Of a DNA stretch of 64,000 bases, positions 1 to 64,000 are shown one piece after another (the first letter of the stretch is position 1; the number at the start of each line of letters is the position of its first letter). The notes beneath the pieces are model-generated. The model was not told the DNA's origin, searched no databases, and was given only the letters and a program-made list of their open reading frames with translations. The stretch lies in IMG/VR virus record IMGVR_UViG_3300046542_000227, positions 203,321-267,320 of that record, one strand, 5' to 3'. The translations under genes and the position numbers were made by a program.

Positions 1-719
1 AAGCTACGAACCTTGCAGACATCCTGATGTTGAAGGACCTGTCGGGTTACCCTGTCACCAACGCTACTGAGCTCAGCCAGATCCACGTTCAAGTGGAAAC
101 GGCAGAAGGCACAGTGTCGGACATCCTCACGGTCTCGCTGTATAACCGTAAGTCCAGTCTGACCATCGAAGTGTTGGAATACCTGCGCAAGCATAAGTGG
201 GAATACGACAGCCGTGGCAACCTGATCATCGACCTGTCAAACTTCGACACCACCAAGCCAATCCTGATCCTGCCGAATAAACATGTCAACATGTACGAAG
301 TAATGAAGCGTATTCGTTCCTTCTTGCACAGTGGCAGCGACGACGGCGCGAAATCGAAGTTGGATCCTCTGGAATATTCGGGCAAGATCTACCTGAAGAA
401 CTTCAAAGATCCGACCACTGGGTTGCTGGTGTTCACGAACATGCTCAACGAGAAACTGAAGATCAACATCGTTCATTGCGAGATCCTGGTTTACGCTATG
501 ATGGTGAGATCTGCCGTGCATCGCGATTACCGGTTGCCAAAGCCGGGTATCGATGGTGTGTTCGAGAAGTACAATCGTCTGATGTTGAACCGCAGCCTGT
601 CGGGTGCCATGGCATTCGAGAAGCAGCATGAACCATTCAACAACCCAGCGTGCTACTTGACGCTGGAGCGTGACGATCACCCGTATGACCACGTCCTGTT
701 GGGCGGGAAGATGAACTGA
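1..719 (+). CDS. Non-virion RNA polymerase beta'-like C-terminal subunit (phiKZ gp74-like), 5'-truncated by window edge
   Basis: Frame is open from position 3 (ATNLADILMLKD...). C-terminal NIVHCEILVYAMM...NRSLSGAMAFEKQ...DHPYD resembles the beta' terminal region. Lies directly upstream of the SF2 helicase, as in phiKZ. Confidence 0.8.
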   Translation, partial: ATNLADILMLKDLSGYPVTNATELSQIHVQVETAEGTVSDILTVSLYNRKSSLTIEVLEYLRKHKWEYDSRGNLIIDLSNFDTTKPILILPNKHVNMYEVMKRIRSFLHSGSDDGAKSKLDPLEYSGKIYLKNFKDPTTGLLVFTNMLNEKLKINIVHCEILVYAMMVRSAVHRDYRLPKPGIDGVFEKYNRLMLNRSLSGAMAFEKQHEPFNNPACYLTLERDDHPYDHVLLGGKMN

Positions 720-769
720 CGGCTGTGGACTCCGTCCACGGTTAGTCACCTAATGTGGACGGAGGTAGT

Positions 770-792
770 GTGGGGAGCTTCGGCTCCCCATG
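770..792 (+). terminator. GC hairpin TGGGGAGC-TTCG-GCTCCCCA
   Basis: Perfect stem with UUCG loop between the gp74-like and helicase genes. Confidence 0.6.
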
Positions 793-802
793 CCTTTAAA
801 AA

Positions 803-2317
803 ATGTCAGTCAGCCTTAAGATCGAGAAGTACTCCCACGGCTGCCGTGTGACTGGGTTCGACGTGGATAGCCTCCATAAGACCACACGGTTCTTGGAATC
901 CCTCTCACTGAAGGAACCCCAACGCGTTCAGAACCGCATGACCATGGTGCTTAAGAAAAAGTACTACGGCATGACGGAGAACAAGCGCGAGCTATTTATC
1001 CACCGCAACTCGTTACCTGAATACGTCAACCATCTGAGCGAGTCGGGGTATCCAACCGCAAAGATCGTCTACAACCAAATCCCTGTACCACCTGCTGCCA
1101 ACGCCGATTACCTAATCGACGAGAAGTATCAGTTGCGGGATTACCAAATTCCTATCGTGGGCGAACTGTCTGACGATACTTACTCACGTCGCCTTGACCT
1201 ACAAACAGGTAAGGGCAAAACGTTCACCACCCTCGCTGCTGTAGCGCGGATGGGTTGCCGGGCTGTTGTAATGATTCCGCCTAAGTATTTCGGGATCTGG
1301 AAGACAGCGCTGGATGAAACCTACGGTGACTCTGCGAAGTTCCGACTCGTCTCGGGCTCCGGAGAGCTCAAGCAGCTAATCCTAGATGGATTGGATGGCA
1401 ATATACACGAAGAGGTCTTAATCGTCTCCTGTGTGTCCTACAGGGGCTACATCGAGGCCTATGAGACCTACGGCGAGAACATTGAGTCTTCGGGCTATCC
1501 GGTTCCGCCACCGCGCTTCCATGAAGCGGTAGGTGCTGGTGTACAGATCAACGATGAGTTCCAAGAAGACCCGGGTCTGTACTTCCGGATTGACGTGTAC
1601 TCTAACGTCAAGAAAATGATCTACTTGTCTGCTACACCATACACAGGTAACGCTTACGTTACCCGCATGATCGATGTGATGACTCCTGCAGAAACCCGTT
1701 GCACCTTGCCGGAGTGGGATCGTTACATTGATGTGGTGTGGTTGCTGTATAGCGATCCAACGGTGCAAGCCAAGGATTACCTCACCCCTTTCAAGAACAC
1801 CTACAACCATGCCCGTTATGAAACGAAGCTGCTTGAGAAGAAGAAGCGCCTTGAGTTCTACTTGGCCTACGTCCGTCGTATGGTCGAAGGTCTCTTCGTC
1901 CGCGATCGTCAAGTCGGTCAAAAGGCGTTGGTCCTCTGTTCCACGGTTAAGTTCATTCATGTCCTAACGGACTTCCTCAAACAGCAGTTCCCGGATCTGA
2001 GCATTGGGTTCCACGTTGCAGGTTGTGACTACAAGAAACTGGTGACGTACGACATAATCGTCTCTACGCCTAAGTCTTGCGGTACTGGGGTAGACATCCC
2101 AAACCTGCGTGAAACCTTCCTGTGCGTGGCTACAGGCTCTGAGAAGGACGCTGTGCAGATCATGGGTCGTACTCGTCCGCTGAAAGGCTGGCCTGAGCAT
2201 ACCCCACGACTGAACGTGCTGGTGTGTAACAACATCCCCCAACATCTACGCTACATGGATGGTAACAAAGAGGTCTTCTCCAAGAAGGCACGTTACCAGC
2301 GCATGGCTCGACTTTAA
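803..2317 (+). CDS. Superfamily 2 (UvsW/DEAD-like) helicase, phiKZ gp75-like
   Basis: Q motif LRDYQ, Walker A LQTGKGKT, motif II INDEFQ, motif III LSATP, motif V GTGVDIPNL, motif VI QIMGRTR. Confidence 0.9.
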   Translation: MSVSLKIEKYSHGCRVTGFDVDSLHKTTRFLESLSLKEPQRVQNRMTMVLKKKYYGMTENKRELFIHRNSLPEYVNHLSESGYPTAKIVYNQIPVPPAANADYLIDEKYQLRDYQIPIVGELSDDTYSRRLDLQTGKGKTFTTLAAVARMGCRAVVMIPPKYFGIWKTALDETYGDSAKFRLVSGSGELKQLILDGLDGNIHEEVLIVSCVSYRGYIEAYETYGENIESSGYPVPPPRFHEAVGAGVQINDEFQEDPGLYFRIDVYSNVKKMIYLSATPYTGNAYVTRMIDVMTPAETRCTLPEWDRYIDVVWLLYSDPTVQAKDYLTPFKNTYNHARYETKLLEKKKRLEFYLAYVRRMVEGLFVRDRQVGQKALVLCSTVKFIHVLTDFLKQQFPDLSIGFHVAGCDYKKLVTYDIIVSTPKSCGTGVDIPNLRETFLCVATGSEKDAVQIMGRTRPLKGWPEHTPRLNVLVCNNIPQHLRYMDGNKEVFSKKARYQRMARL

Positions 2318-2323
2318 CTAACT

Positions 2324-2358
2324 GCATAGCGCCTCCCCATATGGGGAGGTGACTATGT
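2324..2358. terminator. CATA-hairpin-TATG intergenic element
   Basis: GCATAGCGCCTCCCCAT-ATGGGGAGGTGACTATGT. Confidence 0.65.
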
Positions 2359-2373
2359 CGCATCGGAGCTTAC

Positions 2374-2925
2374 ATGAAAGAAGAGAATTGGATTGAAAAG
2401 TCGTTTGTTATCTACTTCAAATACTATCTGGAGAACGGTCGAACGCAACGGGCCCTGACGATATTCGGGGTACCCCTGCTGATCGGTGCTGAAATGCCAT
2501 ATGTCTGGCATTCGGGCTTTATGCTGTCTTTGTATAACTTCATCTATCTCAAAGATGTCGAACCGAAGACCGTGTCACAGGCACTGAAACAGCACAGGAC
2601 GGTCCCTCTGCTGAGCTGGCTTCTGGGTAACCATGTGGAAAAGGAAGAACCCTTCGAGGGATCTGCCTACAACACCACAGTTCGGGGTATTCGTTACACA
2701 ATCACCCGCCATGGTAGATGGACCTCGTATGAGCGGTTCCAATGGCTCGCCCTTAAAGGCAGCCGTATGGACGTATACAGCATCGCCAGCGATGAGGATA
2801 AACAGATACCGGAATTTACCTTTGCACCACCGGAATGGGCTGACCGCACGCCTTCCCCTGAAGAGGTGGTAAACGTAGCGCATGAGATGTACAAGCTCAC
2901 TGATTTCAGCCAACTCAACGAGTAA
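2374..2925 (+). CDS. Hypothetical protein (183 aa)
   Basis: GGAG RBS before ATG; first of three co-oriented small genes. Confidence 0.7.
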   Translation: MKEENWIEKSFVIYFKYYLENGRTQRALTIFGVPLLIGAEMPYVWHSGFMLSLYNFIYLKDVEPKTVSQALKQHRTVPLLSWLLGNHVEKEEPFEGSAYNTTVRGIRYTITRHGRWTSYERFQWLALKGSRMDVYSIASDEDKQIPEFTFAPPEWADRTPSPEEVVNVAHEMYKLTDFSQLNE

Positions 2926-2938
2926 ATAAGGAAGACCG

Positions 2939-3409
2939 ATGAATACTGAACAACTCCAGACCATCCAAACCGCGCTCGATGAGCATACCCGTGAAACTGG
3001 ACATCGTTACCGTCTGGGTTCCACCCAAGTCAACCACGAGGTGCTGGGTGAACATTATTTCTACGTCGAGCGTCGGGTGAACTCCCTGACCCAACCTCAT
3101 GTTCGTGAGATGTTCGGCGAGTGGATGAACTTCTTTGAGGTGGCCATTAGCCCCAAGAAGATCTGGCCCAAAGAGCGTAAAGATCTGAACACGCGCATCG
3201 AGCCCGATGCCATCCTCCACCTGCTGTACACGTCGTCAGTAATACACGAGCGGGGGATTATCAAGACTTGGCTTGATGTCATGGCTGAACTGGGTTACGC
3301 GATTTATGCCGTCGACATCCGTGGGCAAGATGATCACATCACTGCCGACATCATTGTCTCTAACCGTACGCTGGTGTACCAAGCCGCCATCACTATCAAC
3401 ACTAAGTAA
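2939..3409 (+). CDS. Hypothetical protein (156 aa)
   Basis: TAAGGAAG RBS; tight spacing. Confidence 0.75.
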   Translation: MNTEQLQTIQTALDEHTRETGHRYRLGSTQVNHEVLGEHYFYVERRVNSLTQPHVREMFGEWMNFFEVAISPKKIWPKERKDLNTRIEPDAILHLLYTSSVIHERGIIKTWLDVMAELGYAIYAVDIRGQDDHITADIIVSNRTLVYQAAITINTK

Positions 3410-3420
3410 GGAGCAACACC

Positions 3421-3696
3421 ATGGACCAATCCGTAAAGCTGGATCCTATTGTACTGGGTTCGTCGGTACCAAATCCGTTCTTCCGCGGTGTTTCACCTAA
3501 CCGTACTTTGATGTATACCGAACACCTGAAGCTGCGTGAGCGTGAGATGGCAGCAGGTCACGAACAGCTGGGTCATCTGCCCTTCAAGGCTACCGACCAA
3601 CACGGTGCTCGTGGTGTAGTAGTAGAAATCAAGGATCCTAAAAGGATTCCTAACTTCCGCCTGTCTGATATCCCCGGTGCGCCGAAAAGCGTCTGA
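3421..3696 (+). CDS. Small protein (91 aa), possibly resembling an RNAP beta-subunit fragment
   Basis: Strong TAAGGAG RBS; followed by a hairpin element. Confidence 0.7.
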   Translation: MDQSVKLDPIVLGSSVPNPFFRGVSPNRTLMYTEHLKLREREMAAGHEQLGHLPFKATDQHGARGVVVEIKDPKRIPNFRLSDIPGAPKSV

Positions 3697-3748
3697 CGAC
3701 ATAAAGCCCCTCCCATCGCGGGAGGGGCCTATGCCGCTTTTTCTTTTG
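3697..3748. terminator. Bidirectional CATA-hairpin-TATG element between convergent genes
   Basis: CGACATAAAGCCCCTCCC-ATCGC-GGGAGGGGCCTATGCCGCTTTTTCTTTT. Confidence 0.85.
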
Positions 3749-4267
3749 TTACGAGGTGACCCCATTCAATCCATTCTGCAATGCTCGCTCCGCAGCTGCT
3801 GCGGCCGAGTCCTTCTGACGAATGGTGTCTTCAGCCATGTCCAGAATAAATGCAGCGATTGGATAAGGGAGGTTCCAGAACTCAGTCAGTGAATAACCTT
3901 GTTCATGGATCCGGTACGTATGGTAACGACGAACCAAACTAAACATTGGCCCACCTTCCCAAGCGTTCTCCTTATCATGCATGGCCATCAGCGCTAGCGG
4001 GCGCATCGGGTCAGGGGCATTAATGTGATCGTAGATACCATAGTCAGTTTGATAAGCCATCAAACTAAGCTGAGCCGCGGCTGTTGGTCTTACGGCTGGT
4101 GACTCACGCAGCAGCTGATCGATAAGACCATACTGCTGCGCTTGCTTTAGACCGAATGTACCAAACAGGACGTGTCCGTTCTTGTCGTCCTCGTTGATAG
4201 AGAGACGACTGTAGCGGGCGTCGGTGTTCGTTACATGATGCGGCTGAGCTTCCGGCTGGCCAACATG
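3749..4267 (-). CDS. gp76-like reading frame; probable -1 frameshift extension of the gp77-like gene (tail/baseplate assembly chaperone 'T'-type segment)
   Basis: Frame is open from 4339 to the stop at 3749, with no ATG/GTG/TTG upstream of 4063. Contains GYSLTEFWNLPY, similar to T4 gp51/P2 gpE'-type motifs. Confidence 0.65.
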   Translation of the reverse strand, partial: HVGQPEAQPHHVTNTDARYSRLSINEDDKNGHVLFGTFGLKQAQQYGLIDQLLRESPAVRPTAAAQLSLMAYQTDYGIYDHINAPDPMRPLALMAMHDKENAWEGGPMFSLVRRYHTYRIHEQGYSLTEFWNLPYPIAAFILDMAEDTIRQKDSAAAAAERALQNGLNGVTS

Positions 4268-5916
4268 AAAAACTCCGCCAGTGGATCGACAGTGATCAGG
4301 TTCTCGAAACGCTCTTTGAACTTGGTCGCTGCAGGCGTGTTACAGACCGGGCAGTTGAAGGAGTTGATTGCAGTCATGGCAATCAGGCTGTCGTCGATAT
4401 ACTTCTCGACAGCGTCGTTGAATTCTTTGATGTGCTCATCGGCCGAGTAAACGTCAGACAGGATGTCAGCGATGAAGTCCTTCTCTTCCGAGAGAACCAC
4501 GTAGCCATCTGGCGCTTCTGGGTTGATGTCAACAATGGCTTTGATCCAGTGCGTGTATTCACGCGCAGCGGTGGACTCAGCCAGTTGTTCGATAAAGCGA
4601 GTACGGTTACGACCTTCAGGCGGTTCGTTGAATGCGCCTTGAGTCATTTCGATGATGCCGGTCAACCAAGCACGTCCGAGCTCTTCGTGATCCCAGACCG
4701 ACGGGCATTGCAACAGGAAGCCCATCTCGCCAATCTGCACCAGACGCTCACGACCATAGACGTGATGCGACTTGTACGTGGCCAGGTCTTCCTTGGTACG
4801 CGGTGCACGCGCATCGATACGGAAGGCCATATGGGTTTTCTGCCATGGAGTCAGACCGTTCATGTCGACCCACCACATGTTCACCACTTGCATCAGTTCT
4901 TTGGTGATATGGTTGCACTTGCCGATATCGGCGATGCATGGCGACGCGTACGGATAACCGGCTGGGTACAGAGTAGCAGCCAGACCCAGGATTACCGCAG
5001 GGATGTCACGGGTGTCGATCAATGGCTTGAGGTCAGTCGGCGTAGCAAACGAAACGTTCGCATTGCTGACGTGCTGCAAAGCAAAGTCAACCACGATGGT
5101 CTTGATGTAGTGGGCGACGTTAGAGAACGCCAGACCACGGGTTTCAGAACCTACCGATACTTTGACCTGTGCCACTTCCTGGTTCATCGCGGTCAGTTCA
5201 ACCAACGATGGGGCCTTGAAGCGCAGCCAGATACCCGAATGCCACAATGGCATATCAACGGTACCACCAACGCCCGCCTTACGGGTGACGTAGGACTTCA
5301 GCTCTTCACGGGTGTACTTGCCATCAGCAGCCAGACGCTGGACAGGAATACCACCACCGATGTGCTTGCCTTCGTGTTCAACCGTTTGACCCCAGTGCGA
5401 ACCTTCACGATGCAAGGCAGCAGTGTGACGGTCTGGATCGTTAACGATCTGACGGGACAATGCACCGAGCAGCAGACGCAGGTGAGGATCACCTTTGTCG
5501 TCCGGGATAAAGTCGGCAGTACGACCGATGGCTTCAGCCAGTTTGGTTTCGGATGTAATCATCCGTTCCATAATAGCCGAGCTGTGGTTCAGCACCTGGG
5601 TAACCGTTTCAACCGTTTCACGCAGGATCGCGACGCAGTCACTCAGGCTAGGCTCAGGCTGCTTATCAGGCAGTGGTTTGGTAACCGGGCGGGTAACCGT
5701 ATGGTTAGTGCCGGGTTGATCTGGCGTGAAGGGCTCCAGAGGAGGCAACTCTTCGTCAGGAGCATCCTGGATCAACTGCTGCACTTCAGCCTCACCAAGC
5801 GGTGGTGTGGCGATGTGTGGGTTGATCGGTGTTTCACCAGACGGCACAGCAGCGCCGGCAGCTGCCGGCTCCACTGCGTCGCCCTGACCGGCTTTCGGAT
5901 CATCAGGCAGTTGCAT
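4231..5916 (-). CDS. phiKZ gp77-like protein; putative baseplate hub/tail assembly chaperone
   Basis: 561 aa; PCIADIGKCNH and CPVCN cysteine motifs; ends ...DPLAEFFML; synteny. Confidence 0.7.
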   Translation of the reverse strand: MQLPDDPKAGQGDAVEPAAAGAAVPSGETPINPHIATPPLGEAEVQQLIQDAPDEELPPLEPFTPDQPGTNHTVTRPVTKPLPDKQPEPSLSDCVAILRETVETVTQVLNHSSAIMERMITSETKLAEAIGRTADFIPDDKGDPHLRLLLGALSRQIVNDPDRHTAALHREGSHWGQTVEHEGKHIGGGIPVQRLAADGKYTREELKSYVTRKAGVGGTVDMPLWHSGIWLRFKAPSLVELTAMNQEVAQVKVSVGSETRGLAFSNVAHYIKTIVVDFALQHVSNANVSFATPTDLKPLIDTRDIPAVILGLAATLYPAGYPYASPCIADIGKCNHITKELMQVVNMWWVDMNGLTPWQKTHMAFRIDARAPRTKEDLATYKSHHVYGRERLVQIGEMGFLLQCPSVWDHEELGRAWLTGIIEMTQGAFNEPPEGRNRTRFIEQLAESTAAREYTHWIKAIVDINPEAPDGYVVLSEEKDFIADILSDVYSADEHIKEFNDAVEKYIDDSLIAMTAINSFNCPVCNTPAATKFKERFENLITVDPLAEFFMLASRKLSRIM

Positions 5917-6445
5917 TGAGTTCGCTCTCCAGGATGCTGGTGTATTCTTTCTCTACGGTTTCAGCCAGCGAAACCAGCAGTGGCTGAATGCCGGATTCGT
6001 AGTGGGTAGCCAGCTTGTTGTAGCCGGTAGCCAGATCGAATACATCGGTGATCTCTTCAGCGCTTGGAGCACCCGACTTGTCTTTGTGGACTTCCCACAG
6101 CGACGCGAGGTTCTCGTTGTAGTTGGCGATATCGCCGCACAGCGTACCGAAGCTACGCTTGAAGCCTTCGGCGTCAGCCAAGTGCTTGCAGATGTTCGGC
6201 AGTTCTTGTTTGACCGGGATGACGAAGTTGCTGGTGCTGAGGATCAGACCGGCACACTCGCTGTACAGTTCGCGAAGGATGTCGTAGCCATCGGCGCCCT
6301 TGAGTACAGCTTCAGCGGTGAGGCTTTGCATGTCCTGGACTTGGCCAACGATTTCTTTTTGTTCGGTCGCCGGCAGAGTTGCGAAGGCTTCCAGTTTCTT
6401 TTGTTCCGGCACAGCAATGGCGCTACCGGCGATCAGCTCACTCAT
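5903..6445 (-). CDS. Hypothetical helical protein (gp78 position)
   Basis: AGGAG RBS; 14-bp overlap with the downstream gene. Confidence 0.8.
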   Translation of the reverse strand: MSELIAGSAIAVPEQKKLEAFATLPATEQKEIVGQVQDMQSLTAEAVLKGADGYDILRELYSECAGLILSTSNFVIPVKQELPNICKHLADAEGFKRSFGTLCGDIANYNENLASLWEVHKDKSGAPSAEEITDVFDLATGYNKLATHYESGIQPLLVSLAETVEKEYTSILESELNATA

Positions 6446-6472
6446 CCCGTTCTCCTAGGACATAATTTGACA

Positions 6473-6496
6473 ATGACATATATATTGCTTAATGCA
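6473..6496 (+). promoter_or_regulatory. Candidate phage early-type promoter
   Basis: ATGACATATATATTGCTTAATGCA aligns more loosely with four other TATAT-core motifs; AT-rich divergent intergenic region. Confidence 0.45.
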
Positions 6497-6556
6497 GTAA
6501 AATCCCACAGAAGAGTAAAACCCTATGGGTAACTTTTTTCGATAGAAGGTGATGAC

Positions 6557-7408
6557 ATGCAAGACATGTTCAAAGAACGCATGAATGCCGTGCTGCCGTT
6601 GGAACAGTTGGAACTGGGTGCGAGCATCCTGAGTCTCTTTGAAGACGTGGGCTTTACCTCTCCATACGAACCTCTTCAAGAGATAATGGAAGTCAGTACT
6701 TCGCTTATTGCGACTGACCAGTACGTGTCTCGTGTACTGACCTGTTTGTCCGACTCGATGGACGACCTGCTCAAAGCGTTTGGCGTGGAAGTAACTGAGT
6801 CCTGCCCGCTGCAATATAAGCTCGATGTAGGGACGACCCTGATCAAGCTGCCGAACTATTATTTGCCAGCGGAAGTGTTGGCTATTACCACCACTAGCTT
6901 CGACAATGAAGTGATCTTGGCTGAGCTGGTCATGCTCACTCAGGGCGTAATAGTAGAAGAGTCGTTGGAACACCTCTACGGCGTCGACGATGGGTTGATC
7001 CCGAAGCTGACCGCAGAGATGCAGAAGATGGCGGCCTACGACGAAGCATTCAATACTCCGCTGGACATGATCGACCTGGATCGTAAGCGGATCATCAACA
7101 TCAACCGTCTGCTGAAAGACGCCCGTGCTAAAGAGCATTTGGTTTGCGTCGGCGAACTGATCGAAGCTGGCGCCAAGATGGGTGCAGACTTTGAACCGTT
7201 GGTACAGCAATACGTCGAACAACTGACGATGCTTCCTGCGGATCATATGACCATCGAGCTCCTCGGCCTGGCCTTGTTCAGCAAACTCCCTGCTGAGCAA
7301 TGGATCGACACTGTGCAACACACAGCCGGGGAATTTACGGATCTGTTGTCCGACCATCGCAAGATCGAGATCGTGCTTAACGATTATCGAGTCTTCTTCG
7401 AGATGTGA
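6557..7408 (+). CDS. phiKZ gp79-like protein
   Basis: 283 aa acidic; GAAGGTG RBS; GTGA overlap with the vRNAP subunit gene. Confidence 0.7.
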   Translation: MQDMFKERMNAVLPLEQLELGASILSLFEDVGFTSPYEPLQEIMEVSTSLIATDQYVSRVLTCLSDSMDDLLKAFGVEVTESCPLQYKLDVGTTLIKLPNYYLPAEVLAITTTSFDNEVILAELVMLTQGVIVEESLEHLYGVDDGLIPKLTAEMQKMAAYDEAFNTPLDMIDLDRKRIININRLLKDARAKEHLVCVGELIEAGAKMGADFEPLVQQYVEQLTMLPADHMTIELLGLALFSKLPAEQWIDTVQHTAGEFTDLLSDHRKIEIVLNDYRVFFEM

Positions 7409-8796
7409 GCATGAATAAACGCGACTTCTTTCTTAAGGGGTTGAAGTCTGGCGCGTGTAAGAAGCGCGCTTGGGTTATGGGTTGCTTTAGCTTCATTATT
7501 AAAGACGGCCCCCGTAACCTCTACCCCGATTATCCTTACCGTCTCTTTAAGATCGGTGAGGACATGTACTTCATTGATCCTGAACCCACCCAGCCATCGC
7601 CAGCCACTGAGCTGCTGCCGGCTAACCTGACCAAGATCGACGACTACATCCAAGGTGAGCCGTTGTTCGATTGGTTGGAAGAATTCGAACTGCGTCCAGG
7701 TGAGCTGGAGAACTTCGAAGGCACTGAGCCAATCATTACCGCTGCGGGTAACGTCTTCGTTAACCACCTAGCGTTCTGTCTGCCATTCGGGGATATCATC
7801 CCTTACCAAGACGGGGCGATCAACGCAGGCAAGCTCAACGACAAGATCCTGGAACTGCTGGTCGATGATCCAGAACCAGATGACGGTGAGTCTCGACATC
7901 CAGAAGGCAAGATCTACGTTCGCCAACTGCTGATGTACAACGAGTACATGTTGAGCCTAACTGCTTGGGCTGAAGACAACGTCACTCCTGTTACTCCGAA
8001 ATCGCTGACGGGTCACCCGGATCGACACAAGGTAATGAAGGAGCTGATCGAGCAGTACAAGGACCAACTCGACAACCCATCGATCATTGCCCGTATCGGT
8101 AATATCATGGAAGAGATGGACATGGAGTATTTGAAGGACGACCCATCCTTCCAGTTCTACATGTCGAAGCGCGCTAAGCTCTTCTCTGGTTCTCGTAAGA
8201 AACAGTTCTACATGTTCGGTGGTGAGTCGCCATTCCAAGACGGTACTTCGGTAACGTTCATCAGCAAGTCGCTGGAAGAAGGCATCGACACCAACAACCT
8301 GCCCACGATGATCAACTCGCAACGTGCGGGTTCGTTTAACCGGGGCTTCCAGACACGTCTGGGTGGTGAGGTAACCAAGACCATTTACCGGATGCTGGGT
8401 ACAACCCGTATCGAGGTAGGCGACTGTGGTGCCACGATCGGTATCCCAACCCTGATCCATCCACAATACAAACATCGTTTCACCGGCTTCTATTACGTAG
8501 AGAACGGGGTCACTAAAAAGATCTCGAACGACAACGTTGGGGCACTCGCTGGCAAGGTTGTCGATCTGCGTGATCCGATGGCCTGCAAGCAAGACCAGAA
8601 CCGTGTGGAGAACGAACCGGGTAAAGGTAAGAACATCTGCAGCATCTGTGCTGGCGATGCTCTATCGGAAATGCCCGATGGTATTCCTGCAGCGTCTGCT
8701 GCGGTCGGTGGTCGGTTCCTGACGTTGTTCTTGAAGAAGATGCACGCCGGTTCCTTGAAAACCACCAAGTGGAACTTCCAACAACACATCCACTGA
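7405..8796 (+). CDS. Virion RNA polymerase beta'-like subunit (phiKZ gp80-like)
   Basis: Bridge-helix-like SQRAGSFNRGFQTRLGGEVTK, DCG, LRDPMAC...ICSICAG Zn site, and AAVGGRFLTLFLKKMH (trigger-loop-like). Confidence 0.85.
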   Translation: MSMNKRDFFLKGLKSGACKKRAWVMGCFSFIIKDGPRNLYPDYPYRLFKIGEDMYFIDPEPTQPSPATELLPANLTKIDDYIQGEPLFDWLEEFELRPGELENFEGTEPIITAAGNVFVNHLAFCLPFGDIIPYQDGAINAGKLNDKILELLVDDPEPDDGESRHPEGKIYVRQLLMYNEYMLSLTAWAEDNVTPVTPKSLTGHPDRHKVMKELIEQYKDQLDNPSIIARIGNIMEEMDMEYLKDDPSFQFYMSKRAKLFSGSRKKQFYMFGGESPFQDGTSVTFISKSLEEGIDTNNLPTMINSQRAGSFNRGFQTRLGGEVTKTIYRMLGTTRIEVGDCGATIGIPTLIHPQYKHRFTGFYYVENGVTKKISNDNVGALAGKVVDLRDPMACKQDQNRVENEPGKGKNICSICAGDALSEMPDGIPAASAAVGGRFLTLFLKKMHAGSLKTTKWNFQQHIH

Positions 8797-8856
8797 TTTG
8801 GGCCATGTTATGTGGTCTTTCCGTTGACTATGGGTATTCACCCTGAGGACAAATAG

Positions 8857-10116
8857 ATGAGCGATAACGAACAACTCGACCAAGCTGAACAAGAAGCAGT
8901 CGACACGGCAGCCGCTAATGGCGAGCAGAATGACGCTGGCGGTGAAGCTGGCCCTACTGGCGAACAAAGCGGTGTTGCTGGTGATACCGGCGAAGGTGCT
9001 GACAATGGCGAAGCCCCTGCTGCCGAAGAAACCGATCCGGCCAGTGCTGAGCCGGAAAACGAACCGGACGTCGTAGGTCTGGCCCGTAACGCATACGAAG
9101 CCGATCCAGCGGTAAGTGACGAAGTCTGCATCGAGTTCGTGCAGAAGATCGCCGGTGAGATCATGGACATCGGCGGCATGTCGACTGCCTTGCTGACAGC
9201 GCTGATCAAAGGCCAGATCCGTTTCCCGGAATCCGACCTCAAGCACGTGATCGTGGTTTACCGTCAGCGTATCGAACTGCCTTCGGCGTGGGACGACAAA
9301 GGCGTGATCGTCTTCCTGCGTTCTGGCGAAGAGCCGAAGAAGACTTCCACTGGCGCCTGGGTAGTTGACGTAACCCGTAGCGGTCGTGTGGCTGCTGAAT
9401 GGTTGACTTCCGAACTGGAAGCGTGGGCCAAGCAAGAAATTCAAGCCGGCGGCAAAACCAGCGATGCTGGCGTAGCGCTGGAACTGAAAGCCCGCCTGGG
9501 CCTGAAGTGTGAAGACAGTCCGAAAGCGGTGCGTAAAGCTTACCGTGCTCTGGCTCCTTCCGATATCAAAGTCGTTGGCGCTGAAGCTTCCACTCCGGTG
9601 GTAGTCGAAGCCGCTACCGACACCGACGAAACCGAGCAACTGCAGCGTGCAAAAGCCGTCACTGCTCAGATCGAACAAGTAGAAGGTCTCACCACCATGA
9701 ACGTCGCAATGATCGATGATGGCCTGCGCAAGTACATCGAAGCTGTAGCGCCTAACCGCGTGATCGGCGAAGCTGCTGCGCTGAAAGCCCAGAACGACCT
9801 GGACAACACCCTGCAGTTGGCAGTGGGCCTGGAACCACAGGCCATGGTTGCGGCCATGGAACGCATCAAAGCCACCTTCAAGCGTGAGATGGCTGGCAAT
9901 GGCGTGTTCAGCTTCAACAACGTCTTCCGCTTCACCCACCTGATGCGCAACGACAACAAACGTCGTGATCGTCACGTTGGTATGCTGGAAGCCATGCGTG
10001 TGTTCTTCGCTGATGCCAAGGAAGGACGCAAGCAGGTTGACGTGCGTAATCTGCTGCAATACCAAGCTGACGAAAAAGCTGTACTGCTGGCCGAATACTT
10101 CGCCCGCATCGCCTAA
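8857..10116 (+). CDS. Conserved jumbo-phage protein with acidic disordered N-terminus (gp81 position)
   Basis: GAGGA RBS; strongly biased codons; followed by a hairpin element. Confidence 0.8.
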   Translation: MSDNEQLDQAEQEAVDTAAANGEQNDAGGEAGPTGEQSGVAGDTGEGADNGEAPAAEETDPASAEPENEPDVVGLARNAYEADPAVSDEVCIEFVQKIAGEIMDIGGMSTALLTALIKGQIRFPESDLKHVIVVYRQRIELPSAWDDKGVIVFLRSGEEPKKTSTGAWVVDVTRSGRVAAEWLTSELEAWAKQEIQAGGKTSDAGVALELKARLGLKCEDSPKAVRKAYRALAPSDIKVVGAEASTPVVVEAATDTDETEQLQRAKAVTAQIEQVEGLTTMNVAMIDDGLRKYIEAVAPNRVIGEAAALKAQNDLDNTLQLAVGLEPQAMVAAMERIKATFKREMAGNGVFSFNNVFRFTHLMRNDNKRRDRHVGMLEAMRVFFADAKEGRKQVDVRNLLQYQADEKAVLLAEYFARIA

Positions 10117-10156
10117 CGGTTATAGCCCTCCCTTTTGCGGGGAGGGTTTTATGCCG
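10117..10156. terminator. Hairpin-TATG element
   Basis: TATAGCCCTCCC-TTTTGCG-GGGAGGGTTTTATGCCG. Confidence 0.75.
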
Positions 10157-10240
10157 CCTAACGGCTAAATGTATGTGTCTAACCTTAGACCTGCCCACGC
10201 TAGGGTGCATTTATAACCATTCGGAGTCACGGAGCAAATC

Positions 10241-12331
10241 ATGCTCGAACTGCTACTCACCGTAGGGCGGAAGACGACCGCAGCTGATGATTCGGATGTG
10301 CCATTTAATCCAGGCACTCCGTTCAAAGGCGTAGTACCAGCAGCGTCCTTTATCACAGGCGATACTCTCGCCGCCGCCATCAACTACCAAGGTGGTGTAT
10401 CCATTAACACGGACGCTGGATGGCTGCACTTTATCGAAGACAATGGTCTTGAGCTGTATATTGCCAAGAAGCCATTGCGTTATGGTATCTCCCCATCATA
10501 CAACGCCGAAGCATATGCTAGTGTTAACGGTGAAATCAATATCGCTGGTACCGTATACGTAATACGGGACATGTACGGTGCCGCCAGTATTTCAGGCGGT
10601 TACGGTCCAAGCAACGCTGGCGGTGAATGGAACCGTTACATGTACAACGTCTACGATCAAACCGATCGGGCGGGTATTCCAGAGGCCCTACTCTGGGGTA
10701 ATTACACCAACCCAATGTTGGGACTCCCTACCTCAACCGACGGGACCGACCTAGGAGATGGCGTCTTCAGCATCTGTGCGGACCACATCGCTGAAGGCAT
10801 AATAGTGCGCGGCAATGACTGGTACAACAGCAGTGGTGGTTACCACATTAAGGGTATCTGGTACGCACCACCCGGTAATATCCAGTCCTATTATGGCTGG
10901 CGTCCCATCCTGATCAAGAAGTCCACGATTCCACCAACACCGTTCAAAGGTGTGGTAGCACCCGAAGACTTAATTAGCGCACCTGACCTCGCCACCACCG
11001 TCGGTCTAACCACCGGTTCCCTCGGCTACGATCCTAATCCGGGCTGGCTGAAGTTTGTCAACAATGGCAAAACCGTCTACATCGCCAAGAAGCCGTTCCG
11101 GGTTAGCATCCTCTGGACGACGCTCAATGACTTGGGTGTGGTCTTCGGTACCAAGACTCTGGCGATCGGTGGTAAGCTCTATAAAGTTCGCTTGATGACG
11201 GGTAGTAACACTGACCCAGCGGATTTGGCTGCTGGTGAGTACGACACTCTCTTCTCACGAGTCACTGCGCTATATAGCGGTCCTGGTGAGCGTTGGGGTG
11301 AGCTTACGTACGATGACGTCGGATGGTACGGGGGTACGGGCACAGGTGAATTGTGTCTGTGTCAAGAACAATACGGCGGTGGACCGCTAACCCGAGGCTA
11401 TCCTGGTTTCGGTGGTATGTGGTATCAAGTGCCTACCGATACACATCCTGGCTATAGCTGGCGTCCAGTGTTGGAGCTGATAGGTGATGCTCCTACCATC
11501 ACTGACAGTTGGACCAAGCTGGGTGATCTGCCTGTGGCGATCAACGGGGCATCGGCTTGTGTCATCGGCAACAAGATGTACGTGTTCGGTGGCCAAGATG
11601 CTGGCTTTGCGGTTAAAGGCGGACTGTACGAAGTTGACCTGACTACGGGTGCTGTAGTTACCAAAGCGTCCGATGCGGCCAGACGTTACCACACGGCGGC
11701 AGCGATCAACGGCAAGATGTATATCTACGGGGGCTACACCACAGCTTACGTGGGTGATGTCAGGGTCTATGATCCGGCAACCAACACTTGGGCGAACGGT
11801 GCATTAAACGGCGTTGCTACAGACCGACATGCAGGTGTGGTGTACAACAACCTGTTCTACAACTTCGGTGGTAACGCAAGTCAGACACAGGCACGTTCTT
11901 ATAACACAGTGGGTGCTGCATGGTCTAACTACACCCCAACTGGTCTGGGTGGTTCTCCTTGCTACTTGGGTTCGGCTGACGTCCTTGGCACCAACATCTA
12001 CACCCACACTGGCTACCAATCGCAGAAGCAGTTCCGTAAGATCGACATGGTTGCTAACGTGTCGAGTGCACTGGCTAACCCACCGCATGGTTCGTATGGT
12101 CATGCACACGGTGCGATGCAGGGTGGTATCTACCTGCTGGGTGGTACGGTTGACGTGACTGGTAAAGACAAGGTAGTTACTCGTTACGATATCAACTCGA
12201 ACACCTGGAGTTATCTCGGTGCGATTCCTTACACCATCGGTGAACGGGCAGCTTGTGCGCAGGATGCAACCAACATTTACGTAGTGGGTGGCGTGGGTAG
12301 TCCAACAGCGATATGGAAATACACCCCGTAG
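10241..12331 (+). CDS. Putative virion (tail/baseplate-associated) protein: two ~190-aa phiKZ-type repeat modules plus a Kelch beta-propeller
   Basis: Modules FKGVV...GWL.F...YIAKKP.R...GE(W/Y)...Y(G/S)WRP; C-terminal Kelch repeats (KMYVFGG, KMYIYGGY, YNFGG, IYLLGG, IYVVGG). Confidence 0.75.
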   Translation: MLELLLTVGRKTTAADDSDVPFNPGTPFKGVVPAASFITGDTLAAAINYQGGVSINTDAGWLHFIEDNGLELYIAKKPLRYGISPSYNAEAYASVNGEINIAGTVYVIRDMYGAASISGGYGPSNAGGEWNRYMYNVYDQTDRAGIPEALLWGNYTNPMLGLPTSTDGTDLGDGVFSICADHIAEGIIVRGNDWYNSSGGYHIKGIWYAPPGNIQSYYGWRPILIKKSTIPPTPFKGVVAPEDLISAPDLATTVGLTTGSLGYDPNPGWLKFVNNGKTVYIAKKPFRVSILWTTLNDLGVVFGTKTLAIGGKLYKVRLMTGSNTDPADLAAGEYDTLFSRVTALYSGPGERWGELTYDDVGWYGGTGTGELCLCQEQYGGGPLTRGYPGFGGMWYQVPTDTHPGYSWRPVLELIGDAPTITDSWTKLGDLPVAINGASACVIGNKMYVFGGQDAGFAVKGGLYEVDLTTGAVVTKASDAARRYHTAAAINGKMYIYGGYTTAYVGDVRVYDPATNTWANGALNGVATDRHAGVVYNNLFYNFGGNASQTQARSYNTVGAAWSNYTPTGLGGSPCYLGSADVLGTNIYTHTGYQSQKQFRKIDMVANVSSALANPPHGSYGHAHGAMQGGIYLLGGTVDVTGKDKVVTRYDINSNTWSYLGAIPYTIGERAACAQDATNIYVVGGVGSPTAIWKYTP

Positions 12332-12366
12332 CGGCATAACCCTCCCCTACGGGGGAGGGCTGTGTG
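12332..12366. terminator. CATA-hairpin element
   Basis: CGGCATAACCCTCCCC-TAC-GGGGGAGGGCTGTGTG. Confidence 0.7.
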
Positions 12367-12399
12367 TTTAAACCGAATTACAGCTTAAGGGTGAAAACC

Positions 12400-14322
12400 A
12401 TGTTGGAATATTTATTGGCATCAGGAACAGCCGCCGTGGAGGGACCATTTATCCCGCCAACGGTGGAGAGCGGTAAAGCGTTTAAAGGCTGGGTCAGCAG
12501 TGCGGCGCTGATCGACGGTGATGCATTGGCTACGGCCATTGGCCTGAGTGCAGGTACGTCGCATAACGCTGATGCTGGCTGGTTGCACTACATCGACGGG
12601 GCACGGGAGTTCTACATTGCCCGCAAGACCTTTCGTTATGGCCTAGGGCATGCCCCGATTGAAGCAGCCATCAGCAATGGCACCAAGGTAATCCAGATCG
12701 GCGCTGACTATTATAAGGTCAAGCAGATCTCGGCGATGGCTGCTGATCCATTCAGTAGTATCGTTGGCGTAGGTGGCGGTGGTGACTGGGATAAGTACAT
12801 CTATCCATTGGTCACCGGTCCAGCTCGGGCACAGATCACGGCTGAGGTTTGGTCGTACTATACCGAGAAGGATCTGGGTCTGTCACCGAACTGGGGCACA
12901 CAACCTAATGGATCGATCACACATGCTGCAGACAAGCACAGTGCGCTAACTACGGCACGTGCCTCCCGTGGTCGGAACTATGGCGGCGGGACGTCGATCG
13001 CTTCTGTGGTGGGTCGTACGGTTTATTACTCGGACAACCCTAACGAAGGTAACGCTGGTACGGGTCTGAACCAATACGGCTGGCGCCCGATGTTGGAGAA
13101 AACCACAGCGCCACCACCACCAGATGTATTCTACGGTGAGGTTGCGTCAGGAAGCTTCATCACACCGGGTGCGCTGACGACAGCGGTGGGTATGGGTGCC
13201 GTAGGTTCGGTTACCAACATTGATACGGTCTGGCTGAAGTATAAGATCGCTGGCAAGACTCTGTACACGCCGAAGCTACCACTGCGTCATGGTATTACGT
13301 GGGATGCTTTGAATGCCCTGGGCATCGTGTACGGTACGAAGGTAATCGTTATCGGTGGCAAGCGCTATTCGGTACGTCTGCCAAAAGGTGTCGATCCAGC
13401 AGTACCTTCCGCCAACGTCTACAACCCACTACACATGGGTGGTGACTTCAACAGCATGATCTATCCAGTCTATGGTGGTGTGGCCCTCAATAACGCACTG
13501 GTGCAAGCATATCCACGCTGGGCAGCTTACACAGATGCTGAGTTGGGTCTGAGTGTGTCTAAGTCGGGTATCCCTAATGGTGCCTTGACCATGTGCCAAG
13601 AGATGACCGCCAACGGTGGGTATCTGGTGCGGGGTTATAACGACAACGATAATGCTGGTACTGCACAGATCATCGCTGGCTGGTATGTCGGTGGTTCGGT
13701 TGTGCAGGCGTACGCAGGTTGGCGTCCGGTATTGGAAGAGTTGCCTGATCTGGTCGAGTCCTTCATGGGCGAGGTATCAGCAGCTAACTTCATCACTAAC
13801 AGTGCCTTAACCACAGCGGTCGGTGTAACCATGGGTACGCAGATCAACGCCAGTGAGGGTTGGTTGCATTACTACGTGGACAACACCGAGTACTATCTGG
13901 CGAAGAAACCGTTCCGTCAAAGCTTGACCCGAGAACACCTCCACTCGCTGGGGGCCGCAGTCGGGACCAAGACTGTAACGATCGGTGGCAACGTCTACAA
14001 AGTGCGACTGATGCTCTGTAAAGATCCAGCAGCAGCTAAGCCGGGTCAAGAATGGGCTAAGTTTATCTACCGTGTCTATGGGGGTTCTACAGCGAGCCAT
14101 CCAGATGTACAGGCACAGCCACGTTGGGCTGCTTACACCGATGCCGAGTTGGGCTTAGGTAATGAGAGTCCTGCAGATGGCCACATCAACATCGGTCAGG
14201 ATGCTTACAATGGGGGTTGGGCATCGCCTGGCTACCATAGTCCGACTGAACTGTGGTATCAACCTGCCAACACCACTAACGAAGGCTATGGATGGCGTCC
14301 GTTGCTGGAACTGGTACCGTAG
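12400..14322 (+). CDS. Putative virion protein with three tandem repeat modules of the same family
   Basis: ATG at 12400 after AAGGGTG; three F(K/Y/M)G(W/E)V...GWRP(M/V/L)LE modules. Confidence 0.75.
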   Translation: MLEYLLASGTAAVEGPFIPPTVESGKAFKGWVSSAALIDGDALATAIGLSAGTSHNADAGWLHYIDGAREFYIARKTFRYGLGHAPIEAAISNGTKVIQIGADYYKVKQISAMAADPFSSIVGVGGGGDWDKYIYPLVTGPARAQITAEVWSYYTEKDLGLSPNWGTQPNGSITHAADKHSALTTARASRGRNYGGGTSIASVVGRTVYYSDNPNEGNAGTGLNQYGWRPMLEKTTAPPPPDVFYGEVASGSFITPGALTTAVGMGAVGSVTNIDTVWLKYKIAGKTLYTPKLPLRHGITWDALNALGIVYGTKVIVIGGKRYSVRLPKGVDPAVPSANVYNPLHMGGDFNSMIYPVYGGVALNNALVQAYPRWAAYTDAELGLSVSKSGIPNGALTMCQEMTANGGYLVRGYNDNDNAGTAQIIAGWYVGGSVVQAYAGWRPVLEELPDLVESFMGEVSAANFITNSALTTAVGVTMGTQINASEGWLHYYVDNTEYYLAKKPFRQSLTREHLHSLGAAVGTKTVTIGGNVYKVRLMLCKDPAAAKPGQEWAKFIYRVYGGSTASHPDVQAQPRWAAYTDAELGLGNESPADGHINIGQDAYNGGWASPGYHSPTELWYQPANTTNEGYGWRPLLELVP

Positions 14323-14326
14323 CAAA

Positions 14327-14360
14327 CATCTAGCCCTCCTTCGGGAGGGCTTTATGTCGT
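14327..14360. terminator. Hairpin-TATG element
   Basis: AGCCCTCC-TTCG-GGAGGGCTTTATGTCG. Confidence 0.75.
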
Positions 14361-14408
14361 CGATGGTATGTTGATTGTTTTTGATAGTGGTAATAAAGGG
14401 AATTGGTT

Positions 14409-15362
14409 ATGTTGGAAACAATGTTAATGACGAAGCCACCTGCCGGATGGGTACCTGATCCGGACGGTAGTAGTTGGGTAGGGCTAGCTCCCGACTGGAC
14501 GCTTGTGGGTACTGGACCCATCAACACACCAACGTACAATAACTGCTTTGGGGCATATGGTGGTAAGCTGTACACTTTTAGTGGTGACCTAAATGCCGAA
14601 CTCTGGCAGGGCGACACAGCGAACCTAACTACATGGACAAAGAAGACCAATGGGGCATTAGCCAAGGATGATGCCGCAGGTTGTTTCTGTAAGGGCAAGT
14701 TCTATGTGCATGGTGGTTACGACACTGGTGGTAGTAACACCACCAACAACGTCATGCGAGCCTACGACCCATCTAAGAACACGTGGGCGGGCGTAGCAGC
14801 AGGTCCGGTTAAACGGGCAAGTCATGCTATGGAAAACCTGAACGACCAGATCTATCTATTCGGTGGGTATAGTGCAACATCGGGCGATCTTCTACTTGAC
14901 CTATGGCGATACAACCCAACCTCTAACGCGTGGGTTCGTTTAGCCGATGCGCCGAGTACACGTCGTGCCTTTGGTTTAGCTGCAGCCGACGGTAAGGTAT
15001 ACGTGTACGGAGGTTATACACTACCGGGACTTACAACAACAGACGGCTTCATGGTTTATGATGTCGCGACCAATACATGGTCTACATTACCCAATACACC
15101 GGGCCCGCGGTTTCAATGCACATTAACCGCACTGAATGGCAAGATCTATCTATTCGGGGGTCAACTTAGCAGCACCTACTACAACGAGTTATGGGTATTT
15201 GATCCAGTGGTGGGTGAATGGACGTTACTAACACCAGCGGCGCCATTACCAGCCGCCCGACGGTGGCATCATGCAGCAGTCCAGCAAAACAAGCTGGTGA
15301 TCTACGGTGGTTACACAGGTGCAGTTAACCGTGAGGTTTGGGTGTACACGCCGCCGGCATAA
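14409..15362 (+). CDS. Kelch-repeat beta-propeller protein
   Basis: Six GG-containing Kelch repeats (LYTFSG, FYVHGGY, IYLFGGY, VYVYGGY, IYLFGG, LVIYGGY). Confidence 0.85.
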   Translation: MLETMLMTKPPAGWVPDPDGSSWVGLAPDWTLVGTGPINTPTYNNCFGAYGGKLYTFSGDLNAELWQGDTANLTTWTKKTNGALAKDDAAGCFCKGKFYVHGGYDTGGSNTTNNVMRAYDPSKNTWAGVAAGPVKRASHAMENLNDQIYLFGGYSATSGDLLLDLWRYNPTSNAWVRLADAPSTRRAFGLAAADGKVYVYGGYTLPGLTTTDGFMVYDVATNTWSTLPNTPGPRFQCTLTALNGKIYLFGGQLSSTYYNELWVFDPVVGEWTLLTPAAPLPAARRWHHAAVQQNKLVIYGGYTGAVNREVWVYTPPA

Positions 15363-15370
15363 ACGTAAGA

Positions 15371-15410
15371 CGGCATAAAACCCCTCCCATGAGGAGGGGG
15401 CTTATGTCAG
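15371..15410. terminator. Bidirectional CATA-hairpin-TATG element
   Basis: CGGCATAAAACCCCTCC-CATGA-GGAGGGGGCTTATGTC between convergent genes. Confidence 0.8.
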
Positions 15411-15413
15411 TGT

Positions 15414-16043
15414 TTAAACAGGAACGATCTCGACGCGCTCTGTGGTTAACACACTACCAGTACTACGGCTGTACTTGCTGTAGACATAGCACTCGCGACT
15501 AATATTTAGTACGTGATTGATCTGCGTCGTATCATTCAACCATTGGTACTCCACAGTACCGTCGAAGTTAACGCCGCGCAATACCGCAGGTCCGGCATCC
15601 AACCCGAACATGGTGATGAGACGATCACAGTTACTGGTCATGACCTCATCCAAACCCTGCAGTAAATACTCACGGCGTGCTTCTGGAATACAAGTCAGTT
15701 GAATATGACGATCTAGGTCGGCCTGCGTAGTACCCAACTGACCTGGAATAATGTCTGCCAGTTTATTTGGGAAGATACCACCTAGCGAGTTACGGCAGGA
15801 ATGCATGTGTCGCTCTTTCAGCACGGAAGCCATCGCGTGGGTCACGTAGGTAAAGGTGATCTTACCATCCTCACCGCTACGGTTCATGCCATAGCTGGTG
15901 TAGCCAGCTACTTCCATTGCGGCATGGACCATCGCATGCCATGCTGGATCATCGACAGCCATGGTGATGTTGCGGTAGCCATCTTCGGCTTTGTACATCT
16001 GATACGAATCGATCTTGATTACTGGTTCGCCCTGATCCACCAC
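15414..16043 (-). CDS. Hypothetical protein (209 aa)
   Basis: Abuts the upstream MazG-like gene; ends at the hairpin element. Confidence 0.7.
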   Translation of the reverse strand: MVDQGEPVIKIDSYQMYKAEDGYRNITMAVDDPAWHAMVHAAMEVAGYTSYGMNRSGEDGKITFTYVTHAMASVLKERHMHSCRNSLGGIFPNKLADIIPGQLGTTQADLDRHIQLTCIPEARREYLLQGLDEVMTSNCDRLITMFGLDAGPAVLRGVNFDGTVEYQWLNDTTQINHVLNISRECYVYSKYSRSTGSVLTTERVEIVPV

Positions 16044-16475
16044 TCACCCCCGAAATGAAATATCACCGATGTAAGCCATGTTGTTTTGAGCACCATAGCG
16101 AATTGCCGCCGCCCTGACGAAGTTCCATTCAGGGATCGTCAAGGTTAGATTACCCGACTTGTACGCAAACATCGCGTAGTAACACATGCGGTCGATCTTC
16201 GAATACTTGATGTCGTAGATGTCATCATCCACGTCATCACTCTGCTGTGGGATCATGCTGTACGGACCCAGCGCATCACTAACCGAGTTTTGATCACCCA
16301 GTGTTTGTGCCACAGCCAGCATTTCAACGATCTCATTGCGCAGTTCAAAGATGGCCGCCCGACCTTTCCACGGACTGGCCACCCCTTGCTGCTGACACTT
16401 CATCGCTTCTTTAGCGACCTCACTGGCCTCTTCAGCCAACTTGCCTAAGAGGTACTGCACCCACGTCATGCTCAT
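16044..16475 (-). CDS. MazG-like all-alpha NTP pyrophosphohydrolase
   Basis: LLGKLAEEASEVAKEAMK...LRNEIVEMLAV (EExxE...ExxD-like pattern). Confidence 0.65.
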   Translation of the reverse strand: MSMTWVQYLLGKLAEEASEVAKEAMKCQQQGVASPWKGRAAIFELRNEIVEMLAVAQTLGDQNSVSDALGPYSMIPQQSDDVDDDIYDIKYSKIDRMCYYAMFAYKSGNLTLTIPEWNFVRAAAIRYGAQNNMAYIGDISFRG

Positions 16476-16851
16476 TTAACAGCTCCGCTAAGGCCCGGGC
16501 TTGTGATACCGGGGTAGTTGCAAAACGATCTGAGATCAATCCACCTGCCTCTGTAGCCTTAACCCGTAGCTCTGCGAACAGTTGAGGGTTTTCGTCTACC
16601 CAGCGACGCCACAGCTCCTTGTAGGCAGCATATAGGTCGATTGTAGGGTCAAGCGGTGGTTTACCTTTACCAATACGCCAGTCATCAACACCCAGATCAC
16701 CATAACCCTTAACACCGAGCTGGTAATGTTCCTCAATAGTAAACCCGTCACTAAGACGGGCTACTAATGCCGAGAAGCGACGGTCTCCTTTGGTGGAGAC
16801 TTCTATGCCGCCAAATCTTTCGAAGCGGAACTGGATGGACTGGCTGGCAGC
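16432..16851 (-). CDS. Unlisted conserved-looking phage domain with no usable canonical start; probable -1 frameshift extension of the DNA polymerase subunit
   Basis: Manual translation: ...RFGGIEVSTKGDRRFSALVARLSDGFTIEEHYQLGVKGY...WRIGKGKPPLDP...YKELWRRWVDENP...ISDRFATTPVSQARALAELLNE...; TGA at 16434-16432. Confidence 0.75.
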   Translation of the reverse strand, partial: AASQSIQFRFERFGGIEVSTKGDRRFSALVARLSDGFTIEEHYQLGVKGYGDLGVDDWRIGKGKPPLDPTIDLYAAYKELWRRWVDENPQLFAELRVKATEAGGLISDRFATTPVSQARALAELLNEHDVGAVPLRQVG

Positions 16852-18722
16852 TTTTTTCCTTTGTGTTCCAGATAGGCTTCCAAGATGCGATCCATCGACG
16901 GAGCATTCAGAACCTTCTGTGCTATCTCCACAGCATTAACCCGACCACCCGTTAGGTTCACCCCGAACTCACGCCGTATCGCTTCAGTGAGTCCTTGAAT
17001 CTGACAGAACTCCATCACCGTAGTTTCACGAGCGATGTTGAGAATCTGCGAGACGTTAGGGTAAGTCGATACAATGTCGAGGTCGGCTACGTGCGTGAAG
17101 ATTAGCGTCAGGTATTCCCGCATCTCTTCGACACAGGCCATCCCCTCAGCCGCAGCCATATACGACGGTAGCGTGACGATCCAGTCGTCATGTCCAATCA
17201 CGAACTTATCCAGTTCATGAGACATCTGGTCAGACGCTGTACCAATCACCGACTTCTGCGGACGGTTCAGATACCAGAAATGCATATCGTCGCAAAGACG
17301 TTTCGGGTTGGAGTTAAAGTTCTTAAAGTCCGAGTTCTTCGAATACATCGTAATCGACGAAGCCAAGTCTTTAGTCTTCTCATCCAACTGCTCCAAGCGC
17401 ACGCTGTCGACGATGTTATAAACACCGTAAACGATCTTGTGCTTGGCTTGCATCACTTCGTGCCAACGCAGACCGGTGAGGTGATCGGTTGGTTTGTATT
17501 TCAGCTTACCGAAGTCGTTACGGACTTCGAGGACGTCGCCGACCTTCACGTTTTCAGGAGTGATGTCCTTACGAGCGATGTCTTGCTCGTTCAAGCTGTA
17601 ATAAACGAAGCCACCTTTGCCTTTAGTCAGGTCATCGGCTTTATCGAGGAATGCTTGAATGTCACCCACCGCACTGATCTTGGACTCATAGTCACCATTG
17701 AGTTCCTTCTTCAGAATGCGGTCCAGGGCATAAGAGGGATCTTTACCGTTTGCCAGTCGAGTAATGCGATATACCGTCATGGCATCGATGCATTGGAAGG
17801 TAGCCGGATGGGTTACCCAGTTCCAACGGTCTTCCACGTTGATCGACATTACTTTACCAGAAGCGGTGGTCTTCTGTGTGTTGCCTTTGCGATAGTTGAA
17901 GTACTTGTATTTGTCCGGAACCGTAGGGTCACTGAACACCATGCGCAGATCGATACCTTCCTTCTCCAGAGCACGGATGATTTTGCTCATGTCGAAGTCC
18001 ATGTTCCAGAAGGCAAACCAATCAGGCTTCCATTCATGGAGCTTCTCGATGCAGAGCATAACCACTTGAGCTGGAGTGTCAGCGATCAACACTTCAATTT
18101 CAAGGCCACGTTCTTCGAGTAGTTCAGGGATCAGTTCTTTCGCAGTACGGTGCGTATCACCAATTGGATCATCGATGTCTGCGACCCAACGCTTGAGGTA
18201 AACCAGACGTACGTTCTTCTTGTGACTAACCGACATGCAGATGATGTCATCTGTACCATCAACTACGTCGGTCTCAATGTCACCACCACCAACTGTGTTA
18301 AAGCTGATGGTTTCTGGATACTTGGTACGGTACTCTGCTTTAGCACAGCACGCCGAGCTGACATCAGCTCCATAGACGTACGGGTTACGTTGCAGAACAC
18401 GTTGTTGCATATGGGGGCCACCGGTACCCATACCCAAGGTACGGGCGATGGACTTGACCAGATCGAGCTGCGTCGAGGAATACTCTTGCAGGTTGCTGGC
18501 AAATTCGTAGTCTTTCTTCTCTTCGTGGTTACGACGGCCTTTGTGGGTGATCCAGTAAGGACGCTTATAGTTCTCTTCAAAACGAAGACGGGGCACACGC
18601 CGCCCATCTTCCAAATGTACGACTTCTTTAATCACCAGCATGTCGCTGATGCCACGTTCTTGGTCTACAACGTAGGTAATGTGTTTCGCTTCAAAGCCGG
18701 TTGGTTTAACAATAGAGCTCAC
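16803..18722 (-). CDS. Split family-B DNA polymerase subunit (3'-5' exonuclease plus motif A), phiKZ gp82-like
   Basis: ExoI DIETD, ExoII WNMDFD, ExoIII YNIVD, PolB motif A DLDIVSTYPN; motifs B and C not seen. Confidence 0.85.
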   Translation of the reverse strand: MSSIVKPTGFEAKHITYVVDQERGISDMLVIKEVVHLEDGRRVPRLRFEENYKRPYWITHKGRRNHEEKKDYEFASNLQEYSSTQLDLVKSIARTLGMGTGGPHMQQRVLQRNPYVYGADVSSACCAKAEYRTKYPETISFNTVGGGDIETDVVDGTDDIICMSVSHKKNVRLVYLKRWVADIDDPIGDTHRTAKELIPELLEERGLEIEVLIADTPAQVVMLCIEKLHEWKPDWFAFWNMDFDMSKIIRALEKEGIDLRMVFSDPTVPDKYKYFNYRKGNTQKTTASGKVMSINVEDRWNWVTHPATFQCIDAMTVYRITRLANGKDPSYALDRILKKELNGDYESKISAVGDIQAFLDKADDLTKGKGGFVYYSLNEQDIARKDITPENVKVGDVLEVRNDFGKLKYKPTDHLTGLRWHEVMQAKHKIVYGVYNIVDSVRLEQLDEKTKDLASSITMYSKNSDFKNFNSNPKRLCDDMHFWYLNRPQKSVIGTASDQMSHELDKFVIGHDDWIVTLPSYMAAAEGMACVEEMREYLTLIFTHVADLDIVSTYPNVSQILNIARETTVMEFCQIQGLTEAIRREFGVNLTGGRVNAVEIAQKVLNAPSMDRILEAYLEHKGKKLPASPSSSASKDLAA

Positions 18723-18812
18723 GGGGATCCCCTCAGGGTCTGACTACGTACCATAACACGGCAAAGTATTTCTTATGAATATGATTACAACATCCTTCAT
18801 TGGGATCGTGCC

Positions 18813-20138
18813 ATGCTAAAAGAAACTGTATCGCTTGAGCTTTTGAACGTAAAAGCTAAGCGTGCGTTGGGTATCCGAATCGAAGCTGTTATTGAGCAAT
18901 GGATCGCCCGTCGTGAATTCGCCTATTTCTACACCAGTGAACAGCTTGTTGAACTGGCCACCATCGTTAAAGAAGAGATGGGTGTAAACGTTGAGTTCGT
19001 AATGAACCCACGTCCAGTCATCAATGCTGCAGCCAACGTTATCCAGTTGCCAGGGCACAGCGGTAGCACCTATAACGGTCCGGGCACCAAGCCATTGACT
19101 GTAACGGGGCGCGACGTACCACAGCAATTGCGCAAGATCAAGATCGACCTCGATAAAGGGAAGATCACTGGCGAAGTTATTGATGGCTTGAAGAATCGCA
19201 TCACACTGTTCGCCGGTTTGGTTAGCGACGATGTAATGCTGACGGCTGAAGAGATCGCTGCGGTTGTCGTGCACGAGCTGGGTCATGTTTGGAACCAGTA
19301 CTTCGCATTGGGTGATTATGTCTGGCTGAACTATTACCTACAGGACGGCCTGGAAGTTCTGTCTGGGAAGAAGCCCAACATCTATAAGCTGGAGATCTTG
19401 ACCGAAGCAGGCTTGGATAAGTACTGTGACGATAAAGATGCACTGGCTGCGATGAAGGCTAACCCCTCTGCGAAGAACGTACGCCGTGCGTTGCTAATTG
19501 CTGCGCAGAAAGCACCGCGACAACACCTGTCGTCTAAAGAGACCGATATCTCCTTGCTGCGTGAAGAGCAGTTGGCCGATATGTTCGCCTCCCGGATGGG
19601 TTACGCCCGAGCCTCTATCTCGCTGCATGTTAAATGTAGCAAGAAGTATGGCAGTCGTTTCCTCATCAGCTCTAGCGCCATGACCTTCATGGAAACCACC
19701 AAGGTTCTCCTAAACGTCGGGGCTATTGTTACGGCATTCGCTGCGATCGCATTACCGCCACTGTTGGTTGCGGCATTGGCACTGCGCATCACAGCCGTCT
19801 GCATGACTGACTACAATGTCAAGGAACCGGCGACTTACGATAACGACATCGAACGCCCGATGAAGTTCCGTCGTGACCTCGTGGCTCAGCTGAAGATCTT
19901 GGGTGAAGACAAAGCACTCGAAGAAAAGATCCTCGAAGACATTCGAGTGGTAGATGATCTGTTAGCTATCTACCGTAAGAACACCACGCTCTGGGAAGCT
20001 TTCGAACTGTTAGTTAACCCAAGCGTCCGCCGTAATCGCCACCAACGTGCTGGTGAAGAAGAACTGGAACAATTGCTCAACAACGACCTATTCGTTGCTG
20101 CTGCTAAATTCAATGCCCTGTCGAGGAAGTTGTCATGA
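18813..20138 (+). CDS. Virion protein with zincin/M48-like HExxH motif and hydrophobic segment (phiKZ gp84-like)
   Basis: EIAAVVVHELGH...EEQLADMFASRMGY; N-terminal VSLE site; hydrophobic AIVTAFAAIALPPLLVAALAL. Confidence 0.7.
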   Translation: MLKETVSLELLNVKAKRALGIRIEAVIEQWIARREFAYFYTSEQLVELATIVKEEMGVNVEFVMNPRPVINAAANVIQLPGHSGSTYNGPGTKPLTVTGRDVPQQLRKIKIDLDKGKITGEVIDGLKNRITLFAGLVSDDVMLTAEEIAAVVVHELGHVWNQYFALGDYVWLNYYLQDGLEVLSGKKPNIYKLEILTEAGLDKYCDDKDALAAMKANPSAKNVRRALLIAAQKAPRQHLSSKETDISLLREEQLADMFASRMGYARASISLHVKCSKKYGSRFLISSSAMTFMETTKVLLNVGAIVTAFAAIALPPLLVAALALRITAVCMTDYNVKEPATYDNDIERPMKFRRDLVAQLKILGEDKALEEKILEDIRVVDDLLAIYRKNTTLWEAFELLVNPSVRRNRHQRAGEEELEQLLNNDLFVAAAKFNALSRKLS

Positions 20139-20578
20139 CCACTGCACATCAATTCGCTCAGATGCTCCGTAACATCGAGCCTGGTAACACCAACGTACGT
20201 CTGGCCCGTAGCCTGACCCTGATCCACGCGTTCGCCATGGTTATTCCGTGCGCTAACTACGCCAACGCTGACCAAGCGGCCGAAGCTTCCCAGCCATTGC
20301 TGAAGAAGCTGATCAACGACGTGAACGAACACGTAGCTGTTGATACCAAGCTGTGCATGGGCCTGCTGTTGCCTACCCTGAAGCTGCGCTTCGAGCTGAT
20401 CAATGGCACCACCGATCCTGCGCTGATCAAGATGGTCCTGAACTCGGAAGCAGCTGCCGAGCTCAAAGGTCCGGACGATCTTGCCATGACCGAATACATG
20501 ACCAGTCGTCCTGGTTTCGCCAAAGAACAAATTCTCATCAGCGAAGCTGTGCGGGATCTGATCTCCGAAAACAGCTGA
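20135..20578 (+). CDS. Putative virion protein (gp85-like)
   Basis: ATGA coupling; synteny. Confidence 0.65.
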   Translation: MTTAHQFAQMLRNIEPGNTNVRLARSLTLIHAFAMVIPCANYANADQAAEASQPLLKKLINDVNEHVAVDTKLCMGLLLPTLKLRFELINGTTDPALIKMVLNSEAAAELKGPDDLAMTEYMTSRPGFAKEQILISEAVRDLISENS

Positions 20579-20588
20579 GTGTGGCGCG

Positions 20589-20897
20589 ATGAACTCTGAA
20601 TCGCTTAGCGAGGGCACCCTGGTGTATCCTCGCCTTACCACGGAGTATCTGAAGTCTCTGATTGCGACCATCAGTTACAGTCATGTACCGGAAGCCCGTA
20701 CCACGGTCTGTACGGTGATGCTGAAGATCGATTACGCCATTACCGAATCGGTAGTGTGTCCTAATCCCGACCTCTACGATCCGGTAGCGGGTGAGAAGCA
20801 CGCGTTGATCAAGGTGCTGGCTGAACTCAGAGATAAAGAGTACTACGTGTTACGCCGCCTCCTCCACGTTGAGAAGTTGTCCAAGACAGGTGAATGA
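20589..20897 (+). CDS. N4 Gp49/Sf6 gp66 family protein (possible nucleotide-signal sponge)
   Basis: PRLT..L..LI...Y...TTVCTV.L...ITES..C..PD.YD...GEK.A......EYY.LR follows the family pattern as recalled. Confidence 0.6.
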   Translation: MNSESLSEGTLVYPRLTTEYLKSLIATISYSHVPEARTTVCTVMLKIDYAITESVVCPNPDLYDPVAGEKHALIKVLAELRDKEYYVLRRLLHVEKLSKTGE

Positions 20898-22129
20898 AGA
20901 TGGACGAAGAGATTAAAGCAATCCCGGAGCTGGAGAAAGCTCTGGAAGAACAGATCACTGGTGAAGTCGAAGTTGACACCCCCGTGGTCGAACCGCTCAA
21001 GCTGGCTTCGGACAGTTTGAACGAGCTGGTTGAAATCGGCGACACGATCAAGGTCGAAGGTGTTTCGCAAGAAGACATCCGTTCGGTGTTCACCATCATC
21101 AAGCGTCTAAGCGATGCTGGTATGGATGTGGGCGTCAGTGCTTCCTTGGAAGACTACGAGATCAACCACTTCACCCCGACTCGCAGCATGGTTAACCAGA
21201 CGATCTCCCAAGAAGGTATTGGTGCTACGATCGTTAACGTGATCAAGGCAGTGATCGAGCGTTTGGTTGAGTACGTGATCAAAGCCGTGCGTTTCTTCAA
21301 GGTCATGGGTGCCAAGGACAAAGCGATCGAAGCTTCGTTCGAAAAGGCCAAGGAGAAATCCAAGGACGTACAGGCAGCTATCGCATTGTTCCAACGTGCG
21401 AACATGGCTGACTCCAGTAAGGTTGATGCCGAAGCTGAAGTCTACGCCAAGGCTCTGCTGACTGACTCCAGCCTGCCACGTAACTACCTGACCCTGGCTG
21501 CACTGTTCCACCAACCATCGGTCGATGAAGTTAAAACGATCCATGCGAAGGTTGAGCGTGCGACCCTGTTCCTGCGTAAGTCGGTCAAGTCGCTGTCGAT
21601 GTTCCTGACCACCCCAACCGCTGATCTGAACGTCGACGTAACGATGATGGAAGACCTAGCGTCCGTGCGCCAGCAGATCGGCCTGATGCAGCAAGTGGAC
21701 CCGGACCAAAAGTTCATCCACATGTTCATCAAGCCTGACTTCTTCGCGACCAACACCGTGCGTAAGCAAGCTGAACCATTGGCTCGCTATGAGTACATCC
21801 TCAAGGCGTACTACTCGGTAGCCGATGACCTGCGTTCGATCCGCAAGTACAATCAGGATGCTTACGATGAAGAAGCCGTACGCTTCATCAATGAAGTGAT
21901 TGCTGAAATCACTCAAGCGTTCGAAGACCTCGGTCTGGTGATTGACTTCTTCGCTAACCTGAAGAACGTGCAGATGGCTGTGTTCAAAGTACAGCTCAAG
22001 TACCTCAACCGTTACACCTCCTTGCTGTATCTGAACTGCCGCGACAACGCGGTCTCCGATATCACCAAGAAGCAAGTCGAAGGCATCTTCACCGATCTGG
22101 AGAAGAAGCTGAAATCCTACGGGGTTTAA
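20894..22129 (+). CDS. Head protein with acidic propeptide (gp86-like)
   Basis: S-x-E protease sites VSQE, ASLE, ISQE. Confidence 0.65.
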   Translation: MKMDEEIKAIPELEKALEEQITGEVEVDTPVVEPLKLASDSLNELVEIGDTIKVEGVSQEDIRSVFTIIKRLSDAGMDVGVSASLEDYEINHFTPTRSMVNQTISQEGIGATIVNVIKAVIERLVEYVIKAVRFFKVMGAKDKAIEASFEKAKEKSKDVQAAIALFQRANMADSSKVDAEAEVYAKALLTDSSLPRNYLTLAALFHQPSVDEVKTIHAKVERATLFLRKSVKSLSMFLTTPTADLNVDVTMMEDLASVRQQIGLMQQVDPDQKFIHMFIKPDFFATNTVRKQAEPLARYEYILKAYYSVADDLRSIRKYNQDAYDEEAVRFINEVIAEITQAFEDLGLVIDFFANLKNVQMAVFKVQLKYLNRYTSLLYLNCRDNAVSDITKKQVEGIFTDLEKKLKSYGV

Positions 22130-22134
22130 GTAGA

Positions 22135-22174
22135 CGACATAAAGCCCCTCCCTACGGGGAGGGGCCTATGCCGC
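22135..22174. terminator. Bidirectional CATA-hairpin-TATG element
   Basis: CGACATAAAGCCCCTCCC-TAC-GGGGAGGGGCCTATGCCGC. Confidence 0.85.
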
Positions 22175-25063
22175 TTAGTGACGCAGGAAGTTGATCGTGA
22201 GATCGTCTTCAATCATCAGCTCTTGGTTGGTCAGTACGGTTGGCTTCTTGCGCAGGGACAGACGCACAGAGTCATCTTCCACAGTCAAGATAGCGAAGTC
22301 CGCAGAACCACCCAAGCCGGAGACTTCCACACCACTAACGTCATCACCGGCAGCGAGTTTCAATGCCGCGATAATGTCAGAGCGCACTACACGAGTTTGA
22401 CCAAGCAGTTCAGTGATGATCTTCTTGGTGGTTTCGATCAGTGCAGGACGCAACGATGTATTACGATAGCTAGCCGCATCCATGAAGTAGGTAACGTTGA
22501 GGCCTTGGTCGAGGGTGATATCTGCAAGCAGACCATCCTTAACTGTAGCCGTGGTGTTACCGAAGGTGGTGATCGGGTAGAAGTAGATCTCCGCTTCATC
22601 CAGCAACTGCTTACGGATGTTAGCGATGTCGCCTTGAATCCACTCTACTACTTGCATCGGGATCTCGTCTCGGTAGTCTGCCGAGGCCGCTTCGGTGGCG
22701 AAGTAGTACATGCCATCCACCAAGAACATGGTGAACTCACGCTGGATCTTACGTGGTGCCAGCAACACTGGCTGTTGAGTAGTAGGGTCGAGGATCGTGT
22801 CACCCTTGCGATACTGCATGACTGGTTGGTTCTGTGCATCCAGAATCGGATCACCAGCACGGTGCAAGATGGTGTACACCAGAGAGTTCCCTGGACCTGA
22901 AGTAACAATGATGTTGCCATCTTCGTCACGCAGATACACGTTGTCAGCGTAGACCGCTGGAACGTCAGCGCCGTAATGCTGATAGGACTCTTGACTCAAC
23001 ACCGTCCGGTTACGACGCCACAGGTCAGTGAGTTCATAACCAAAGCGGATGGTCAGACGCTCACGGATAACCGCCATGAAGGTGTGATCGAGTAGATGCT
23101 CTTGCAGCAATGCATCGATCTCGTTACCCACATAGCCCGGCGATTCGATCTGGTCAACGATAATGGTGAAGTCCACATCGTGTTCCATGCTCAAAGCAAA
23201 GTGGTTCTGTGCCAAGTCGAACATCGACATGTTGGTGGTGTAAAGACTGTTGGCCGAGTCCACATCGAAGTTGGTAAGGATATCGAACTGATAGATCCGC
23301 TCGTTATCCTCCATCCCGATCAGTGTGCCGTTCAAGCTGGCGTAGTTGTTCTCACCGACGGGCTTGTAGCCCATCTGTACTACCACGAGTTCATCTGCCA
23401 ACAACTTGAACTGATCATCAGTCTTGAGTTTGGTCTTGATGCGGAAGCCTTTGTCGATACGCTCGATCGAGTAGGTATCAATGCTGGCTTGCAGTTGACT
23501 GCTGTCGTTGTCGCCGGCGAAGGTCTTACGCACTACAGTCGGCTCACCGAAGTAATACGGACGCACATCGAAGTTCGCACTGGATGCATCGAGCACATAG
23601 TGGAACGGCGTGTACATATAGCTGCCGTCGATGATCAACCGCGATACGACTTCAGAACTGGCATTACGCAGTTGCGCAATACGACCGTCGTCCACTACCG
23701 AGATCACCCCATCCTTATAATCGAACAGGATCGTGGGCAGCAGAGTAATGCGGTCACCATTGTCTGCTACGTGAGCACTCAGTGCCAGCTCTTCCATGGA
23801 CTGTTGAGTCTGTGCCATCATCGTACCCACAGCCGAAGCTACAGAGTTGTTCGACGGGGCAGGCAAACGACGCGAGGCCAAGAACTGACGATGGGTAATG
23901 TTGTTGACGTTGGAGACGAGGTTGTAACCTTTACGTTGCAGGAAGTAGTTCAACTGCACGTCAGTGATCGGGAACGGAGCACCATCCATCACACCGTCGA
24001 TTACTGTGTTACGCAGGGTCTCGAAGTCCACCGCATTAGAACCACCACGAACCCGGGTTGGGTTCATTGCCGAGAACTCACCAATGTGGTTGAGTGGATC
24101 GGTGTAGGTCTTGTCGTCATCGATGGTGTTGAAGTCCACCTCAAACGACTTACGGTCATAGCTACCCAAGTCAACGTCAATGACACCCTTAGTAGTGAAC
24201 ACGTCAACTCGCAGTTCACCGGTCGCGCTACCGTTAGTGGTGTAGACCAACGGGAACTCAGCGAAGACTTTACCGTTGAGGACTTTGAGCACCAACGTTA
24301 AACGCGTCGGGTCAAAGACCTGATCGCTGTGCGTGGTGTTGATCTCACGCCAACCCAGCTTAGTGTCGCTGATATAAGCCCGAACGTGGAAGAACTGATC
24401 GGTAAAGCTGAAGGTCCCCTCGAAAGGCAGAGTAGGGTTCAGTGTTTCCGTATAGGTCTTCATGCTGAACTGCAACACCGGAATGCGCAGCAGCAGATAC
24501 CACTTACGGTTGATCAACAGTTCCTTGCTTTGCACGATGTTCGAATCGAGCGTTTGCAGCGGAGACGGTTTGTCCAAGTCGTAAACGATCTGCAAACCAC
24601 CGTGACGCATCTGGCGGATCTCAATCGGGTACTGCATGGTGAAGTCGTGACCGGCAACCTTAATCACCGTGTTACGAGGGATCACTACCTTCTTGATTCC
24701 GTCCAACCCCACCGGAACCATCTTCGAGATAATCTCATCTTTACTGAAATAGAACTCGAAGTAAGTCGGCGCTGGGTTAGCGAAACGGTTGAGGTAGTTG
24801 TCATCGGACATGTGCAGATAAAGATCCTCTGCAGCGATAACGTTACTGGCATACAAACGACGCACCAGTGAGATGCCTTCGTTCATTGCCATGGCGGCTA
24901 CCAGAGTGCCGTTCTCGATAGCAAAGACAAACGGATGAGATCCATCAGGAACCTCAAACGTGCCTTGACCATTGACCTGGCGATCCAGTTCATCCATGGC
25001 AAGCTGGATCATCAGGTTCGGGTTAGTCCGCACCTGTTCCAGTTTATCAAGATACTCGCTCAT
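22175..25063 (-). CDS. Virion structural protein, probable baseplate wedge (phiKZ gp87-like)
   Basis: 962 aa; YLHMSD...RFANPA, FTMQYPIEIR, GGSNAVDFETLR (baseplate J/gp6-like); synteny. Confidence 0.7.
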   Translation of the reverse strand: MSEYLDKLEQVRTNPNLMIQLAMDELDRQVNGQGTFEVPDGSHPFVFAIENGTLVAAMAMNEGISLVRRLYASNVIAAEDLYLHMSDDNYLNRFANPAPTYFEFYFSKDEIISKMVPVGLDGIKKVVIPRNTVIKVAGHDFTMQYPIEIRQMRHGGLQIVYDLDKPSPLQTLDSNIVQSKELLINRKWYLLLRIPVLQFSMKTYTETLNPTLPFEGTFSFTDQFFHVRAYISDTKLGWREINTTHSDQVFDPTRLTLVLKVLNGKVFAEFPLVYTTNGSATGELRVDVFTTKGVIDVDLGSYDRKSFEVDFNTIDDDKTYTDPLNHIGEFSAMNPTRVRGGSNAVDFETLRNTVIDGVMDGAPFPITDVQLNYFLQRKGYNLVSNVNNITHRQFLASRRLPAPSNNSVASAVGTMMAQTQQSMEELALSAHVADNGDRITLLPTILFDYKDGVISVVDDGRIAQLRNASSEVVSRLIIDGSYMYTPFHYVLDASSANFDVRPYYFGEPTVVRKTFAGDNDSSQLQASIDTYSIERIDKGFRIKTKLKTDDQFKLLADELVVVQMGYKPVGENNYASLNGTLIGMEDNERIYQFDILTNFDVDSANSLYTTNMSMFDLAQNHFALSMEHDVDFTIIVDQIESPGYVGNEIDALLQEHLLDHTFMAVIRERLTIRFGYELTDLWRRNRTVLSQESYQHYGADVPAVYADNVYLRDEDGNIIVTSGPGNSLVYTILHRAGDPILDAQNQPVMQYRKGDTILDPTTQQPVLLAPRKIQREFTMFLVDGMYYFATEAASADYRDEIPMQVVEWIQGDIANIRKQLLDEAEIYFYPITTFGNTTATVKDGLLADITLDQGLNVTYFMDAASYRNTSLRPALIETTKKIITELLGQTRVVRSDIIAALKLAAGDDVSGVEVSGLGGSADFAILTVEDDSVRLSLRKKPTVLTNQELMIEDDLTINFLRH

Positions 25064-25075
25064 CGCGCACCTTTA

Positions 25076-26134
25076 TTATTGCTGCGGAGTTGCCGCATTG
25101 GTTGGGAGGTCTACACGCAACACACCAGCTTTCTGTGTTTCGTAAGTCTGCTTGAATACCCACCACTCCAGCTCCATCGTCGATGGCTCGATGCGGGGGT
25201 AGGAACCTTTGTGGTTGAAGTACTCACGTTCCCATGGTTTCAACTTGACCATCTGGTTGTTACGGTTCTCATCACGCATGCCAGGATTGAAGTCCTGTTG
25301 CAGCTCGTTGAACTCGTAAATCAGAATGTGATCGTAATAAGTGAAGCCGACAGCTTTAAAGACGAAGGTGATGTTATCACCGACGCCAGCGAACGGGGTG
25401 TTGTTACCCGAGGCATCGAAGTCAGCGTGCTGGGATAAGCTTGCGGTAACCGGGTACGCAGCGCCACATGCAAACAGACGGGTCACGTAAGTCTTGGTCA
25501 CGTCCATAACCAAACGGTAGACGCGAGTGTTGTAGTCGATGACGTTGTACATCACGTTATCGGGATACGGCAGAATGCGCCCCTCACGGGCCAGACCTTG
25601 ATACCGCTCCCACATCAACAGCATGAATGTTATAGGGTCACCAATAAGGTTCTTAAAGGTGCATTGCAGGTCGAAGGTACCGTACATATACGGCACGTCA
25701 TCAACGTACGTATAGACCTCACGATACAACCCTGGGTCTGAACTAAACGTCCCCAGAGTGAAGTCTTCCCACCCTGAGATACTCACCAAGTTATTGCCCA
25801 ACAGGGGAATAAAAGGATTGAGTGGATCGACGTTCTCACAGGTCAAACCGCTACGATGGGCCTCAGGGTCCATGTAGGAGCGCAAGGCCCGCTGGATGCC
25901 GCTGGGGGCTTCCATGAGCAAGTTCTGCATCACCCGATCGATCTGTAAGTTATCGTATGACAAATTCAAATCGGGTTTCGTGAAGAACGTGAAGCCGTGG
26001 TTCTCTGTGTTCAGCTGAGTCGGCGAGAACCGGCCCACCATGTTGTTCCCGTACAACGTATCAGACAGAACCCGATCCGCAGGAGAAAACCCACTATTCT
26101 GTGTGATCTGATTTAGATAGTTCTCATATGACAT
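25076..26134 (-). CDS. Virion structural protein, tube-like baseplate component (phiKZ gp88-like)
   Basis: GFTFFTKPDLNLSYDN, FIPLLGNNL, IDYNTRVYRLVMD; likely ATG at 26134. Confidence 0.7.
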   Translation of the reverse strand: MSYENYLNQITQNSGFSPADRVLSDTLYGNNMVGRFSPTQLNTENHGFTFFTKPDLNLSYDNLQIDRVMQNLLMEAPSGIQRALRSYMDPEAHRSGLTCENVDPLNPFIPLLGNNLVSISGWEDFTLGTFSSDPGLYREVYTYVDDVPYMYGTFDLQCTFKNLIGDPITFMLLMWERYQGLAREGRILPYPDNVMYNVIDYNTRVYRLVMDVTKTYVTRLFACGAAYPVTASLSQHADFDASGNNTPFAGVGDNITFVFKAVGFTYYDHILIYEFNELQQDFNPGMRDENRNNQMVKLKPWEREYFNHKGSYPRIEPSTMELEWWVFKQTYETQKAGVLRVDLPTNAATPQQ

Positions 26135-26166
26135 GTCGCACACCACTTGTGTAAAAGGAAAAAACC

Positions 26167-27330
26167 ATGCCGCTTCCCGCCGCTGCTATTCCACTCGCTA
26201 TGGCCGTCGCTAAAACGACTGGCGCGCAAATTGCTGGTAACGCTGCAACTACTCTGCTCGGGTCGCTGGTGTCTGCCGCACGTAACGGCACCGACATCAG
26301 TTCGTTGGCCGACCTGTCGCGCCCAGCGCGCGTTGAACCGCTGGTGCTGGTTGAACAAACCCTGCAGAACCAACCGTTCATGGAAAACGTAATGAAGATG
26401 GGTCTGACCCAATTCGCTGCGTACTACCTGCAAGCATTCAGCATGCTGATGAACGTCGGCCGTATCGAGACCCTCAAGGTCTTCGACAGCCTGAATCCGA
26501 ACCGCAACATGGGTATGGGTCAGGGTGCGTTGCTGCAAGGTACCGTGCTGTCCCAAGAAGACTTCGCGCATGGCTTGCCATCGCTGGAAGCTTATGATCG
26601 TCCAGCGGTTCCAGGCCTGATCGGTACTGTCTCGATTGAAGACGGTGACGACAATGCCAAGACCAACTACAGCGCCAAAGTCGACAAGCTGTACGAAGTC
26701 GAGAACCTGTCTGTTGGTAAGCTGATCAACGTCGAACTCAAGGACGGCGATCAAGTCGCCAAGATCCCTGTGCTGATCCGTCTGTTGGCCACCACGGTCA
26801 AGACCGATATCATGACACATATCTTTACCGCTGGCGGCCGCGACAGCTGGGGTGAGCGTTTCCAATTGGCCCGCGCTGGCATGATCCGTCCGATCCGTGA
26901 CCTGATCTTCGGCATCGATCTGATCGACGAACACCGCCGTGCTTTGATGAACGATACCAGCGGTGCCTACAAGGCCATCACTGACCGTCGTCGCAACAAC
27001 GTCAAGAAGGCAGCCCTGTCCGGCGTGGTTTCTGCAGCCGATGCTTCGAACATCGCTGTGATCACCAAAGAAACCGCCAAGCTCATCGGCACCAAGCTGT
27101 ACGGCAAGCTCGACAACACTGCTGTGCGTGAGCGCGTCTTCAACAACAGCTACCTGCTGCTACTGATCGTCGTTGACGAGCAGTACGAACAAGTCACCGT
27201 CTATCACCGCGGTCTGGAAATCCCGAGCAAGTATTCTTTCAAGGAAATCGCTGGTTCCGAGAAAGGTCGCGGTCAGGATATCACCGAGGTGTACAAGATG
27301 ATCCTCGGCGCCATGGGCTCGAACATCTGA
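26167..27330 (+). CDS. Major inner-body/head protein (phiKZ gp89-like)
   Basis: SLADLSRPARVEP; internal LSQE/PSLE/VSIE sites; NLSVGKLINV; AAAGGA RBS. Confidence 0.75.
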   Translation: MPLPAAAIPLAMAVAKTTGAQIAGNAATTLLGSLVSAARNGTDISSLADLSRPARVEPLVLVEQTLQNQPFMENVMKMGLTQFAAYYLQAFSMLMNVGRIETLKVFDSLNPNRNMGMGQGALLQGTVLSQEDFAHGLPSLEAYDRPAVPGLIGTVSIEDGDDNAKTNYSAKVDKLYEVENLSVGKLINVELKDGDQVAKIPVLIRLLATTVKTDIMTHIFTAGGRDSWGERFQLARAGMIRPIRDLIFGIDLIDEHRRALMNDTSGAYKAITDRRRNNVKKAALSGVVSAADASNIAVITKETAKLIGTKLYGKLDNTAVRERVFNNSYLLLLIVVDEQYEQVTVYHRGLEIPSKYSFKEIAGSEKGRGQDITEVYKMILGAMGSNI

Positions 27331-27347
27331 ATAAGGGCTGAACCAGA

Positions 27348-28259
27348 ATGAACTCGATTATTGAATACCTGAAGTCCCTGGTGCCATCGGCCGAGCGTCG
27401 TGAGATGCTCAGTGCTCTGTCGGCCTTGCGTGACGAACACAACGACACGCTGATGCCTGTTGTGAACGAATACCGTGAGCTGCTGGGTGACCACCAGTTC
27501 AAGTCCATGCTGTACAAGAACTTCGAGATTCGTCTGCGTCGTCACGTACAGTTCCAACAGCCGGCGATCACCTTGGTTATCAAGGCTATCGAAAACCTGC
27601 AGTCGGTGTTCCCGTTCCTGGAAAAAGAAATCCAGAGCAACTTCGGTCCACAGATCGCAACCGCCAGCCTGACCTACGACAGCGTTAACGTTCTGCGTTA
27701 CCTGGACTCGGTAGCCTTCTATATCCGCTACGCTCGCAAGTTTCTACTTAAGGTAGTAGCCGACGAAGCATCCGCTATCGGCGGCACCAAGCCGGATTGG
27801 GTTCGTGGCGAACTCGATTACCTCGACAACAACCTCGACAACTTCGCCGGTCTGTTGACTGCGATGTTGAAATCGGAAGGCGAGCTGCGCGCTACCTTCC
27901 GTAAGGTTTCGACTGCTATGGTCGATGAAGCTACCAGCGACCTCGCGATGAAGTCCCTGGGCAACGAGAAGATCGACCCGATGAAACTGGCCAACTTCTC
28001 TCCGCAGAAGAACTGGCTGATGTCCTTCGGCAAGATGCTCGCTGAATGGCAAGTCGGTCGCTATCGCGCCGGTAAGGAAGACCTCGCGGCTCTGCAGATG
28101 CGTCTGCAAGAAATGCGTGAGCTGCAATCGAGCGGTAAGGCTAGCCCGGTTGTACAGGGTCAGATCAAGAAGCTTGAAGATCGTATCGGCAAGCTCGACG
28201 CCAAACTCAACGAGATCGAAGAAGAAGCTCGTGATGACCGTGGGATGGCCTCCGTATGA
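27348..28259 (+). CDS. Inner-body/head protein (phiKZ gp90-like)
   Basis: 303 aa with C-terminal coiled coil; synteny. Confidence 0.7.
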   Translation: MNSIIEYLKSLVPSAERREMLSALSALRDEHNDTLMPVVNEYRELLGDHQFKSMLYKNFEIRLRRHVQFQQPAITLVIKAIENLQSVFPFLEKEIQSNFGPQIATASLTYDSVNVLRYLDSVAFYIRYARKFLLKVVADEASAIGGTKPDWVRGELDYLDNNLDNFAGLLTAMLKSEGELRATFRKVSTAMVDEATSDLAMKSLGNEKIDPMKLANFSPQKNWLMSFGKMLAEWQVGRYRAGKEDLAALQMRLQEMRELQSSGKASPVVQGQIKKLEDRIGKLDAKLNEIEEEARDDRGMASV

Positions 28260-28783
28260 TCATGCCCAACGCAGTCAAGGAACATCGCGGTAACCCAGGT
28301 TACCATGGCGGTCAAGCTGACTCGTTGCCTGTATCTGCTTTCCGTGATGGGCAACGCGATGTTGTTGCCCTTTACCAAGAATTCACAGGTCCAGGTGCAC
28401 AGGTCAATAACTGGGAATTCCGTAAGAAGGTAATCAAGCTGGCCTACCGCTTGTTCACTGGACGGACCAACTGGTTTATCGGCATCGACGACGACCGTAG
28501 CGTACAGCAGTACAACTACGAGTTCATTCTCGACACCGTGCGCTACATCGCCACCGGCAGTCGCCGCATCAGCATCCACAGCTGGCCAGACCTCATCGGT
28601 CACAACCAGCCAGGGTTTATCCGCAAGGAACACTCTGAAGTGCGGAACCTGTTTAAAGACCTGGCTCTGTCGAATGACATGGTCACGTTGATCCAGCGCT
28701 GGTGCGCACAGAAGGGTGGGGTTGATGATCTCATGTTGACCCTGAACATCCTCTTCGGCGATCGTGTCGTACAGGTCGATTGA
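28256..28783 (+). CDS. Conserved protein (gp91-like)
   Basis: ATGA coupling; NWEFRKKVI, IQRWC...GGVDDL.LTLNILFG. Confidence 0.7.
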   Translation: MIMPNAVKEHRGNPGYHGGQADSLPVSAFRDGQRDVVALYQEFTGPGAQVNNWEFRKKVIKLAYRLFTGRTNWFIGIDDDRSVQQYNYEFILDTVRYIATGSRRISIHSWPDLIGHNQPGFIRKEHSEVRNLFKDLALSNDMVTLIQRWCAQKGGVDDLMLTLNILFGDRVVQVD

Positions 28784-28785
28784 TT

Positions 28786-28812
28786 AAGGGTGGGTTCGCC
28801 CACCCCTTTATT
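28786..28812 (+). terminator. Hairpin GGGTGGG-TTCG-CCCACCC plus T-rich tail
   Basis: Direct inspection. Confidence 0.65.
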
Positions 28813-28824
28813 TAGGAACTCGCT

Positions 28825-30096
28825 ATGAACAAGCTGGGTCGTTACATTGAACGCGTCTCGAATGAAGACGCTGAGAATGCAGAGATGGATCTGCAAAAGG
28901 ATCAGGTAGCCGCTGTTGGCGCTGAGCCTGAAGCTCTCGATGAAGTCGAGGCTGATGAACTGGTCACCCCAGAGCCAAGTGCGGACAATGTCCGTGCTGA
29001 ACTCGAAGAAACCCGCGACATCCAGGAATCGCTGGAGCACTTTCAGGTTATCCTGAAAGAAGCTGCTGATCGTGGCGGTCTGCGCCCTGAAGAAGGCGTG
29101 ATGTTCCAGACCTCGATGGAACATTTCAACAAGCGTCTGGGTATCCAGCCTAAAGTAACACTGGGTATGGAAGACTTCGGCGGTACCATGTCCCGTGCTA
29201 AGGCCACCACCATCTCCCAAGAAGACCTCGGTGAGAAGGCTAAAGCGGCCGTCAAGAAGATCATGGAACTGCTGAAGAAATTGGCAGAGTTCGTGAAAGA
29301 AGCCGTTGCGCGTTTCGATGGACAAGGTGCTAAGGTCGCTGAGATCTGCACTAAGCTGAAGCAAAACTTCCGTATGTTCGTCACCGGCCAAGTCATGTAT
29401 GAGAGCGACAAGTTCACTCGGATCACCGAGAAAGACTTGCGTCGCCCTGAAATGCTGATGCAGGGTAACGAATGGGTGCATGATCTGTGCATCGACTTCC
29501 GTAGCGCTGTCACCGGTATACTACCGGCATGCAAGACATTCGCGATGTCTGAAGGTACCGATGCAGACCTGCGGGAATTCCAGGAACGGTTCAATATCCA
29601 ATGGGGTAAAGACCACCCATTCCGCCTAGCGTTCAGTGGTGTTGAAGAAATCACGTTGTCTTCGGCTGCGCAAGCACGCTATAAAGAAGATCCACGTGGC
29701 AGCATCTCCGCCATGCAACATCGCATCGATACCGTTATCGAAGGCGAACCGACTCCAATCAAGGCAGAGTTCAGCAAAGCTGAATTTGCAACCCTGTTGG
29801 CGAAAACGGAGAAGTTGAACGATGCGGTGCGTAAAACCAGCGCCGTGTTCAATAACATCCGTGGTGACATCACCAAGCTGGGCCAAGCGTCCATGGGTGC
29901 GAAGAACAATACTGCTGGCTTGATCTTGGCGGGTACCATGCAGTACATCGTCGAGCTGTTGGACGGCGATGTGTTCCGTTTGTTCGAATACATCAACCGT
30001 GCCCGCTCTGAAGTTGGGTACGCTTTGATGGGTATCGGCAAAGAGTTCGGTGGCGCCCGAGAGCAAGACTCGGTTAGTGTTGTTAATAAACGTTAA
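28825..30096 (+). CDS. Internal head protein paralogue (phiKZ gp93-97 family)
   Basis: Acidic propeptide with VSNE, ESLE, TSME, LGME, ISQE sites, followed by an amphipathic helix. Confidence 0.75.
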   Translation: MNKLGRYIERVSNEDAENAEMDLQKDQVAAVGAEPEALDEVEADELVTPEPSADNVRAELEETRDIQESLEHFQVILKEAADRGGLRPEEGVMFQTSMEHFNKRLGIQPKVTLGMEDFGGTMSRAKATTISQEDLGEKAKAAVKKIMELLKKLAEFVKEAVARFDGQGAKVAEICTKLKQNFRMFVTGQVMYESDKFTRITEKDLRRPEMLMQGNEWVHDLCIDFRSAVTGILPACKTFAMSEGTDADLREFQERFNIQWGKDHPFRLAFSGVEEITLSSAAQARYKEDPRGSISAMQHRIDTVIEGEPTPIKAEFSKAEFATLLAKTEKLNDAVRKTSAVFNNIRGDITKLGQASMGAKNNTAGLILAGTMQYIVELLDGDVFRLFEYINRARSEVGYALMGIGKEFGGAREQDSVSVVNKR

Positions 30097-30109
30097 TCTG
30101 TAACCATTA

Positions 30110-30136
30110 ATGGCGCCGTCGTGAGACGGCGCTGTT
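30110..30136 (+). terminator. Hairpin GGCGCCGTC-GTGA-GACGGCGCT
   Basis: Direct inspection; followed by TTATG. Confidence 0.55.
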
Positions 30137-30149
30137 ATGAGGAGTTGTG

Positions 30150-31424
30150 ATGAATAAGCTGGGTCGTTACATTGAAAAGGTGTCGGTAGAAGACGCCACC
30201 ACCACCGATGTGGAAATCAAAGAAACTCAAGGCGTCGGCTCTGAGCCAGAAGAGATCAAAGATATCGAAGCCGATTGCTTGGTTGATGCAGAACCCGAGC
30301 ACGACATCGAGAAATCGCAGATCATCGAACTGACCGACATCAAGCATTCGCTGGAACAATACAGCGAACTGTTGCGTGCATCCGCTGACCGTGGTGGTCT
30401 GCGTGCTGGTGAAGCTGCTCTGTTGGCTGCTGGCGTTAACTTCTGCCGTAAGCGTGCTGGTATCACCGGTGTGGGCGAAGGCGTCTCCGTGGAAGACTTC
30501 GGTAGCGTGCCTAATGCACGTGCCACCAAGGTGTCTCTGGAAGCCATCGATATCGACGTCAAGGCTGTCATGGCCAAGATTGCCGAGGTGATCAAGAAGT
30601 TGATCGAACGTGGCAAAGCGATGATTGTTGAGTTCGACCTGCAGAGCACCAAGGTCGGTCAGATTGCTCAAGCTGCTAAAGACGGCTTGAACAAGTGGCG
30701 TACCGGTGAGCTGACCATCGATACGTCACTCAGCGTCGTTATCACCAAAGACGACCTGAAGTCGCAAGGCTTGGCTGGCTTGAAAGAGACGTCCGTATGG
30801 GTTGGTGGTTTGCTCGGTGCGTTCGAAACCCAAGTTTCTGCTACCATGAAAGTATTCATGGGTGTGGTCGCTGATCCGAAATCCGCTGACCTGGCCACGT
30901 ACAAAGCCGACATACGCGCGATCTGGGCGGAGGGTAGTCCACTGCGTACGATGATTAAAGGCGACACGCATAAGTTCAGCGGCTCGTTGTCGTGGGAATT
31001 GGTCCATAAACCAAACTCGACGTCGGCAGTCATGGCATACATGCCTGATCTGAAGACGGACTACGATCACACGAATCGCCAGACAATCACCATGAACAAG
31101 GCTGAGTTCAAAGCGTTGGTGGACACCACCTTCACGATGAACCTACAGACGCGCAAGAACTCCCAAGCATACACTGCGGCCATGGCCCATGTGAAAAGCT
31201 TGAGTGATGTGGTGGGTAAAGCCGGTGAGCACCAGATCCTCTTCGCTCTGCGTAGTGACATCATGGATATCACTGACATGCTCAACACTGACATCGCTGA
31301 AGCCATCCGTGTGTCGGTGCGTATCCGTAACGCATTGGGTCGCTTTATCCTAGGCGTGGGCCAAGAGTTCGATAAGAGCCAGGGTACGCGTGATGTTGGT
31401 AGCGATGCTAACGCTGTAACTTAA
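30150..31424 (+). CDS. Internal head protein paralogue (phiKZ gp93-97 family)
   Basis: N-terminus nearly identical to the 28825 gene (MNKLGRYIE.VS.ED); VSVE and VSLE sites. Confidence 0.75.
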   Translation: MNKLGRYIEKVSVEDATTTDVEIKETQGVGSEPEEIKDIEADCLVDAEPEHDIEKSQIIELTDIKHSLEQYSELLRASADRGGLRAGEAALLAAGVNFCRKRAGITGVGEGVSVEDFGSVPNARATKVSLEAIDIDVKAVMAKIAEVIKKLIERGKAMIVEFDLQSTKVGQIAQAAKDGLNKWRTGELTIDTSLSVVITKDDLKSQGLAGLKETSVWVGGLLGAFETQVSATMKVFMGVVADPKSADLATYKADIRAIWAEGSPLRTMIKGDTHKFSGSLSWELVHKPNSTSAVMAYMPDLKTDYDHTNRQTITMNKAEFKALVDTTFTMNLQTRKNSQAYTAAMAHVKSLSDVVGKAGEHQILFALRSDIMDITDMLNTDIAEAIRVSVRIRNALGRFILGVGQEFDKSQGTRDVGSDANAVT

Positions 31425-31457
31425 CGGCATAAAGGCGCCTTCGGGCGCCCTTATGTT
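31425..31457. terminator. CATA-hairpin-TATG element
   Basis: CGGCATAAAGGCGCC-TTCG-GGCGCCCTTATG. Confidence 0.75.
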
Positions 31458-31478
31458 TGTCTGCCCATGGAGGTGCGT

Positions 31479-32726
31479 ATGACCGACCTTTTGCTGCAAG
31501 GCTTAGAGGTACCTGAAGACACCCGCTACGTGATGACGGGTGACTCGGATATCGAGAAGCTGCACAACCGTTTGAACCCACCGGGTGTACTCGGTGTGGC
31601 TGCCAGTTTCTTTGGCGGTATGAACACCGGCTATTACTCCGGTGAAGACTTCAATACACTGTCTGACGAAGAGTTAGGCAACAACGCCAAGTACATCGCT
31701 GATCTGTTGTCGGTTGACGATGAGAACGCCATGAGCGTGCTGCGCTTGGTGGATAGTGCTGAGGAATTCGAAGCCCATCCGATTGATGTAGACCTCCTGC
31801 AACTGGAGATCTCGCAAGAGGACATGGCGGCGACTAGCCTTAAGGCACTGAAGACTATCTTGGGTTGGACTAAGTCCGTCGCTAAGCAGCTCTTCAACGA
31901 GATGACCAACATGGAGCTGGTAGCCCGCTACCTGTCGTTCCATGCGGCAAACATTCAGACCTTGGCCAAAGACCGTCGTGGTACCACGGCGTTCAGCAAT
32001 AGCGCACCACTGATCGTCAACACCCGGATTGCTAACCTGTCGGTTCGTTATAACCCGGTTAAGGACGTGGCCAGTTTGTTGATGGCGTTGCGTACCCTGA
32101 GTGTAACTACTAAGGGCTACTACGCTTACAACAACGATGACCTGTTGAAGATCATCGACCGTCTGCCATCCCTCCTCGGTGATGCGGATAATCTGGAGTC
32201 GGCTATCTCTGGTGTGAGTCCTGCGAAGCTGTTGCGTAACGGCAGTTTCTTCCCAGGTCAAGACACCGGCGTGCAAGTCTCTGGGCATCTGTTGGGTTGC
32301 CATCGTCTGAGTGTTAAGACTCAAGACGGTGTCGGCATGCTGGACCAACGTTACACCGTGCGACTGATTCCTTCTGATCTGTCACCTCGTCCGCTCCCTG
32401 AGAAGATCGAGTTCCCACGCTTCACTATCCAAGCCATGGATCAGGTATTGAATCTGGTGCAGGATCTGGCCAACTTTCTACAGGAAGTCAATACCCCGAT
32501 GATTCGTCAACGGCGTATGGCTCGACTGGAGCGTCTGGGTCTGATCACCAACCGAGTTGCCAAAGAGATTGAGAGTGGCAACTTCGATGCTGAGCGTCAC
32601 CGCAAAGTGATCGCTGTAGTGAATCAGTACAACGACTGGATCACGAGTCCGTATAAGGAATTGTATGGTTTAGTATGTCGGGATCTGAGAGCAGTACTCA
32701 ACGTATGTGAGTTGAATGCTCAATAA
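31479..32726 (+). CDS. Head protein with propeptide (gp92-like)
   Basis: GGAGGTG RBS; YSGE and ISQE sites. Confidence 0.65.
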   Translation: MTDLLLQGLEVPEDTRYVMTGDSDIEKLHNRLNPPGVLGVAASFFGGMNTGYYSGEDFNTLSDEELGNNAKYIADLLSVDDENAMSVLRLVDSAEEFEAHPIDVDLLQLEISQEDMAATSLKALKTILGWTKSVAKQLFNEMTNMELVARYLSFHAANIQTLAKDRRGTTAFSNSAPLIVNTRIANLSVRYNPVKDVASLLMALRTLSVTTKGYYAYNNDDLLKIIDRLPSLLGDADNLESAISGVSPAKLLRNGSFFPGQDTGVQVSGHLLGCHRLSVKTQDGVGMLDQRYTVRLIPSDLSPRPLPEKIEFPRFTIQAMDQVLNLVQDLANFLQEVNTPMIRQRRMARLERLGLITNRVAKEIESGNFDAERHRKVIAVVNQYNDWITSPYKELYGLVCRDLRAVLNVCELNAQ

Positions 32727-32830
32727 TTTGCGAATCATATAGGCTAAGTGCCACGCATCTTAGTCATTCCTAACCGGCTAAGCTGATCCCCTAGCTGGCA
32801 ATCTTCTGTACAGAAAAAAGGTTGAACAAC

Positions 32831-34213
32831 ATGAGCAAGCTGCAATCGTACCTCCTGCGCGTTTCGAACGAAGACGCCGAAGCAGAACAAGCGGCCCTGG
32901 AGCCGGAAATCGTCGAGCAGGCTGAAATCGAACAGGAACAAGAACTCGAAGTTCCTGAGCCTGATGCCGAAATCACTCCAGAAATCGTCGAAGACGCCGA
33001 GTTCGAATCCGAGCAGGCCACCGAAGAACTGGAAGAGCTGCCGGCCGCTATCGAAGAAGGCACCGAAGTCGAAGACATGGTCTCCGACGAAATCACCTCG
33101 ATCGAAGAATTCGTCCAGGTAATGCGCCACGGCGTTCGCACCAAGGCGTTCTCCCCACAGACCGCTGCTCTGGCTCAACAGCGCCTGACCCGTCTGGCCG
33201 GCCTGTTCGGCGACGAAGGCACCGGCAAGGCTTCCCTGGAAAACTTCAACGGCGACAGCCTGGGCGAGTTCTACAACGTTTCGATCGAAGCCTTCGAAGG
33301 TTTCGCCAAGCGTCTGAGCGACACCCTGTCCGGCGCTGCCTACAAGCTGGCTGAAAAGCTGAAGCTGAAGTGGAACGTGGAAACCTACGCCAAGTACGCT
33401 GCTGAAATGAACGCTAAGGCGGATGCCATCCTGGCCGCCGAAGGCAAGCCTGAGCCAGTTACCCTCAAGGGTAAGCACGTGGCCTGGGACTTCCAGATCG
33501 GTAAGGAATTCGACGGCAATATCCTGGGTCAACTGACCAAAGACATGCGCTTCATGTCTGGCGAAGGCTCGGCCCTGATCAAAGGCACCGACGCATACCT
33601 GAAAGGCATCATTGCCATTCTGGAAGAAGGCGTTAAAGAAGGCGGTAAGGGCAAGACCGGCGACATCACTGCCAAGGTCCTGCAGCTCAAGCGTCCTGTT
33701 GACATCCTGTCGGCAGGTGCTTTCAACGGCGCAATGTGCGGCGGCCTGAAGTTCGCCAAAATCGAAAGCAAGGGCAAAGAGGGCGACAACCGCAGCAACT
33801 ACAAGGACATCGTCCGCTCGGCTCTGCCTCGTGTCGACGGCGACGGCTGGAAAGGCGAAGCGGCTGACATCCAACTGGACAAAGCCGGTGCTGACAAAAT
33901 TGCCAAGCTGTGCAAAACCTACACCGCTCTGGCGCTGAAGATTGCTAACGGCTCGGCGTTGAAGTCGGTAGAAGAATACTACCAGAACATCGGTAACGTG
34001 CAGAAGCGTGTACGCGGCGGTGCCAACTCCACTTCCTGGGGTGAGAACAAGGATCTGAACATCGTGGCCGCTGGCCTGATGAACTTGGGTGAGCAGCAGT
34101 TCACTCTGCTCTTCACCCTGTGCCACACCATGTTCGACACCATTGGTAGCGCCCTGCACACCGCTGAAAAGGCCTGCGTTAAAGGCGGCTCCAAAGCGGC
34201 AGCTGCCGAGTAA
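32831..34213 (+). CDS. Abundant internal head protein (phiKZ gp93-97 family)
   Basis: Very acidic propeptide with VSNE, TSIE, ASLE, VSIE; strong codon bias. Confidence 0.75.
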   Translation: MSKLQSYLLRVSNEDAEAEQAALEPEIVEQAEIEQEQELEVPEPDAEITPEIVEDAEFESEQATEELEELPAAIEEGTEVEDMVSDEITSIEEFVQVMRHGVRTKAFSPQTAALAQQRLTRLAGLFGDEGTGKASLENFNGDSLGEFYNVSIEAFEGFAKRLSDTLSGAAYKLAEKLKLKWNVETYAKYAAEMNAKADAILAAEGKPEPVTLKGKHVAWDFQIGKEFDGNILGQLTKDMRFMSGEGSALIKGTDAYLKGIIAILEEGVKEGGKGKTGDITAKVLQLKRPVDILSAGAFNGAMCGGLKFAKIESKGKEGDNRSNYKDIVRSALPRVDGDGWKGEAADIQLDKAGADKIAKLCKTYTALALKIANGSALKSVEEYYQNIGNVQKRVRGGANSTSWGENKDLNIVAAGLMNLGEQQFTLLFTLCHTMFDTIGSALHTAEKACVKGGSKAAAAE

Positions 34214-34228
34214 TCGGTCAGTAGCTTA

Positions 34229-34262
34229 AACATAAAGGGGCCTTCGGGTCCCTTTATGCCGT
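34229..34262. terminator. CATA-hairpin-TATG element
   Basis: CATAAAGGGGCC-TTCG-GGTCCCTTTATGCCG. Confidence 0.8.
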
Positions 34263-34305
34263 CTTGCCCTGATCTTATAGACAGACTTTGAACGAGGATC
34301 AGACC

Positions 34306-35982
34306 ATGCCTAAGGGCCTTATCCCCATTGCAGCTTCCGGTACATCCGTAGGCCGTCGTGTGGCCGTCCACATAGTTCAGCATTTGACTGAGCTGATGGG
34401 CTTACCAGAATCCACCCAGGTGTTTCTGCCGGGTAGTACTCAAGCAGTCCCGCTGAACAATGCTGAGTTCGGTAACTGCTGTAAGTCCAACCACGTCTAT
34501 CCGGGTGATAGTCGTATGATCGTCACTGTAGTAGAAGAGGCTGAAGAAGAACATGCCTTGACGACTTCGGTTAACGACAAACAGAACCGTCCGATCATTG
34601 AAGACAAGATCCACAACGTCTCCGTCACCCCGGTCTATCGCTACGTGAAGATGACGTGCAACATTGAGTTCGTAGCATCGTCTACTACTCAAGCACAGCG
34701 TTGGCTCGATGACATGCGGGCGATGTTCTCTGTAGGACGCACTGAGCAGCTCCATGACCTCGAATACTACTTCCAGCTGCCTGATGGGTTGATCTTTGCT
34801 CTAAAGGCCTGCCACGACGCTCTGATGAAGTCTCCGTGGCCTTTGACCGATACTTTCGAAGACTGGGTGGTCAGTAAGCTGGTTAACGGGGCGTATCCGA
34901 AAGACCTGACGACGCTGGCTGGTACTCACCACACTCTCGCTGTAGCAGAACATCAGTACGATGCCTTGGGTTGGTTTGACTGGACGACTACTCCTGACAC
35001 CCCGGAGCGTAACTCCGATGGTTCCGGTACGTTCACAGTGAACCTGAACTACCAGCTGCAATACCAGCGCCCTACCCACGTCTACATCGACTACCCTTTC
35101 GTCCTGAACCAATACCCGATCTCCAAGAAGTTCCGCTTCACGGAACCGTACTGGTTCTATCGGGATCGGTTGCGTAAGGTCAGCATTACCAAAGAAGCCT
35201 TTGATGAGTTCCGCTTCATCCAAGACAACGCTGGCGCTGTACCCTACGTGCATTACCCAAACACCAATGACTGGTATCCGCCGGTTACCCAGAAGCTTGG
35301 TTATGCACTGCCACTGTTTACTGGATTGGTAATGTTGAGTATCGACGATCAACAGACCCTGATGGATCTGTCGAACTTGGGTAACTGCCGGTTCACACCA
35401 CACTTCCTCGAATACTTCTATGCCCAAGGTGATGCAACACTCGATGACCTGTTGGGTATGTTTGAATTCCGGTTGTGGAAGAACAATGAACACATGCACG
35501 GCCACAAGTTCCGCTTCAAGCCAGGGACGTTGCAGATCCAGTCGGTAGATCCATTGGACCCGCAGTACATGTACCACATCCAGATCTGCATTAAACGCAA
35601 CTGGGCACTGGTACACCCTAAGGTAATCCAATGCCTGCGTAACTGGCCTACCGTAGCCTGGACGCTGCTCAAAGCGATCGGTGTGCGCTTAGGTGGTGCA
35701 GAGCTGTTGGCTGACCTCGAACTGCTGGCGCCTAATACCCCAAGGCCTAACACGGCTCCATGTCGTGGTGAGGGCTATCTGTTGCCTGAGATCCAACCAC
35801 CTGAAGTTAACTGGGGTGTGCGTGGAGACGACGTGTTCATTAAGAACGGGTTGGTTAAGGCTAAGGACCTCGAACAGGCTGTGCGTGACACTGACACCAT
35901 TAGCGACAACTACATTAACCACACGTCCATCGGACCGCTGACGGTAATGTTCTTTGACATCTTGACCTTCCGAAACAAGTAG
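34306..35982 (+). CDS. Virion structural protein (phiKZ gp98-like, neck/tail junction candidate)
   Basis: GAGGA RBS; C-terminal GPLTVMFFDI; synteny. Confidence 0.6.
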   Translation: MPKGLIPIAASGTSVGRRVAVHIVQHLTELMGLPESTQVFLPGSTQAVPLNNAEFGNCCKSNHVYPGDSRMIVTVVEEAEEEHALTTSVNDKQNRPIIEDKIHNVSVTPVYRYVKMTCNIEFVASSTTQAQRWLDDMRAMFSVGRTEQLHDLEYYFQLPDGLIFALKACHDALMKSPWPLTDTFEDWVVSKLVNGAYPKDLTTLAGTHHTLAVAEHQYDALGWFDWTTTPDTPERNSDGSGTFTVNLNYQLQYQRPTHVYIDYPFVLNQYPISKKFRFTEPYWFYRDRLRKVSITKEAFDEFRFIQDNAGAVPYVHYPNTNDWYPPVTQKLGYALPLFTGLVMLSIDDQQTLMDLSNLGNCRFTPHFLEYFYAQGDATLDDLLGMFEFRLWKNNEHMHGHKFRFKPGTLQIQSVDPLDPQYMYHIQICIKRNWALVHPKVIQCLRNWPTVAWTLLKAIGVRLGGAELLADLELLAPNTPRPNTAPCRGEGYLLPEIQPPEVNWGVRGDDVFIKNGLVKAKDLEQAVRDTDTISDNYINHTSIGPLTVMFFDILTFRNK

Positions 35983-35989
35983 GTGAACC

Positions 35990-37405
35990 ATGGCTGGTCT
36001 TTTCCGTGAAGTTGACGATGATGAACTCCCCGCTGGTACTCCGGTTCCGTCGCCTATTCAGGTGCACATCGAACCGAAGAACTATTCGGGTATCACCATC
36101 GACACTGAGTATGTTCCATCGTCAGCGATCCTCGTTTGGGCTGGTGGCTCGACTTGGAACGTTGACTACTATAGTCAAGCATTGGGTATGTCCACGGAAC
36201 TCAAACCGTTGGACTTGCACCTCTCCCCGATCGAACAGCAATACCGCCTGTTGCGTAAAGTACCACTCAAGGTAACTGACGCACTGTCGTGGTCGTTGCA
36301 AGACACCCAGTCGAACGTGATGGTGGGGACAGGTGGTGGTTACACCTACCCGTTCATGCCAGCACAAGTGGGTGACATGTTTGTTGCCAACATCGGCGAT
36401 GGCCGTGTTGGGTTGTTCACCATTACCTCTTCGACTCCGGCCACCGTATTGCGTGACTCGGTGTACAAGGTCGAGTGGATCATGGTGGGGTTGGCTGAAC
36501 CCCTGCAGATGGAGAACTTAGCTGCTAAGGTAATCCAGACCCTGTACTTCTCGATGAACAGTCTTGAAGGTGGTTGTGGTCCTTTCGTAACCTCAGAAGA
36601 GCTCGCTCGGATTGAGTCCTACGATGAGATCCTCAAGGAAATGATCCGTCGTTACTTCACGGACTTCCTGAGCCTCGAACACTTCAGCCTGCTTGTGCCT
36701 GACCAGTGCCGTAAGACCTACGACCACTTCGTCGTGCGTACCATGCTGAAGATGATTGCGCCACAAGAAGACCCACGTATCCGTAAGGTGCGTGAGCAGA
36801 ACGTCATGGGTGACTCGGTGATGAAACAACCGACCATCTACGACGCTGTATTGCGTGGTGATCCTGTACAACTGTACGGGTCTACTGAGCGCGTACATCT
36901 TGTGACTACGCAGAACTTCCGTGGCAGTCCTTTGCTGCAAGCGATCGGCTACACTGGCATTCCGTACATTGTCTATCCGCAAGACGCACCCACCGACGTC
37001 GATTCGCAATACGACCAACGTGATGTGAACCGTCCTGTGGGTATGCCATTCCGTGAAGGCCGACCACGTCGTCCACCAGCCGGTGAGTTCCAGACACAGA
37101 CAGAGCGTGACCCCGTGTGGTTCCGTGCAATCCCTGATGACGTACTGGACGTTCCGATCTGGAAGAAACCTGCGACCATCCATCCCGTGGTAACCGATGA
37201 CTTCTACGTGTTGTCTGAAGCTTTCTATCGTGAAGGCCCAGGGCAATCGAAATTGGAGTTGCTGGTTCGCCAGTTCCTGAACCGAGAATCGCTCCACGTC
37301 GAACAGCTCAACGATCTGTTGGGTTCGGTCTACGACTGGGATAACCTCGAACGGTATTACTACCACCCGTTGGTTATTGCGATCCTGAAAACAATGCTGA
37401 GGTAA
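35990..37405 (+). CDS. Virion structural protein (phiKZ gp99-like)
   Basis: GSTWNVDYYSQ, PAQVGDMFVANIGDGR, WDNLERYYYHP. Confidence 0.65.
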   Translation: MAGLFREVDDDELPAGTPVPSPIQVHIEPKNYSGITIDTEYVPSSAILVWAGGSTWNVDYYSQALGMSTELKPLDLHLSPIEQQYRLLRKVPLKVTDALSWSLQDTQSNVMVGTGGGYTYPFMPAQVGDMFVANIGDGRVGLFTITSSTPATVLRDSVYKVEWIMVGLAEPLQMENLAAKVIQTLYFSMNSLEGGCGPFVTSEELARIESYDEILKEMIRRYFTDFLSLEHFSLLVPDQCRKTYDHFVVRTMLKMIAPQEDPRIRKVREQNVMGDSVMKQPTIYDAVLRGDPVQLYGSTERVHLVTTQNFRGSPLLQAIGYTGIPYIVYPQDAPTDVDSQYDQRDVNRPVGMPFREGRPRRPPAGEFQTQTERDPVWFRAIPDDVLDVPIWKKPATIHPVVTDDFYVLSEAFYREGPGQSKLELLVRQFLNRESLHVEQLNDLLGSVYDWDNLERYYYHPLVIAILKTMLR

Positions 37406-37408
37406 TCC

Positions 37409-37960
37409 ATGTACGCCCCGGACGTCACTGCGGCTAATCACATCTTCACCGAGCGGTACAACGTCTTGATACCGCGCAGCTTCATGTACGGCCCAGAGTA
37501 CATTCGCAAGGCAGGCTACGGCACCACAGGTGATGCTACTGTGGACCGGATGCAGGCTTCCAGCTTGGAGCGAATGAACCAGACGATCGCGGGGCTAAGT
37601 GTGCTTTACTGTCAAGGGGCTGAGCCGCTGTTGGCTAACCCTCCCGATTGCATCCCGATCTACAAGGCTATCGTTAAACACCTTAACGATTGGAAGGACT
37701 TCTCTCACCAAGGACTGAACCCTGAGTACTGTCCTCCGATGGAAGACTTCCGTGCCTTGGAAGCCTTGGCTGTCTATTTCCACTTCACGGTACAAGAGCT
37801 GGAACCTATCCCTCAGTCTAATAGCAAACTGGTGGACAGCATCCTCAGCATGAACCGTGGGGCTCGGATGACTCAACGTACGCAACAAGCGGAAGAGCCA
37901 TCCATTCCAGCCTTCGTCTCGATAGCTGACACCATCGAAGAAAACATCTACGGAGGCTAG
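37409..37960 (+). CDS. Conserved protein (gp100-like)
   Basis: IY..I..HL.DW...PPMEDF..LE.LA; GAGGT RBS. Confidence 0.65.
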   Translation: MYAPDVTAANHIFTERYNVLIPRSFMYGPEYIRKAGYGTTGDATVDRMQASSLERMNQTIAGLSVLYCQGAEPLLANPPDCIPIYKAIVKHLNDWKDFSHQGLNPEYCPPMEDFRALEALAVYFHFTVQELEPIPQSNSKLVDSILSMNRGARMTQRTQQAEEPSIPAFVSIADTIEENIYGG

Positions 37961-37962
37961 CC

Positions 37963-39321
37963 GTGTCTACCGACAATACGTTAATCAATACCGAGATGAA
38001 CGAGGTGCGTACCAGCGGTAAAGGTGCACACTACTTTATCAAGGTTCAGCTGTTGGTGAATAAGAAGTGGATCACTCCACTGAAGATGGACCTGTACTCA
38101 GTAGACCGTGATTATGAAGGTGGCTATGCGGACATCCGTGTACTGTCGTTCATGATGCTGCTGGGTGCTTACACCTTTGACCTGTTGCCGTTTCGTAATG
38201 ACATTCAGGTAGACGTCACGTACGTCCCTGTGGGTGAATCAGGTGGTGGGCAGTCTACTGGCCAGCGTGCGTTCACACGACGCTTCAGAGGGCTGCTGAT
38301 GGACCCTACGGACCCTGCGCTGTCGACTAACGTCAGCAGTCAAGGTACCCGCGATGCCATGGACAACCAAATGCCTCAACAGGTGGAGATCCAGTTAGTA
38401 GAAGAAAGTGTCTACGATCTGCAGATGCGTTCGGTAGGTGGTAAGTACCGCAACATGACGCCGTACGAGGTGTTGATGACAGTGCTCACCGCTACCCAAG
38501 GTTATATGGATGGCAAGGATGAGAAACGCATCCTTGGGGTGAATCCAGTCGGTACACCGAATGCCACTAAGCGAACGCAGATTGTGCTGCCACACGGCAC
38601 AAAAATCGGCAAGGTGCCGAACATTCTGCAGAACGATGAAGGCGGTGTGTTTGGAGCAGGACTGGGTTGCTATTTGCAGGATCAGTACTGGTATGTGTTC
38701 CCGCTGTATGACACGGCCCATGCGTCCAAGCAAAAGAAAACCGTTACCATCTATGCTGTACCATCTGACCGTTACGATGGCTCTGAGAAAACATATCGGG
38801 AAACCGATAACCGTTTGATCATCCTCGCTTCGGGTGATGTGCAATCGCTGAACATCTCCGACAATGCCCAAGTGCAATCCGGTAACGGCCTGCGCTTCTT
38901 GGATGCGACTAAGCTGCTTAATGGCTTCGCTACCAATAACGGCAATCGGATGCTGATCGATAAGGCTACCAACTTGTTTGAGTTTGCAGCCAAAAACATC
39001 ACAGAAGGTATTAACAATATACAGTGGTCCGCAAAACCGATTTCCAGTAACCCGTTTGTTCACTATAGTGCGATGGCTCGTCTCAACGGACGGATCGTTA
39101 CAGTGCAGTGGCGACATGGTGATGGCGATCTATTGGACCCAGGCGAACTTGTCGAATTCTACGCTGTAGCTGAGGGCAAGATCGATAAGTTCAAGGGCGT
39201 GTTGTTAGGCACCCGTGAGAACCGCGTGGCGGCAGAGCCCGGTATGAATGTTACACGTCATGCTGGTATTGTCGATCTTAAGCTCTTCATCGAGAACCAA
39301 CCGGCGACTGCAGGGGGTTAG
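37963..39321 (+). CDS. Virion structural protein, baseplate hub candidate (phiKZ gp101-like)
   Basis: RDYEGGYAD, LQNDEGGVFGAGLGCY, WYVFPLYD, W..GD.DLL.PG. Confidence 0.65.
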   Translation: MSTDNTLINTEMNEVRTSGKGAHYFIKVQLLVNKKWITPLKMDLYSVDRDYEGGYADIRVLSFMMLLGAYTFDLLPFRNDIQVDVTYVPVGESGGGQSTGQRAFTRRFRGLLMDPTDPALSTNVSSQGTRDAMDNQMPQQVEIQLVEESVYDLQMRSVGGKYRNMTPYEVLMTVLTATQGYMDGKDEKRILGVNPVGTPNATKRTQIVLPHGTKIGKVPNILQNDEGGVFGAGLGCYLQDQYWYVFPLYDTAHASKQKKTVTIYAVPSDRYDGSEKTYRETDNRLIILASGDVQSLNISDNAQVQSGNGLRFLDATKLLNGFATNNGNRMLIDKATNLFEFAAKNITEGINNIQWSAKPISSNPFVHYSAMARLNGRIVTVQWRHGDGDLLDPGELVEFYAVAEGKIDKFKGVLLGTRENRVAAEPGMNVTRHAGIVDLKLFIENQPATAGG

Positions 39322-39347
39322 CCCCCTGCAGCACCTATGGACCTTTT

Positions 39348-39755
39348 ATGCCCGATCCGAAAAATATATTCATCAAGGTCGATCCAGAGTGGTCCTACAA
39401 CTACATTGGGTCGATCAAAGAATTCGTTCAGCTTGACCCCGGCGTATTGGCTGAGTATTACAACTTAGCCTGCGCCTACCTCACCCTACGCCACAACTTT
39501 GTCACTGGCCACATAGACAACGTTGGTTACTCCAATCAGATCTACAGCCTGTTCAAGCCGTTTGAGAACAGCTCTATCCTCCACGGTGTAATATCCTACT
39601 GCACAGAGAACCTATATAGGCGTGTCCGTCCAGTGCTGGATATGTACCGGCGTATGCTCGCTCGTGTTAGTTTCTTTAATGACGACAAAGGTGAAGTGCA
39701 GGGTTTGGTGTTCCAATACGTGGAACATTACCCCATGACCACGCTCCAGTTTTGA
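39348..39755 (+). CDS. Hypothetical protein (135 aa)
   Basis: Co-oriented ORF filling the gap. Confidence 0.6.
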   Translation: MPDPKNIFIKVDPEWSYNYIGSIKEFVQLDPGVLAEYYNLACAYLTLRHNFVTGHIDNVGYSNQIYSLFKPFENSSILHGVISYCTENLYRRVRPVLDMYRRMLARVSFFNDDKGEVQGLVFQYVEHYPMTTLQF

Positions 39756-39766
39756 ATGCACTATCC

Positions 39767-39790
39767 TTGAGAACTATATCACTCCGGTGA
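39767..39790 (+). promoter_or_regulatory. Candidate early (vRNAP) promoter
   Basis: TTGAGAACTATATCACTCCGGTGA; resembles the phiKZ TATATTAC-type core. Confidence 0.7.
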
Positions 39791-39813
39791 ATTGTAACCA
39801 AGAGGTACGCAAC

Positions 39814-40191
39814 ATGGTTCGTATAGGTGCTATGGGTATCTTCCTTTTACTGTGCCTAGGCTTTCTCTTAGCTGGCGGTTGGACAGTAATCGAAGGAGTA
39901 AAGCGGTACGCTACTAAGGGATCGCGCAAAGCAGCCCGTAACGAGAACTTGGGTCAGATCATGGTTCAGCTCAAACAAGAAGGTTTCTTTGAGCCTTCAA
40001 CTGAGCCAGTGATGATCCGCAATCGGGCAATCTCTGAAGCACTCTCAGAATCCTCTAAACAGGAAGGCTTCTTCTGGGGTATCAGTAAACGCAATATCTT
40101 CATTAAGGATAACCCTTACGAAGATCGCTTTGACACGATCCTGGTGTATGGCAATAAGAGCATTGGCTTTAACTGGCGCGGGCAGCTGTAA
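39814..40191 (+). CDS. Membrane-anchored hypothetical protein
   Basis: GAGGT RBS; N-terminal hydrophobic helix. Confidence 0.7.
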   Translation: MVRIGAMGIFLLLCLGFLLAGGWTVIEGVKRYATKGSRKAARNENLGQIMVQLKQEGFFEPSTEPVMIRNRAISEALSESSKQEGFFWGISKRNIFIKDNPYEDRFDTILVYGNKSIGFNWRGQL

Positions 40192-40229
40192 AGCTGCCTT
40201 TATGCCCTGAAAACTTGATTGCAAAAAAT

Positions 40230-40253
40230 CTGAGATATATATTCTAAAGGTGA
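40230..40253 (+). promoter_or_regulatory. Candidate early (vRNAP) promoter
   Basis: CTGAGATATATATTCTAAAGGTGA preceded by an A-tract. Confidence 0.7.
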
Positions 40254-40303
40254 ATTAGGAGCATTAAGCGACTAATCACATTCCCCTGTTCAGGAGTAAT
40301 ACC

Positions 40304-40519
40304 ATGTCCGTTATCAAATCCGCTGTTGCTAAAATCAAGCCTTTCGCTAAAGTGGCTGGCTACGCTGTTGGTGGTGTTGTAGTTGGCGGTGGTGCATACC
40401 TCGCCTACCAGGCTCTCAAAGCTGGTGGTGCAAGTGTCGCTGCTGAAGCGGTGGGTTCGGTTGCCGATGCGGCGGCCGATGCTGTAACTGATGCTGTTGC
40501 AGCCGCGTTCCGCGGTTAA
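40304..40519 (+). CDS. Small Ala/Gly/Val-rich membrane protein (71 aa)
   Basis: CAGGAG RBS; GxxxG-rich hydrophobic segment; has its own promoter and terminator. Confidence 0.8.
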   Translation: MSVIKSAVAKIKPFAKVAGYAVGGVVVGGGAYLAYQALKAGGASVAAEAVGSVADAAADAVTDAVAAAFRG

Positions 40520-40526
40520 GGAATAA

Positions 40527-40566
40527 AGCATGGGGGCTTCGGCCCCCGTGTCTCTTTATCTTTTTG
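40527..40566 (+). terminator. Intrinsic terminator
   Basis: CATGGGGGC-TTCG-GCCCCCGTG plus T-rich tail. Confidence 0.75.
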
Positions 40567-40580
40567 TTACTGGAGTTAAC

Positions 40581-40934
40581 ATGGAACAACAAAACCCTGA
40601 CGCGGTCATCTCTCGATTGGCTGAGCGTTACCAAGAATATCGCGACACCCACACCAGCCTCAAGCCAGGTAAGATCCTGACTGTGGTTAGGGATCACGGT
40701 AATCCACATGCGATCCCGTACGTACCTAACCCGGTCACTAGCCTTGCGGTGGTTGTGGAAGTACAGTCGGTATTCGTTAAGGTAGTGGAACGTCAGCGTG
40801 GCCTTACTGCTGAACCCCTGCGTCTCGAACAACGGGTAATGGTGATCGTGGACGGGCGACCTGACCAATCACTGTTGTCTGAATACGATTCCTGGTCGCT
40901 GTACATGCCTGATGAAATTACTTTCAGCTTGTGA
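40581..40934 (+). CDS. Hypothetical protein
   Basis: GGAG RBS before ATG at 40581. Confidence 0.7.
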   Translation: MEQQNPDAVISRLAERYQEYRDTHTSLKPGKILTVVRDHGNPHAIPYVPNPVTSLAVVVEVQSVFVKVVERQRGLTAEPLRLEQRVMVIVDGRPDQSLLSEYDSWSLYMPDEITFSL

Positions 40935-41376
40935 CCTGTTCCAAGTCCCTGGTGATTGCCACGTTATCACAGTCAACTGTGTTGGCGCTATGGGTCGTGG
41001 CGTAGCGGAAGTCTTCCGGGATCGCTACATGAAGCAGTATTGGGAATACAAGAACCGCTGTAGGAAGAAACAAGTGTGGCTAGGTGTTCCTTACCTAGTC
41101 ACTACTGATGATGGCCGTCATTGGCTGTTCTTCCCTACTAAGGATCATTGGCGCGGTAACTCCCAATACCACTGGATCCATGAGGGACTGCAATACCTCG
41201 TTGACAACATCGGCGAGCCTGATTACATTCAACACGACTGGCATCTAGTATTCCCACCTTTGGGTTGCGGCAATGGCCACCTAGACTTCCAGCACATCGC
41301 TCGGCTAATGGACATGTTTGATGGACATGTACCGAACGATATTACTCTTATCGCACCTCAGGACTACGAAATATGA
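40912..41376 (+). CDS. Macrodomain ADP-ribose hydrolase (DarG/Poa1-like)
   Basis: [34 protein letters not shown]. Confidence 0.85.
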
Positions 41377-41810
41377 AACCTCTTCGCCAAGCAGTATACT
41401 CCAGCCGTACCGCAGACAAGTTTGTTGTTCGTCTGCCAGACGGAATGCGTGAGACTATCGCGCAACGTGCCCGAGTGCACCATCGGTCGATGAACTCTGA
41501 GATCATTGCCGTGCTGGAAAAGGATCTGGCGATTCCGGTTGATGAAACCGCGGTCCAGATGGAGCAGCACACCAACCCTACGGTAACTACCCCGGTGTCC
41601 ATGGGTATGCTGGCGTACTACCGTTTGGAAGATACTGGCGATAAGTACTCGCTGGCTGTGATTACCGGTATCTCGGTAAACGTGGACGACGACGTATGGG
41701 TCACCTTCGACAAGCCACCAACACCAGCGCCTGCTGGTTACTCAGGCCCTGCTGGTCCTGATGGTCGTCGTTGGATCCCTATCGCCAACATCAAACCTTT
41801 CTTGATCTAA
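41373..41810 (+). CDS. amrZ: AmrZ/AlgZ-like Arc-family ribbon-helix-helix DNA-binding protein with an unrelated C-terminal domain
   Basis: [30 protein letters not shown]...[11 protein letters not shown] closely matches Pseudomonas AmrZ as recalled. Confidence 0.85.
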
Positions 41811-41825
41811 CCCCCGGGGTGCTGC

Positions 41826-42149
41826 ATGTCGCTTGATAGCTTATTAGCTTTGTTTCAAGCGGTACAACTCGAAGCCCAAGCACACTTGGCTTTGATCTAC
41901 TGTGCCAGCACCCTGACCACTTTCTCTCTGGCCTTTGTAAAGGCCTTCCAGTCACGCAACATCGTACTGGGTCACTACAAGGCAGCGTTCATTACTTCGT
42001 GGGGTGTATCTACCCTAGAGGTCGTGGGCGTGAGCCTCGTAGTAATAGGTGGTTGGTGGATTATACTCTCCTCTGGCATCGGTGGTTCTATTGGAACCCT
42101 CGTGGCCATGCATACTCACGAACGTTTCTTCAGGAAGATAAAACCATGA
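41826..42149 (+). CDS. Small multi-pass membrane protein
   Basis: About three hydrophobic helices; KAFQSRNIV.GHY..AF.TS. Confidence 0.7.
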   Translation: MSLDSLLALFQAVQLEAQAHLALIYCASTLTTFSLAFVKAFQSRNIVLGHYKAAFITSWGVSTLEVVGVSLVVIGGWWIILSSGIGGSIGTLVAMHTHERFFRKIKP

Positions 42150-42814
42150 CTACGAACATTCTCTTTGCTGGCAGCTACAGTAGCGTCCGTCAACGAATCC
42201 AGCAAACGGATATCGTTACGGTGCAACCCAGCGCTATGTTGTCTATTCCAGCCAACGCTAATCCGTTTCACCACGATAGCTTCAGCATGGGTTCTGATCT
42301 GCCTCGTGGTTGGATGGTCATGCATGCGGGTTTTGATGACACCAATGGCTTTGAAGACATGTACTTGGTTAACACCAAGACCGGTCAACGAATCCAACTC
42401 GACTTCGAACCCGAAACACCACAGTGGGAAGAGGCGGTCTACATCGACGAGACACCTGAACTCGATCTCTTGCAGCGCTACTGCTGGGTGCGTCAAGGCG
42501 GTCAAGTGTTCTGGTACAACTACCAGCAGTTCCTGTTGGCTACCCTCGGCGACTCGCAACAGATGTTGGTGAAACCCACACCACTCTACATGGTCGTGGA
42601 CAAGTGGATGGTGTTGATGGATGTCCTCGCTGATCACCATCGGTTTGCGCGCTTCTGTGCATCGCATGAACCGGATCTCCAATGGTCAGCTGATACACTT
42701 AGCCAAGCCATGCGTTTGGTGGAAGCTGAAAAGCTGTTGGCTGCTGAGGGCCACCCAACCACTACTTTACCAATCCACAAGTTGGTTGATATCCGCGATC
42801 GTAGCGATTCTTGA
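42146..42814 (+). CDS. Hypothetical protein
   Basis: ATGA-coupled start at 42146. Confidence 0.7.
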   Translation: MTTNILFAGSYSSVRQRIQQTDIVTVQPSAMLSIPANANPFHHDSFSMGSDLPRGWMVMHAGFDDTNGFEDMYLVNTKTGQRIQLDFEPETPQWEEAVYIDETPELDLLQRYCWVRQGGQVFWYNYQQFLLATLGDSQQMLVKPTPLYMVVDKWMVLMDVLADHHRFARFCASHEPDLQWSADTLSQAMRLVEAEKLLAAEGHPTTTLPIHKLVDIRDRSDS

Positions 42815-42825
42815 TTGAAATGAAA

Positions 42826-42849
42826 CTGAGAACTATATTGTACTCTTGA
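42826..42849 (+). promoter_or_regulatory. Candidate early (vRNAP) promoter
   Basis: CTGAGAACTATATTGTACTCTTGA. Confidence 0.6.
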
Positions 42850-42896
42850 GTTATGGGGCTTCCATGCCTCTAATATTAGACCCATAGGGGATAACC

Positions 42897-43208
42897 ATGC
42901 GAGCCGCACATCACAGCTCTATGTTCTACCGAATGATCCGCACCTTCAATGGTGAGAGTGCCTTCCTGCATCGGCAAATGTACATCATCCTGGAAGAAGT
43001 AAAGACCAGTGGTTACCTCGTTAACCTGTGTGCCAACATCGAGTTCACCAAAGCGTGTATGGCATACCAGCAATCGATTGACAAGTTGACACAACGTCAG
43101 ATCAGTCCAGAGCTGGCCACTGAGATCCGCACTAACGCCACGGCGGTTGTTACACACATCCGCAACCACTTAACCGAACACGATGTTGATTATCGTAAAC
43201 TGATTTGA
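42897..43208 (+). CDS. Hypothetical protein
   Basis: AGGGGA RBS. Confidence 0.7.
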   Translation: MRAAHHSSMFYRMIRTFNGESAFLHRQMYIILEEVKTSGYLVNLCANIEFTKACMAYQQSIDKLTQRQISPELATEIRTNATAVVTHIRNHLTEHDVDYRKLI

Positions 43209-43219
43209 TCGAGGCTGTA

Positions 43220-43444
43220 ATGAGTGACTTCTTTGAGATGCGTGCCATGCTAGACCGTAAGAACGCTGAGAAGCGTGAGAAGAAGCTTTGTGGTCGTGTC
43301 TACCAAGCAATCGTCGTAATGCTCCTGTGCGGCGCTGTAGGGCTTCACAGCGGTATTCGTGACCTCGAACAACCAGTCGGTTATGTAACTGAAGCTTTTT
43401 CTCAGCAAAAACAACTAGTTGTAACCTTTACACCCAACCCTTAA
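43220..43444 (+). CDS. Small membrane-anchored hypothetical protein
   Basis: GAGG RBS; central hydrophobic stretch. Confidence 0.6.
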   Translation: MSDFFEMRAMLDRKNAEKREKKLCGRVYQAIVVMLLCGAVGLHSGIRDLEQPVGYVTEAFSQQKQLVVTFTPNP

Positions 43445-43459
43445 GCAAGAGGATTTACC

Positions 43460-43798
43460 ATGCAAGTTAAAATCGGTGGCTTCGCAGCATTCTGTATCGC
43501 CTGTGTTGTAGTGGGTGGTATCGAACGTATTACCAGTTCGATCTGTGTTTCCCGCATCGGTCGTGGGCGTAAGTTGCCTAAGCAATCGCTGTTCTGGAAA
43601 GAGTTGGCACACCAGGTCGAAGCGCTGCGTACGGAAACCCCGGACATCAGCATCGACGATCTGCGCACCAAGCTGAAAGAAAAGCTGTCGCCGCTGTATG
43701 AAAGCGCTCTGATGGAATGCGAAACACCAGAAGAGATCGAACGCTTCACCATGCAGTGGAACATGAAGCTGGAAGCACTCGGCGAACCGGCCAAGTAA
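43460..43798 (+). CDS. Hypothetical protein with N-terminal hydrophobic helix
   Basis: GAGGA RBS; followed by a terminator. Confidence 0.75.
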   Translation: MQVKIGGFAAFCIACVVVGGIERITSSICVSRIGRGRKLPKQSLFWKELAHQVEALRTETPDISIDDLRTKLKEKLSPLYESALMECETPEEIERFTMQWNMKLEALGEPAK

Positions 43799-43811
43799 TC
43801 CACTTCGATAT

Positions 43812-43840
43812 ACCCCTGCCTTCGGGCAGGGTTTTATTCC
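43812..43840 (+). terminator. Intrinsic terminator
   Basis: ACCCCTGCC-TTCG-GGCAGGGTTTTATT. Confidence 0.75.
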
Positions 43841-43874
43841 TTGCACCCCTTTCTTTTATATCTAACTAAACCCG

Positions 43875-44285
43875 ATGAGGCTTAACATGATGCGTAACCA
43901 CCCTACACTCCCGCTGTCCTCTGGCGATACCCTGATTGCTAAAGCTGAGATGGCATGCAGCTTTGCAGCACTCGGTGAAGGTAACTGGTCTGAATGGCGT
44001 TTCGGTGACCACGTTGGTCTGTGCTATGCAACCGACACCTACTGCGTATTCTTCAACGCTAACGGTCAAGCGTTCACTGGTAGCTTCAGTGTGTTTGCCG
44101 ACAGCAAATGGAAAGCTAAGTTCATGGACTTGGCCACCCGGATGCACTACAGGCAACTGGACCTCATGCCCCTGTTCGAATGCATGAACCAGTTGACGAT
44201 TATCGAGGGTAGCTGTAAACTCGATGACGCTGTACTGGATACCTTCCGTAACGAACTCATTGATCACATCAAAGGAATGCAATAA
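43875..44285 (+). CDS. Hypothetical protein
   Basis: ORF in operon context; true start may be slightly downstream. Confidence 0.65.
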   Translation: MRLNMMRNHPTLPLSSGDTLIAKAEMACSFAALGEGNWSEWRFGDHVGLCYATDTYCVFFNANGQAFTGSFSVFADSKWKAKFMDLATRMHYRQLDLMPLFECMNQLTIIEGSCKLDDAVLDTFRNELIDHIKGMQ

Positions 44286-44615
44286 ATGAACTGGTACGCA
44301 ATCATGCTGTTTATGTTGTTCTCGCCAATCGGCTGGATCATCTGCGGTGTGCTGTTGGCAATCTTTATCTTCGCCAACCTGAAGTTCAACATGGCTGTCA
44401 ATGTCTCACGCCGGATCCTGCAGCCTATCGATCCCGATGATCCACATCCAGCAGACACCATGGCCTTCATGCGCAAACATCTGGAAGACAGTGGTATCAA
44501 CCGGAACAAGCGGTTCTGGTTTACCATCCTCGCTACATCGGGCATTGCCCTGATCGTGGTGCTGGGTTTCCCAATGCTCTGCACATTCACTAGCTTCACC
44601 ACCTACTGCCCTTAA
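44286..44615 (+). CDS. Two-TM membrane protein
   Basis: Two hydrophobic segments; AAGGA RBS. Confidence 0.7.
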   Translation: MNWYAIMLFMLFSPIGWIICGVLLAIFIFANLKFNMAVNVSRRILQPIDPDDPHPADTMAFMRKHLEDSGINRNKRFWFTILATSGIALIVVLGFPMLCTFTSFTTYCP

Positions 44616-44666
44616 CGACATAAAGCCCCCTCCCACTCGGGAGGGGCCTATGCCGCTTTTTTCTTT
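44616..44666. terminator. Bidirectional CATA-hairpin-TATG element
   Basis: CGACATAAAGCCCCCTCCC-ACTC-GGGAGGGGCCTATGCCGCTTTTTTCTTT. Confidence 0.85.
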
Positions 44667-45725
44667 TTACTTCTGCAGGACTTGTTCCAGGTAAACAATC
44701 AACGCCTCACCCAGACCACTCATGCGTTCCACGAGGTTGGTCAGGAAGTAGCTGTTGTTGGCCTCGAAGATCTCCATCGCCCAGTTGGAGTTCGACAACT
44801 CAGTGTCGACCTGGTCGTAGTCGTAGTAACCACGAATCGGTGGATCAGTGAAGTCGAAACCATAGGCGTAGTCATCGCTGTAGATCTCGATGGCCGCAAA
44901 CGTCTCACACAGAGCCCGCAGCTCTTTAACGATTGCGGTCAGCTCTGCCTTCGATGGGAACGGCAGGGTAACTTCAGTGCTACTGTCGATCTGGGCAGGG
45001 AGATAGCTGAACTCCCCTTTACCGGTCGATGCGCTCTTGTCGAGGAATGGTTGCTTACCCCAACCCATGAACACATGAGACACTTCAGTCCACTTACCAG
45101 CCAGCCCGTCAGTTTGCTTGGCATTGATCGACTTGATCAGCGCAGCGAACTCGTCAGGCTTGTCATCATTACCCATGAACGGTTTGAATGCATTGTCAAT
45201 ACTAGCCATGAACCTGGCTTGATTGTCGAGTTCAGGCTTGGCCTTACTGAAGACACCTTTATAGTTAACGGTGTCAGCTTTGATCTGAGCAGCCAAAGCA
45301 CCTTGGCCTTTGAAGAATGGGGCGTAACGCTTAGCGATCGTTACAGAGCCTTCACGGTCCTCGTAGGCGGCCAGCAGTCCTTCGACCTCGGAGTCCAGCC
45401 AGTTAAGGCGCTGCCAGAATGGTACGTCTTCTTTCTTGGACACGGCTTCCTTGGTTTTACCCGTGAGGAAGTTCTTGATCGCCGACAGCAAACCTTCCAT
45501 CGAGACGACACGCTTGTTCAGGTCTTCGCCTTGTTGGTAGTCTTCTACCGACACCATCGAAGAGAACCCGCCGAGGATATTGTCAGCGACAGCATTGAAG
45601 CGTACGATCTCAGCGTACTGCTCCAGACCCAGACCACGACGACGCAGGCGATAACCTACGGTCAGGTGTTTTTGAAGACGACTCAGCTGGTCTTTAGCCA
45701 GAGCCACTTCTGCAGATTGTTTCAT
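44667..45725 (-). CDS. Putative head (ejection) protein with cleavable propeptide
   Basis: AGGAG RBS; LGLE, VSVE, VSME sites, then GLLSAIKNFL. Confidence 0.65.
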   Translation of the reverse strand: MKQSAEVALAKDQLSRLQKHLTVGYRLRRRGLGLEQYAEIVRFNAVADNILGGFSSMVSVEDYQQGEDLNKRVVSMEGLLSAIKNFLTGKTKEAVSKKEDVPFWQRLNWLDSEVEGLLAAYEDREGSVTIAKRYAPFFKGQGALAAQIKADTVNYKGVFSKAKPELDNQARFMASIDNAFKPFMGNDDKPDEFAALIKSINAKQTDGLAGKWTEVSHVFMGWGKQPFLDKSASTGKGEFSYLPAQIDSSTEVTLPFPSKAELTAIVKELRALCETFAAIEIYSDDYAYGFDFTDPPIRGYYDYDQVDTELSNSNWAMEIFEANNSYFLTNLVERMSGLGEALIVYLEQVLQK

Positions 45726-45763
45726 AGCCACTCCTAGTGTATACCGATTTACATACGATTGAT

Positions 45764-45803
45764 GGCATAGCACCCGCCCGGTTAGGGGCGGGCTTTATGC
45801 CGC
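45764..45803. terminator. CATA-hairpin-TATG element
   Basis: GGCATAGCACCCGCCC-GTTAG-GGGCGGGCTTTATGCCGC. Confidence 0.75.
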
Positions 45804-46124
45804 TTAACGGAAGTCCGCAAAGATGACTGTAGGACCAACCGCTTCATAACGTACGTAGCTGTGCGCCGCCGTCATGATCGGTTGCATGATGATGAAGAAC
45901 AACAAACCACAGTGCTGAGACAACCAGCGCTCAATACACTCGATCTCTTTAACCACCATTCCACTGTACTGCAGTTCGAACTGCAACTTGGCTTCCTGGA
46001 AGAACGTCGGCATGTTGTCTTGCTTAATGTAGACGTACACAGGTTTCCGTAGATCACGGTGACGCTTCTGATGATCCAGATGCGCCAGTAACTCCTTTAC
46101 AAACGATTCGTACGGTCTTGTCAT
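45804..46124 (-). CDS. Hypothetical protein downstream of the helicase
   Basis: Start abuts the helicase stop codon. Confidence 0.7.
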   Translation of the reverse strand: MTRPYESFVKELLAHLDHQKRHRDLRKPVYVYIKQDNMPTFFQEAKLQFELQYSGMVVKEIECIERWLSQHCGLLFFIIMQPIMTAAHSYVRYEAVGPTVIFADFR

Positions 46125-47663
46125 TTAAGCTGCTTCCCACCATGGTGATTCATCATCGGAACCCATACGTCCGCCGCCAGGCATGGCCACACTGCGATCT
46201 TCACCATCGACGTCCCAAGGGATAGTACCGATGATTTCAAATGGCAGTACGCAATACTGATCTTTCTCGGACGTTACGGTGTTACGGTGCTTACCACGAG
46301 CAATAGTCAAGTACGCTTTGCCATTAACGCGTACGATGTGGATCATGATTTCCAGATCCGGTTCTTGGCCCAGACGACGACAGCCGTCATAGTAACCTTT
46401 GTTGGCAATGTTGCGGACAAAGTCATCTACGTTCTCACGGGTCATTTGCAGCGCATCAGACGACAGCTGATGTGGCGACAGGAACGTGATACCGCGAGGT
46501 GAGGTGTAGTTACGGATACGACGGAACAACAGACGAATATCGTCACCGGCTACCTTGGCTTCCAAACCAGTCTTCGGCAACATGTTCAGGTAGTCGACAA
46601 TCAACATCTGGATTTCGTAGCCTTCAGCGATCAGGCCATCCAGGTGAGTAGTCAACGACGCAGCAGAGAATTCGGTTGGATCGAAACGATCCATCCGTAC
46701 TTCAAAGCCAGTTTCCCGCAGACGTGCCGACACATAAGCCGAAGCTTCTTGAATGTCGATCATGTCATCCAGTACGGGTTGCCCGGTGTCGTTCTCCTTA
46801 AGATACTTGTAGACCCAGAGCAGGTTATCTGACGCCTCGTTCTCGAAGGTGATGAACTGGATCAGTGGCTTACGGGTCACATCGCGCATAACTGGTTTGT
46901 TGAACAAACAGAAATGTACGAACAGCGACAACATAAAGCCAGACTTAAAGTTGTGCTGCAGACCACCGACGATCCCGAACTCACCGCGCTTGAGTGCGCC
47001 GATCTTGCCGAGCATGCGGTTGAGTGCTTGCCAACCTGTACGGAAGGCACCATCAGTCGATAGCAATGCTTTAACAGCACCGAACTGTTCTTCTAGACTG
47101 GAGATATCTGAGAAGTCCATGCCACCCATTTGAGCCGGGTGGGTCATCCGCTCACGAGCAGTAACGTAAGGTTCCAGGCGTTGACCCATCTCTGCGATTT
47201 CAGAGACGACGTCACTAATAGCTGTCCGCTTGAAGGTCAGCTTGTGATGGTATTCTTTGAGGATACTGGTGATCTTCTCCTCATTAAGGTAGGCCGAGAG
47301 CTTACGACGGTACGAGTGGATACGCTTGACGATCTCATCAGGCGAAGCAAACGTTTCGGTCAGAGCAATAGCCAACGCTTCGTAAAGGTATTCTTCTTCA
47401 CGGCAAGCAACCTTAAGTTGCTGCAGGATTTCCGTGTCGGTAGGAAAGTCTTCGACTCGTTGTGCACAGAGCCAGATAACAATCTTGTAGACCTCAGTGA
47501 AGATCTGACGACCGCTGTCAATGTCGACGGTCACGTCAGGCTGAGGAATAGAGTTGACGATCTCGGTGATGACACCGGTGGATGCAGATGTAGCCACCCC
47601 AGGACGATGTTCGAGGCACAACAAGCTAATGCATTGGATTAGTAGCTGCTTAGGTGTAAACAT
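46125..47663 (-). CDS. dnaB: Replicative DnaB-like helicase (phiKZ gp118-like)
   Basis: FRTGWQALNRMLG, divergent Walker A GGLQHNFKSG, ITFEN, Walker B LIVDYL, PHQLS, RGKHR. Confidence 0.9.
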   Translation of the reverse strand: MFTPKQLLIQCISLLCLEHRPGVATSASTGVITEIVNSIPQPDVTVDIDSGRQIFTEVYKIVIWLCAQRVEDFPTDTEILQQLKVACREEEYLYEALAIALTETFASPDEIVKRIHSYRRKLSAYLNEEKITSILKEYHHKLTFKRTAISDVVSEIAEMGQRLEPYVTARERMTHPAQMGGMDFSDISSLEEQFGAVKALLSTDGAFRTGWQALNRMLGKIGALKRGEFGIVGGLQHNFKSGFMLSLFVHFCLFNKPVMRDVTRKPLIQFITFENEASDNLLWVYKYLKENDTGQPVLDDMIDIQEASAYVSARLRETGFEVRMDRFDPTEFSAASLTTHLDGLIAEGYEIQMLIVDYLNMLPKTGLEAKVAGDDIRLLFRRIRNYTSPRGITFLSPHQLSSDALQMTRENVDDFVRNIANKGYYDGCRRLGQEPDLEIMIHIVRVNGKAYLTIARGKHRNTVTSEKDQYCVLPFEIIGTIPWDVDGEDRSVAMPGGGRMGSDDESPWWEAA

Positions 47664-47793
47664 TGATGATTAATCCGTGACCGAGGTTTTTACTAACGTA
47701 TCATGTACCGTGACTGTATTGTTTTGTGAAGTCTATATTTGTATGAAGGTTTTGACACCCCAAGAAACCTATGATGCCCTCAGGTGAACGCGA

Positions 47794-48303
47794 ATGACTA
47801 CGTTAGTGGTTGTACCGAAAGACGTCGCCGCCGTCATTGAAGGTCAAGGTTTGAACTTTGATCTCTTCAAAGATACCAACAGTATGTTGAAGTATCTGTC
47901 CGCTGCTGACGTAGCTGACATCGTGATTGCGTCGAACGATTTCCCCTTCGATTACGGTTCCATGTTTACTATTGATATGGAACAGAACCTGCATGCCTAC
48001 TTGCAGGCAAATGAAAATGCCGATAAAGCGCGCCGGATTCAGAGCCGTCTCGAAACAGCCAAACTGAAGTTTGCTGAGGAAGTAGATAGCTTTGTGTCGT
48101 CGTATCAGCTTTATAGTGTAGACGAGAAGCTATGGGTTGCGGTGCAGCAGAGGCAGCACATCGGTGATAGCGATCCTAAACAGCTCCTCCTGAAAGCGAA
48201 CAGCGGATTCTTCGATTCGTTGATTGCTCAAGCATTGCATACTACATCCTTTGAGAAAGTGTGCACCACAAACCTGTTCAACGATTATTTGAACTCGCTC
48301 TGA
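47794..48303 (+). CDS. Protein upstream of the major capsid gene (gp119-like)
   Basis: AGGTG RBS; synteny. Confidence 0.7.
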   Translation: MTTLVVVPKDVAAVIEGQGLNFDLFKDTNSMLKYLSAADVADIVIASNDFPFDYGSMFTIDMEQNLHAYLQANENADKARRIQSRLETAKLKFAEEVDSFVSSYQLYSVDEKLWVAVQQRQHIGDSDPKQLLLKANSGFFDSLIAQALHTTSFEKVCTTNLFNDYLNSL

Positions 48304-48391
48304 TTCGCACACTTATGTGTATGGGTTAGTGCGCATTTAGGTAACCCTGCTTAAGCAGCAAACAGAAAACTCCTCTATAGGGAACCGTTCC

Positions 48392-50617
48392 ATGGAAAAC
48401 ATCAAGCAACTGTTCGCACAGCGCCAGAAAGTTGGTGCTCAATTCAACGTCAAAGCTCTGGTAGAAAACCTGGAAGCCTCGATCGTTGCCGCTGGCTCGG
48501 GCCTGCGCATTCAGCCAGAAATGGCAGAGCGCGTTTCGCAGGAAGACTTCGGTTCTTCCGACGTTAAAGACAAGATGGTCAACGTGTACGAAGAGCTGTC
48601 TCGCTCTCTGGCCACCCTGGGCTTCGAATCGTACAACGCCGACCGTGGTGAAGACGCCGCTCGCATCAGCGACAACATGGCTACCGCTGCCACCATGGGC
48701 CTGTTCGGTGCTTCGAACGAATCCGCGTACAAGAAAGCTCTGCTGGCTTCGACCCGTTCGATCAGCTCCAGCGACAAGAACGTCATCGTTTCCCGTGGCC
48801 AGATGGTCGGCGCTGCCGGTTCCATCCCTGCTTTCGGCGAAGGCGTCTCCCTGGAAAACTACAACGAGAAGTCCAGCCGTGACTTCCGTATCGTTACCGC
48901 GGCCTACAACCTGAGCTCCTCGCGTCAGGATGCGTTCGCTGAAGCGATCTACCGCACCACCCTGATCAATGCTCAGGAAGGCGGCGCTGTTCAAATCGTG
49001 CCTTACGTGGCACTGATGAAAGACGTATACCACAAGACCACTGGCGCCAAGATGGACACCCAGGAAGTCAACGTGGTCGACGCCTACCGCGATCCTTCGA
49101 TCCTGGACCAAGAAAGCACCATGCTGATCCCGGCCGTTGCTGCCGGTAACACCGCCAACTTCGTAGCTGCTGGCGACGTCGCCGTTGCTCCGAAAGTCGA
49201 CGAGCGTGGCCACAGCTACAACACCGCTCCGCTGAAAATGGGCGCGAAGTTCGATCTGATCGGTATCTCCAACCACAACGCCCTGGTTGCTGGCGGCGTG
49301 CTGGACATCTCCGACACCATCGACCCAGCCGGTTCCATGAAGAACCTGTACATCAAGGCTGTTGGTAACGGCACCGAGCCTAGCCAGGTCCTGAAGTTCA
49401 AAACCGACAAGCTGCCTACCGCTACCTTCGTTCCGAAGCTGGTTGGTGACACTCGTCAAATCGCTGTTAGCTTCGAATCCGAGAAGCTGAAAGTGGTTGG
49501 TTCGACTCGCGGCGTGGGCGGCGGTACTCTGGAAGCGATCACCGCTCTGGACGCAGCCAAGTACACCCTGCACCTGGGCATCAAAGTCGACGGTTCGGTC
49601 TCGGTATCCCGTGGCCAGTGCCAGTTCATCTCCGGCCCTGTGGTCGTTGAAGGCATCGTTGACGAAGACGGCGTAGCAATCGACCACACCACTGGTGCGG
49701 GCGCTGCTCTGGTTGCCAAGCTCGGCGCTCTGACCGCTATCGGTTACGACCTCGACGCTCGCTTCACCAACACGAACAAACGTAAACGCGGTCAGCTTCT
49801 GCAGACCCGCGCCGTTCAGTTCCGTTACCCGATCTGGATGCACAGCCCAGTAACCCTGCTGCTGTCCACCATGGACGAGCAAGGCCCAGGCGAAGTTGCC
49901 CGCGCCCTGACCGTGGTAACCGACATCCGTAACAGCGCCAACGCTGTAACGGCTGCTCTGAACTACGTTGCTCAGCTGAAAGAAGTGGTTGGCGACAGCG
50001 CTGCTATCGCTGAGTTCGGCGACGTCGAAGGTGCTCTGAGCATCATGATGCGTCCGACCTACCGTTACTTCAAGCTGGACCTGACCGATGGTCGTCTCGA
50101 CACCATCCGTTCGGGCGACCGCTGGAACGACGTTACCGCTGCAATCCTCAACACCATCAAAGGCCTGCTGTTCCCGGCCTACCGTGATTCGAACATCGAA
50201 TCCGTGTTCCAGGTGGTGTCGGGTAACATCGACGAGAAGCCGAAGTTCCTGATCTGCACCGATCGCGAAATCGCGAACTACCTGCAGGAAGTCGGCGATA
50301 ACCGTACTCTGGGTGCTTACCTGAAGTACGACGTTGTTGCTACCAACAACAAGAAGTTCGACGGCAAGATCCTCGTGATCCCAACCCGTGAGAACCCAGG
50401 CGAGAACGACGTTCTGAGCTGGGGTCAGTTCTTCTTCGTACCAACCATCGTCGGCGACATGCCGATCGCTCGTGATGGCCAGACCTCCCGCGAAATCACC
50501 GCGGTACCGTTCAACCGTCACGTCAACAACATTCCGTTCGCAATCGAGATCGACGTTGTCGGCCTGCGCGACGTAATGTCCAGCTCCATGTACAACGTTC
50601 TGCTGCAACAGCCTTGA
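48392..50617 (+). CDS. Major capsid protein (phiKZ gp120-like)
   Basis: 741 aa; propeptide ending VSLE/NY; YNL...RQDAFAEAIY; GYDLDARFTNTNKRKRGQL; strongest codon bias; synteny with DnaB and the gp123-like gene. Confidence 0.9.
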   Translation: MENIKQLFAQRQKVGAQFNVKALVENLEASIVAAGSGLRIQPEMAERVSQEDFGSSDVKDKMVNVYEELSRSLATLGFESYNADRGEDAARISDNMATAATMGLFGASNESAYKKALLASTRSISSSDKNVIVSRGQMVGAAGSIPAFGEGVSLENYNEKSSRDFRIVTAAYNLSSSRQDAFAEAIYRTTLINAQEGGAVQIVPYVALMKDVYHKTTGAKMDTQEVNVVDAYRDPSILDQESTMLIPAVAAGNTANFVAAGDVAVAPKVDERGHSYNTAPLKMGAKFDLIGISNHNALVAGGVLDISDTIDPAGSMKNLYIKAVGNGTEPSQVLKFKTDKLPTATFVPKLVGDTRQIAVSFESEKLKVVGSTRGVGGGTLEAITALDAAKYTLHLGIKVDGSVSVSRGQCQFISGPVVVEGIVDEDGVAIDHTTGAGAALVAKLGALTAIGYDLDARFTNTNKRKRGQLLQTRAVQFRYPIWMHSPVTLLLSTMDEQGPGEVARALTVVTDIRNSANAVTAALNYVAQLKEVVGDSAAIAEFGDVEGALSIMMRPTYRYFKLDLTDGRLDTIRSGDRWNDVTAAILNTIKGLLFPAYRDSNIESVFQVVSGNIDEKPKFLICTDREIANYLQEVGDNRTLGAYLKYDVVATNNKKFDGKILVIPTRENPGENDVLSWGQFFFVPTIVGDMPIARDGQTSREITAVPFNRHVNNIPFAIEIDVVGLRDVMSSSMYNVLLQQP

Positions 50618-50715
50618 AGTAATAGGGCCCGCCCCCGGATCCTCGAAGACGGAAGTCTACGGTTTCTAGAGGGCGGCGTACCTAGAAGGCAGGAGTAGCA
50701 CGGAGTGCTGGAACA

Positions 50716-50762
50716 ACATAAAGCCCCCGGCCCTGCAATGGAGTCGGGGGCTTTATGCCGCA
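50716..50762. terminator. CATA-hairpin-TATG element after the capsid gene
   Basis: CATAAAGCCCCCGGC...GTCGGGGGCTTTATGCCGC. Confidence 0.8.
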
Positions 50763-50774
50763 TTTCAAAGTAAA

Positions 50775-50798
50775 TAGAGATATATATCATTCCGGTGA
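50775..50798 (+). promoter_or_regulatory. Candidate early (vRNAP) promoter
   Basis: TAGAGATATATATCATTCCGGTGA; lies upstream of the operon containing the nvRNAP subunit, as expected for an early unit. Confidence 0.75.
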
Positions 50799-50838
50799 CC
50801 CTCTGCCTATTAAACGGCATCAACTTTAGGATTGCATC

Positions 50839-51306
50839 ATGAATTTCCTCCTTAAAGTAGTAGCTGCTTATCAGGCAGTGCGGCACGTGGCAGAATGCTG
50901 TCGCGAAGCTAAATGTGAGACAGCCAAAGCTGACGTAGTTGCCCCTGCTCCCCAGGCAGTGGTAATCACCGAAGTTATTCCACCTCAGGATAGTGGCTAT
51001 CTGACAGCTGTAGAGAAAGAAAATACTCCCGACGCTAATAAAGTAGGTGTCAGCGCTTGTGCTGGCTCTATACCTGTTGCCGCGTTGTCAGGTTTTATAC
51101 CGACTGCTGTCGAGGAAGGAGACTCCTTCCGAAAATCCACAGGGCGAATCGGAGTCGATAAAGACTGCTCCACCGGTTCGCCTCTTATGGAGCAGCGACG
51201 TCGCAAAAAGAAACGTAGGTCGCCCCAGAAGCGGGCGAGTCTTCGTGAAGAGATCCCCAGATTCACCATAGTCGAACCGACCTTGGTTTCTGTGGAGATC
51301 ATCTAA
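50839..51306 (+). CDS. Hypothetical protein with basic cluster
   Basis: AGGA RBS; RRRKKKRRSPQKR. Confidence 0.55.
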   Translation: MNFLLKVVAAYQAVRHVAECCREAKCETAKADVVAPAPQAVVITEVIPPQDSGYLTAVEKENTPDANKVGVSACAGSIPVAALSGFIPTAVEEGDSFRKSTGRIGVDKDCSTGSPLMEQRRRKKKRRSPQKRASLREEIPRFTIVEPTLVSVEII

Positions 51307-51320
51307 ACAGGAATAGAGCA

Positions 51321-52541
51321 ATGAGTCGTGACCTACAGCACCTGTTTGGATCGATCACAGTCGACCCACAGGAAGAACCCAAGCGTAAGAACCCCAACAT
51401 CGCCACCAACGTGCGGTACGAGTTCTATAGTACCCTACGTAAGAAGATCTTCTGGCGTGACTCCAGAGGTGTGGTAGCAATCGAGGGACCCAATGCGGCA
51501 CCGAGTGGTGAGGCTTTCTATATCACCATCGAATACGAACTGCAAACGAGTGTTGAACTGGATGCTCGTGAACTGTTTGCGACCTTTAGCTTAGCGGACA
51601 ACAGTCCGTTACGCAAAGAGCTCTATACCCGCATCAATGCGTTGCAGAACACCGTAACGTGGAATAACAATCGGAGGTTCCGTTACACCGTAGCAGTAAC
51701 CGCTGAACAAATCGATGCTGCTGGCGGTGTCGTGTATCTGCGGGACTTCGATCTGATCATCGGCTATGAGCACTTGCGGGAGCAAGCGCTGCATCCGTAT
51801 TCCCAAGAAGGGCAACTGGCTAGAATGCGTCGGCAGATGCATTACGGCAACCAAGGGGCTAACCTGCGGTTTGTGTTGATCGACAATACTGGGCGGGTAG
51901 ATCCAGTGTGGTTCAACAACGGGATTACGGTAGTCGAAATAAAACCCCAGCGGGATGCCCAACTGGAAGACGGGTTGTATCTGTTCTATCAGTACGGTGA
52001 GGGGGAAGAAGTAGAAGCAGAGTTCGTGGCATTGAAAGATGCCAAGACTAAGTACCACTTGTTCGATACTCGGGTTGAGGCCATCAATCTAGGTAAGCTG
52101 GATAAGGTGATTGAACGAATCAAGATCGAACATGAAACCATCCTGCTCGAAAAGAAACAAGAATTAGCTCAACTAGATGCGGAAGCTCGGCGTGAGAAGA
52201 CTGAACTGGATCGGGAGAAAGTCCGGTTACAGGCTGAACGCGAAGAGGACGAACGTCGGCGTAAAGATGAGCAAGCAGATATGGACGCTAGGGAGCGTAG
52301 GTTCCAAGAAGACCATAGTCGACAAATGGCACAACTAAAAATGGATCGCGAACGTATCGAATGGGATCGCCAGCAGTTATCTGAAGGCAGGAAGTTTGAC
52401 ATGGATATGCGTTCAAGGGTACAGCGAGACAATAACGATGCCGTAAAGAATCTCTTTGAAGTATTGAAGATTGGGGTCGGACTACTTGGTCCGTTGATCT
52501 CGGCCTATGTCCTGTTTAAGGGTGGGTCCGGTAAGAAGTAA
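51321..52541 (+). CDS. Coiled-coil protein with C-terminal hydrophobic anchor (gp122-like)
   Basis: GGVVYLRDFDLII...HPYS; long E/R-rich coiled coil. Confidence 0.7.
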   Translation: MSRDLQHLFGSITVDPQEEPKRKNPNIATNVRYEFYSTLRKKIFWRDSRGVVAIEGPNAAPSGEAFYITIEYELQTSVELDARELFATFSLADNSPLRKELYTRINALQNTVTWNNNRRFRYTVAVTAEQIDAAGGVVYLRDFDLIIGYEHLREQALHPYSQEGQLARMRRQMHYGNQGANLRFVLIDNTGRVDPVWFNNGITVVEIKPQRDAQLEDGLYLFYQYGEGEEVEAEFVALKDAKTKYHLFDTRVEAINLGKLDKVIERIKIEHETILLEKKQELAQLDAEARREKTELDREKVRLQAEREEDERRRKDEQADMDARERRFQEDHSRQMAQLKMDRERIEWDRQQLSEGRKFDMDMRSRVQRDNNDAVKNLFEVLKIGVGLLGPLISAYVLFKGGSGKK

Positions 52542-52565
52542 CCGTTACATCGCTGGGGATCTGCT

Positions 52566-54224
52566 ATGCACAACGCCATGGTTGAACGCGTCAAGAATCG
52601 TATTGCACCCTTTACCGAAACAATCGCTGAAGGGCTTGCTTACGAGCACATGATGGGTCGGCCGAAACCCATTGGAAAGGACGACGAGTCGCCCCTCCTC
52701 AACAACACCATGCTCTACAATGAGCGGGTGATCAAAGTTAACCAGGTCCTGTTCCCGCCTGGACTCAAGTTCGAAGGTAGCCGCATGTGTACGGCTATCG
52801 AGCACTTCGAGAAGATCACTCACGAGTACCAGTCCAAACGTACAGCCAACATTGCCAAGCACGGTACCTATCTGGTTGAATACAACTTCAGCTACGATTG
52901 CGGCGATGGCCGTGGTGCGGTAATGCTACAACCTCGTTACGTGCTCCTGCCCACCGTTCGACCAGGTGGCTTGATGGAGCTCAATGGCGCCACTTATACC
53001 GTCTCGCCCGTTCTGGCCGACATCGGTTACTCAGTGAGCCGTAACAGTATCTTCGTTCCATTCCGTCGTGCGAAGCTTACCTTTAACCGGGTAGACTATC
53101 GTTACATGCGTGACGGCAAGATGGAGATCGTTTACGTGATCTGGTCGACTGTGCACCAAGAGATGCACAATCGCAAGAACTCAGACCGTAACAATCGTCA
53201 ACACATCGAAAGCTGCATGGCGCATTACTTCTTCTGTGAATACGGAGTGAAGGAAACGTTCAAGCGCTGGGGCGGGGCTGACGTAGAGATCGTTCATCGT
53301 TCGGATCTGAAGGACTACCCGAAGAGCAAGTTCCACATCTACGAGTCCTGCGTGACCCGTGGTCGTCACCCTGCTGGTGACGTGTGCTTGGTCTTGCCTA
53401 AAGAGCAGTGCACGGCGTTCACGGATATGTTGGTGGGTGGTTTCTACTACGTCGCTGATACATTCCCTGATCGTTTCGTGAACATGCAATACATCGATGG
53501 TCGCGCCTTGTGGCGTACGATCCTCGGTATGATGGTATTCGGTGACTTCGAGCACGTTGGTAAACTGACGGAGAACATCGACAACCACATGGTGGGTTTC
53601 AACAACTACCTGGATGAAATGACCATGGACGATCTGGCGAAAGCTGGTATCAAGGTCAAGACAATCTGGGAGCTGCTGTTCCACATCATGACCGAACTGG
53701 CACACCACTTCTACCAGACCAACCGCGAAGAAACATCGATGTACGGAAAGCAATTGACCGTGCTGCGGTATGTGATGGAAGAGTTCAACAGCGCCATCAG
53801 TCTCCTGACCTATAGCTTCCAGGGTCGGCGGGATATCGTGTGGAAATCCACAGCGATTGAAGACATGTTGAAGAAGTACCTGAAACTCAATACGTGCATC
53901 CGGTTGCTGACCAGTAAGCACAACGAACTGAGCACAGTCAACTATCCAGGGGACAACAAGATCATCCGGATTACTTCGGTGATTGTGCCTCAGGACCAAG
54001 CACGTGCAGCCAACACGCACAACCGGGGTTTGATCAATGACTCCAGTCGTCTGTTGGATGCGTCGATCGCAGAGATCGGGCAATATAAGAACCAACCAAA
54101 GTCCGCGCCCGATGGACGCTCACGAATCGGTACTCATGTCAAGCTCGGCAAGGATGGTACTATCATCCGTCGTGATGACTGCCGTGAACTGATCGACACC
54201 ACCCAAGAACGAATCCAACGTTAA
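52566..54224 (+). CDS. Non-virion RNA polymerase beta-like N-terminal subunit (phiKZ gp123-like)
   Basis: FPPGLKFEG, LLPTVRPGGLMELNGATY.VSPVLAD, TSMYGKQLTVLRY, SIAEIG...PK..PDGR. Confidence 0.85.
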   Translation: MHNAMVERVKNRIAPFTETIAEGLAYEHMMGRPKPIGKDDESPLLNNTMLYNERVIKVNQVLFPPGLKFEGSRMCTAIEHFEKITHEYQSKRTANIAKHGTYLVEYNFSYDCGDGRGAVMLQPRYVLLPTVRPGGLMELNGATYTVSPVLADIGYSVSRNSIFVPFRRAKLTFNRVDYRYMRDGKMEIVYVIWSTVHQEMHNRKNSDRNNRQHIESCMAHYFFCEYGVKETFKRWGGADVEIVHRSDLKDYPKSKFHIYESCVTRGRHPAGDVCLVLPKEQCTAFTDMLVGGFYYVADTFPDRFVNMQYIDGRALWRTILGMMVFGDFEHVGKLTENIDNHMVGFNNYLDEMTMDDLAKAGIKVKTIWELLFHIMTELAHHFYQTNREETSMYGKQLTVLRYVMEEFNSAISLLTYSFQGRRDIVWKSTAIEDMLKKYLKLNTCIRLLTSKHNELSTVNYPGDNKIIRITSVIVPQDQARAANTHNRGLINDSSRLLDASIAEIGQYKNQPKSAPDGRSRIGTHVKLGKDGTIIRRDDCRELIDTTQERIQR

Positions 54225-54246
54225 TTAAGAAGTACGGAGAAGTACC

Positions 54247-56325
54247 ATGTATTCCCAGACCGGCGTCCAACTTCCAGTGAACCCATCCCAAGTGGATGGT
54301 AGCTGCTTTAACCAACAGTTACCTCAGGGTAACGATGCATGGCCACAGGTTAACTTTAACCCAGGTGCCGATACCCAAGTCGGTAGCTACGCCATCGCCC
54401 TGTTCCGTACCTACGCACAAACCCGTGCCCAGAAAACCCCGATCCATTGCTTCTGCTACAACCTGCTGCAGATGAACGGTTTCAGTAACCAGTTCTGGCA
54501 GACGTGGTGTCAGTACGTGGTTGACTTCGCTGACTTCTTGATGCGTGGGCAGAACCAGCCGCCGCAACAAGCAGCGGATAAAGCCGCTAGCCGGATCTAC
54601 CAGTCGATGTTGGCGTCAGTAGCGCAACAGTACCCTGCTGTTAAGCAGATGCTGGATGCGCAAACCCAAGCTGGTTTACAAGATGCGTTGGTGGTAGCGA
54701 ACAACATCACCAACGACATCAACAACTTCAAAGCCCGCATGGCAGGCGGGATGGGTGTGGGTGGTCCAGGTGTAGGTATGGGTGGCGTTGGCATGGCTGG
54801 TGGCGGTAACCCGTCACACACCCAGCATGTGAATGCCTTTGCGGTATCGGGTATTGGTCAATCTACCAATACCTTCAACAACCCAGCAGCACCAGAAGCT
54901 ACCGGTTCGGCCGGCATGTTGTTGATGGGTGATGCCGCCAAAGCAGAACCAAGCAAGCCTACGTCGAGCTGGGGTGCGAATACCAGCTCGCAGATCCAGC
55001 AGCAACCTCAGCGTCCAGCACAAGGCTTTGCACCACAAGCTGGTGCCGCAGCGGCCGCTCCACACAAAGGTGACGCTTCTGATGTCATCGACCACATCCA
55101 CGTAGCACCGATCTCGGTTGAAGACATTAAAGTTGATCCTAACTTCTATGTACCGAAAGGTCTGGTGGTGAACCCTGCGCGTCCATTCGACAACATCCGT
55201 AACCCGGGTGGCGTTGAGATCCGTCCGGCCTACCAGGTGCCTAAGTGGAAACGGACCGTCGGTAGCGACGTGCCTTACGCCAAGTTGTACAACCCGAACA
55301 CCCACATCTGCTTCCTGGCAAAATGGGTTGATGGCATTATTAAGGAGGTCGTTGTGCCTATCACTCCAGAAATGGATTACCTCAAGCACGAAATCAATGA
55401 GGAGCTACGCCGTAAGGCCATGCGTCCAAAAGGGATTGTCGTGCCTTTGGCGAAGTACTCGACGTCGGAAGACAAAACTGTCAAGACCATCGAGCAGACC
55501 AAAGAAGCATTGGCCGACGGTAGCGTCGTAGCAGCGCATCTGAGCCCGGTCGCACTGGAAGGTTACATCACCGGTACGACCGATCTGGAAAACGAAGCCA
55601 TGGCGCGTAGCCAGGTTATCGAAGCCCTGGGTCTGAGCAAAGAAGATCCGGTTCCTCCGCATGAGTACATCACTGCACGCATGCATGAACTGGACATCAC
55701 CGAAGCCTGCTACGAAAAGCTGTACGAGATCAGCAAGTTCACTACGCCGGCTGAAGTTGTAGCCGCGCTGAAAGTACTGGTTGAATCGGGCGAGCTGTCG
55801 CTGCGTTACTTCACCTTCATCAACAAGCGTCTGACTGACGCGGTTAACGACTTCCTGCGTGATAGCCTGTCGATCGAGAAGATCGCAATCGGCGATTACT
55901 TTGAAGATGCGGTGGAGCTGGGTCCATACCTGACCAAGAAACGTGGCCAGGAATACCAGACCACCTACGAAGGCAACACTGCTTCGATCGTTGGCCGTAG
56001 CCTGTGGGTTGCTTGTGAAGAATCCGATGCGGCAGAAGGTGAAGCTGTAGTCAAGAACTACGGCATCCTCGATGAGTACCTGAACTTCCAGCTGGGCCTG
56101 CCTAGCGAAGAGCTCTCCAACCTCAACCTGTCTGAAGAAGCGTGTCTGGTGACTCCACATTCGCATCAGCATTTGATCACTGCCCTGCGTGCAATGGCCG
56201 AACGTGCCACCAACAGCGGCACGATCACTCGCGCTCGTCTGCGGATCATCACCAGCGATGGCTTCTACTACAACGTCATCGTCGGCAAGCTGGTCAAAGG
56301 TGCCTTGCTGTTGAAGAAGGCGTAA
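54247..56325 (+). CDS. Conserved jumbo-phage protein following the nvRNAP subunit, with a Gly/Met/Gln low-complexity linker
   Basis: 692 aa; GGAG RBS; MDYLKHE motif. Confidence 0.75.
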   Translation: MYSQTGVQLPVNPSQVDGSCFNQQLPQGNDAWPQVNFNPGADTQVGSYAIALFRTYAQTRAQKTPIHCFCYNLLQMNGFSNQFWQTWCQYVVDFADFLMRGQNQPPQQAADKAASRIYQSMLASVAQQYPAVKQMLDAQTQAGLQDALVVANNITNDINNFKARMAGGMGVGGPGVGMGGVGMAGGGNPSHTQHVNAFAVSGIGQSTNTFNNPAAPEATGSAGMLLMGDAAKAEPSKPTSSWGANTSSQIQQQPQRPAQGFAPQAGAAAAAPHKGDASDVIDHIHVAPISVEDIKVDPNFYVPKGLVVNPARPFDNIRNPGGVEIRPAYQVPKWKRTVGSDVPYAKLYNPNTHICFLAKWVDGIIKEVVVPITPEMDYLKHEINEELRRKAMRPKGIVVPLAKYSTSEDKTVKTIEQTKEALADGSVVAAHLSPVALEGYITGTTDLENEAMARSQVIEALGLSKEDPVPPHEYITARMHELDITEACYEKLYEISKFTTPAEVVAALKVLVESGELSLRYFTFINKRLTDAVNDFLRDSLSIEKIAIGDYFEDAVELGPYLTKKRGQEYQTTYEGNTASIVGRSLWVACEESDAAEGEAVVKNYGILDEYLNFQLGLPSEELSNLNLSEEACLVTPHSHQHLITALRAMAERATNSGTITRARLRIITSDGFYYNVIVGKLVKGALLLKKA

Positions 56326-56387
56326 GTTCTACCTGAGCGCTGCTGTCTGGTCTGGGGAGCAGTGCTTACTTCGTGACGTCTTGTCAC

Positions 56388-56420
56388 ACCCCCTCTCTTC
56401 GGGGAGGGGGCTTTATTCCG
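56388..56420 (+). terminator. Hairpin CCCCCTCTC-TTCG-GGGAGGGGG plus CTTTATT
   Basis: Direct inspection. Confidence 0.7.
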
Positions 56421-56453
56421 TCTAACTGAAATATTCCTGATAGGAGTTATCCC

Positions 56454-57335
56454 ATGTCGTCTACTCAACACGTGAACACCCAGCAATCCCGTATGGCCAA
56501 TATCCTGAGCAACCTGCCGTTCTTCACTCCGGAAGAGCTGAGTCAGAAAGCTGAACCGATGAAGATCTACACCGGCAAACCGATTAGCCAACGTACGCTC
56601 AGTGCCAATCCAGCATGGGATGAAGTGCGTCCACGCTTTGAAGTACCGCAAGGGTTCTTCTCCCGTCCACGTCCGGAGCATCGGTTGGATAAGCTGTTGA
56701 TTGACTCACCTGCCCACAAGGCACTGGCTGCGCGATTGTTCAAACCTGCGGAACATTATGACAACACGCCGCCGGCTTGCAACATTGATTCGGGCTATCT
56801 CACAATGCCAGACTTGGCACTGTACCCATTGGACCCACATCGCTTCGGCGATACCCAACCTGCACCTGAAGACCTGACATTCGGGTTTACTGCTGAAGAG
56901 CTCATGGAGGAATACATGGAAAACCAACAACCTGAAATAGTGGCGACTGACGTTGCAGTAGCTGATGTGCTGCAGATCGAAGACGACTTTGTTCATCAAC
57001 TGGTTCGCCCATCCTGCCTGGTTACTCAAGCAGTCACCCTGCTGCGTTTGCTGGAAGACGACATCCGCATGATGGAATCGGTTCGCACCATGACCATCAA
57101 CGATGCCCTGACTCAGAACTCTGAACGTGTCTGGGGTTCCAAGCTCAATGCATTGGTTAACACCAACCACTGCAAGCTGGCACAAGTGCTGCATGAAATC
57201 AAACGTACCGGCAAAACCGTGAAGCTGCAAGAAGCACTGGATCGGATGGACTACAGCAACGCCTACAACCATGACACCCAGGTCCTCAGCCTGCGTCATA
57301 AGAACCATGCCAAGTATGGCATGATCACGATCTAA
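56454..57335 (+). CDS. Hypothetical protein (293 aa)
   Basis: TAGGAG RBS. Confidence 0.75.
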   Translation: MSSTQHVNTQQSRMANILSNLPFFTPEELSQKAEPMKIYTGKPISQRTLSANPAWDEVRPRFEVPQGFFSRPRPEHRLDKLLIDSPAHKALAARLFKPAEHYDNTPPACNIDSGYLTMPDLALYPLDPHRFGDTQPAPEDLTFGFTAEELMEEYMENQQPEIVATDVAVADVLQIEDDFVHQLVRPSCLVTQAVTLLRLLEDDIRMMESVRTMTINDALTQNSERVWGSKLNALVNTNHCKLAQVLHEIKRTGKTVKLQEALDRMDYSNAYNHDTQVLSLRHKNHAKYGMITI

Positions 57336-57340
57336 AGAAT

Positions 57341-57389
57341 GCGACATAAGCCCCTCCCGTCTGGGAGGGGCTGTATGCCGTTTTTTCTT
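57341..57389. terminator. Bidirectional CATA-hairpin-TATG element
   Basis: CGACATAAGCCCCTCCC-GTCT-GGGAGGGGCTGTATGCCGTTTTTTCTTT. Confidence 0.85.
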
Positions 57390-58127
57390 TTACCAATCCA
57401 TGAAGGTTGGTGGGTTCTTCAACCAGTCTTCCATCGAAGCCATGTAGTTGTTAGGCGGCACGTAGTCGAAGTCAGCTTTGGAGATCTGCTTGACAATGTA
57501 CTGCTTATCACTGTCCCACGACTTGACGTTACTGGTAGGCTCAGGCCCTTTGATTTCCCAGTAGCCTTTGGTCAGCTTAATGTTCTTACTGAACAGTAGC
57601 GTATCCTCCAGCACTTCTACCAACAGTGTCATGACCTTGAATGGTAGCTTCCCAGGACGACCAATCAGCAACACGTCCTTATAGAAGCAGCGCGCTGTTT
57701 TGATGGGTACGTAAGTCTGGGTATCGGCGGAGTACGCCACCAACCAACGTTCGTCAGATTGCTTCTGGTCAAAGAGTAGTTTGGTGTTAGGCACTAGCGA
57801 CAAGGGTGTATCAAAACGATACACGATCATTCGCTGCAACAGATCACCATTCTTCTTTTCATCCGGCCAGTAGAAGTTATTCCAGCCCTGTACGTAACCA
57901 ATCAAGCAACCCAACAGACTGGGTGCGGTAGACACCCGAGCTACCGAGCGGTTCTCGTTGTTCCCAGTACGCTGCGTTACCGAAGGAACAAAGCCTTTGA
58001 TTACATGGTTAGTCGATACATGCATCAGCGGTCCAGGCAGCTCTTCTGCTCCGACCACCCTTACTCCGTTTTGAACATGACTTGGCTGAAGGCTCAAGTA
58101 TGTGTTCATCTCTCTACGTGTGGCCAT
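57390..58127 (-). CDS. Putative virion protein, possible ADP-ribosyltransferase-like fold
   Basis: LMHVS...FVPS...ENRSVARVSTAPSLLGCL...SDERWLV; C-terminal ASME site. Confidence 0.5.
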   Translation of the reverse strand: MATRREMNTYLSLQPSHVQNGVRVVGAEELPGPLMHVSTNHVIKGFVPSVTQRTGNNENRSVARVSTAPSLLGCLIGYVQGWNNFYWPDEKKNGDLLQRMIVYRFDTPLSLVPNTKLLFDQKQSDERWLVAYSADTQTYVPIKTARCFYKDVLLIGRPGKLPFKVMTLLVEVLEDTLLFSKNIKLTKGYWEIKGPEPTSNVKSWDSDKQYIVKQISKADFDYVPPNNYMASMEDWLKNPPTFMDW

Positions 58128-58164
58128 CTCACACCCAATGATAAGTTACGAATCATAAAATACG

Positions 58165-58199
58165 TGCATAGACCCTCCCGGTTAGGGGAGGGCTTATGG
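58165..58199. terminator. CATA-hairpin-TATG element
   Basis: GCATAGACCCTCCC-GGTTAG-GGGAGGGCTTATGG. Confidence 0.75.
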
Positions 58200-58631
58200 T
58201 TACCCAGCGAAGGGCAGGACGATCGTTAGGTTAGGCACAAACATCAGGCTGTTGTTACGCCCTTGTAGTGTGGCACTAACAGAACCCGGTACGAGCGCGT
58301 AGCTCACGATATCATCCGGGTCGTAGGGTAGACTGTACTTACCGTAGAACGCCACTAGGGCATCACGTAAGGTGGGGTAGTCAGCGGCTTTACCGGGGAG
58401 GGCATGACCTGCGAAGTGATCGTAGATCCGAACCCGGTTATAGTAGTGCGTATCACTGCCAGTGTAGTCATTGCCGCTAGCCGTTACCAGAATCCGGGTA
58501 TTGGTTGTGCCTTGTAACCACACTTCAGGATTGCCGAACGTAACGTCAGCTACCTTGAGGGGTGGCTTCATGCTACTGTTGGCATTGATCGCCCGCACCA
58601 GAGCGTCTTTAGGAGCTTCGATGTAGAGCAT
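58200..58631 (-). CDS. Virion structural protein (baseplate/fibre family)
   Basis: LV..IN..., V.FG.P..., NT.I.V.A...Y.G....YNR pattern; GAGG RBS. Confidence 0.65.
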   Translation of the reverse strand: MLYIEAPKDALVRAINANSSMKPPLKVADVTFGNPEVWLQGTTNTRILVTASGNDYTGSDTHYYNRVRIYDHFAGHALPGKAADYPTLRDALVAFYGKYSLPYDPDDIVSYALVPGSVSATLQGRNNSLMFVPNLTIVLPFAG

Positions 58632-58638
58632 GTTGGCC

Positions 58639-59511
58639 TCAATCGTAATGAAGGAGTAAGGAGCCCGCAAGAGCCGTACAGCGCGCTGGGTCGATACGCA
58701 GTACTATGAGGTTCCTTTTGTCCGTTCGTGGCGTGTAGAGCTTAATAGGAGGCCCTGCGTAGAGGATCTCGAATGTAGGCACGATACCTTTGAGTTTTGT
58801 GCAGAGATTCCACGTACTCGGAGCATCTTGACAACGCCAGTCGTCTCCCGTCACTTGCAACAGGACGTTAGCCAAACGTTGTGGGGTCACTCCATTCGGG
58901 CTATCGATCAACGCACCCATGTCGTAACGGAACTTAGTAAAGTCATAACGAGCTCCGTAAACGAAGTCCGCTACACGACCTACCTGCCCCAATGAACGAA
59001 ACACCAAAGGGGCTGACTTCACGTTGAGTGCTGAGGCCAGAGTACGCTTGAGGGTATTGACCAACGATACTTTCAACGAACCAACCCAGCGCAGGCTAGT
59101 TGGCTTACTGACCAGTGTAGCATTGCCGTAGTTCGACACTTCTAACTGTTCAAAGTCATCGATGTCAAACACCACACCAGTTAACACACTCAAACGATCG
59201 AGGATGGCTTGGCCTGTGGTCGGCATGGTCAGGCCATCGATCACCAGAGCCTCTGTCGCGGTACGGAAGAAGCTATCGGGATCTAGTCGGGTGTAGGTAT
59301 ACTCCAAGAGCTTGGGCAGCGCAGGGAGGATCTGAGCACTGGAGGTCGAACGATTCGTCCGGATAGTCACCTTGGTGGCGAGACCACCAAGGGACACCAG
59401 TGCCTCTAAAGAACAGTTGGCAGGTTCCAGACTCAGGTACGTGCGATCAGAGATCATCGTAACCAAGCCAAAGAACGGGTCCATGCTCAAATAGCGGCGA
59501 ACATCAAACAT
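58639..59511 (-). CDS. Virion structural protein (gp127-like)
   Basis: YTYTRLD, SLRWVGSL, C..LAG.LLLHYD; same domain family as its neighbour. Confidence 0.65.
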   Translation of the reverse strand: MFDVRRYLSMDPFFGLVTMISDRTYLSLEPANCSLEALVSLGGLATKVTIRTNRSTSSAQILPALPKLLEYTYTRLDPDSFFRTATEALVIDGLTMPTTGQAILDRLSVLTGVVFDIDDFEQLEVSNYGNATLVSKPTSLRWVGSLKVSLVNTLKRTLASALNVKSAPLVFRSLGQVGRVADFVYGARYDFTKFRYDMGALIDSPNGVTPQRLANVLLQVTGDDWRCQDAPSTWNLCTKLKGIVPTFEILYAGPPIKLYTPRTDKRNLIVLRIDPARCTALAGSLLLHYD

Positions 59512-59525
59512 ACGAGGGTCCTACG

Positions 59526-61682
59526 TTAAGGCCAGTTAGGATCGGTGGAGTTGGTGTATTGATCCATCTGACCGTTCTCGATTGGGGTTTCATCAAAGAC
59601 CAGTTTGTAGCCACGAATACCCACCGACTCAATATCAAACCGGTAATTACCAATCTGACCGTAGAGTTCTTTCATGTCCACCATTGGGTTGATGAAGTAT
59701 GCAGCACCGATCTCAGTGGTCACTGTGACATCTGGATCGATTACTTCAGCCGGTAGTGCGAAGTCAGTGGTCACATCAGCATGCATGTGACGGATGGTGA
59801 TGTCGACAATGTCGATCTTCTTGTAGTCCGAAGTCTCACCCCACTGATCACCGAAGCGAGTGTCCAACATACCCACTACAGTAAAGTCAGTGAAGGCTAC
59901 GTTGTGCATGAACTGCAATGGGTAAGACGACAGACCAGCAATCAGCGACAGCAGCTCACGCTGTACTTCACCGAGGGTCACCACTTTAACCAAGTTCGAA
60001 CCGGTAGCAATGTTGATGCAGTCGGTTAGCAACTGTTCGAGTTCAAAGACATCAAGGTCAGCGATCTCAAACTGGTTGTCAGTGAAGTACTGTTCAAAGC
60101 TGATGACTTCCTCTACCAACGGGCAGCGGACGTGCATGAAGTTACGGCGCACCACTTGCTCAGCGTAAGCACGAGCCATGTAGTGTTCTTGGAAGCTGTA
60201 GAGCTCCCAAAGCTTCAGGTACTCTTTGTGCAGCACCGCACAGTCTTGGTAGAAGCGTTCAGTCGAGATGTACTCGGTCATCGGTGTGATCCGATCCATG
60301 ATCGCTTGGATCATGCCATCACGCAAACCACCTTTGGGTACGATCGATTGCAGTTCGTCATAGGTCGGCAGTGGACTACGCAACACGTCTACTGCTTGCA
60401 ATGCTGGGATCGTTGGGAAGTCGTAACCGTAGATCTTGCCTACAGCGAACGTCGCTACAATCAACGCATCCTTAACCGTCATCGACATGTACTCACCCGA
60501 ACGTGGGTGTGGAATCTGTACATAAGCCCGATAGCGAGAATGCGAAGCCAGATAGGCCCAGTGATGCATCAGTACGTGCAGCAGGTTACGCACGGAGCTG
60601 TTACTGCGGTCGATTACTTCAGAGTCCAGGACCTTCGTCGGCATGTTACCAAAGCCCGACATCTTGACTTTCTCAGTGATCTCCACTTCAGCGTCGTAAG
60701 CCACCTTAAGGTTGTCACGAGCCAGAGTCGATTCCCGATCCAGTACGTTAGCCACAGTCGCCTTTTCATTGCCTGGTGTCACGCTGCGCATGTTGATGTC
60801 ATGCTTGACCATCTCCACGTCAGAGTAGACGTGCTCAGGCATGTTCTCAGTATTCTGGTTAATACTGTAGCGGATCAACGGAATCCCACGCGGGGTCAGG
60901 AGCTTATTGACCAGTCGGTCAAAGATCTCTTGCTTGCCCGGGTTCTTCATAATGAAACGGATGTTCCGATACAACCAGAGCTGCTGGGATTTGTTCAGAT
61001 ACGGCAGGTACTTATCCAGCCGACCGTGGGACGCGAGGTACTCACGGATGTGGAAACTGTGAGCACGACGGGTATTGCAGTTCTTCCACCGTAGGTTCTC
61101 GATGGCCTTCGGCATGTTCAGGTACAACTGGCCGATGTAGTTCTGCAACAGCAGGTCGTCGGTGTTCAGGTAGGCTTCGTTGAACCAGCGCAGCTGATAG
61201 GCGTTGAGCCAAACCTGCAGTTCACGGATCAGGTTGTCCTCGTTGGCTTCGACCAGCGAAGCATCATAGTACAAAATAACCCCATTATTTGAGTTTATAG
61301 CCACCTGTGGATCCACAGGAGCAATGATCCCTTTAATCAGGTCAACTTGTTGAGGATACTTGGCCACGAGGTTGTTGTAGTAGACTGTACCGTACTGATA
61401 CTCCCGAGCAGTCGCTCGGTGATAACGCAGATTCTCTTTGGTGAACTCGATAACTTCACGAGTGTCCATAGAGCGAACCGTCATCATGGTGTCAGCGGCG
61501 TGGTAGATACCCGCCAAGTTCAGGTAGTATTTCCAGCTCGACGGATCCTCCAAGTCGACCACGTAGTTTCGACTAAGTAGGTCGGCATTGATAACGTCAG
61601 CAGTGTGGCTGGACTTAATTACGATCGACCTGACCAAGCGAAAGATTTCATTCCGATACGAAATGTAATTAAACTGACTCAT
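59526..61682 (-). CDS. Virion structural protein, probable baseplate wedge (phiKZ gp128-like)
   Basis: SWKYYLNLAGIYH, SMDTREVIEFTKENL, AHSFHIREYLASHG, LWLYRNI; likely ATG at 61682. Confidence 0.75.
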   Translation of the reverse strand: MSQFNYISYRNEIFRLVRSIVIKSSHTADVINADLLSRNYVVDLEDPSSWKYYLNLAGIYHAADTMMTVRSMDTREVIEFTKENLRYHRATAREYQYGTVYYNNLVAKYPQQVDLIKGIIAPVDPQVAINSNNGVILYYDASLVEANEDNLIRELQVWLNAYQLRWFNEAYLNTDDLLLQNYIGQLYLNMPKAIENLRWKNCNTRRAHSFHIREYLASHGRLDKYLPYLNKSQQLWLYRNIRFIMKNPGKQEIFDRLVNKLLTPRGIPLIRYSINQNTENMPEHVYSDVEMVKHDINMRSVTPGNEKATVANVLDRESTLARDNLKVAYDAEVEITEKVKMSGFGNMPTKVLDSEVIDRSNSSVRNLLHVLMHHWAYLASHSRYRAYVQIPHPRSGEYMSMTVKDALIVATFAVGKIYGYDFPTIPALQAVDVLRSPLPTYDELQSIVPKGGLRDGMIQAIMDRITPMTEYISTERFYQDCAVLHKEYLKLWELYSFQEHYMARAYAEQVVRRNFMHVRCPLVEEVISFEQYFTDNQFEIADLDVFELEQLLTDCINIATGSNLVKVVTLGEVQRELLSLIAGLSSYPLQFMHNVAFTDFTVVGMLDTRFGDQWGETSDYKKIDIVDITIRHMHADVTTDFALPAEVIDPDVTVTTEIGAAYFINPMVDMKELYGQIGNYRFDIESVGIRGYKLVFDETPIENGQMDQYTNSTDPNWP

Positions 61683-61709
61683 TGACTTTATCCGTAAGAG
61701 GTGGAAGTA

Positions 61710-64000
61710 GTGGAACAACGCTATCCTCGCATCCAGGCACGCACGCCACTAGGGGATGCCAACCGATCGGTGTTGAGCAAGTTGGTCCGGGATACTAATA
61801 CTCCCGGTGTCAACAATACCAACCGACATTACATTCTAACTGACCCGCTGTCGATGAACCGGATTTCCCGGAACACTGCGCAGAACGTGGTTGACTCCGA
61901 AGCGATCATGCAAGTGCTGCCAGAAATGGAGCACGTGATTCAGATTATCGTTGGTACGATTCTGAACCCGAAGGACATGTCCAACACGGATCTCAACATC
62001 GCTGTTGACGATAACTCGTTTAACAGCGAGATCACCCGCGTGCTCCTTGAGGTAGTCACTGACTACTTTAAGAAGGACTATAAGATGGGTGACCGGTTGG
62101 AGAAAGTTTTGGAGGATATTGTTGCCCGTAAAGGCGCTTATATCCAAGCCGTTCTTCCAGAAAACGCCCTCGATCTGATCATCAACGGTGAGCGTAAAAT
62201 CTCCACCGAACAGTTCGATACCTACCTCAATCGTTTCGAGCAAGGTCGCCCTCTGGGTATCCTCGGCGCGGCTGACCTGCCAGAAGACTTCGCCAAGCGC
62301 GGGCTTAAGGCTGAACAGATCTCGATCGAGTCGTTCACCCCAGAAGACCAGGTCAAGCTGCAGACCGTGGGTTTCTCTGACAGCGAACTGGTGGTTAGCG
62401 ATAACTTCCATTTGCTCAAGACGCGTACGGTCAACAACCGCCGTGCACGCATGCGGGTTAATGACCTGATCAAACGTGAAACGGTCTCTAACGAAGAACG
62501 CACCGATCCACGTGTGGGTCTGACCCCCGACCAAGTAGAAGACCTCTACCGTCGTACTACGGACAGCTACCAGCAAACACTGATCATCGAGAAGCCTGAG
62601 TTCATGGAACGGCCTTCGGTCGGCCACCCTCTCGTGCTTGACCTCGATCCAGCCGCAGTGGTACCGGTGTTCCCACCAGGACGTCCGTATGAGCCAGTAG
62701 GTCACTTTGTACTGATCGACCTGTATGGTCGCCCTGTATCGACTGACAGCTCGTCTGACTACTACAACGACATGCGCACCGACTTCGACAAGCGCTACGG
62801 GCAAAGCGATAACTCTTCGGAGCTGTTGCGTGTAACCCGTGAAGCCTTGGGTGGTGGTGATACGCAGAACAAGTACGAGATCGAACAGATCCACCAATCC
62901 TACAACAGTATTGTTGAGGCTGACCTGAAGAAGCGTTTGGTCAACGGTGCGTATCGTGAAGAGTTCGAGCTGGGCTTCTCTGAAGAAGTCAAGCGCATCA
63001 TGTTCAGTCGTCACCTGAAGAAGCAGAACACACGTCTGATCTACGTGCCTGCAGAACTGATGGTGTACTCGGCCTTCTACTACGACAGCAACGGCGTGGG
63101 TCAATCCATGCTGGCCCGTTCGAAGATCCTGGCTAACATGCGCTCGGTACTGTTGTTTGCTGAAACCATGGCCGGTGTGCGTAACGCGGTGGGTCGTAAG
63201 AAGGTCAACATCAACCTCGACCCAGGTGATCCGGACAAGACTGCTACCGTAGCCGAGATCCAGCAACTGATCTTGGAATCGGGCCGTCGTGGTTTCCCTG
63301 TGGGTGCTCCAGACCCAGGGCAGATTCTCGATTACTTGAACCGTGCTGGCTATGACTTCAGTATCAATGCCAACGGTGCCGAAGACTACCACCAGATGTC
63401 GGTAGACTACGACGACTACAACACCAACATTCAAGCCGGTAACCCTGAGCTGCAAGAACGTCTGCGGAAGATGCACATTTCCAGCATGTCGGTGCCGCCA
63501 GAGAAAGCCGACCCAGAGAACGGCGCTGAGTTCGCTACCAGTATCGTACACAACGACCTGCTGTTCGCACGTCGCATTCGTTCGATGCAGAAAGCGTTCA
63601 CTGACAGCCTCACCAAATTCGTACGGGTCTACACCCTCAACTCTTCGATCCTCGTCAACAAAATGTTGGCCAAGGTTAAAGAGAACTCGTCGATGATTGC
63701 TCAGGAATACTCGGGCAAGCCAGGCATCGAGATGGTGGAAGACTTCATCAACGCGCTGATCGTTAAGCTCCCAGAGCCAGACACCAGCCGTACCACACTG
63801 ATGTTGGAGATGCTGGAGCAACACGGCCAACTCCTCGACAAAGTGCTGGAACAATACATCACACCAGATCTGTTCCCGCCTGATGAGATGATCAAAGAAG
63901 GTTCGGTCGAGAAAGCCATTGCGGCAATCAAAGCCCACTTCATGCGTTTGTTCATTCAGGACAACAACATCCTCCCTGCGGTGGGTGTGTTGTACGAGAT
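61710..64000 (+). CDS. Portal protein (phiKZ gp129-like), 3'-truncated; absent from the ORF track
   Basis: GAGGTGG RBS then GTG; manual translation MEQRYPR...LSKLVRD...MQVLPEMEHVIQIIVGTILNPKDM; the same frame is open at the window end; divergent from the gp128-like gene as in phiKZ. Confidence 0.75.
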   Translation, partial: MEQRYPRIQARTPLGDANRSVLSKLVRDTNTPGVNNTNRHYILTDPLSMNRISRNTAQNVVDSEAIMQVLPEMEHVIQIIVGTILNPKDMSNTDLNIAVDDNSFNSEITRVLLEVVTDYFKKDYKMGDRLEKVLEDIVARKGAYIQAVLPENALDLIINGERKISTEQFDTYLNRFEQGRPLGILGAADLPEDFAKRGLKAEQISIESFTPEDQVKLQTVGFSDSELVVSDNFHLLKTRTVNNRRARMRVNDLIKRETVSNEERTDPRVGLTPDQVEDLYRRTTDSYQQTLIIEKPEFMERPSVGHPLVLDLDPAAVVPVFPPGRPYEPVGHFVLIDLYGRPVSTDSSSDYYNDMRTDFDKRYGQSDNSSELLRVTREALGGGDTQNKYEIEQIHQSYNSIVEADLKKRLVNGAYREEFELGFSEEVKRIMFSRHLKKQNTRLIYVPAELMVYSAFYYDSNGVGQSMLARSKILANMRSVLLFAETMAGVRNAVGRKKVNINLDPGDPDKTATVAEIQQLILESGRRGFPVGAPDPGQILDYLNRAGYDFSINANGAEDYHQMSVDYDDYNTNIQAGNPELQERLRKMHISSMSVPPEKADPENGAEFATSIVHNDLLFARRIRSMQKAFTDSLTKFVRVYTLNSSILVNKMLAKVKENSSMIAQEYSGKPGIEMVEDFINALIVKLPEPDTSRTTLMLEMLEQHGQLLDKVLEQYITPDLFPPDEMIKEGSVEKAIAAIKAHFMRLFIQDNNILPAVGVLYE

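What the first reader, a model, noticed from the sequence alone, without database searches (positions are those of the whole stretch)
3749..4339. Candidate -1 frameshift joining the gp77-like and gp76-like frames: a G/GT-type tail-assembly chaperone in a jumbo phage
Seen (minus strand): the downstream frame is -1 relative to the 561-aa gene and is open from 4339 across that gene's stop (4233-4231). It has no ATG/GTG/TTG until 4063, so protein-like codons (...NGHVLFGTFGL...IDQLLRESPAVRPTAAAQLSL) lack a start. GAG TTT TTC (G_TTT_TTC, 4273-4267) lies 11 codons before the stop. A -1 slip would give a 722-aa product (...LAEFFHVGQPEAQ...). Established: long-tailed phages make G/GT chaperone pairs by -1 frameshifting, often at Phe-Phe U-runs, and the distal part carries YS..E...(L/M)P-like motifs (here GYSLTEFWNLPY). 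Caveats: the heptamer is imperfect, and the locus is not beside a tape-measure gene in this window.
Basis: partly seen in the sequence, partly recalled or inferred. Interest (0 to 1): 0.75.

Follow-up and report, generated by a model that had tools for sequence, protein, structure and literature searches.

The report
Conserved -1 frameshift in jumbo-phage gene
A core gene of nucleus-forming jumbo phages (the phiKZ gp77 family, needed for phiKZ growth) seems to be read two ways: most ribosomes stop, but some slip back one base on a run of U's and add a 172-residue tail, and this layout is kept in all 30 relatives examined and was not found described in the literature searched.

Summary
The 561-aa minus-strand gene (5916..4231) is a phiKZ gp77 homologue. 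A -1 frame, open from 4339 to 3749, encodes a conserved domain that has no ATG/GTG/TTG for 68 codons after GAG TTT TTC (4275-4267).

In 30 distinct junctions (window, 17 annotated phages of different genera, 12 metagenomic contigs) the domain always lies in the -1 frame. It always follows an in-phase N_UUU_UUY run that encodes an invariant Phe-Phe. The first Phe codon is TTT in 28 of 28 cases, against the genes' own codon preference.

None of the listed homologues is an in-frame fusion: 50 of the upstream protein, and the best 150 of 220 of the domain. Substitutions that are radical in frame 0 are silent in frame -1 before the 0-frame stop. Published phiKZ transposon data show no insertions in either part.

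A programmed -1 frameshift giving 561-aa and 722-aa isoforms is therefore strongly supported; ribosomal slippage is likelier than transcriptional.

The product is not a lambda G/GT-family chaperone. It is large, has no TAC Pfam match, and lies between helicase and RNA polymerase genes. Its predicted fold resembles the T4 gp51/gp26 baseplate-hub assembly chaperones, so a tail or baseplate assembly role is plausible but unproven.

A second conserved -1 site (A_AAA_AAG) sits in the DNA polymerase gene at 16857-16851.

The parts
4231..5916 (-). Frame-0 gene, 561 aa (P0001), a phiKZ gp77 / PhiPA3 gp074 / 201phi2-1 gp136 homologue; this is the short isoform
   Evidence: ORF and translation. PHROG 4585, E 2e-147, unknown function. 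tblastn to PHIKZ077, 34.6% identity, E 6e-85, and to 213 phage records. AF2 model pLDDT 83.7, pTM 0.84.
4267..4273 (-). Slip site G_UUU_UUC: P-site codon UUU at 4272-4270, A-site codon UUC at 4269-4267, encoding the invariant Phe549-Phe550
   Evidence: Sequence. An in-phase N_TTT_TTY occurs in 29 of 30 relatives and C_GTT_TTT in one. F549 and F550 are two of five invariant columns across 19 genera. The P-site codon is TTT in 28 of 28.
4231..4266 (-). Dual-coded overlap: the frame-0 tail MLASRKLSRIM plus its stop, read in frame -1 as HVGQPEAQPHHV
   Evidence: Both frames are about equally conserved here, 0.31 versus 0.30 pairwise identity. R->L and L->H changes in frame 0 are silent in frame -1.
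3749..4267 (-). Frame -1 extension: 172 codons (4267..3752) plus TAA at 3751-3749. It is an all-helical domain joined by a low-confidence linker, and it is the C-terminal part of the 722-aa long isoform
   Evidence: Translation. No start codon for 68 codons. The third-position substitution bias is 12/4/25, 11/5/27 and 17/7/27 in the start-less zone. PHROG 12109. phmmer gave 220 hits; the 150 listed are 65-180 aa. AF2 pLDDT 88.1, with residues 9-20 below 50.
4268..4339 (-). Upstream part of the open -1 frame, probably not translated in that frame
   Evidence: In L014 a stop lies directly 5' of the T-run, and in phiKZ the frame opens 12 nt before it.
5903..6445 (-). gp78-like gene (180 aa) overlapping the start of the 561-aa gene by 14 nt; same transcription unit
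   Evidence: ORF list. PHROG 14050. The same gene order occurs in all annotated relatives.
3706..3744 (.). GC-rich hairpin(s) between the convergent gene ends, terminator-like; no terminator or promoter match lies between the frame-0 stop and the extension
   Evidence: Sequence. Terminator scan. Pattern search.

Best explanation
The 561-aa gene and the start-less downstream frame are one recoded gene. Most ribosomes read frame 0 and terminate at 4233-4231, giving a 561-aa protein. A fraction slip back one base while decoding UUU-UUC (4272-4267). The A-site tRNA-Phe re-pairs from UUC to UUU, and the P-site tRNA-Phe re-pairs from UUU to GUU with one mismatch. These ribosomes continue in frame -1 to 3751-3749 and give a 722-aa protein with the same first 550 residues plus a linker and a 150-residue helical domain.

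Shown here:
- the frame relation, the slip motif and its synonymous-site constraint;
- coding selection on the start-less frame;
- the absence of in-frame fusions among listed homologues;
- the absence of transposon insertions in either part in phiKZ.

Inferred:
- the shift is ribosomal rather than transcriptional;
- both isoforms are needed in a set ratio;
- the protein is a non-virion assembly factor for the baseplate hub or tail. Its residues about 200-550 have a fold like the T4 gp51/gp26 hub assembly chaperones, and the extension would add a second binding surface, as the T part does in lambda gpGT.
For: Frame conservation. The conserved domain lies in frame -1 in all 30 distinct junctions. 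Across the 18 annotated genomes, chance would give about (1/3)^17.

Slip motif. An in-phase T_TTT_TTY occurs in 17 junctions, G/A_TTT_TTY in 12 and C_GTT_TTT in 1. H_HH.U_UU.Y heptamers and the U_UU.C and U_UU.U tetramers are among the most shift-prone motifs in E. coli (PMC4066793).

Synonymous constraint. The P-site Phe codon is TTT in 28 of 28, although TTT is mostly the minority Phe codon in the same genes. The naive product of the per-gene fractions is 10^-16. The Phe-Phe pair accounts for two of only five invariant columns across 19 genera.

Shift window. In L014 the -1 frame opens one base before the run. The earliest frame-0 stop is 8 codons after it.

Coding without a start. There are 68 start-less codons in the window, with a third-position substitution excess. 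First possible starts are scattered 8-85 codons after the slip and are mostly TTG or GTG.

Reading of frame -1 before the frame-0 stop. CGG->CTG and CTC->CAC are radical in frame 0 but silent in frame -1.

No fusions. The 50 homologues of the upstream protein are 318-572 aa. The best 150 of 220 homologues of the domain are 65-180 aa.

Not an assembly error.

Importance in phiKZ. TraDIS Table S2 of 10.1101/2025.11.23.690004 shows 0 insertions in PHIKZ077 (1602 bp) and 0 in PHIKZ076.4 (243 bp). The neighbouring genes 076-076.3 have an insertion index of 0.013-0.025.

Function lead.
- Foldseek hits to 'baseplate hub assembly protein/chaperone, T4-like' have E 1e-4 to 1e-2 and TM by target 0.5-0.57 over residues about 200-550.
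- 48 of 100 ESM-feature neighbours are PF12322 clusters.
- An Atlas shape match reaches a 542-aa viral cluster that carries PF12322.
- T4 gp26 and gp51 are PF12322 members and are listed as hub assembly chaperones.
- No chain of any solved structure matches either part.
Against: - There is no direct evidence of the 722-aa protein. No RNA run was listed, and no proteomic data were examined.
- The window's heptamer is imperfect: G at position 1 gives a P-site mismatch.
- No conserved stimulatory RNA structure was found downstream (z from -2.4 to +1.3, consensus -1.9 kcal/mol, no covariation) or upstream. No conserved SD-like element was seen.
- After the slip the two frames are about equally conserved, so the ratio of products cannot be guessed.
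- In RP31, 201phi2-1 and Eowyn a start codon overlaps or abuts the frame-0 stop, which would allow coupled re-initiation in those phages.
- T6-T8 runs in many relatives could also support RNA polymerase slippage.
- The functional assignment rests on predicted folds only. There is no Pfam hit. hhalign against the gp51 family gives 17-42% probability, over a CxxC motif only.
Confidence: 0.75

Rival explanations
1. Transcriptional slippage. The phage or host RNA polymerase adds one extra U on the T-run, so a subset of mRNAs carries the two frames fused. The proteins made are the same as with ribosomal slippage.
For: Runs of T6-T8 occur in 24 of the 30 relatives. UUUUUUU is avoided in E. coli genes, possibly because of such slippage (PMC4066793). 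Chimalliviruses transcribe with their own atypical polymerases, whose fidelity on homopolymers is not known to me.
Against: - The window and five other lineages keep only T5, which is short for productive slippage.
- What is conserved is the codon phase of TTT TTY at the 3' end of the run, not its length. The run's 5' end varies over all three phases.
- No conserved nascent-RNA hairpin lies next to the run.
- No RNA data could be obtained.
Confidence: 0.15
2. Two ordinary genes. The downstream domain is translated on its own from an internal or non-canonical start, or by termination and re-initiation. In this view the -1 phase and the U-run are by-products of a conserved Phe-Phe.
For: Annotators call a separate small gene in most genomes. 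RP31 (TGATG) and 201phi2-1 (TTGA) have start codons overlapping the stop, and Eowyn has a TTG 3 nt after it.
Against: - The window has 68 conserved codons with no ATG/GTG/TTG, and phiKZ has 85. Possible starts are scattered and lack SD sequences.
- The called proteins begin at query positions 1-73 of the domain.
- The frame is -1 in 30 of 30.
- The TTT choice at the first Phe codon is not explained by the protein sequence.
- Frame -1 is under selection upstream of the frame-0 stop.
Confidence: 0.07
3. A broken gene or a sequencing artefact: a once-continuous 720-aa gene that lost a base in this genome.
For: Homopolymer runs are classic sites of sequencing and mutational indels.
Against: The same split occurs in all 30 relatives and in four independent metagenomes. 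No intact in-frame version appears among the listed homologues. Both parts are under purifying selection, and neither tolerates insertions in phiKZ.
Confidence: 0.01
4. The frameshift is real, but the protein has nothing to do with tails. It would act in replication, transcription or nucleus biology, as its neighbours (helicase, RNA polymerase subunits, DNA polymerase) suggest.
For: Gene neighbourhood. There is no sequence-level link to PF12322. Conserved Cys pairs (C327, C334, C522, C525) would also suit a nucleic-acid-binding zinc site. The same window holds a second -1 site, in the DNA polymerase gene.
Against: Three partly independent fold or feature searches converge on T4_baseplate and on nothing else. 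Chimallivirus genomes scatter their structural genes, so neighbourhood is weak evidence. gp79 and gp80 next door are virion proteins.
Confidence: 0.3

Closest known systems
Lambda gpG/gpGT and the conserved tail-assembly-chaperone frameshift of long-tailed phages (Xu, Hendrix & Duda 2004; P2 E/E+E' in myoviruses)
   Same: A -1 slip occurs near the 3' end of a morphogenesis gene. It gives a minor, C-terminally extended isoform that shares the whole N-terminal part. The frame-0 stop follows soon after. By my recollection the lambda site, like this one, needs no strong RNA stimulator. The arrangement is conserved where the sequence is not, and an in-frame fusion is never seen.
   Different: - The upstream part is 561 aa, not about 100-150.
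- There is no Pfam TAC family in either part. ESM features give TAC_19 and GpE only at a chance-level score of 0.80.
- The gene is not placed between the tube and tape-measure genes.
- The slip motif is U_UUU_UUY throughout the family.
T4 gp51 and gp26/gp26' (Pfam PF12322 T4_baseplate), baseplate hub assembly chaperones
   Same: - The predicted fold of residues about 200-550 matches members of this family, as do ESM features.
- Both families have two conserved cysteine pairs far apart in sequence.
- gp51 is required for assembly but absent from the virion. Likewise no solved-structure chain matches this protein, and 201phi2-1 gp136 carries no mass-spectrometry note while its neighbour does.
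- T4 gene 26 also makes two nested products (26 and 26').
   Different: - No sequence-level match was found: Pfam none, hhalign 17-42% on a CxxC only.
- This protein is twice as long, with an extra N-terminal region of about 200 residues and a helical insertion.
- T4's two products arise by internal initiation in one frame, not by frameshifting.
- The extension has no detectable counterpart in gp51.
E. coli dnaX tau/gamma and IS3-type orfA-orfB transposases (classical bacterial -1 frameshifts)
   Same: An X_XXY_YYZ heptamer is read by bacterial ribosomes and gives two products from one gene.
   Different: Those sites use A_AAA_AAG with an upstream SD and a downstream hairpin or pseudoknot; none is seen here. 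In dnaX the shifted product is the shorter one.

Membership tests
Lambda-type G/GT tail assembly chaperone pair | [quoted passage not shown] | tested here: met
   Frame -1 in 30 of 30 junctions, with a slip motif 8-37 codons before the frame-0 stop.
Lambda-type G/GT tail assembly chaperone pair | Position between the major tail (tube) gene and the tape-measure gene | tested here: not met
   The neighbours are a helicase, small ORFs, a gp78-like gene, a gp79-like gene and an RNA polymerase beta subunit. The phiKZ tape-measure candidate, orf181, is far away.
Lambda-type G/GT tail assembly chaperone pair | Small upstream protein (about 100-150 aa) of a recognised TAC family | tested here: not met
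   The upstream protein is 561 aa. There is no Pfam family for either part, alone or across 32 and 42 homologues.
Lambda-type G/GT tail assembly chaperone pair | The shared part binds the tape measure and the extension binds the tube protein | not testable with these tools
   No partner was identified and no complex prediction was run.
Pfam PF12322 T4_baseplate (T4 gp26/gp51) | Match to the family HMM above its gathering score | tested here: not met
   No hit at E<=10 for 32 family members or anywhere in the 267-kb genome. T4 gp51 and gp26 themselves score 178 and 216 bits.
Pfam PF12322 T4_baseplate (T4 gp26/gp51) | Profile-profile similarity over the domain | tested here: inconclusive
   hhalign gives 17% probability over 58 columns and 42% over 11 columns around CPxC.
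Pfam PF12322 T4_baseplate (T4 gp26/gp51) | Shared fold | tested here: met
   The evidence is predicted models only. Foldseek BFVD and AFDB hits named baseplate hub assembly protein, chaperone or subunit have E 1e-4 to 1e-2, probability about 1 and TM by target 0.5-0.57. An Atlas shape hit has TM 0.46/0.47 to a cluster with PF12322. A direct comparison with the T4 gp51 model could not be run.
Pfam PF12322 T4_baseplate (T4 gp26/gp51) | Needed for assembly but not a virion component | tested here: inconclusive
   No insertions in phiKZ TnSeq. No chain of a solved structure matches. No virion proteome table was examined.
Programmed -1 ribosomal frameshift site | In-phase X_XXY_YYZ heptamer allowing both tRNAs to re-pair | tested here: inconclusive
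   The heptamer is perfect (U_UUU_UUY) in 17 of 30 relatives. In the window only the A-site tetramer U_UUC is perfect, because the full heptamer is G_UUU_UUC. U_UU.C is the second most shift-prone tetramer in E. coli.
Programmed -1 ribosomal frameshift site | Stimulatory element (downstream structure or upstream SD) | tested here: not met
   No conserved structure or covariation was found. By my recollection such an element is not obligatory, lambda G/GT being an example.
Programmed -1 ribosomal frameshift site | Trans-frame protein detected | not testable with these tools
   No RNA or proteomic data were available for this phage.

The most novel reading that the evidence does not exclude
All Chimalliviridae carry an obligatory, never-fused -1 frameshift in a core gene required for growth. 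It sets the ratio of two isoforms of a highly diverged gp51/gp26-like hub assembly factor. This would be the long-missing functional equivalent of the G/GT tail chaperone in nucleus-forming jumbo phages, and it would have evolved in an unrelated protein family. Together with the second conserved site in the DNA polymerase gene, it would show that these phages use host-ribosome slippage systematically. It might even be tunable by their ribosome-binding proteins.
Probability: 0.4. Interest if true: 0.75.

Novelty: new variant of a known kind. Interest (0 to 1): 0.68.

Why it matters
Genome annotation. The gp77 family is a core gene of nucleus-forming jumbo phages, is required for phiKZ growth, and has no assigned function. 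Its downstream half is mis-annotated or missing in the public records examined: phiKZ lists only the last 81 codons, as PHIKZ076.4. Recognising one recoded gene corrects the annotation of more than 200 phage genomes.

Function. The fold link to T4 gp51/gp26 gives a testable hypothesis of baseplate-hub or tail assembly.

Recoding. For the recoding field it adds a deep, family-wide -1 site that works on U_UUU_UUY without an evident stimulator. For phage engineering it warns that edits, transposon designs or codon optimisation across the Phe-Phe site would destroy an isoform the phage needs.

Tried and rejected
- Pfam on both parts, alone and across 32 and 42 homologues: nothing.
- PHROGs: families of unknown function only.
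- hhalign of the body against the gp51 family: weak, CxxC only. hhalign of the extension against gp51: nothing. My idea that the extension corresponds to the C-terminal part of gp51 is therefore dropped.
- Atlas shape search of the extension: nothing. ESM features of the extension place TAC_19 and GpE only at the chance-level score of 0.80.
- Downstream stimulatory RNA: single folds and a 10-sequence consensus show no conserved structure.
- Upstream hairpin: suggested by the terminator scan at 4292-4275 but not conserved. Hairpin-assisted polymerase slippage is therefore dropped.
- RNA-seq: no run listed. Only DNA contigs could be laid.
- Profile search with a wider alignment reached no further relatives.
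- PF12322 search of the whole genome found no hit, but the tool's control genomes gave none either.
- Literature: no open paper mentions PHIKZ077, PHIKZ076.4 or a programmed frameshift in Chimalliviridae. The 'gp77' and 'gp136' found in papers belong to other phages' numbering.
- No complex prediction was run, because no binding claim is made.
Full report
**Observation**

The window is the last 64 kb of a complete 267,320-bp virus record with terminal repeats, assembled from a rhizosphere metagenome.

- On the minus strand, ORF 5916..4231 encodes 561 residues and ends with TAA at 4233-4231.
- The frame one base back has a stop at 4342-4340 and then stays open to TAA at 3751-3749. Its first ATG/GTG/TTG is TTG at 4063.
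- GAG TTT TTC occupies 4275-4267, with 11 sense codons before the stop.
- A -1 slip there joins 550 and 172 residues into 722.

It is not an assembly error. Contigs from a wetland and two soil metagenomes cover 4192-4354 without any indel.

**Relatives**

The closest isolate is Pseudomonas phage Noxifer (76.6% DNA identity). The 561-aa protein is the homologue of phiKZ gp77, PhiPA3 gp074 and 201phi2-1 gp136. tblastn finds it in 213 phage records, on hosts including Pseudomonas, Erwinia, Salmonella, Serratia, Ralstonia, Klebsiella, Vibrio, Burkholderia and Xanthomonas. It is therefore a core chimallivirus gene.

I read the junction in three sets of sequences, 30 distinct junctions in all:
- the window;
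- 17 annotated phages of different genera;
- 12 further distinct IMG/VR contigs.

In all 30 the conserved downstream domain lies in frame -1 of the gp77-like gene. In all 30 a run of 5-8 T's lies 8-37 codons before the frame-0 stop. Its 3' end is always in the same codon phase, TTT TTY:

| Heptamer | Junctions |
|---|---|
| T_TTT_TTT | 12 |
| G_TTT_TTT | 7 |
| T_TTT_TTC | 5 |
| G_TTT_TTC (the window's type) | 4 |
| A_TTT_TTC | 1 |
| C_GTT_TTT | 1 |

The distance from the slip to the -1 stop is nearly constant, 149-179 codons.

**Is the U-run selected as nucleotides, not only as Phe-Phe?**

- In an alignment of 19 sequences spanning genera down to 17% identity, only five columns are invariant. 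Two of them are F549 and F550.
- The first Phe codon is TTT in 28 of 28 sequences that have Phe there. Elsewhere in most of these genes TTT is the minority codon: 0 of 14 in Xoo-sp14, 1 of 16 in L014 and 4 of 15 in the window.
- The naive product of the per-gene TTT frequencies is 10^-16. Shared ancestry inflates this figure, but synonymous sites are saturated between most of these genera.
- The run is the only T5 in the window's gene.

**Is the start-less frame translated, and from where?**

- The 56 codons between the frame-0 stop and the first possible start show the signature of a coding frame. Differences from three relatives fall 12/4/25, 11/5/27 and 17/7/27 on codon positions 1/2/3 of frame -1. 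This matches the pattern in the rest of the domain.
- Across the 30 junctions the first ATG/GTG/TTG lies anywhere from 8 to 85 codons after the slip (median 32). It is mostly TTG or GTG, and only 4 have even a weak SD-like word.
- Gene callers accordingly start the 'small gene' at query positions 1 to 73 of the domain.
- The -1 frame is closed just 5' of the run in several relatives. A TGA abuts the run in L014, and phiKZ opens 12 nt before it. The earliest frame-0 stop is 8 codons after the run, so the shift is confined to about 30 nt that contain the run.
- Inside the overlap, the window reads AGC CGG AAG CTC AGC while L017 and L020 read AGC CTG AAG CAC AGC. This is R->L and L->H in frame 0, but QPEAQ is unchanged in frame -1. 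Frame -1 is therefore under selection before frame 0 ends, which termination-reinitiation cannot explain.
- Both frames are about equally conserved over the first 8 codons after the slip, 0.31 and 0.30 identity. That is what a dual-coded stretch serving two products should show.

**No fused versions**

- The word-indexed search with the 561-aa protein returned 50 proteins of 318-572 aa.
- An exhaustive phmmer search of 1.84 billion cluster representatives with the 173-aa extension gave 220 hits. The best 150 are all 65-180 aa.
- An in-frame fusion needs only one inserted base in a homopolymer. Its complete absence among the listed proteins argues that making only the long form is selected against.

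**Experimental support from the literature**

In the phiKZ transposon screen of Chan et al. (bioRxiv 10.1101/2025.11.23.690004, Table S2):
- PHIKZ077 has 0 insertions in 1602 bp.
- PHIKZ076.4, the last 81 codons of the -1 frame, has 0 insertions in 243 bp.
- The four small genes just beyond, on the other strand, have insertion indices of 0.013-0.025.

PHIKZ076.4 is the last gene of its unit, so polarity does not explain its result. For 243 bp the expectation is only about 3 insertions, so on its own this is modest evidence.

**Mechanism**

U_UU.U_UU.Y belongs to the high-efficiency class H_HH.U_UU.Y in E. coli. U_UU.C and U_UU.U are the second and third most shift-prone tetramers (Sharma et al. 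2014, PMC4066793). The window's G_UUU_UUC keeps the perfect A-site tetramer, with one P-site mismatch.

I found no conserved stimulator:
- Downstream folds have z-scores from -2.4 to +1.3.
- A 10-sequence consensus has -1.9 kcal/mol and no compensatory pair.
- A weak hairpin just upstream in the window is not conserved.
- No SD-like word recurs upstream.

By my recollection the lambda G/GT site likewise works without a structure, at a few per cent. The efficiency here is unknown.

Polymerase slippage adding one U would give the same protein, and it is plausible for T7-T8 runs. Ribosomal slippage is the better-supported reading, at about 3 to 1. Six lineages keep only T5, and it is the codon phase of the run's 3' end that is conserved, not its length.

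**What the protein is**

Sequence methods are silent. There is no Pfam family, and both PHROG families are of unknown function.

The AF2 model of the 561-aa form is confident (pLDDT 83.7, pTM 0.84). It matches nothing in the PDB.

Against predicted viral and cellular structures the chimalliviral homologues come first. After them comes a long series of 220-310-aa proteins named baseplate hub assembly protein, chaperone or subunit (T4-like). These have E 1e-4 to 1e-2, probability about 1 and TM by target 0.5-0.57, over model residues about 200-550.

Two further searches agree:
- ESM-feature neighbours of residues 195-561 are 48 of 100 clusters carrying PF12322 T4_baseplate.
- An Atlas shape search finds a 542-aa viral cluster with PF12322.

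T4 gp51 and gp26 are the founding members of PF12322. They are listed as hub assembly chaperones, and gp51 is absent from the particle (PMC3004832).

Both families keep two distant cysteine pairs: C327, C334, C522 and C525 here, and C85, C88, C185 and C186 in gp51.

Profile-profile comparison does not confirm homology (17-42%, CxxC only). The genome has no sequence-detectable PF12322 member (low power). I therefore rate 'gp51/gp26-like hub or tail assembly factor' at roughly 50-60%.

The extension is a confident all-helical domain (pLDDT 88) ending in a 37-residue helix. It is joined by a stretch of low confidence, and its fold matches only its own family.

The frameshift stands. Membership of the G/GT family fails on three counts:
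- size: 561 aa rather than about 100-150;
- family: no TAC Pfam match in 42 extension homologues, and TAC-like ESM neighbours only at a chance-level score;
- position: the neighbours are a helicase, small ORFs, gp78-like, gp79-like and RNA polymerase beta genes.

The logic may still be the same: a morphogenesis chaperone made as a major short form and a minor extended form. T4 gene 26, of the family this fold resembles, also makes two nested products, though by internal initiation.

**Novelty**

No open-access paper in the library mentions PHIKZ077 or PHIKZ076.4. None combines Chimalliviridae with a programmed frameshift. Subscription literature was not searchable.

I class this as a new variant of a known kind: a G/GT-like recoding strategy in an unrelated core gene family of jumbo phages.

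**A second site in the same window**

A scan of the whole genome for long start-less frames behind gene ends ranked this locus third. First came another locus in the window:
- The 639-aa DNA polymerase (exonuclease-domain) gene 18722..16803 carries an in-phase A_AAA_AAG at 16857-16851.
- A 138-codon -1 extension follows the slip site, with no start codon until near its end.
- That domain is 54-75% identical in Pseudomonas chimalliviruses.
- It is again in frame -1 in Noxifer (A_AAA_AAG) and in 201phi2-1, PS119XW and PA7 (C_CCA_AAG at or one codon before the stop).

This was followed up only in part.

Noticed in passing
window 16435-18722 (minus strand); slip site 16851-16857: A second candidate programmed -1 frameshift. 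The 639-aa DNA polymerase (exonuclease-domain, phiKZ gp82-like) gene has an in-phase A_AAA_AAG 16 codons before its stop. A conserved 138-codon -1 frame follows the slip site with no start codon until near its end. Noxifer (A_AAA_AAG) and 201phi2-1, PS119XW and PA7 (C_CCA_AAG next to the stop) have the same domain in frame -1. The domain also occurs in Rhizobium, Achromobacter, Sphingomonas, Delftia and Bacillus phages. No Pfam match.
   Followed up: partly
G000:C1:125503-126129 (minus strand), outside the window: The genome scan lists a 208-aa ORF whose -1 frame runs 140 codons past its stop with no start codon for 70 codons. No classical heptamer lies in the 10-nt overlap.
   Followed up: no
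window 3700-3744: The GC-rich hairpin region between the convergent gene ends also fits other places of the source assembly's contigs in the laid reads (table 8). This suggests a repeated terminator-like element. Within the window the exact hairpin occurs once.
   Followed up: partly
L006:3913-4428 (phiKZ): In phiKZ only the last 81 codons of the 171-codon -1 frame are annotated, as PHIKZ076.4. In kmuB and several other phiKZ-like records nothing is annotated there. Simmy50's annotated 'gene' starts upstream of the T-run.
   Followed up: yes
BFVD hits: Several non-chimalliviral T4_baseplate-like hits have UniProt accessions adjacent to those of 50-90-aa ORFs that weakly match the C-terminal helices of the extension. 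Examples are Leptospira phage LE4 (A0A343LED6/LED7), G4KKH9/G4KKI0, I1VX76/I1VX77 and A0A7G8AM66/AM65. A two-part arrangement may therefore exist beyond Chimalliviridae.
   Followed up: no
L033 (Haymo), L034 (N1M2), L010 (SPN3US), L031 (JM-2012): In these distant relatives the frame-0 tail after the slip is much longer (20-37 codons) than the 8-16 seen elsewhere, so the short isoform has a lineage-specific C-terminus.
   Followed up: no
L030:3803-4429 and 5229-6882 (T4): T4 gene 26 is annotated with a nested product, 26' (C-terminal 95 aa). T4 genes 27 and 28 overlap by 56 nt.
   Followed up: no
L015:3005-3036: One metagenomic relative has Val-Phe (GTT TTT) instead of Phe-Phe at the slip site. 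It keeps a T5 run but moves it one codon phase. It is the only exception among the 30.
   Followed up: partly

Follow-up and report, generated by a model that had tools for sequence, protein, structure and literature searches.

A known case of a capsid gene ending in a leaky stop is the A1 readthrough protein of Qbeta (Allolevivirus), in which a few percent of the ribosomes are generally held to pass the UGA at the end of the coat gene, giving a C-terminally extended minor subunit that is built into the shell. In dsDNA phages, longer minor isoforms of major structural proteins may result from programmed frameshifting, as in gene 10A/10B of T7 and T3, in the capsid and tail proteins of the Listeria phages A118 and PSA, and where Ig-like domains are added to capsid or tail proteins. 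In eukaryotic RNA viruses, readthrough may be stimulated by an extended stem-loop, which typically follows the UGA after a spacer of about 8 nt, lies in the readthrough ORF and shows covariation (PMC13517186). These stem-loops act on eukaryotic ribosomes and eRF1, and no such stimulator appears to be established for bacterial RF2-dependent termination.

The major capsid gene of the phiKZ-like Pseudomonas jumbo phage analyzed here also ends in UGA, and the 26 in-frame codons that follow evolve like protein-coding sequence. A small share of the capsid subunits very likely carries a conserved C-terminal tail made by readthrough, although this rests on sequence comparison without protein-level evidence. 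As opposed to the frameshifted isoforms, the extension lies in the zero frame behind a stop codon, so no shift is needed; the +1 and +2 frames contain stops. It has been lost several times, and a hairpin with covariation overlaps it. No report of this arrangement was found in the literature searched.

The 3' end of the capsid gene

The window, a 64,000-nucleotide stretch of IMG/VR record IMGVR_UViG_3300046542_000227, contains the features listed in Table 1. The capsid protein is 84% identical to the Noxifer major capsid protein and 95% identical to the relative P0001, and all hits carry PF25620 (PhiKZ_MCP). All features of the preliminary description were confirmed, including the fold of the region. 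Taken alone, however, they are not beyond chance. Among 260 roughly called genes of this genome, 108 (42%) have at least 26 sense codons after their stop, and stop usage is 31% TGA and 53% TAA. The remark that UGA is odd for a highly expressed gene is fair as a tendency. The hairpin of this single sequence is only modestly better than dinucleotide shuffles (z about -1.1 for the 84 nt without the terminator; a z of -4.7 is obtained if the terminator is included). Three palindromic hexamers (GGGCCC, GGATCC, TCTAGA) occur in about 60 nt, against roughly one expected; together with the natural relatives carrying the same element, this argues against engineering.

Table 1. Features at and near the 3' end of the major capsid gene (window coordinates).
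Position	Strand	Feature	Details
48392..50617	+	Major capsid protein gene, phiKZ gp120 family, PF25620	741 codons, ending ...QQP-TGA
50615..50617	+	Proposed readthrough site, leaky stop UGA	CCT TGA A
50618..50698	+	Proposed readthrough extension	26 sense codons (SNRARPRILEDGSLRFLEGGVPRRQE) plus the second stop TAG (50696-50698)
50623..50684	+	RNA hairpin overlapping extension codons 3-23	Outer stem includes CCGCCC (50629-34)/GGGCGG (50671-76), starting 11 nt after the UGA; apical AGAC-GGAA-GTCT (50647-58)
50697..50709	+	Small hairpin between the second stop and the terminator	AGCAC-GGA-GTGCT
about 50711..50750	+	Intrinsic terminator of the capsid transcript	AAAGCCCCCGGCCC...GGGGGCTTTAT
50518..50886	antisense	Antisense ORF	122 codons
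58200..58670		DUF7941 protein	Lacks the tail motif
58639..59511		DUF7941 protein	Lacks the tail motif

A permissive Rfam scan of 50300-51100 gave only sub-threshold chance hits, nearly all on the terminator hairpin and its 3' flank, and none in the extension hairpin. Pfam and PHROGs scans of four extension peptides gave nothing, the peptides being too short. A search for the capsid among genome contigs found no relatives. A scan of viral contigs for the exact pattern of the hairpin core gave 17 hits, of which two are the known relatives, and the other 15 were judged to be roughly what chance would give.

Conservation of the extension and its stop codon

The observation becomes significant only through comparison with relatives. 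About 60 capsid-gene 3' ends were examined. In the Noxifer-like clade, nine 3' ends (eight distinct) have TGA plus 26-28 open in-frame codons with a conserved peptide, while seven others have TAA and no such extension. In the wider phiKZ-like group, 19 of 20 further TGA-ending capsid genes carry the motif extension, including PhiPA3, Phabio, the PA7/phiKZ type, 201phi2-1 and Psa21, and none of 26 TAA genes has the short tail directly after the stop. The 26-32% identical capsid genes of non-Pseudomonas chimalliviruses seen here all end in TAA. In phiKZ itself, the extension is present but unannotated. In total, every TGA-ending gene but one (26 distinct sequences) is followed in frame by 24-30 codons encoding R-x-x-E-[DNGS]-G-x-x about three times, then a second stop and the terminator, which is conserved in all relatives. 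The base after TGA is not uniform, being A (20), G (5) or C (1) but never T. A GTAGTGC... segment similar to the small hairpin is present in the TAA relatives L007 and L003.

On the capsid tree, the stop codon and the extension change together. There are 5-6 changes, with the two states switching together at least four or five times, and 4 of 4 informative independent pairs go the same way. The sequences are phylogenetically related, so the counts overstate independence, and the sign test on independent pairs cannot go below p = 0.125. One relative, L026, keeps the first codons of the old extension yet has TAA. With at least four or five losses, the extension is dispensable in several lineages.

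In the 17-codon core, codon position 3 varies in 17 of 17 codons and position 2 in 7 of 17. pS (0.7-1.0) exceeds pN (0.3-0.5) in all 28 pairs, synonymous sites are saturated, and all six Arg codons are used at one invariant Arg. Only the capsid frame is open in all carriers: its mean pairwise amino-acid identity is 0.62, against 0.23-0.26 in four other frames and 0.52 in the antisense frame that shares its wobble phase. No frame-disrupting change was seen, even where the nucleotide sequence has diverged to about 57% identity. The conservation test proposed in the preliminary description, which had inferred a minor extended capsid isoform, is thus passed.

The hairpin, which starts 6-13 nt after the UGA in the carriers, is also conserved in structure. 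In the consensus structure, 9 of 17 pairs show double changes, and 86.8% of cells are paired against 38-64% in slid controls. Extensions are more structured than control windows inside the capsid gene (mean z -1.94 vs. -0.13, Mann-Whitney p 3e-11). In contrast, DNA encoding the same peptide motif in the gp143-like genes is not consistently structured (z 0.0, +1.05 and -1.83). RNA contigs assembled from phiKZ-type infections carry the UGA and the extension unchanged and end at the place equivalent to the terminator, but say nothing about translation.

The peptide matches the extreme C-terminus of the phiKZ gp143 family (DUF7941), described as virion structural protein or lysis regulator (PMC12894885); head-to-tail oligomerization of DUF7941 has been proposed for Goslar (bioRxiv 10.64898/2026.04.21.720040). 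An hhalign comparison of the extension profile with the family gave 96.8% (E 2.4e-10), aligned to the last 25 columns. Both tails carry the three-unit R-x-x-E-x-G-x-x motif and occur in the same genomes. In gp143, however, the tail is an ordinary part of a 182-residue protein behind a DUF7941 globular domain, whereas upstream of the extension lies the HK97-fold capsid protein. The AlphaFold model gives the gp143 tail only low-to-moderate confidence (block-mean pLDDT 41-65), with no regular secondary structure. The gp143 tail does not depend on the capsid extension: all five searched genomes of TAA phages have gp143-like genes that match through the end of the profile, and in three of them the tail was read directly.

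Readthrough and alternative explanations

The best explanation, with a probability of roughly 0.8, is that most ribosomes terminate at a weak UGA (UGA-A, after a C-terminal proline), giving the normal 741-residue subunit, while a small fraction decode it and stop at the TAG just before the terminator. Decoding would most likely involve a near-cognate tRNA such as tRNA-Trp, as in Qbeta A1; no phage-encoded suppressor tRNA was found, only tRNA-Gln, -Tyr and -Asn. The added peptide consists of a short linker and about three 8-residue units, R-x-(L/T)-E-(D/G/N/S)-G-x-x, which may form a small beta-hairpin or meander with D-G or G-G turns. The stem-loop possibly raises the readthrough frequency, by analogy with the eukaryotic viral stimulators, but it could instead serve mRNA stability. 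The extended product has not been reported in the phiKZ or Goslar structure and proteomics papers that could be searched. [quoted passage not shown] The tail would therefore be displayed at capsomer centers, with an estimated some tens of copies per roughly 1,600-subunit shell.

The alternatives all appear unlikely. A purely non-coding 3'-UTR element, stabilizing or terminator-associated, would account for the covarying hairpin, for the excess of structure over coding controls and for the position just upstream of the terminator, and an open frame of 26 codons is common by chance. Pairing constraints cannot, however, explain the excess of third-position change, as position 3 pairs with position 1 of the partner codon in a codon-registered stem. 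Nor can they explain the six Arg codons, the conserved residues in loop regions, or a frame kept in register with the capsid gene through indels that are always multiples of three, and they predict neither the TGA/TAA split nor the homology to a real protein tail. A decaying relic of a once longer C-terminus would fit the repeated deletions, but would accumulate stops and frameshifts. None is seen in 26 distinct sequences, and TGA and peptide are retained across lineages whose synonymous sites are saturated and whose capsid proteins are only about 50% identical.

A separate small protein, made by independent or coupled re-initiation or from the antisense ORF, is also unlikely. The antisense frame is open in the window, Noxifer and the relative L004, but has stops in the relatives L032 and L033, and its putative start is not conserved in frame. 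In the sense frame, no ATG, GTG or TTG is conserved between the UGA and the motif, the motif frame is the capsid frame in all 26 distinct carriers although linker lengths vary, and a free 20-residue peptide would not explain the TGA/TAA correlation. Selenocysteine insertion, suggested as speculative in the preliminary description through a SECIS-like hairpin, is not supported. The spacing in the window (hairpin 11 nt and GGAA loop 33 nt downstream of the UGA) is probably within the loose range of bacterial SECIS elements, and Pseudomonas hosts are likely to possess Sec machinery, although the host genome of this record is not known. However, the apical loops differ completely among carriers (GGAA, AUUAUAC, larger loops), relatives have TGA or TAA and never a Cys codon at the site, no tRNA-Sec is encoded by the phage, and a single Sec at a linker position has no obvious role. 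Nothing bears on the metal-binding role also suggested, whereas docking remains a reasonable guess, because the same tail ends the gp143-family virion protein.

The shared tail suggests a common docking or association module. More tentatively, it may be portable between the capsid protein, the gp143-family protein and, in some phages, an Ig-like decoration domain; the relatives L064 and L047 have Ig-like domains in frame after the capsid stop. A few tens of copies at capsomer centers, their number set by a hairpin-tuned leaky UGA, would then recruit a common partner to the head, such as DUF7941 filaments, a trafficking or nucleus-docking factor, or the lysis-timing circuit. If this doubtful possibility holds, it would be the first programmed readthrough described in a dsDNA jumbo phage and the first bacterial case with a structured 3' stimulator.

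phiKZ and its relatives are the main models for nucleus-forming jumbo phages and are candidates for phage therapy. Their capsids have been solved to about 3.5 Å and their virions catalogued by mass spectrometry, yet the capsid gene is annotated as ending at the UGA. A conserved, sub-stoichiometric tail at capsomer centers would be invisible to symmetrized cryo-EM and to standard proteomics databases. The site is also a ready-made position for low-copy peptide display on jumbo-phage heads, and the hairpin would offer a natural bacterial example of a possible readthrough-stimulating RNA structure. The tail could explain how something attaches to the heads, for example, fibers, trafficking or docking factors, or a link to the gp143 lysis regulator, and it would extend programmed stop-codon readthrough, known for small RNA phages, to large dsDNA phages.

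The capsid gene and its 3' end

The virus record, of which the window forms the last 64 kb, is 267,320 bp long and has terminal repeats. The ORF of interest encodes a 741-residue major capsid protein (MCP) of the phiKZ gp120 family. It is 84% identical to the MCP of Pseudomonas phage Noxifer and about 50% identical to those of PhiPA3, 201phi2-1, Phabio and Psa21, and all hits carry PF25620. The gene order around it matches that of Noxifer and phiKZ: a DnaB-like helicase, a gp119-like gene, the MCP and then small genes.

Every detail of the preliminary description, which proposed a minor capsid isoform extended by UGA readthrough, is present in the sequence. The gene ends in CCT TGA A, 26 sense codons follow up to a TAG, and two complementary arms enclose AGAC-GGAA-GTCT upstream of a strong intrinsic terminator. 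Taken alone, this arrangement is unremarkable. In a rough gene call of the whole genome, 108 of 260 genes have at least 26 sense codons after their stop, and 81 of 260 end in TGA. The hairpin of this one sequence is only about one standard deviation better than dinucleotide shuffles once the terminator is left out, and Rfam has nothing for it. The small extra hairpin (AGCAC-GGA-GTGCT) between the second stop and the terminator is also present, in variant form, in two relatives ending in TAA (L007 and L003; L numbers designate the collected loci), but it is absent from Noxifer and L004. Between the terminator and the next gene, a strongly conserved block (ATATATATCAT...GTGACCCTCTGCCT...AACGGCATC...) is shared by Noxifer-like phages, even those that lost the extension. 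It is probably a late promoter and 5' leader of the phage's own RNA polymerase; a sigma-70 scan found no promoter here.

Coordinates of the features in the window, in the rest of the phage genome (G000) and in related records
Sequence	Coordinates	Strand	Feature
Window	48392-50617		MCP ORF
Window	50615-50617		TGA stop of the MCP gene
Window	50629-34 and 50671-76		Complementary arms around AGAC-GGAA-GTCT
Window	50696-98		TAG, second stop
Window	50697-50709		Small extra hairpin
Window	about 50711-50750		Intrinsic terminator
Window	50518-50886	antisense	ORF sharing the wobble positions of the MCP frame
Window	50783-50838		Conserved block between terminator and next gene
Window	58200-58670	-	DUF7941 gene
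Window	58639-59511	-	DUF7941 gene
G000:C1	11200-11745 (also delimited as 11197-11745; L036:3198-3746)	-	gp143-like DUF7941 protein, outside the window
G000:C1	75110-77311		Three tRNAs, outside the window
L064 (IMGVR_UViG_3300037502_002993)	2842-3130		Ig-like domain and tail behind the capsid gene
L047 and L092 (IMGVR_UViG_3300043122_000192)	L047:2863-3405		Region of the 203-codon ORF behind the capsid gene
G004 (record of L045), C1	26908-27426 and 30200-30727		Two gp143-like paralogues

Conservation and coding signature of the extension

MCP 3' ends were collected from IMG/VR, JGI and ENA metagenomes, Logan assemblies and GenBank. In the Noxifer-like clade, the picture is binary. The window, Noxifer, L004, L027, L028, L032, L033/L034 and L035 end in TGA and continue in frame for 26-28 codons, whereas L007/L008 (95% identical MCP), L003, L026, L029, L030, L031 and L006 end in TAA and lack the segment. 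The extensions align without frame-breaking gaps, the length differences being whole codons, and share R-x-(L/F)-E-D-(G/Y)-(S/T)-(L/F)-R-x-(T/L)-E-(G/S)-G-x-x-R. L032-L035 differ from the window at 43% of core nucleotides, yet keep the peptide: Arg is encoded by CGG in one and AGA in another, and Leu by CTC, CTT, CTG or CTA.

Nei-Gojobori counts give a pS of 0.66-1.05 against a pN of 0.28-0.50 between the divergent lineages, and pS exceeds pN in all 28 pairs. In the 17-codon core, every third position varies, but only seven second positions do. When the ungapped core was translated in all six frames, only the MCP frame was free of stops in every lineage. This frame has the highest amino-acid identity (0.62, against a nucleotide identity of 0.57), and four other frames reach only 0.23-0.26.

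With an alignment of twelve MCPs, 49 loci were retrieved from IMG/VR. Twenty of the 46 new loci end in TGA, and 19 of those are followed by a 24-30-codon extension of the same design, including PhiPA3, Phabio, PA7 (phiKZ type), 201phi2-1 and Psa21. All 26 TAA loci lack it, including every distant MCP at 26-32% identity. The phiKZ RefSeq sequence itself reads ...KP-TGA-G, then AGKGYRYLENGTIRYLEDGNARKLEE, TAA and the terminator, and nothing is annotated there. Over 26 distinct carriers, the invariant first Arg uses all six Arg codons, and the Gly positions use all four Gly codons. The base after TGA is A (20), G (5) or C (1), but never T, and the second stop is TAA, TGA or TAG.

On a maximum-likelihood MCP tree, the two states need 5-6 changes, and the stop codon and the extension change together. 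All four informative independent pairs go the same way and none goes the other way, although the sign test cannot go below 0.125 with so few pairs. L026 still has the first five codons of the former extension behind its stop, yet the stop is TAA; so, at least there, the TGA was replaced rather than merely deleted along with the segment. This is what selection would do if a UGA at this position is appreciably leaky: keep it while the tail is useful and tighten it to UAA once the tail is gone.

RNA structure and alternative readings

All 26 extensions fold better than their dinucleotide shuffles (mean z of -1.94 to -2.08 in two runs, with 10-11 below -2). In comparison, 78 control windows of the same length inside the same MCP genes give a mean z of -0.13, with none below -2 (Mann-Whitney p = 3e-11, not corrected for relatedness). 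In the Noxifer-like clade, RNAalifold finds a common three-helix stem-loop beginning 6-13 nt after the UGA, and nine of its 17 pairs show changes on both sides. Of the cells, 86.8% are paired, against 38-64% when partners are slid; the covariation score is 0.50 against 0.12-0.24, and no shuffle of 500 reaches the observed value. DNA encoding the same peptide motif at the end of the gp143-like genes is not consistently structured (z of 0.0 for this phage, +1.05 for Noxifer and -1.83 for phiKZ). The structure is therefore not just a consequence of the codons, and a second, RNA-level constraint is inferred, most simply a stimulator of readthrough. That the hairpin modulates readthrough is about as likely as not, and a role in mRNA 3' stability cannot be excluded.

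The only frame that mimics the MCP frame is the antisense frame sharing its wobble positions, which in the window is part of an antisense ORF, but it has stops in L032 and L033 and no conserved start. The SECIS-like role of the hairpin, raised as speculative in the preliminary description, is not supported: the loops are not conserved, no relative has Cys at the site, and the phage encodes only three tRNAs (Gln-ttg, Tyr-gta and Asn-gtt), none of which is a suppressor or tRNA-Sec. RNA-seq assemblies from phiKZ-type infections contain the UGA and the extension unchanged, with no indel or joint, and their contigs end at the terminator just behind the second stop. The extension is thus part of the capsid mRNA, and RNA editing or splicing is not indicated, although assembled contigs say nothing about translation or rare variants.

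Resemblance to the gp143 tail and putative location on the capsid

A motif search of the six-frame translation of the whole genome found exactly one other copy, the last 22 residues of a 182-residue protein ending in ...RLLEDGTVRLLENGITRRLENQ. This protein, encoded next to an endolysin and the tail sheath gene, is the homologue of phiKZ gp143 and Noxifer gp141 (phrog_2935 'virion structural protein', Pfam DUF7941). The tail is invariant in its Arg, Glu and Gly positions across 18 family members and always ends the protein. A profile of the MCP extensions aligns to the last 25 columns of that family with a probability of 96.8% (E = 2.4e-10). An AlphaFold2 model of the 182-residue protein gives a confident globular body, but the tail has only low-to-moderate confidence (block-mean pLDDT 41-65) and shows isolated beta bridges. 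Two further DUF7941 genes in the window, probably counterparts of phiKZ gp126/gp127, do not carry the repeat tail.

phiKZ gp143 has been described as a non-essential lysis regulator that acts on the holin gp142 (PMC12894885). Another study lists gp143 among DUF7941 proteins and proposes that these oligomerise head-to-tail, with a disordered linker docking on the next protomer's N-terminal domain (bioRxiv 10.64898/2026.04.21.720040). All five searched genomes of TAA phages have gp143-like genes matching to the end of the profile, and the tail was read in three of them. One TAA-type phage (G004) has two gp143-like paralogues; the repeat tail was read directly in one (L099), and the other matches to the end of the profile. 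So, the MCP extension is an optional addition, not a partner that the gp143 tail requires.

In the phiKZ capsid structure, the MCP C-terminal arm (residues 728-747) forms a six-helix bundle around a roughly 9-Å pore at the center of each hexamer, and on pentons, it reaches between copies of gp244, which sits on the outer surface (PMC11297242). A 26-residue continuation would therefore emerge at capsomer centers. A T = 27 shell has, by our estimate, about 1,600 subunits. At a readthrough of a few percent, probably typical of a leaky UGA such as that of Qbeta, this would mean tens of tails per head, too few and too disordered for icosahedrally averaged cryo-EM, and they would be absent from standard proteomics databases.

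Two relatives add a hint of outward display. In L064, the capsid gene ends with a Pro/Glu-rich linker and TAA-C and is followed in frame by 95 codons without an obvious start codon: an Ig-like (Big_2-looking) domain that ends in the same R-x-TEDG-x-x-R tail. This may be a larger recoded extension or a separate decoration gene. In L047, a TGA-A is followed in frame by a 203-codon ORF that starts with an Ig-like domain and has an ATG at its third codon, preceded by AAGGG. It has no repeat tail, the usual terminator follows, and its closest relatives end in TAA with no insert.

The main interpretation of the preliminary description, a minor capsid isoform produced by UGA readthrough, is strongly supported by this comparative evidence, with a probability of about 0.8 that the tail is translated in this way. 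A function of the tail in docking or association is a hypothesis. No report of such an extension was found in the literature searched, including the two phiKZ structure papers and the Goslar preprint, but this search was incomplete and prior knowledge cannot be excluded. The feature extends well beyond this window to phiKZ itself. It is best regarded as programmed UGA readthrough of a coat gene, as in Qbeta, but in dsDNA jumbo phages, where it adds a short repeat tail shared with another virion protein and is overlapped by a conserved hairpin.
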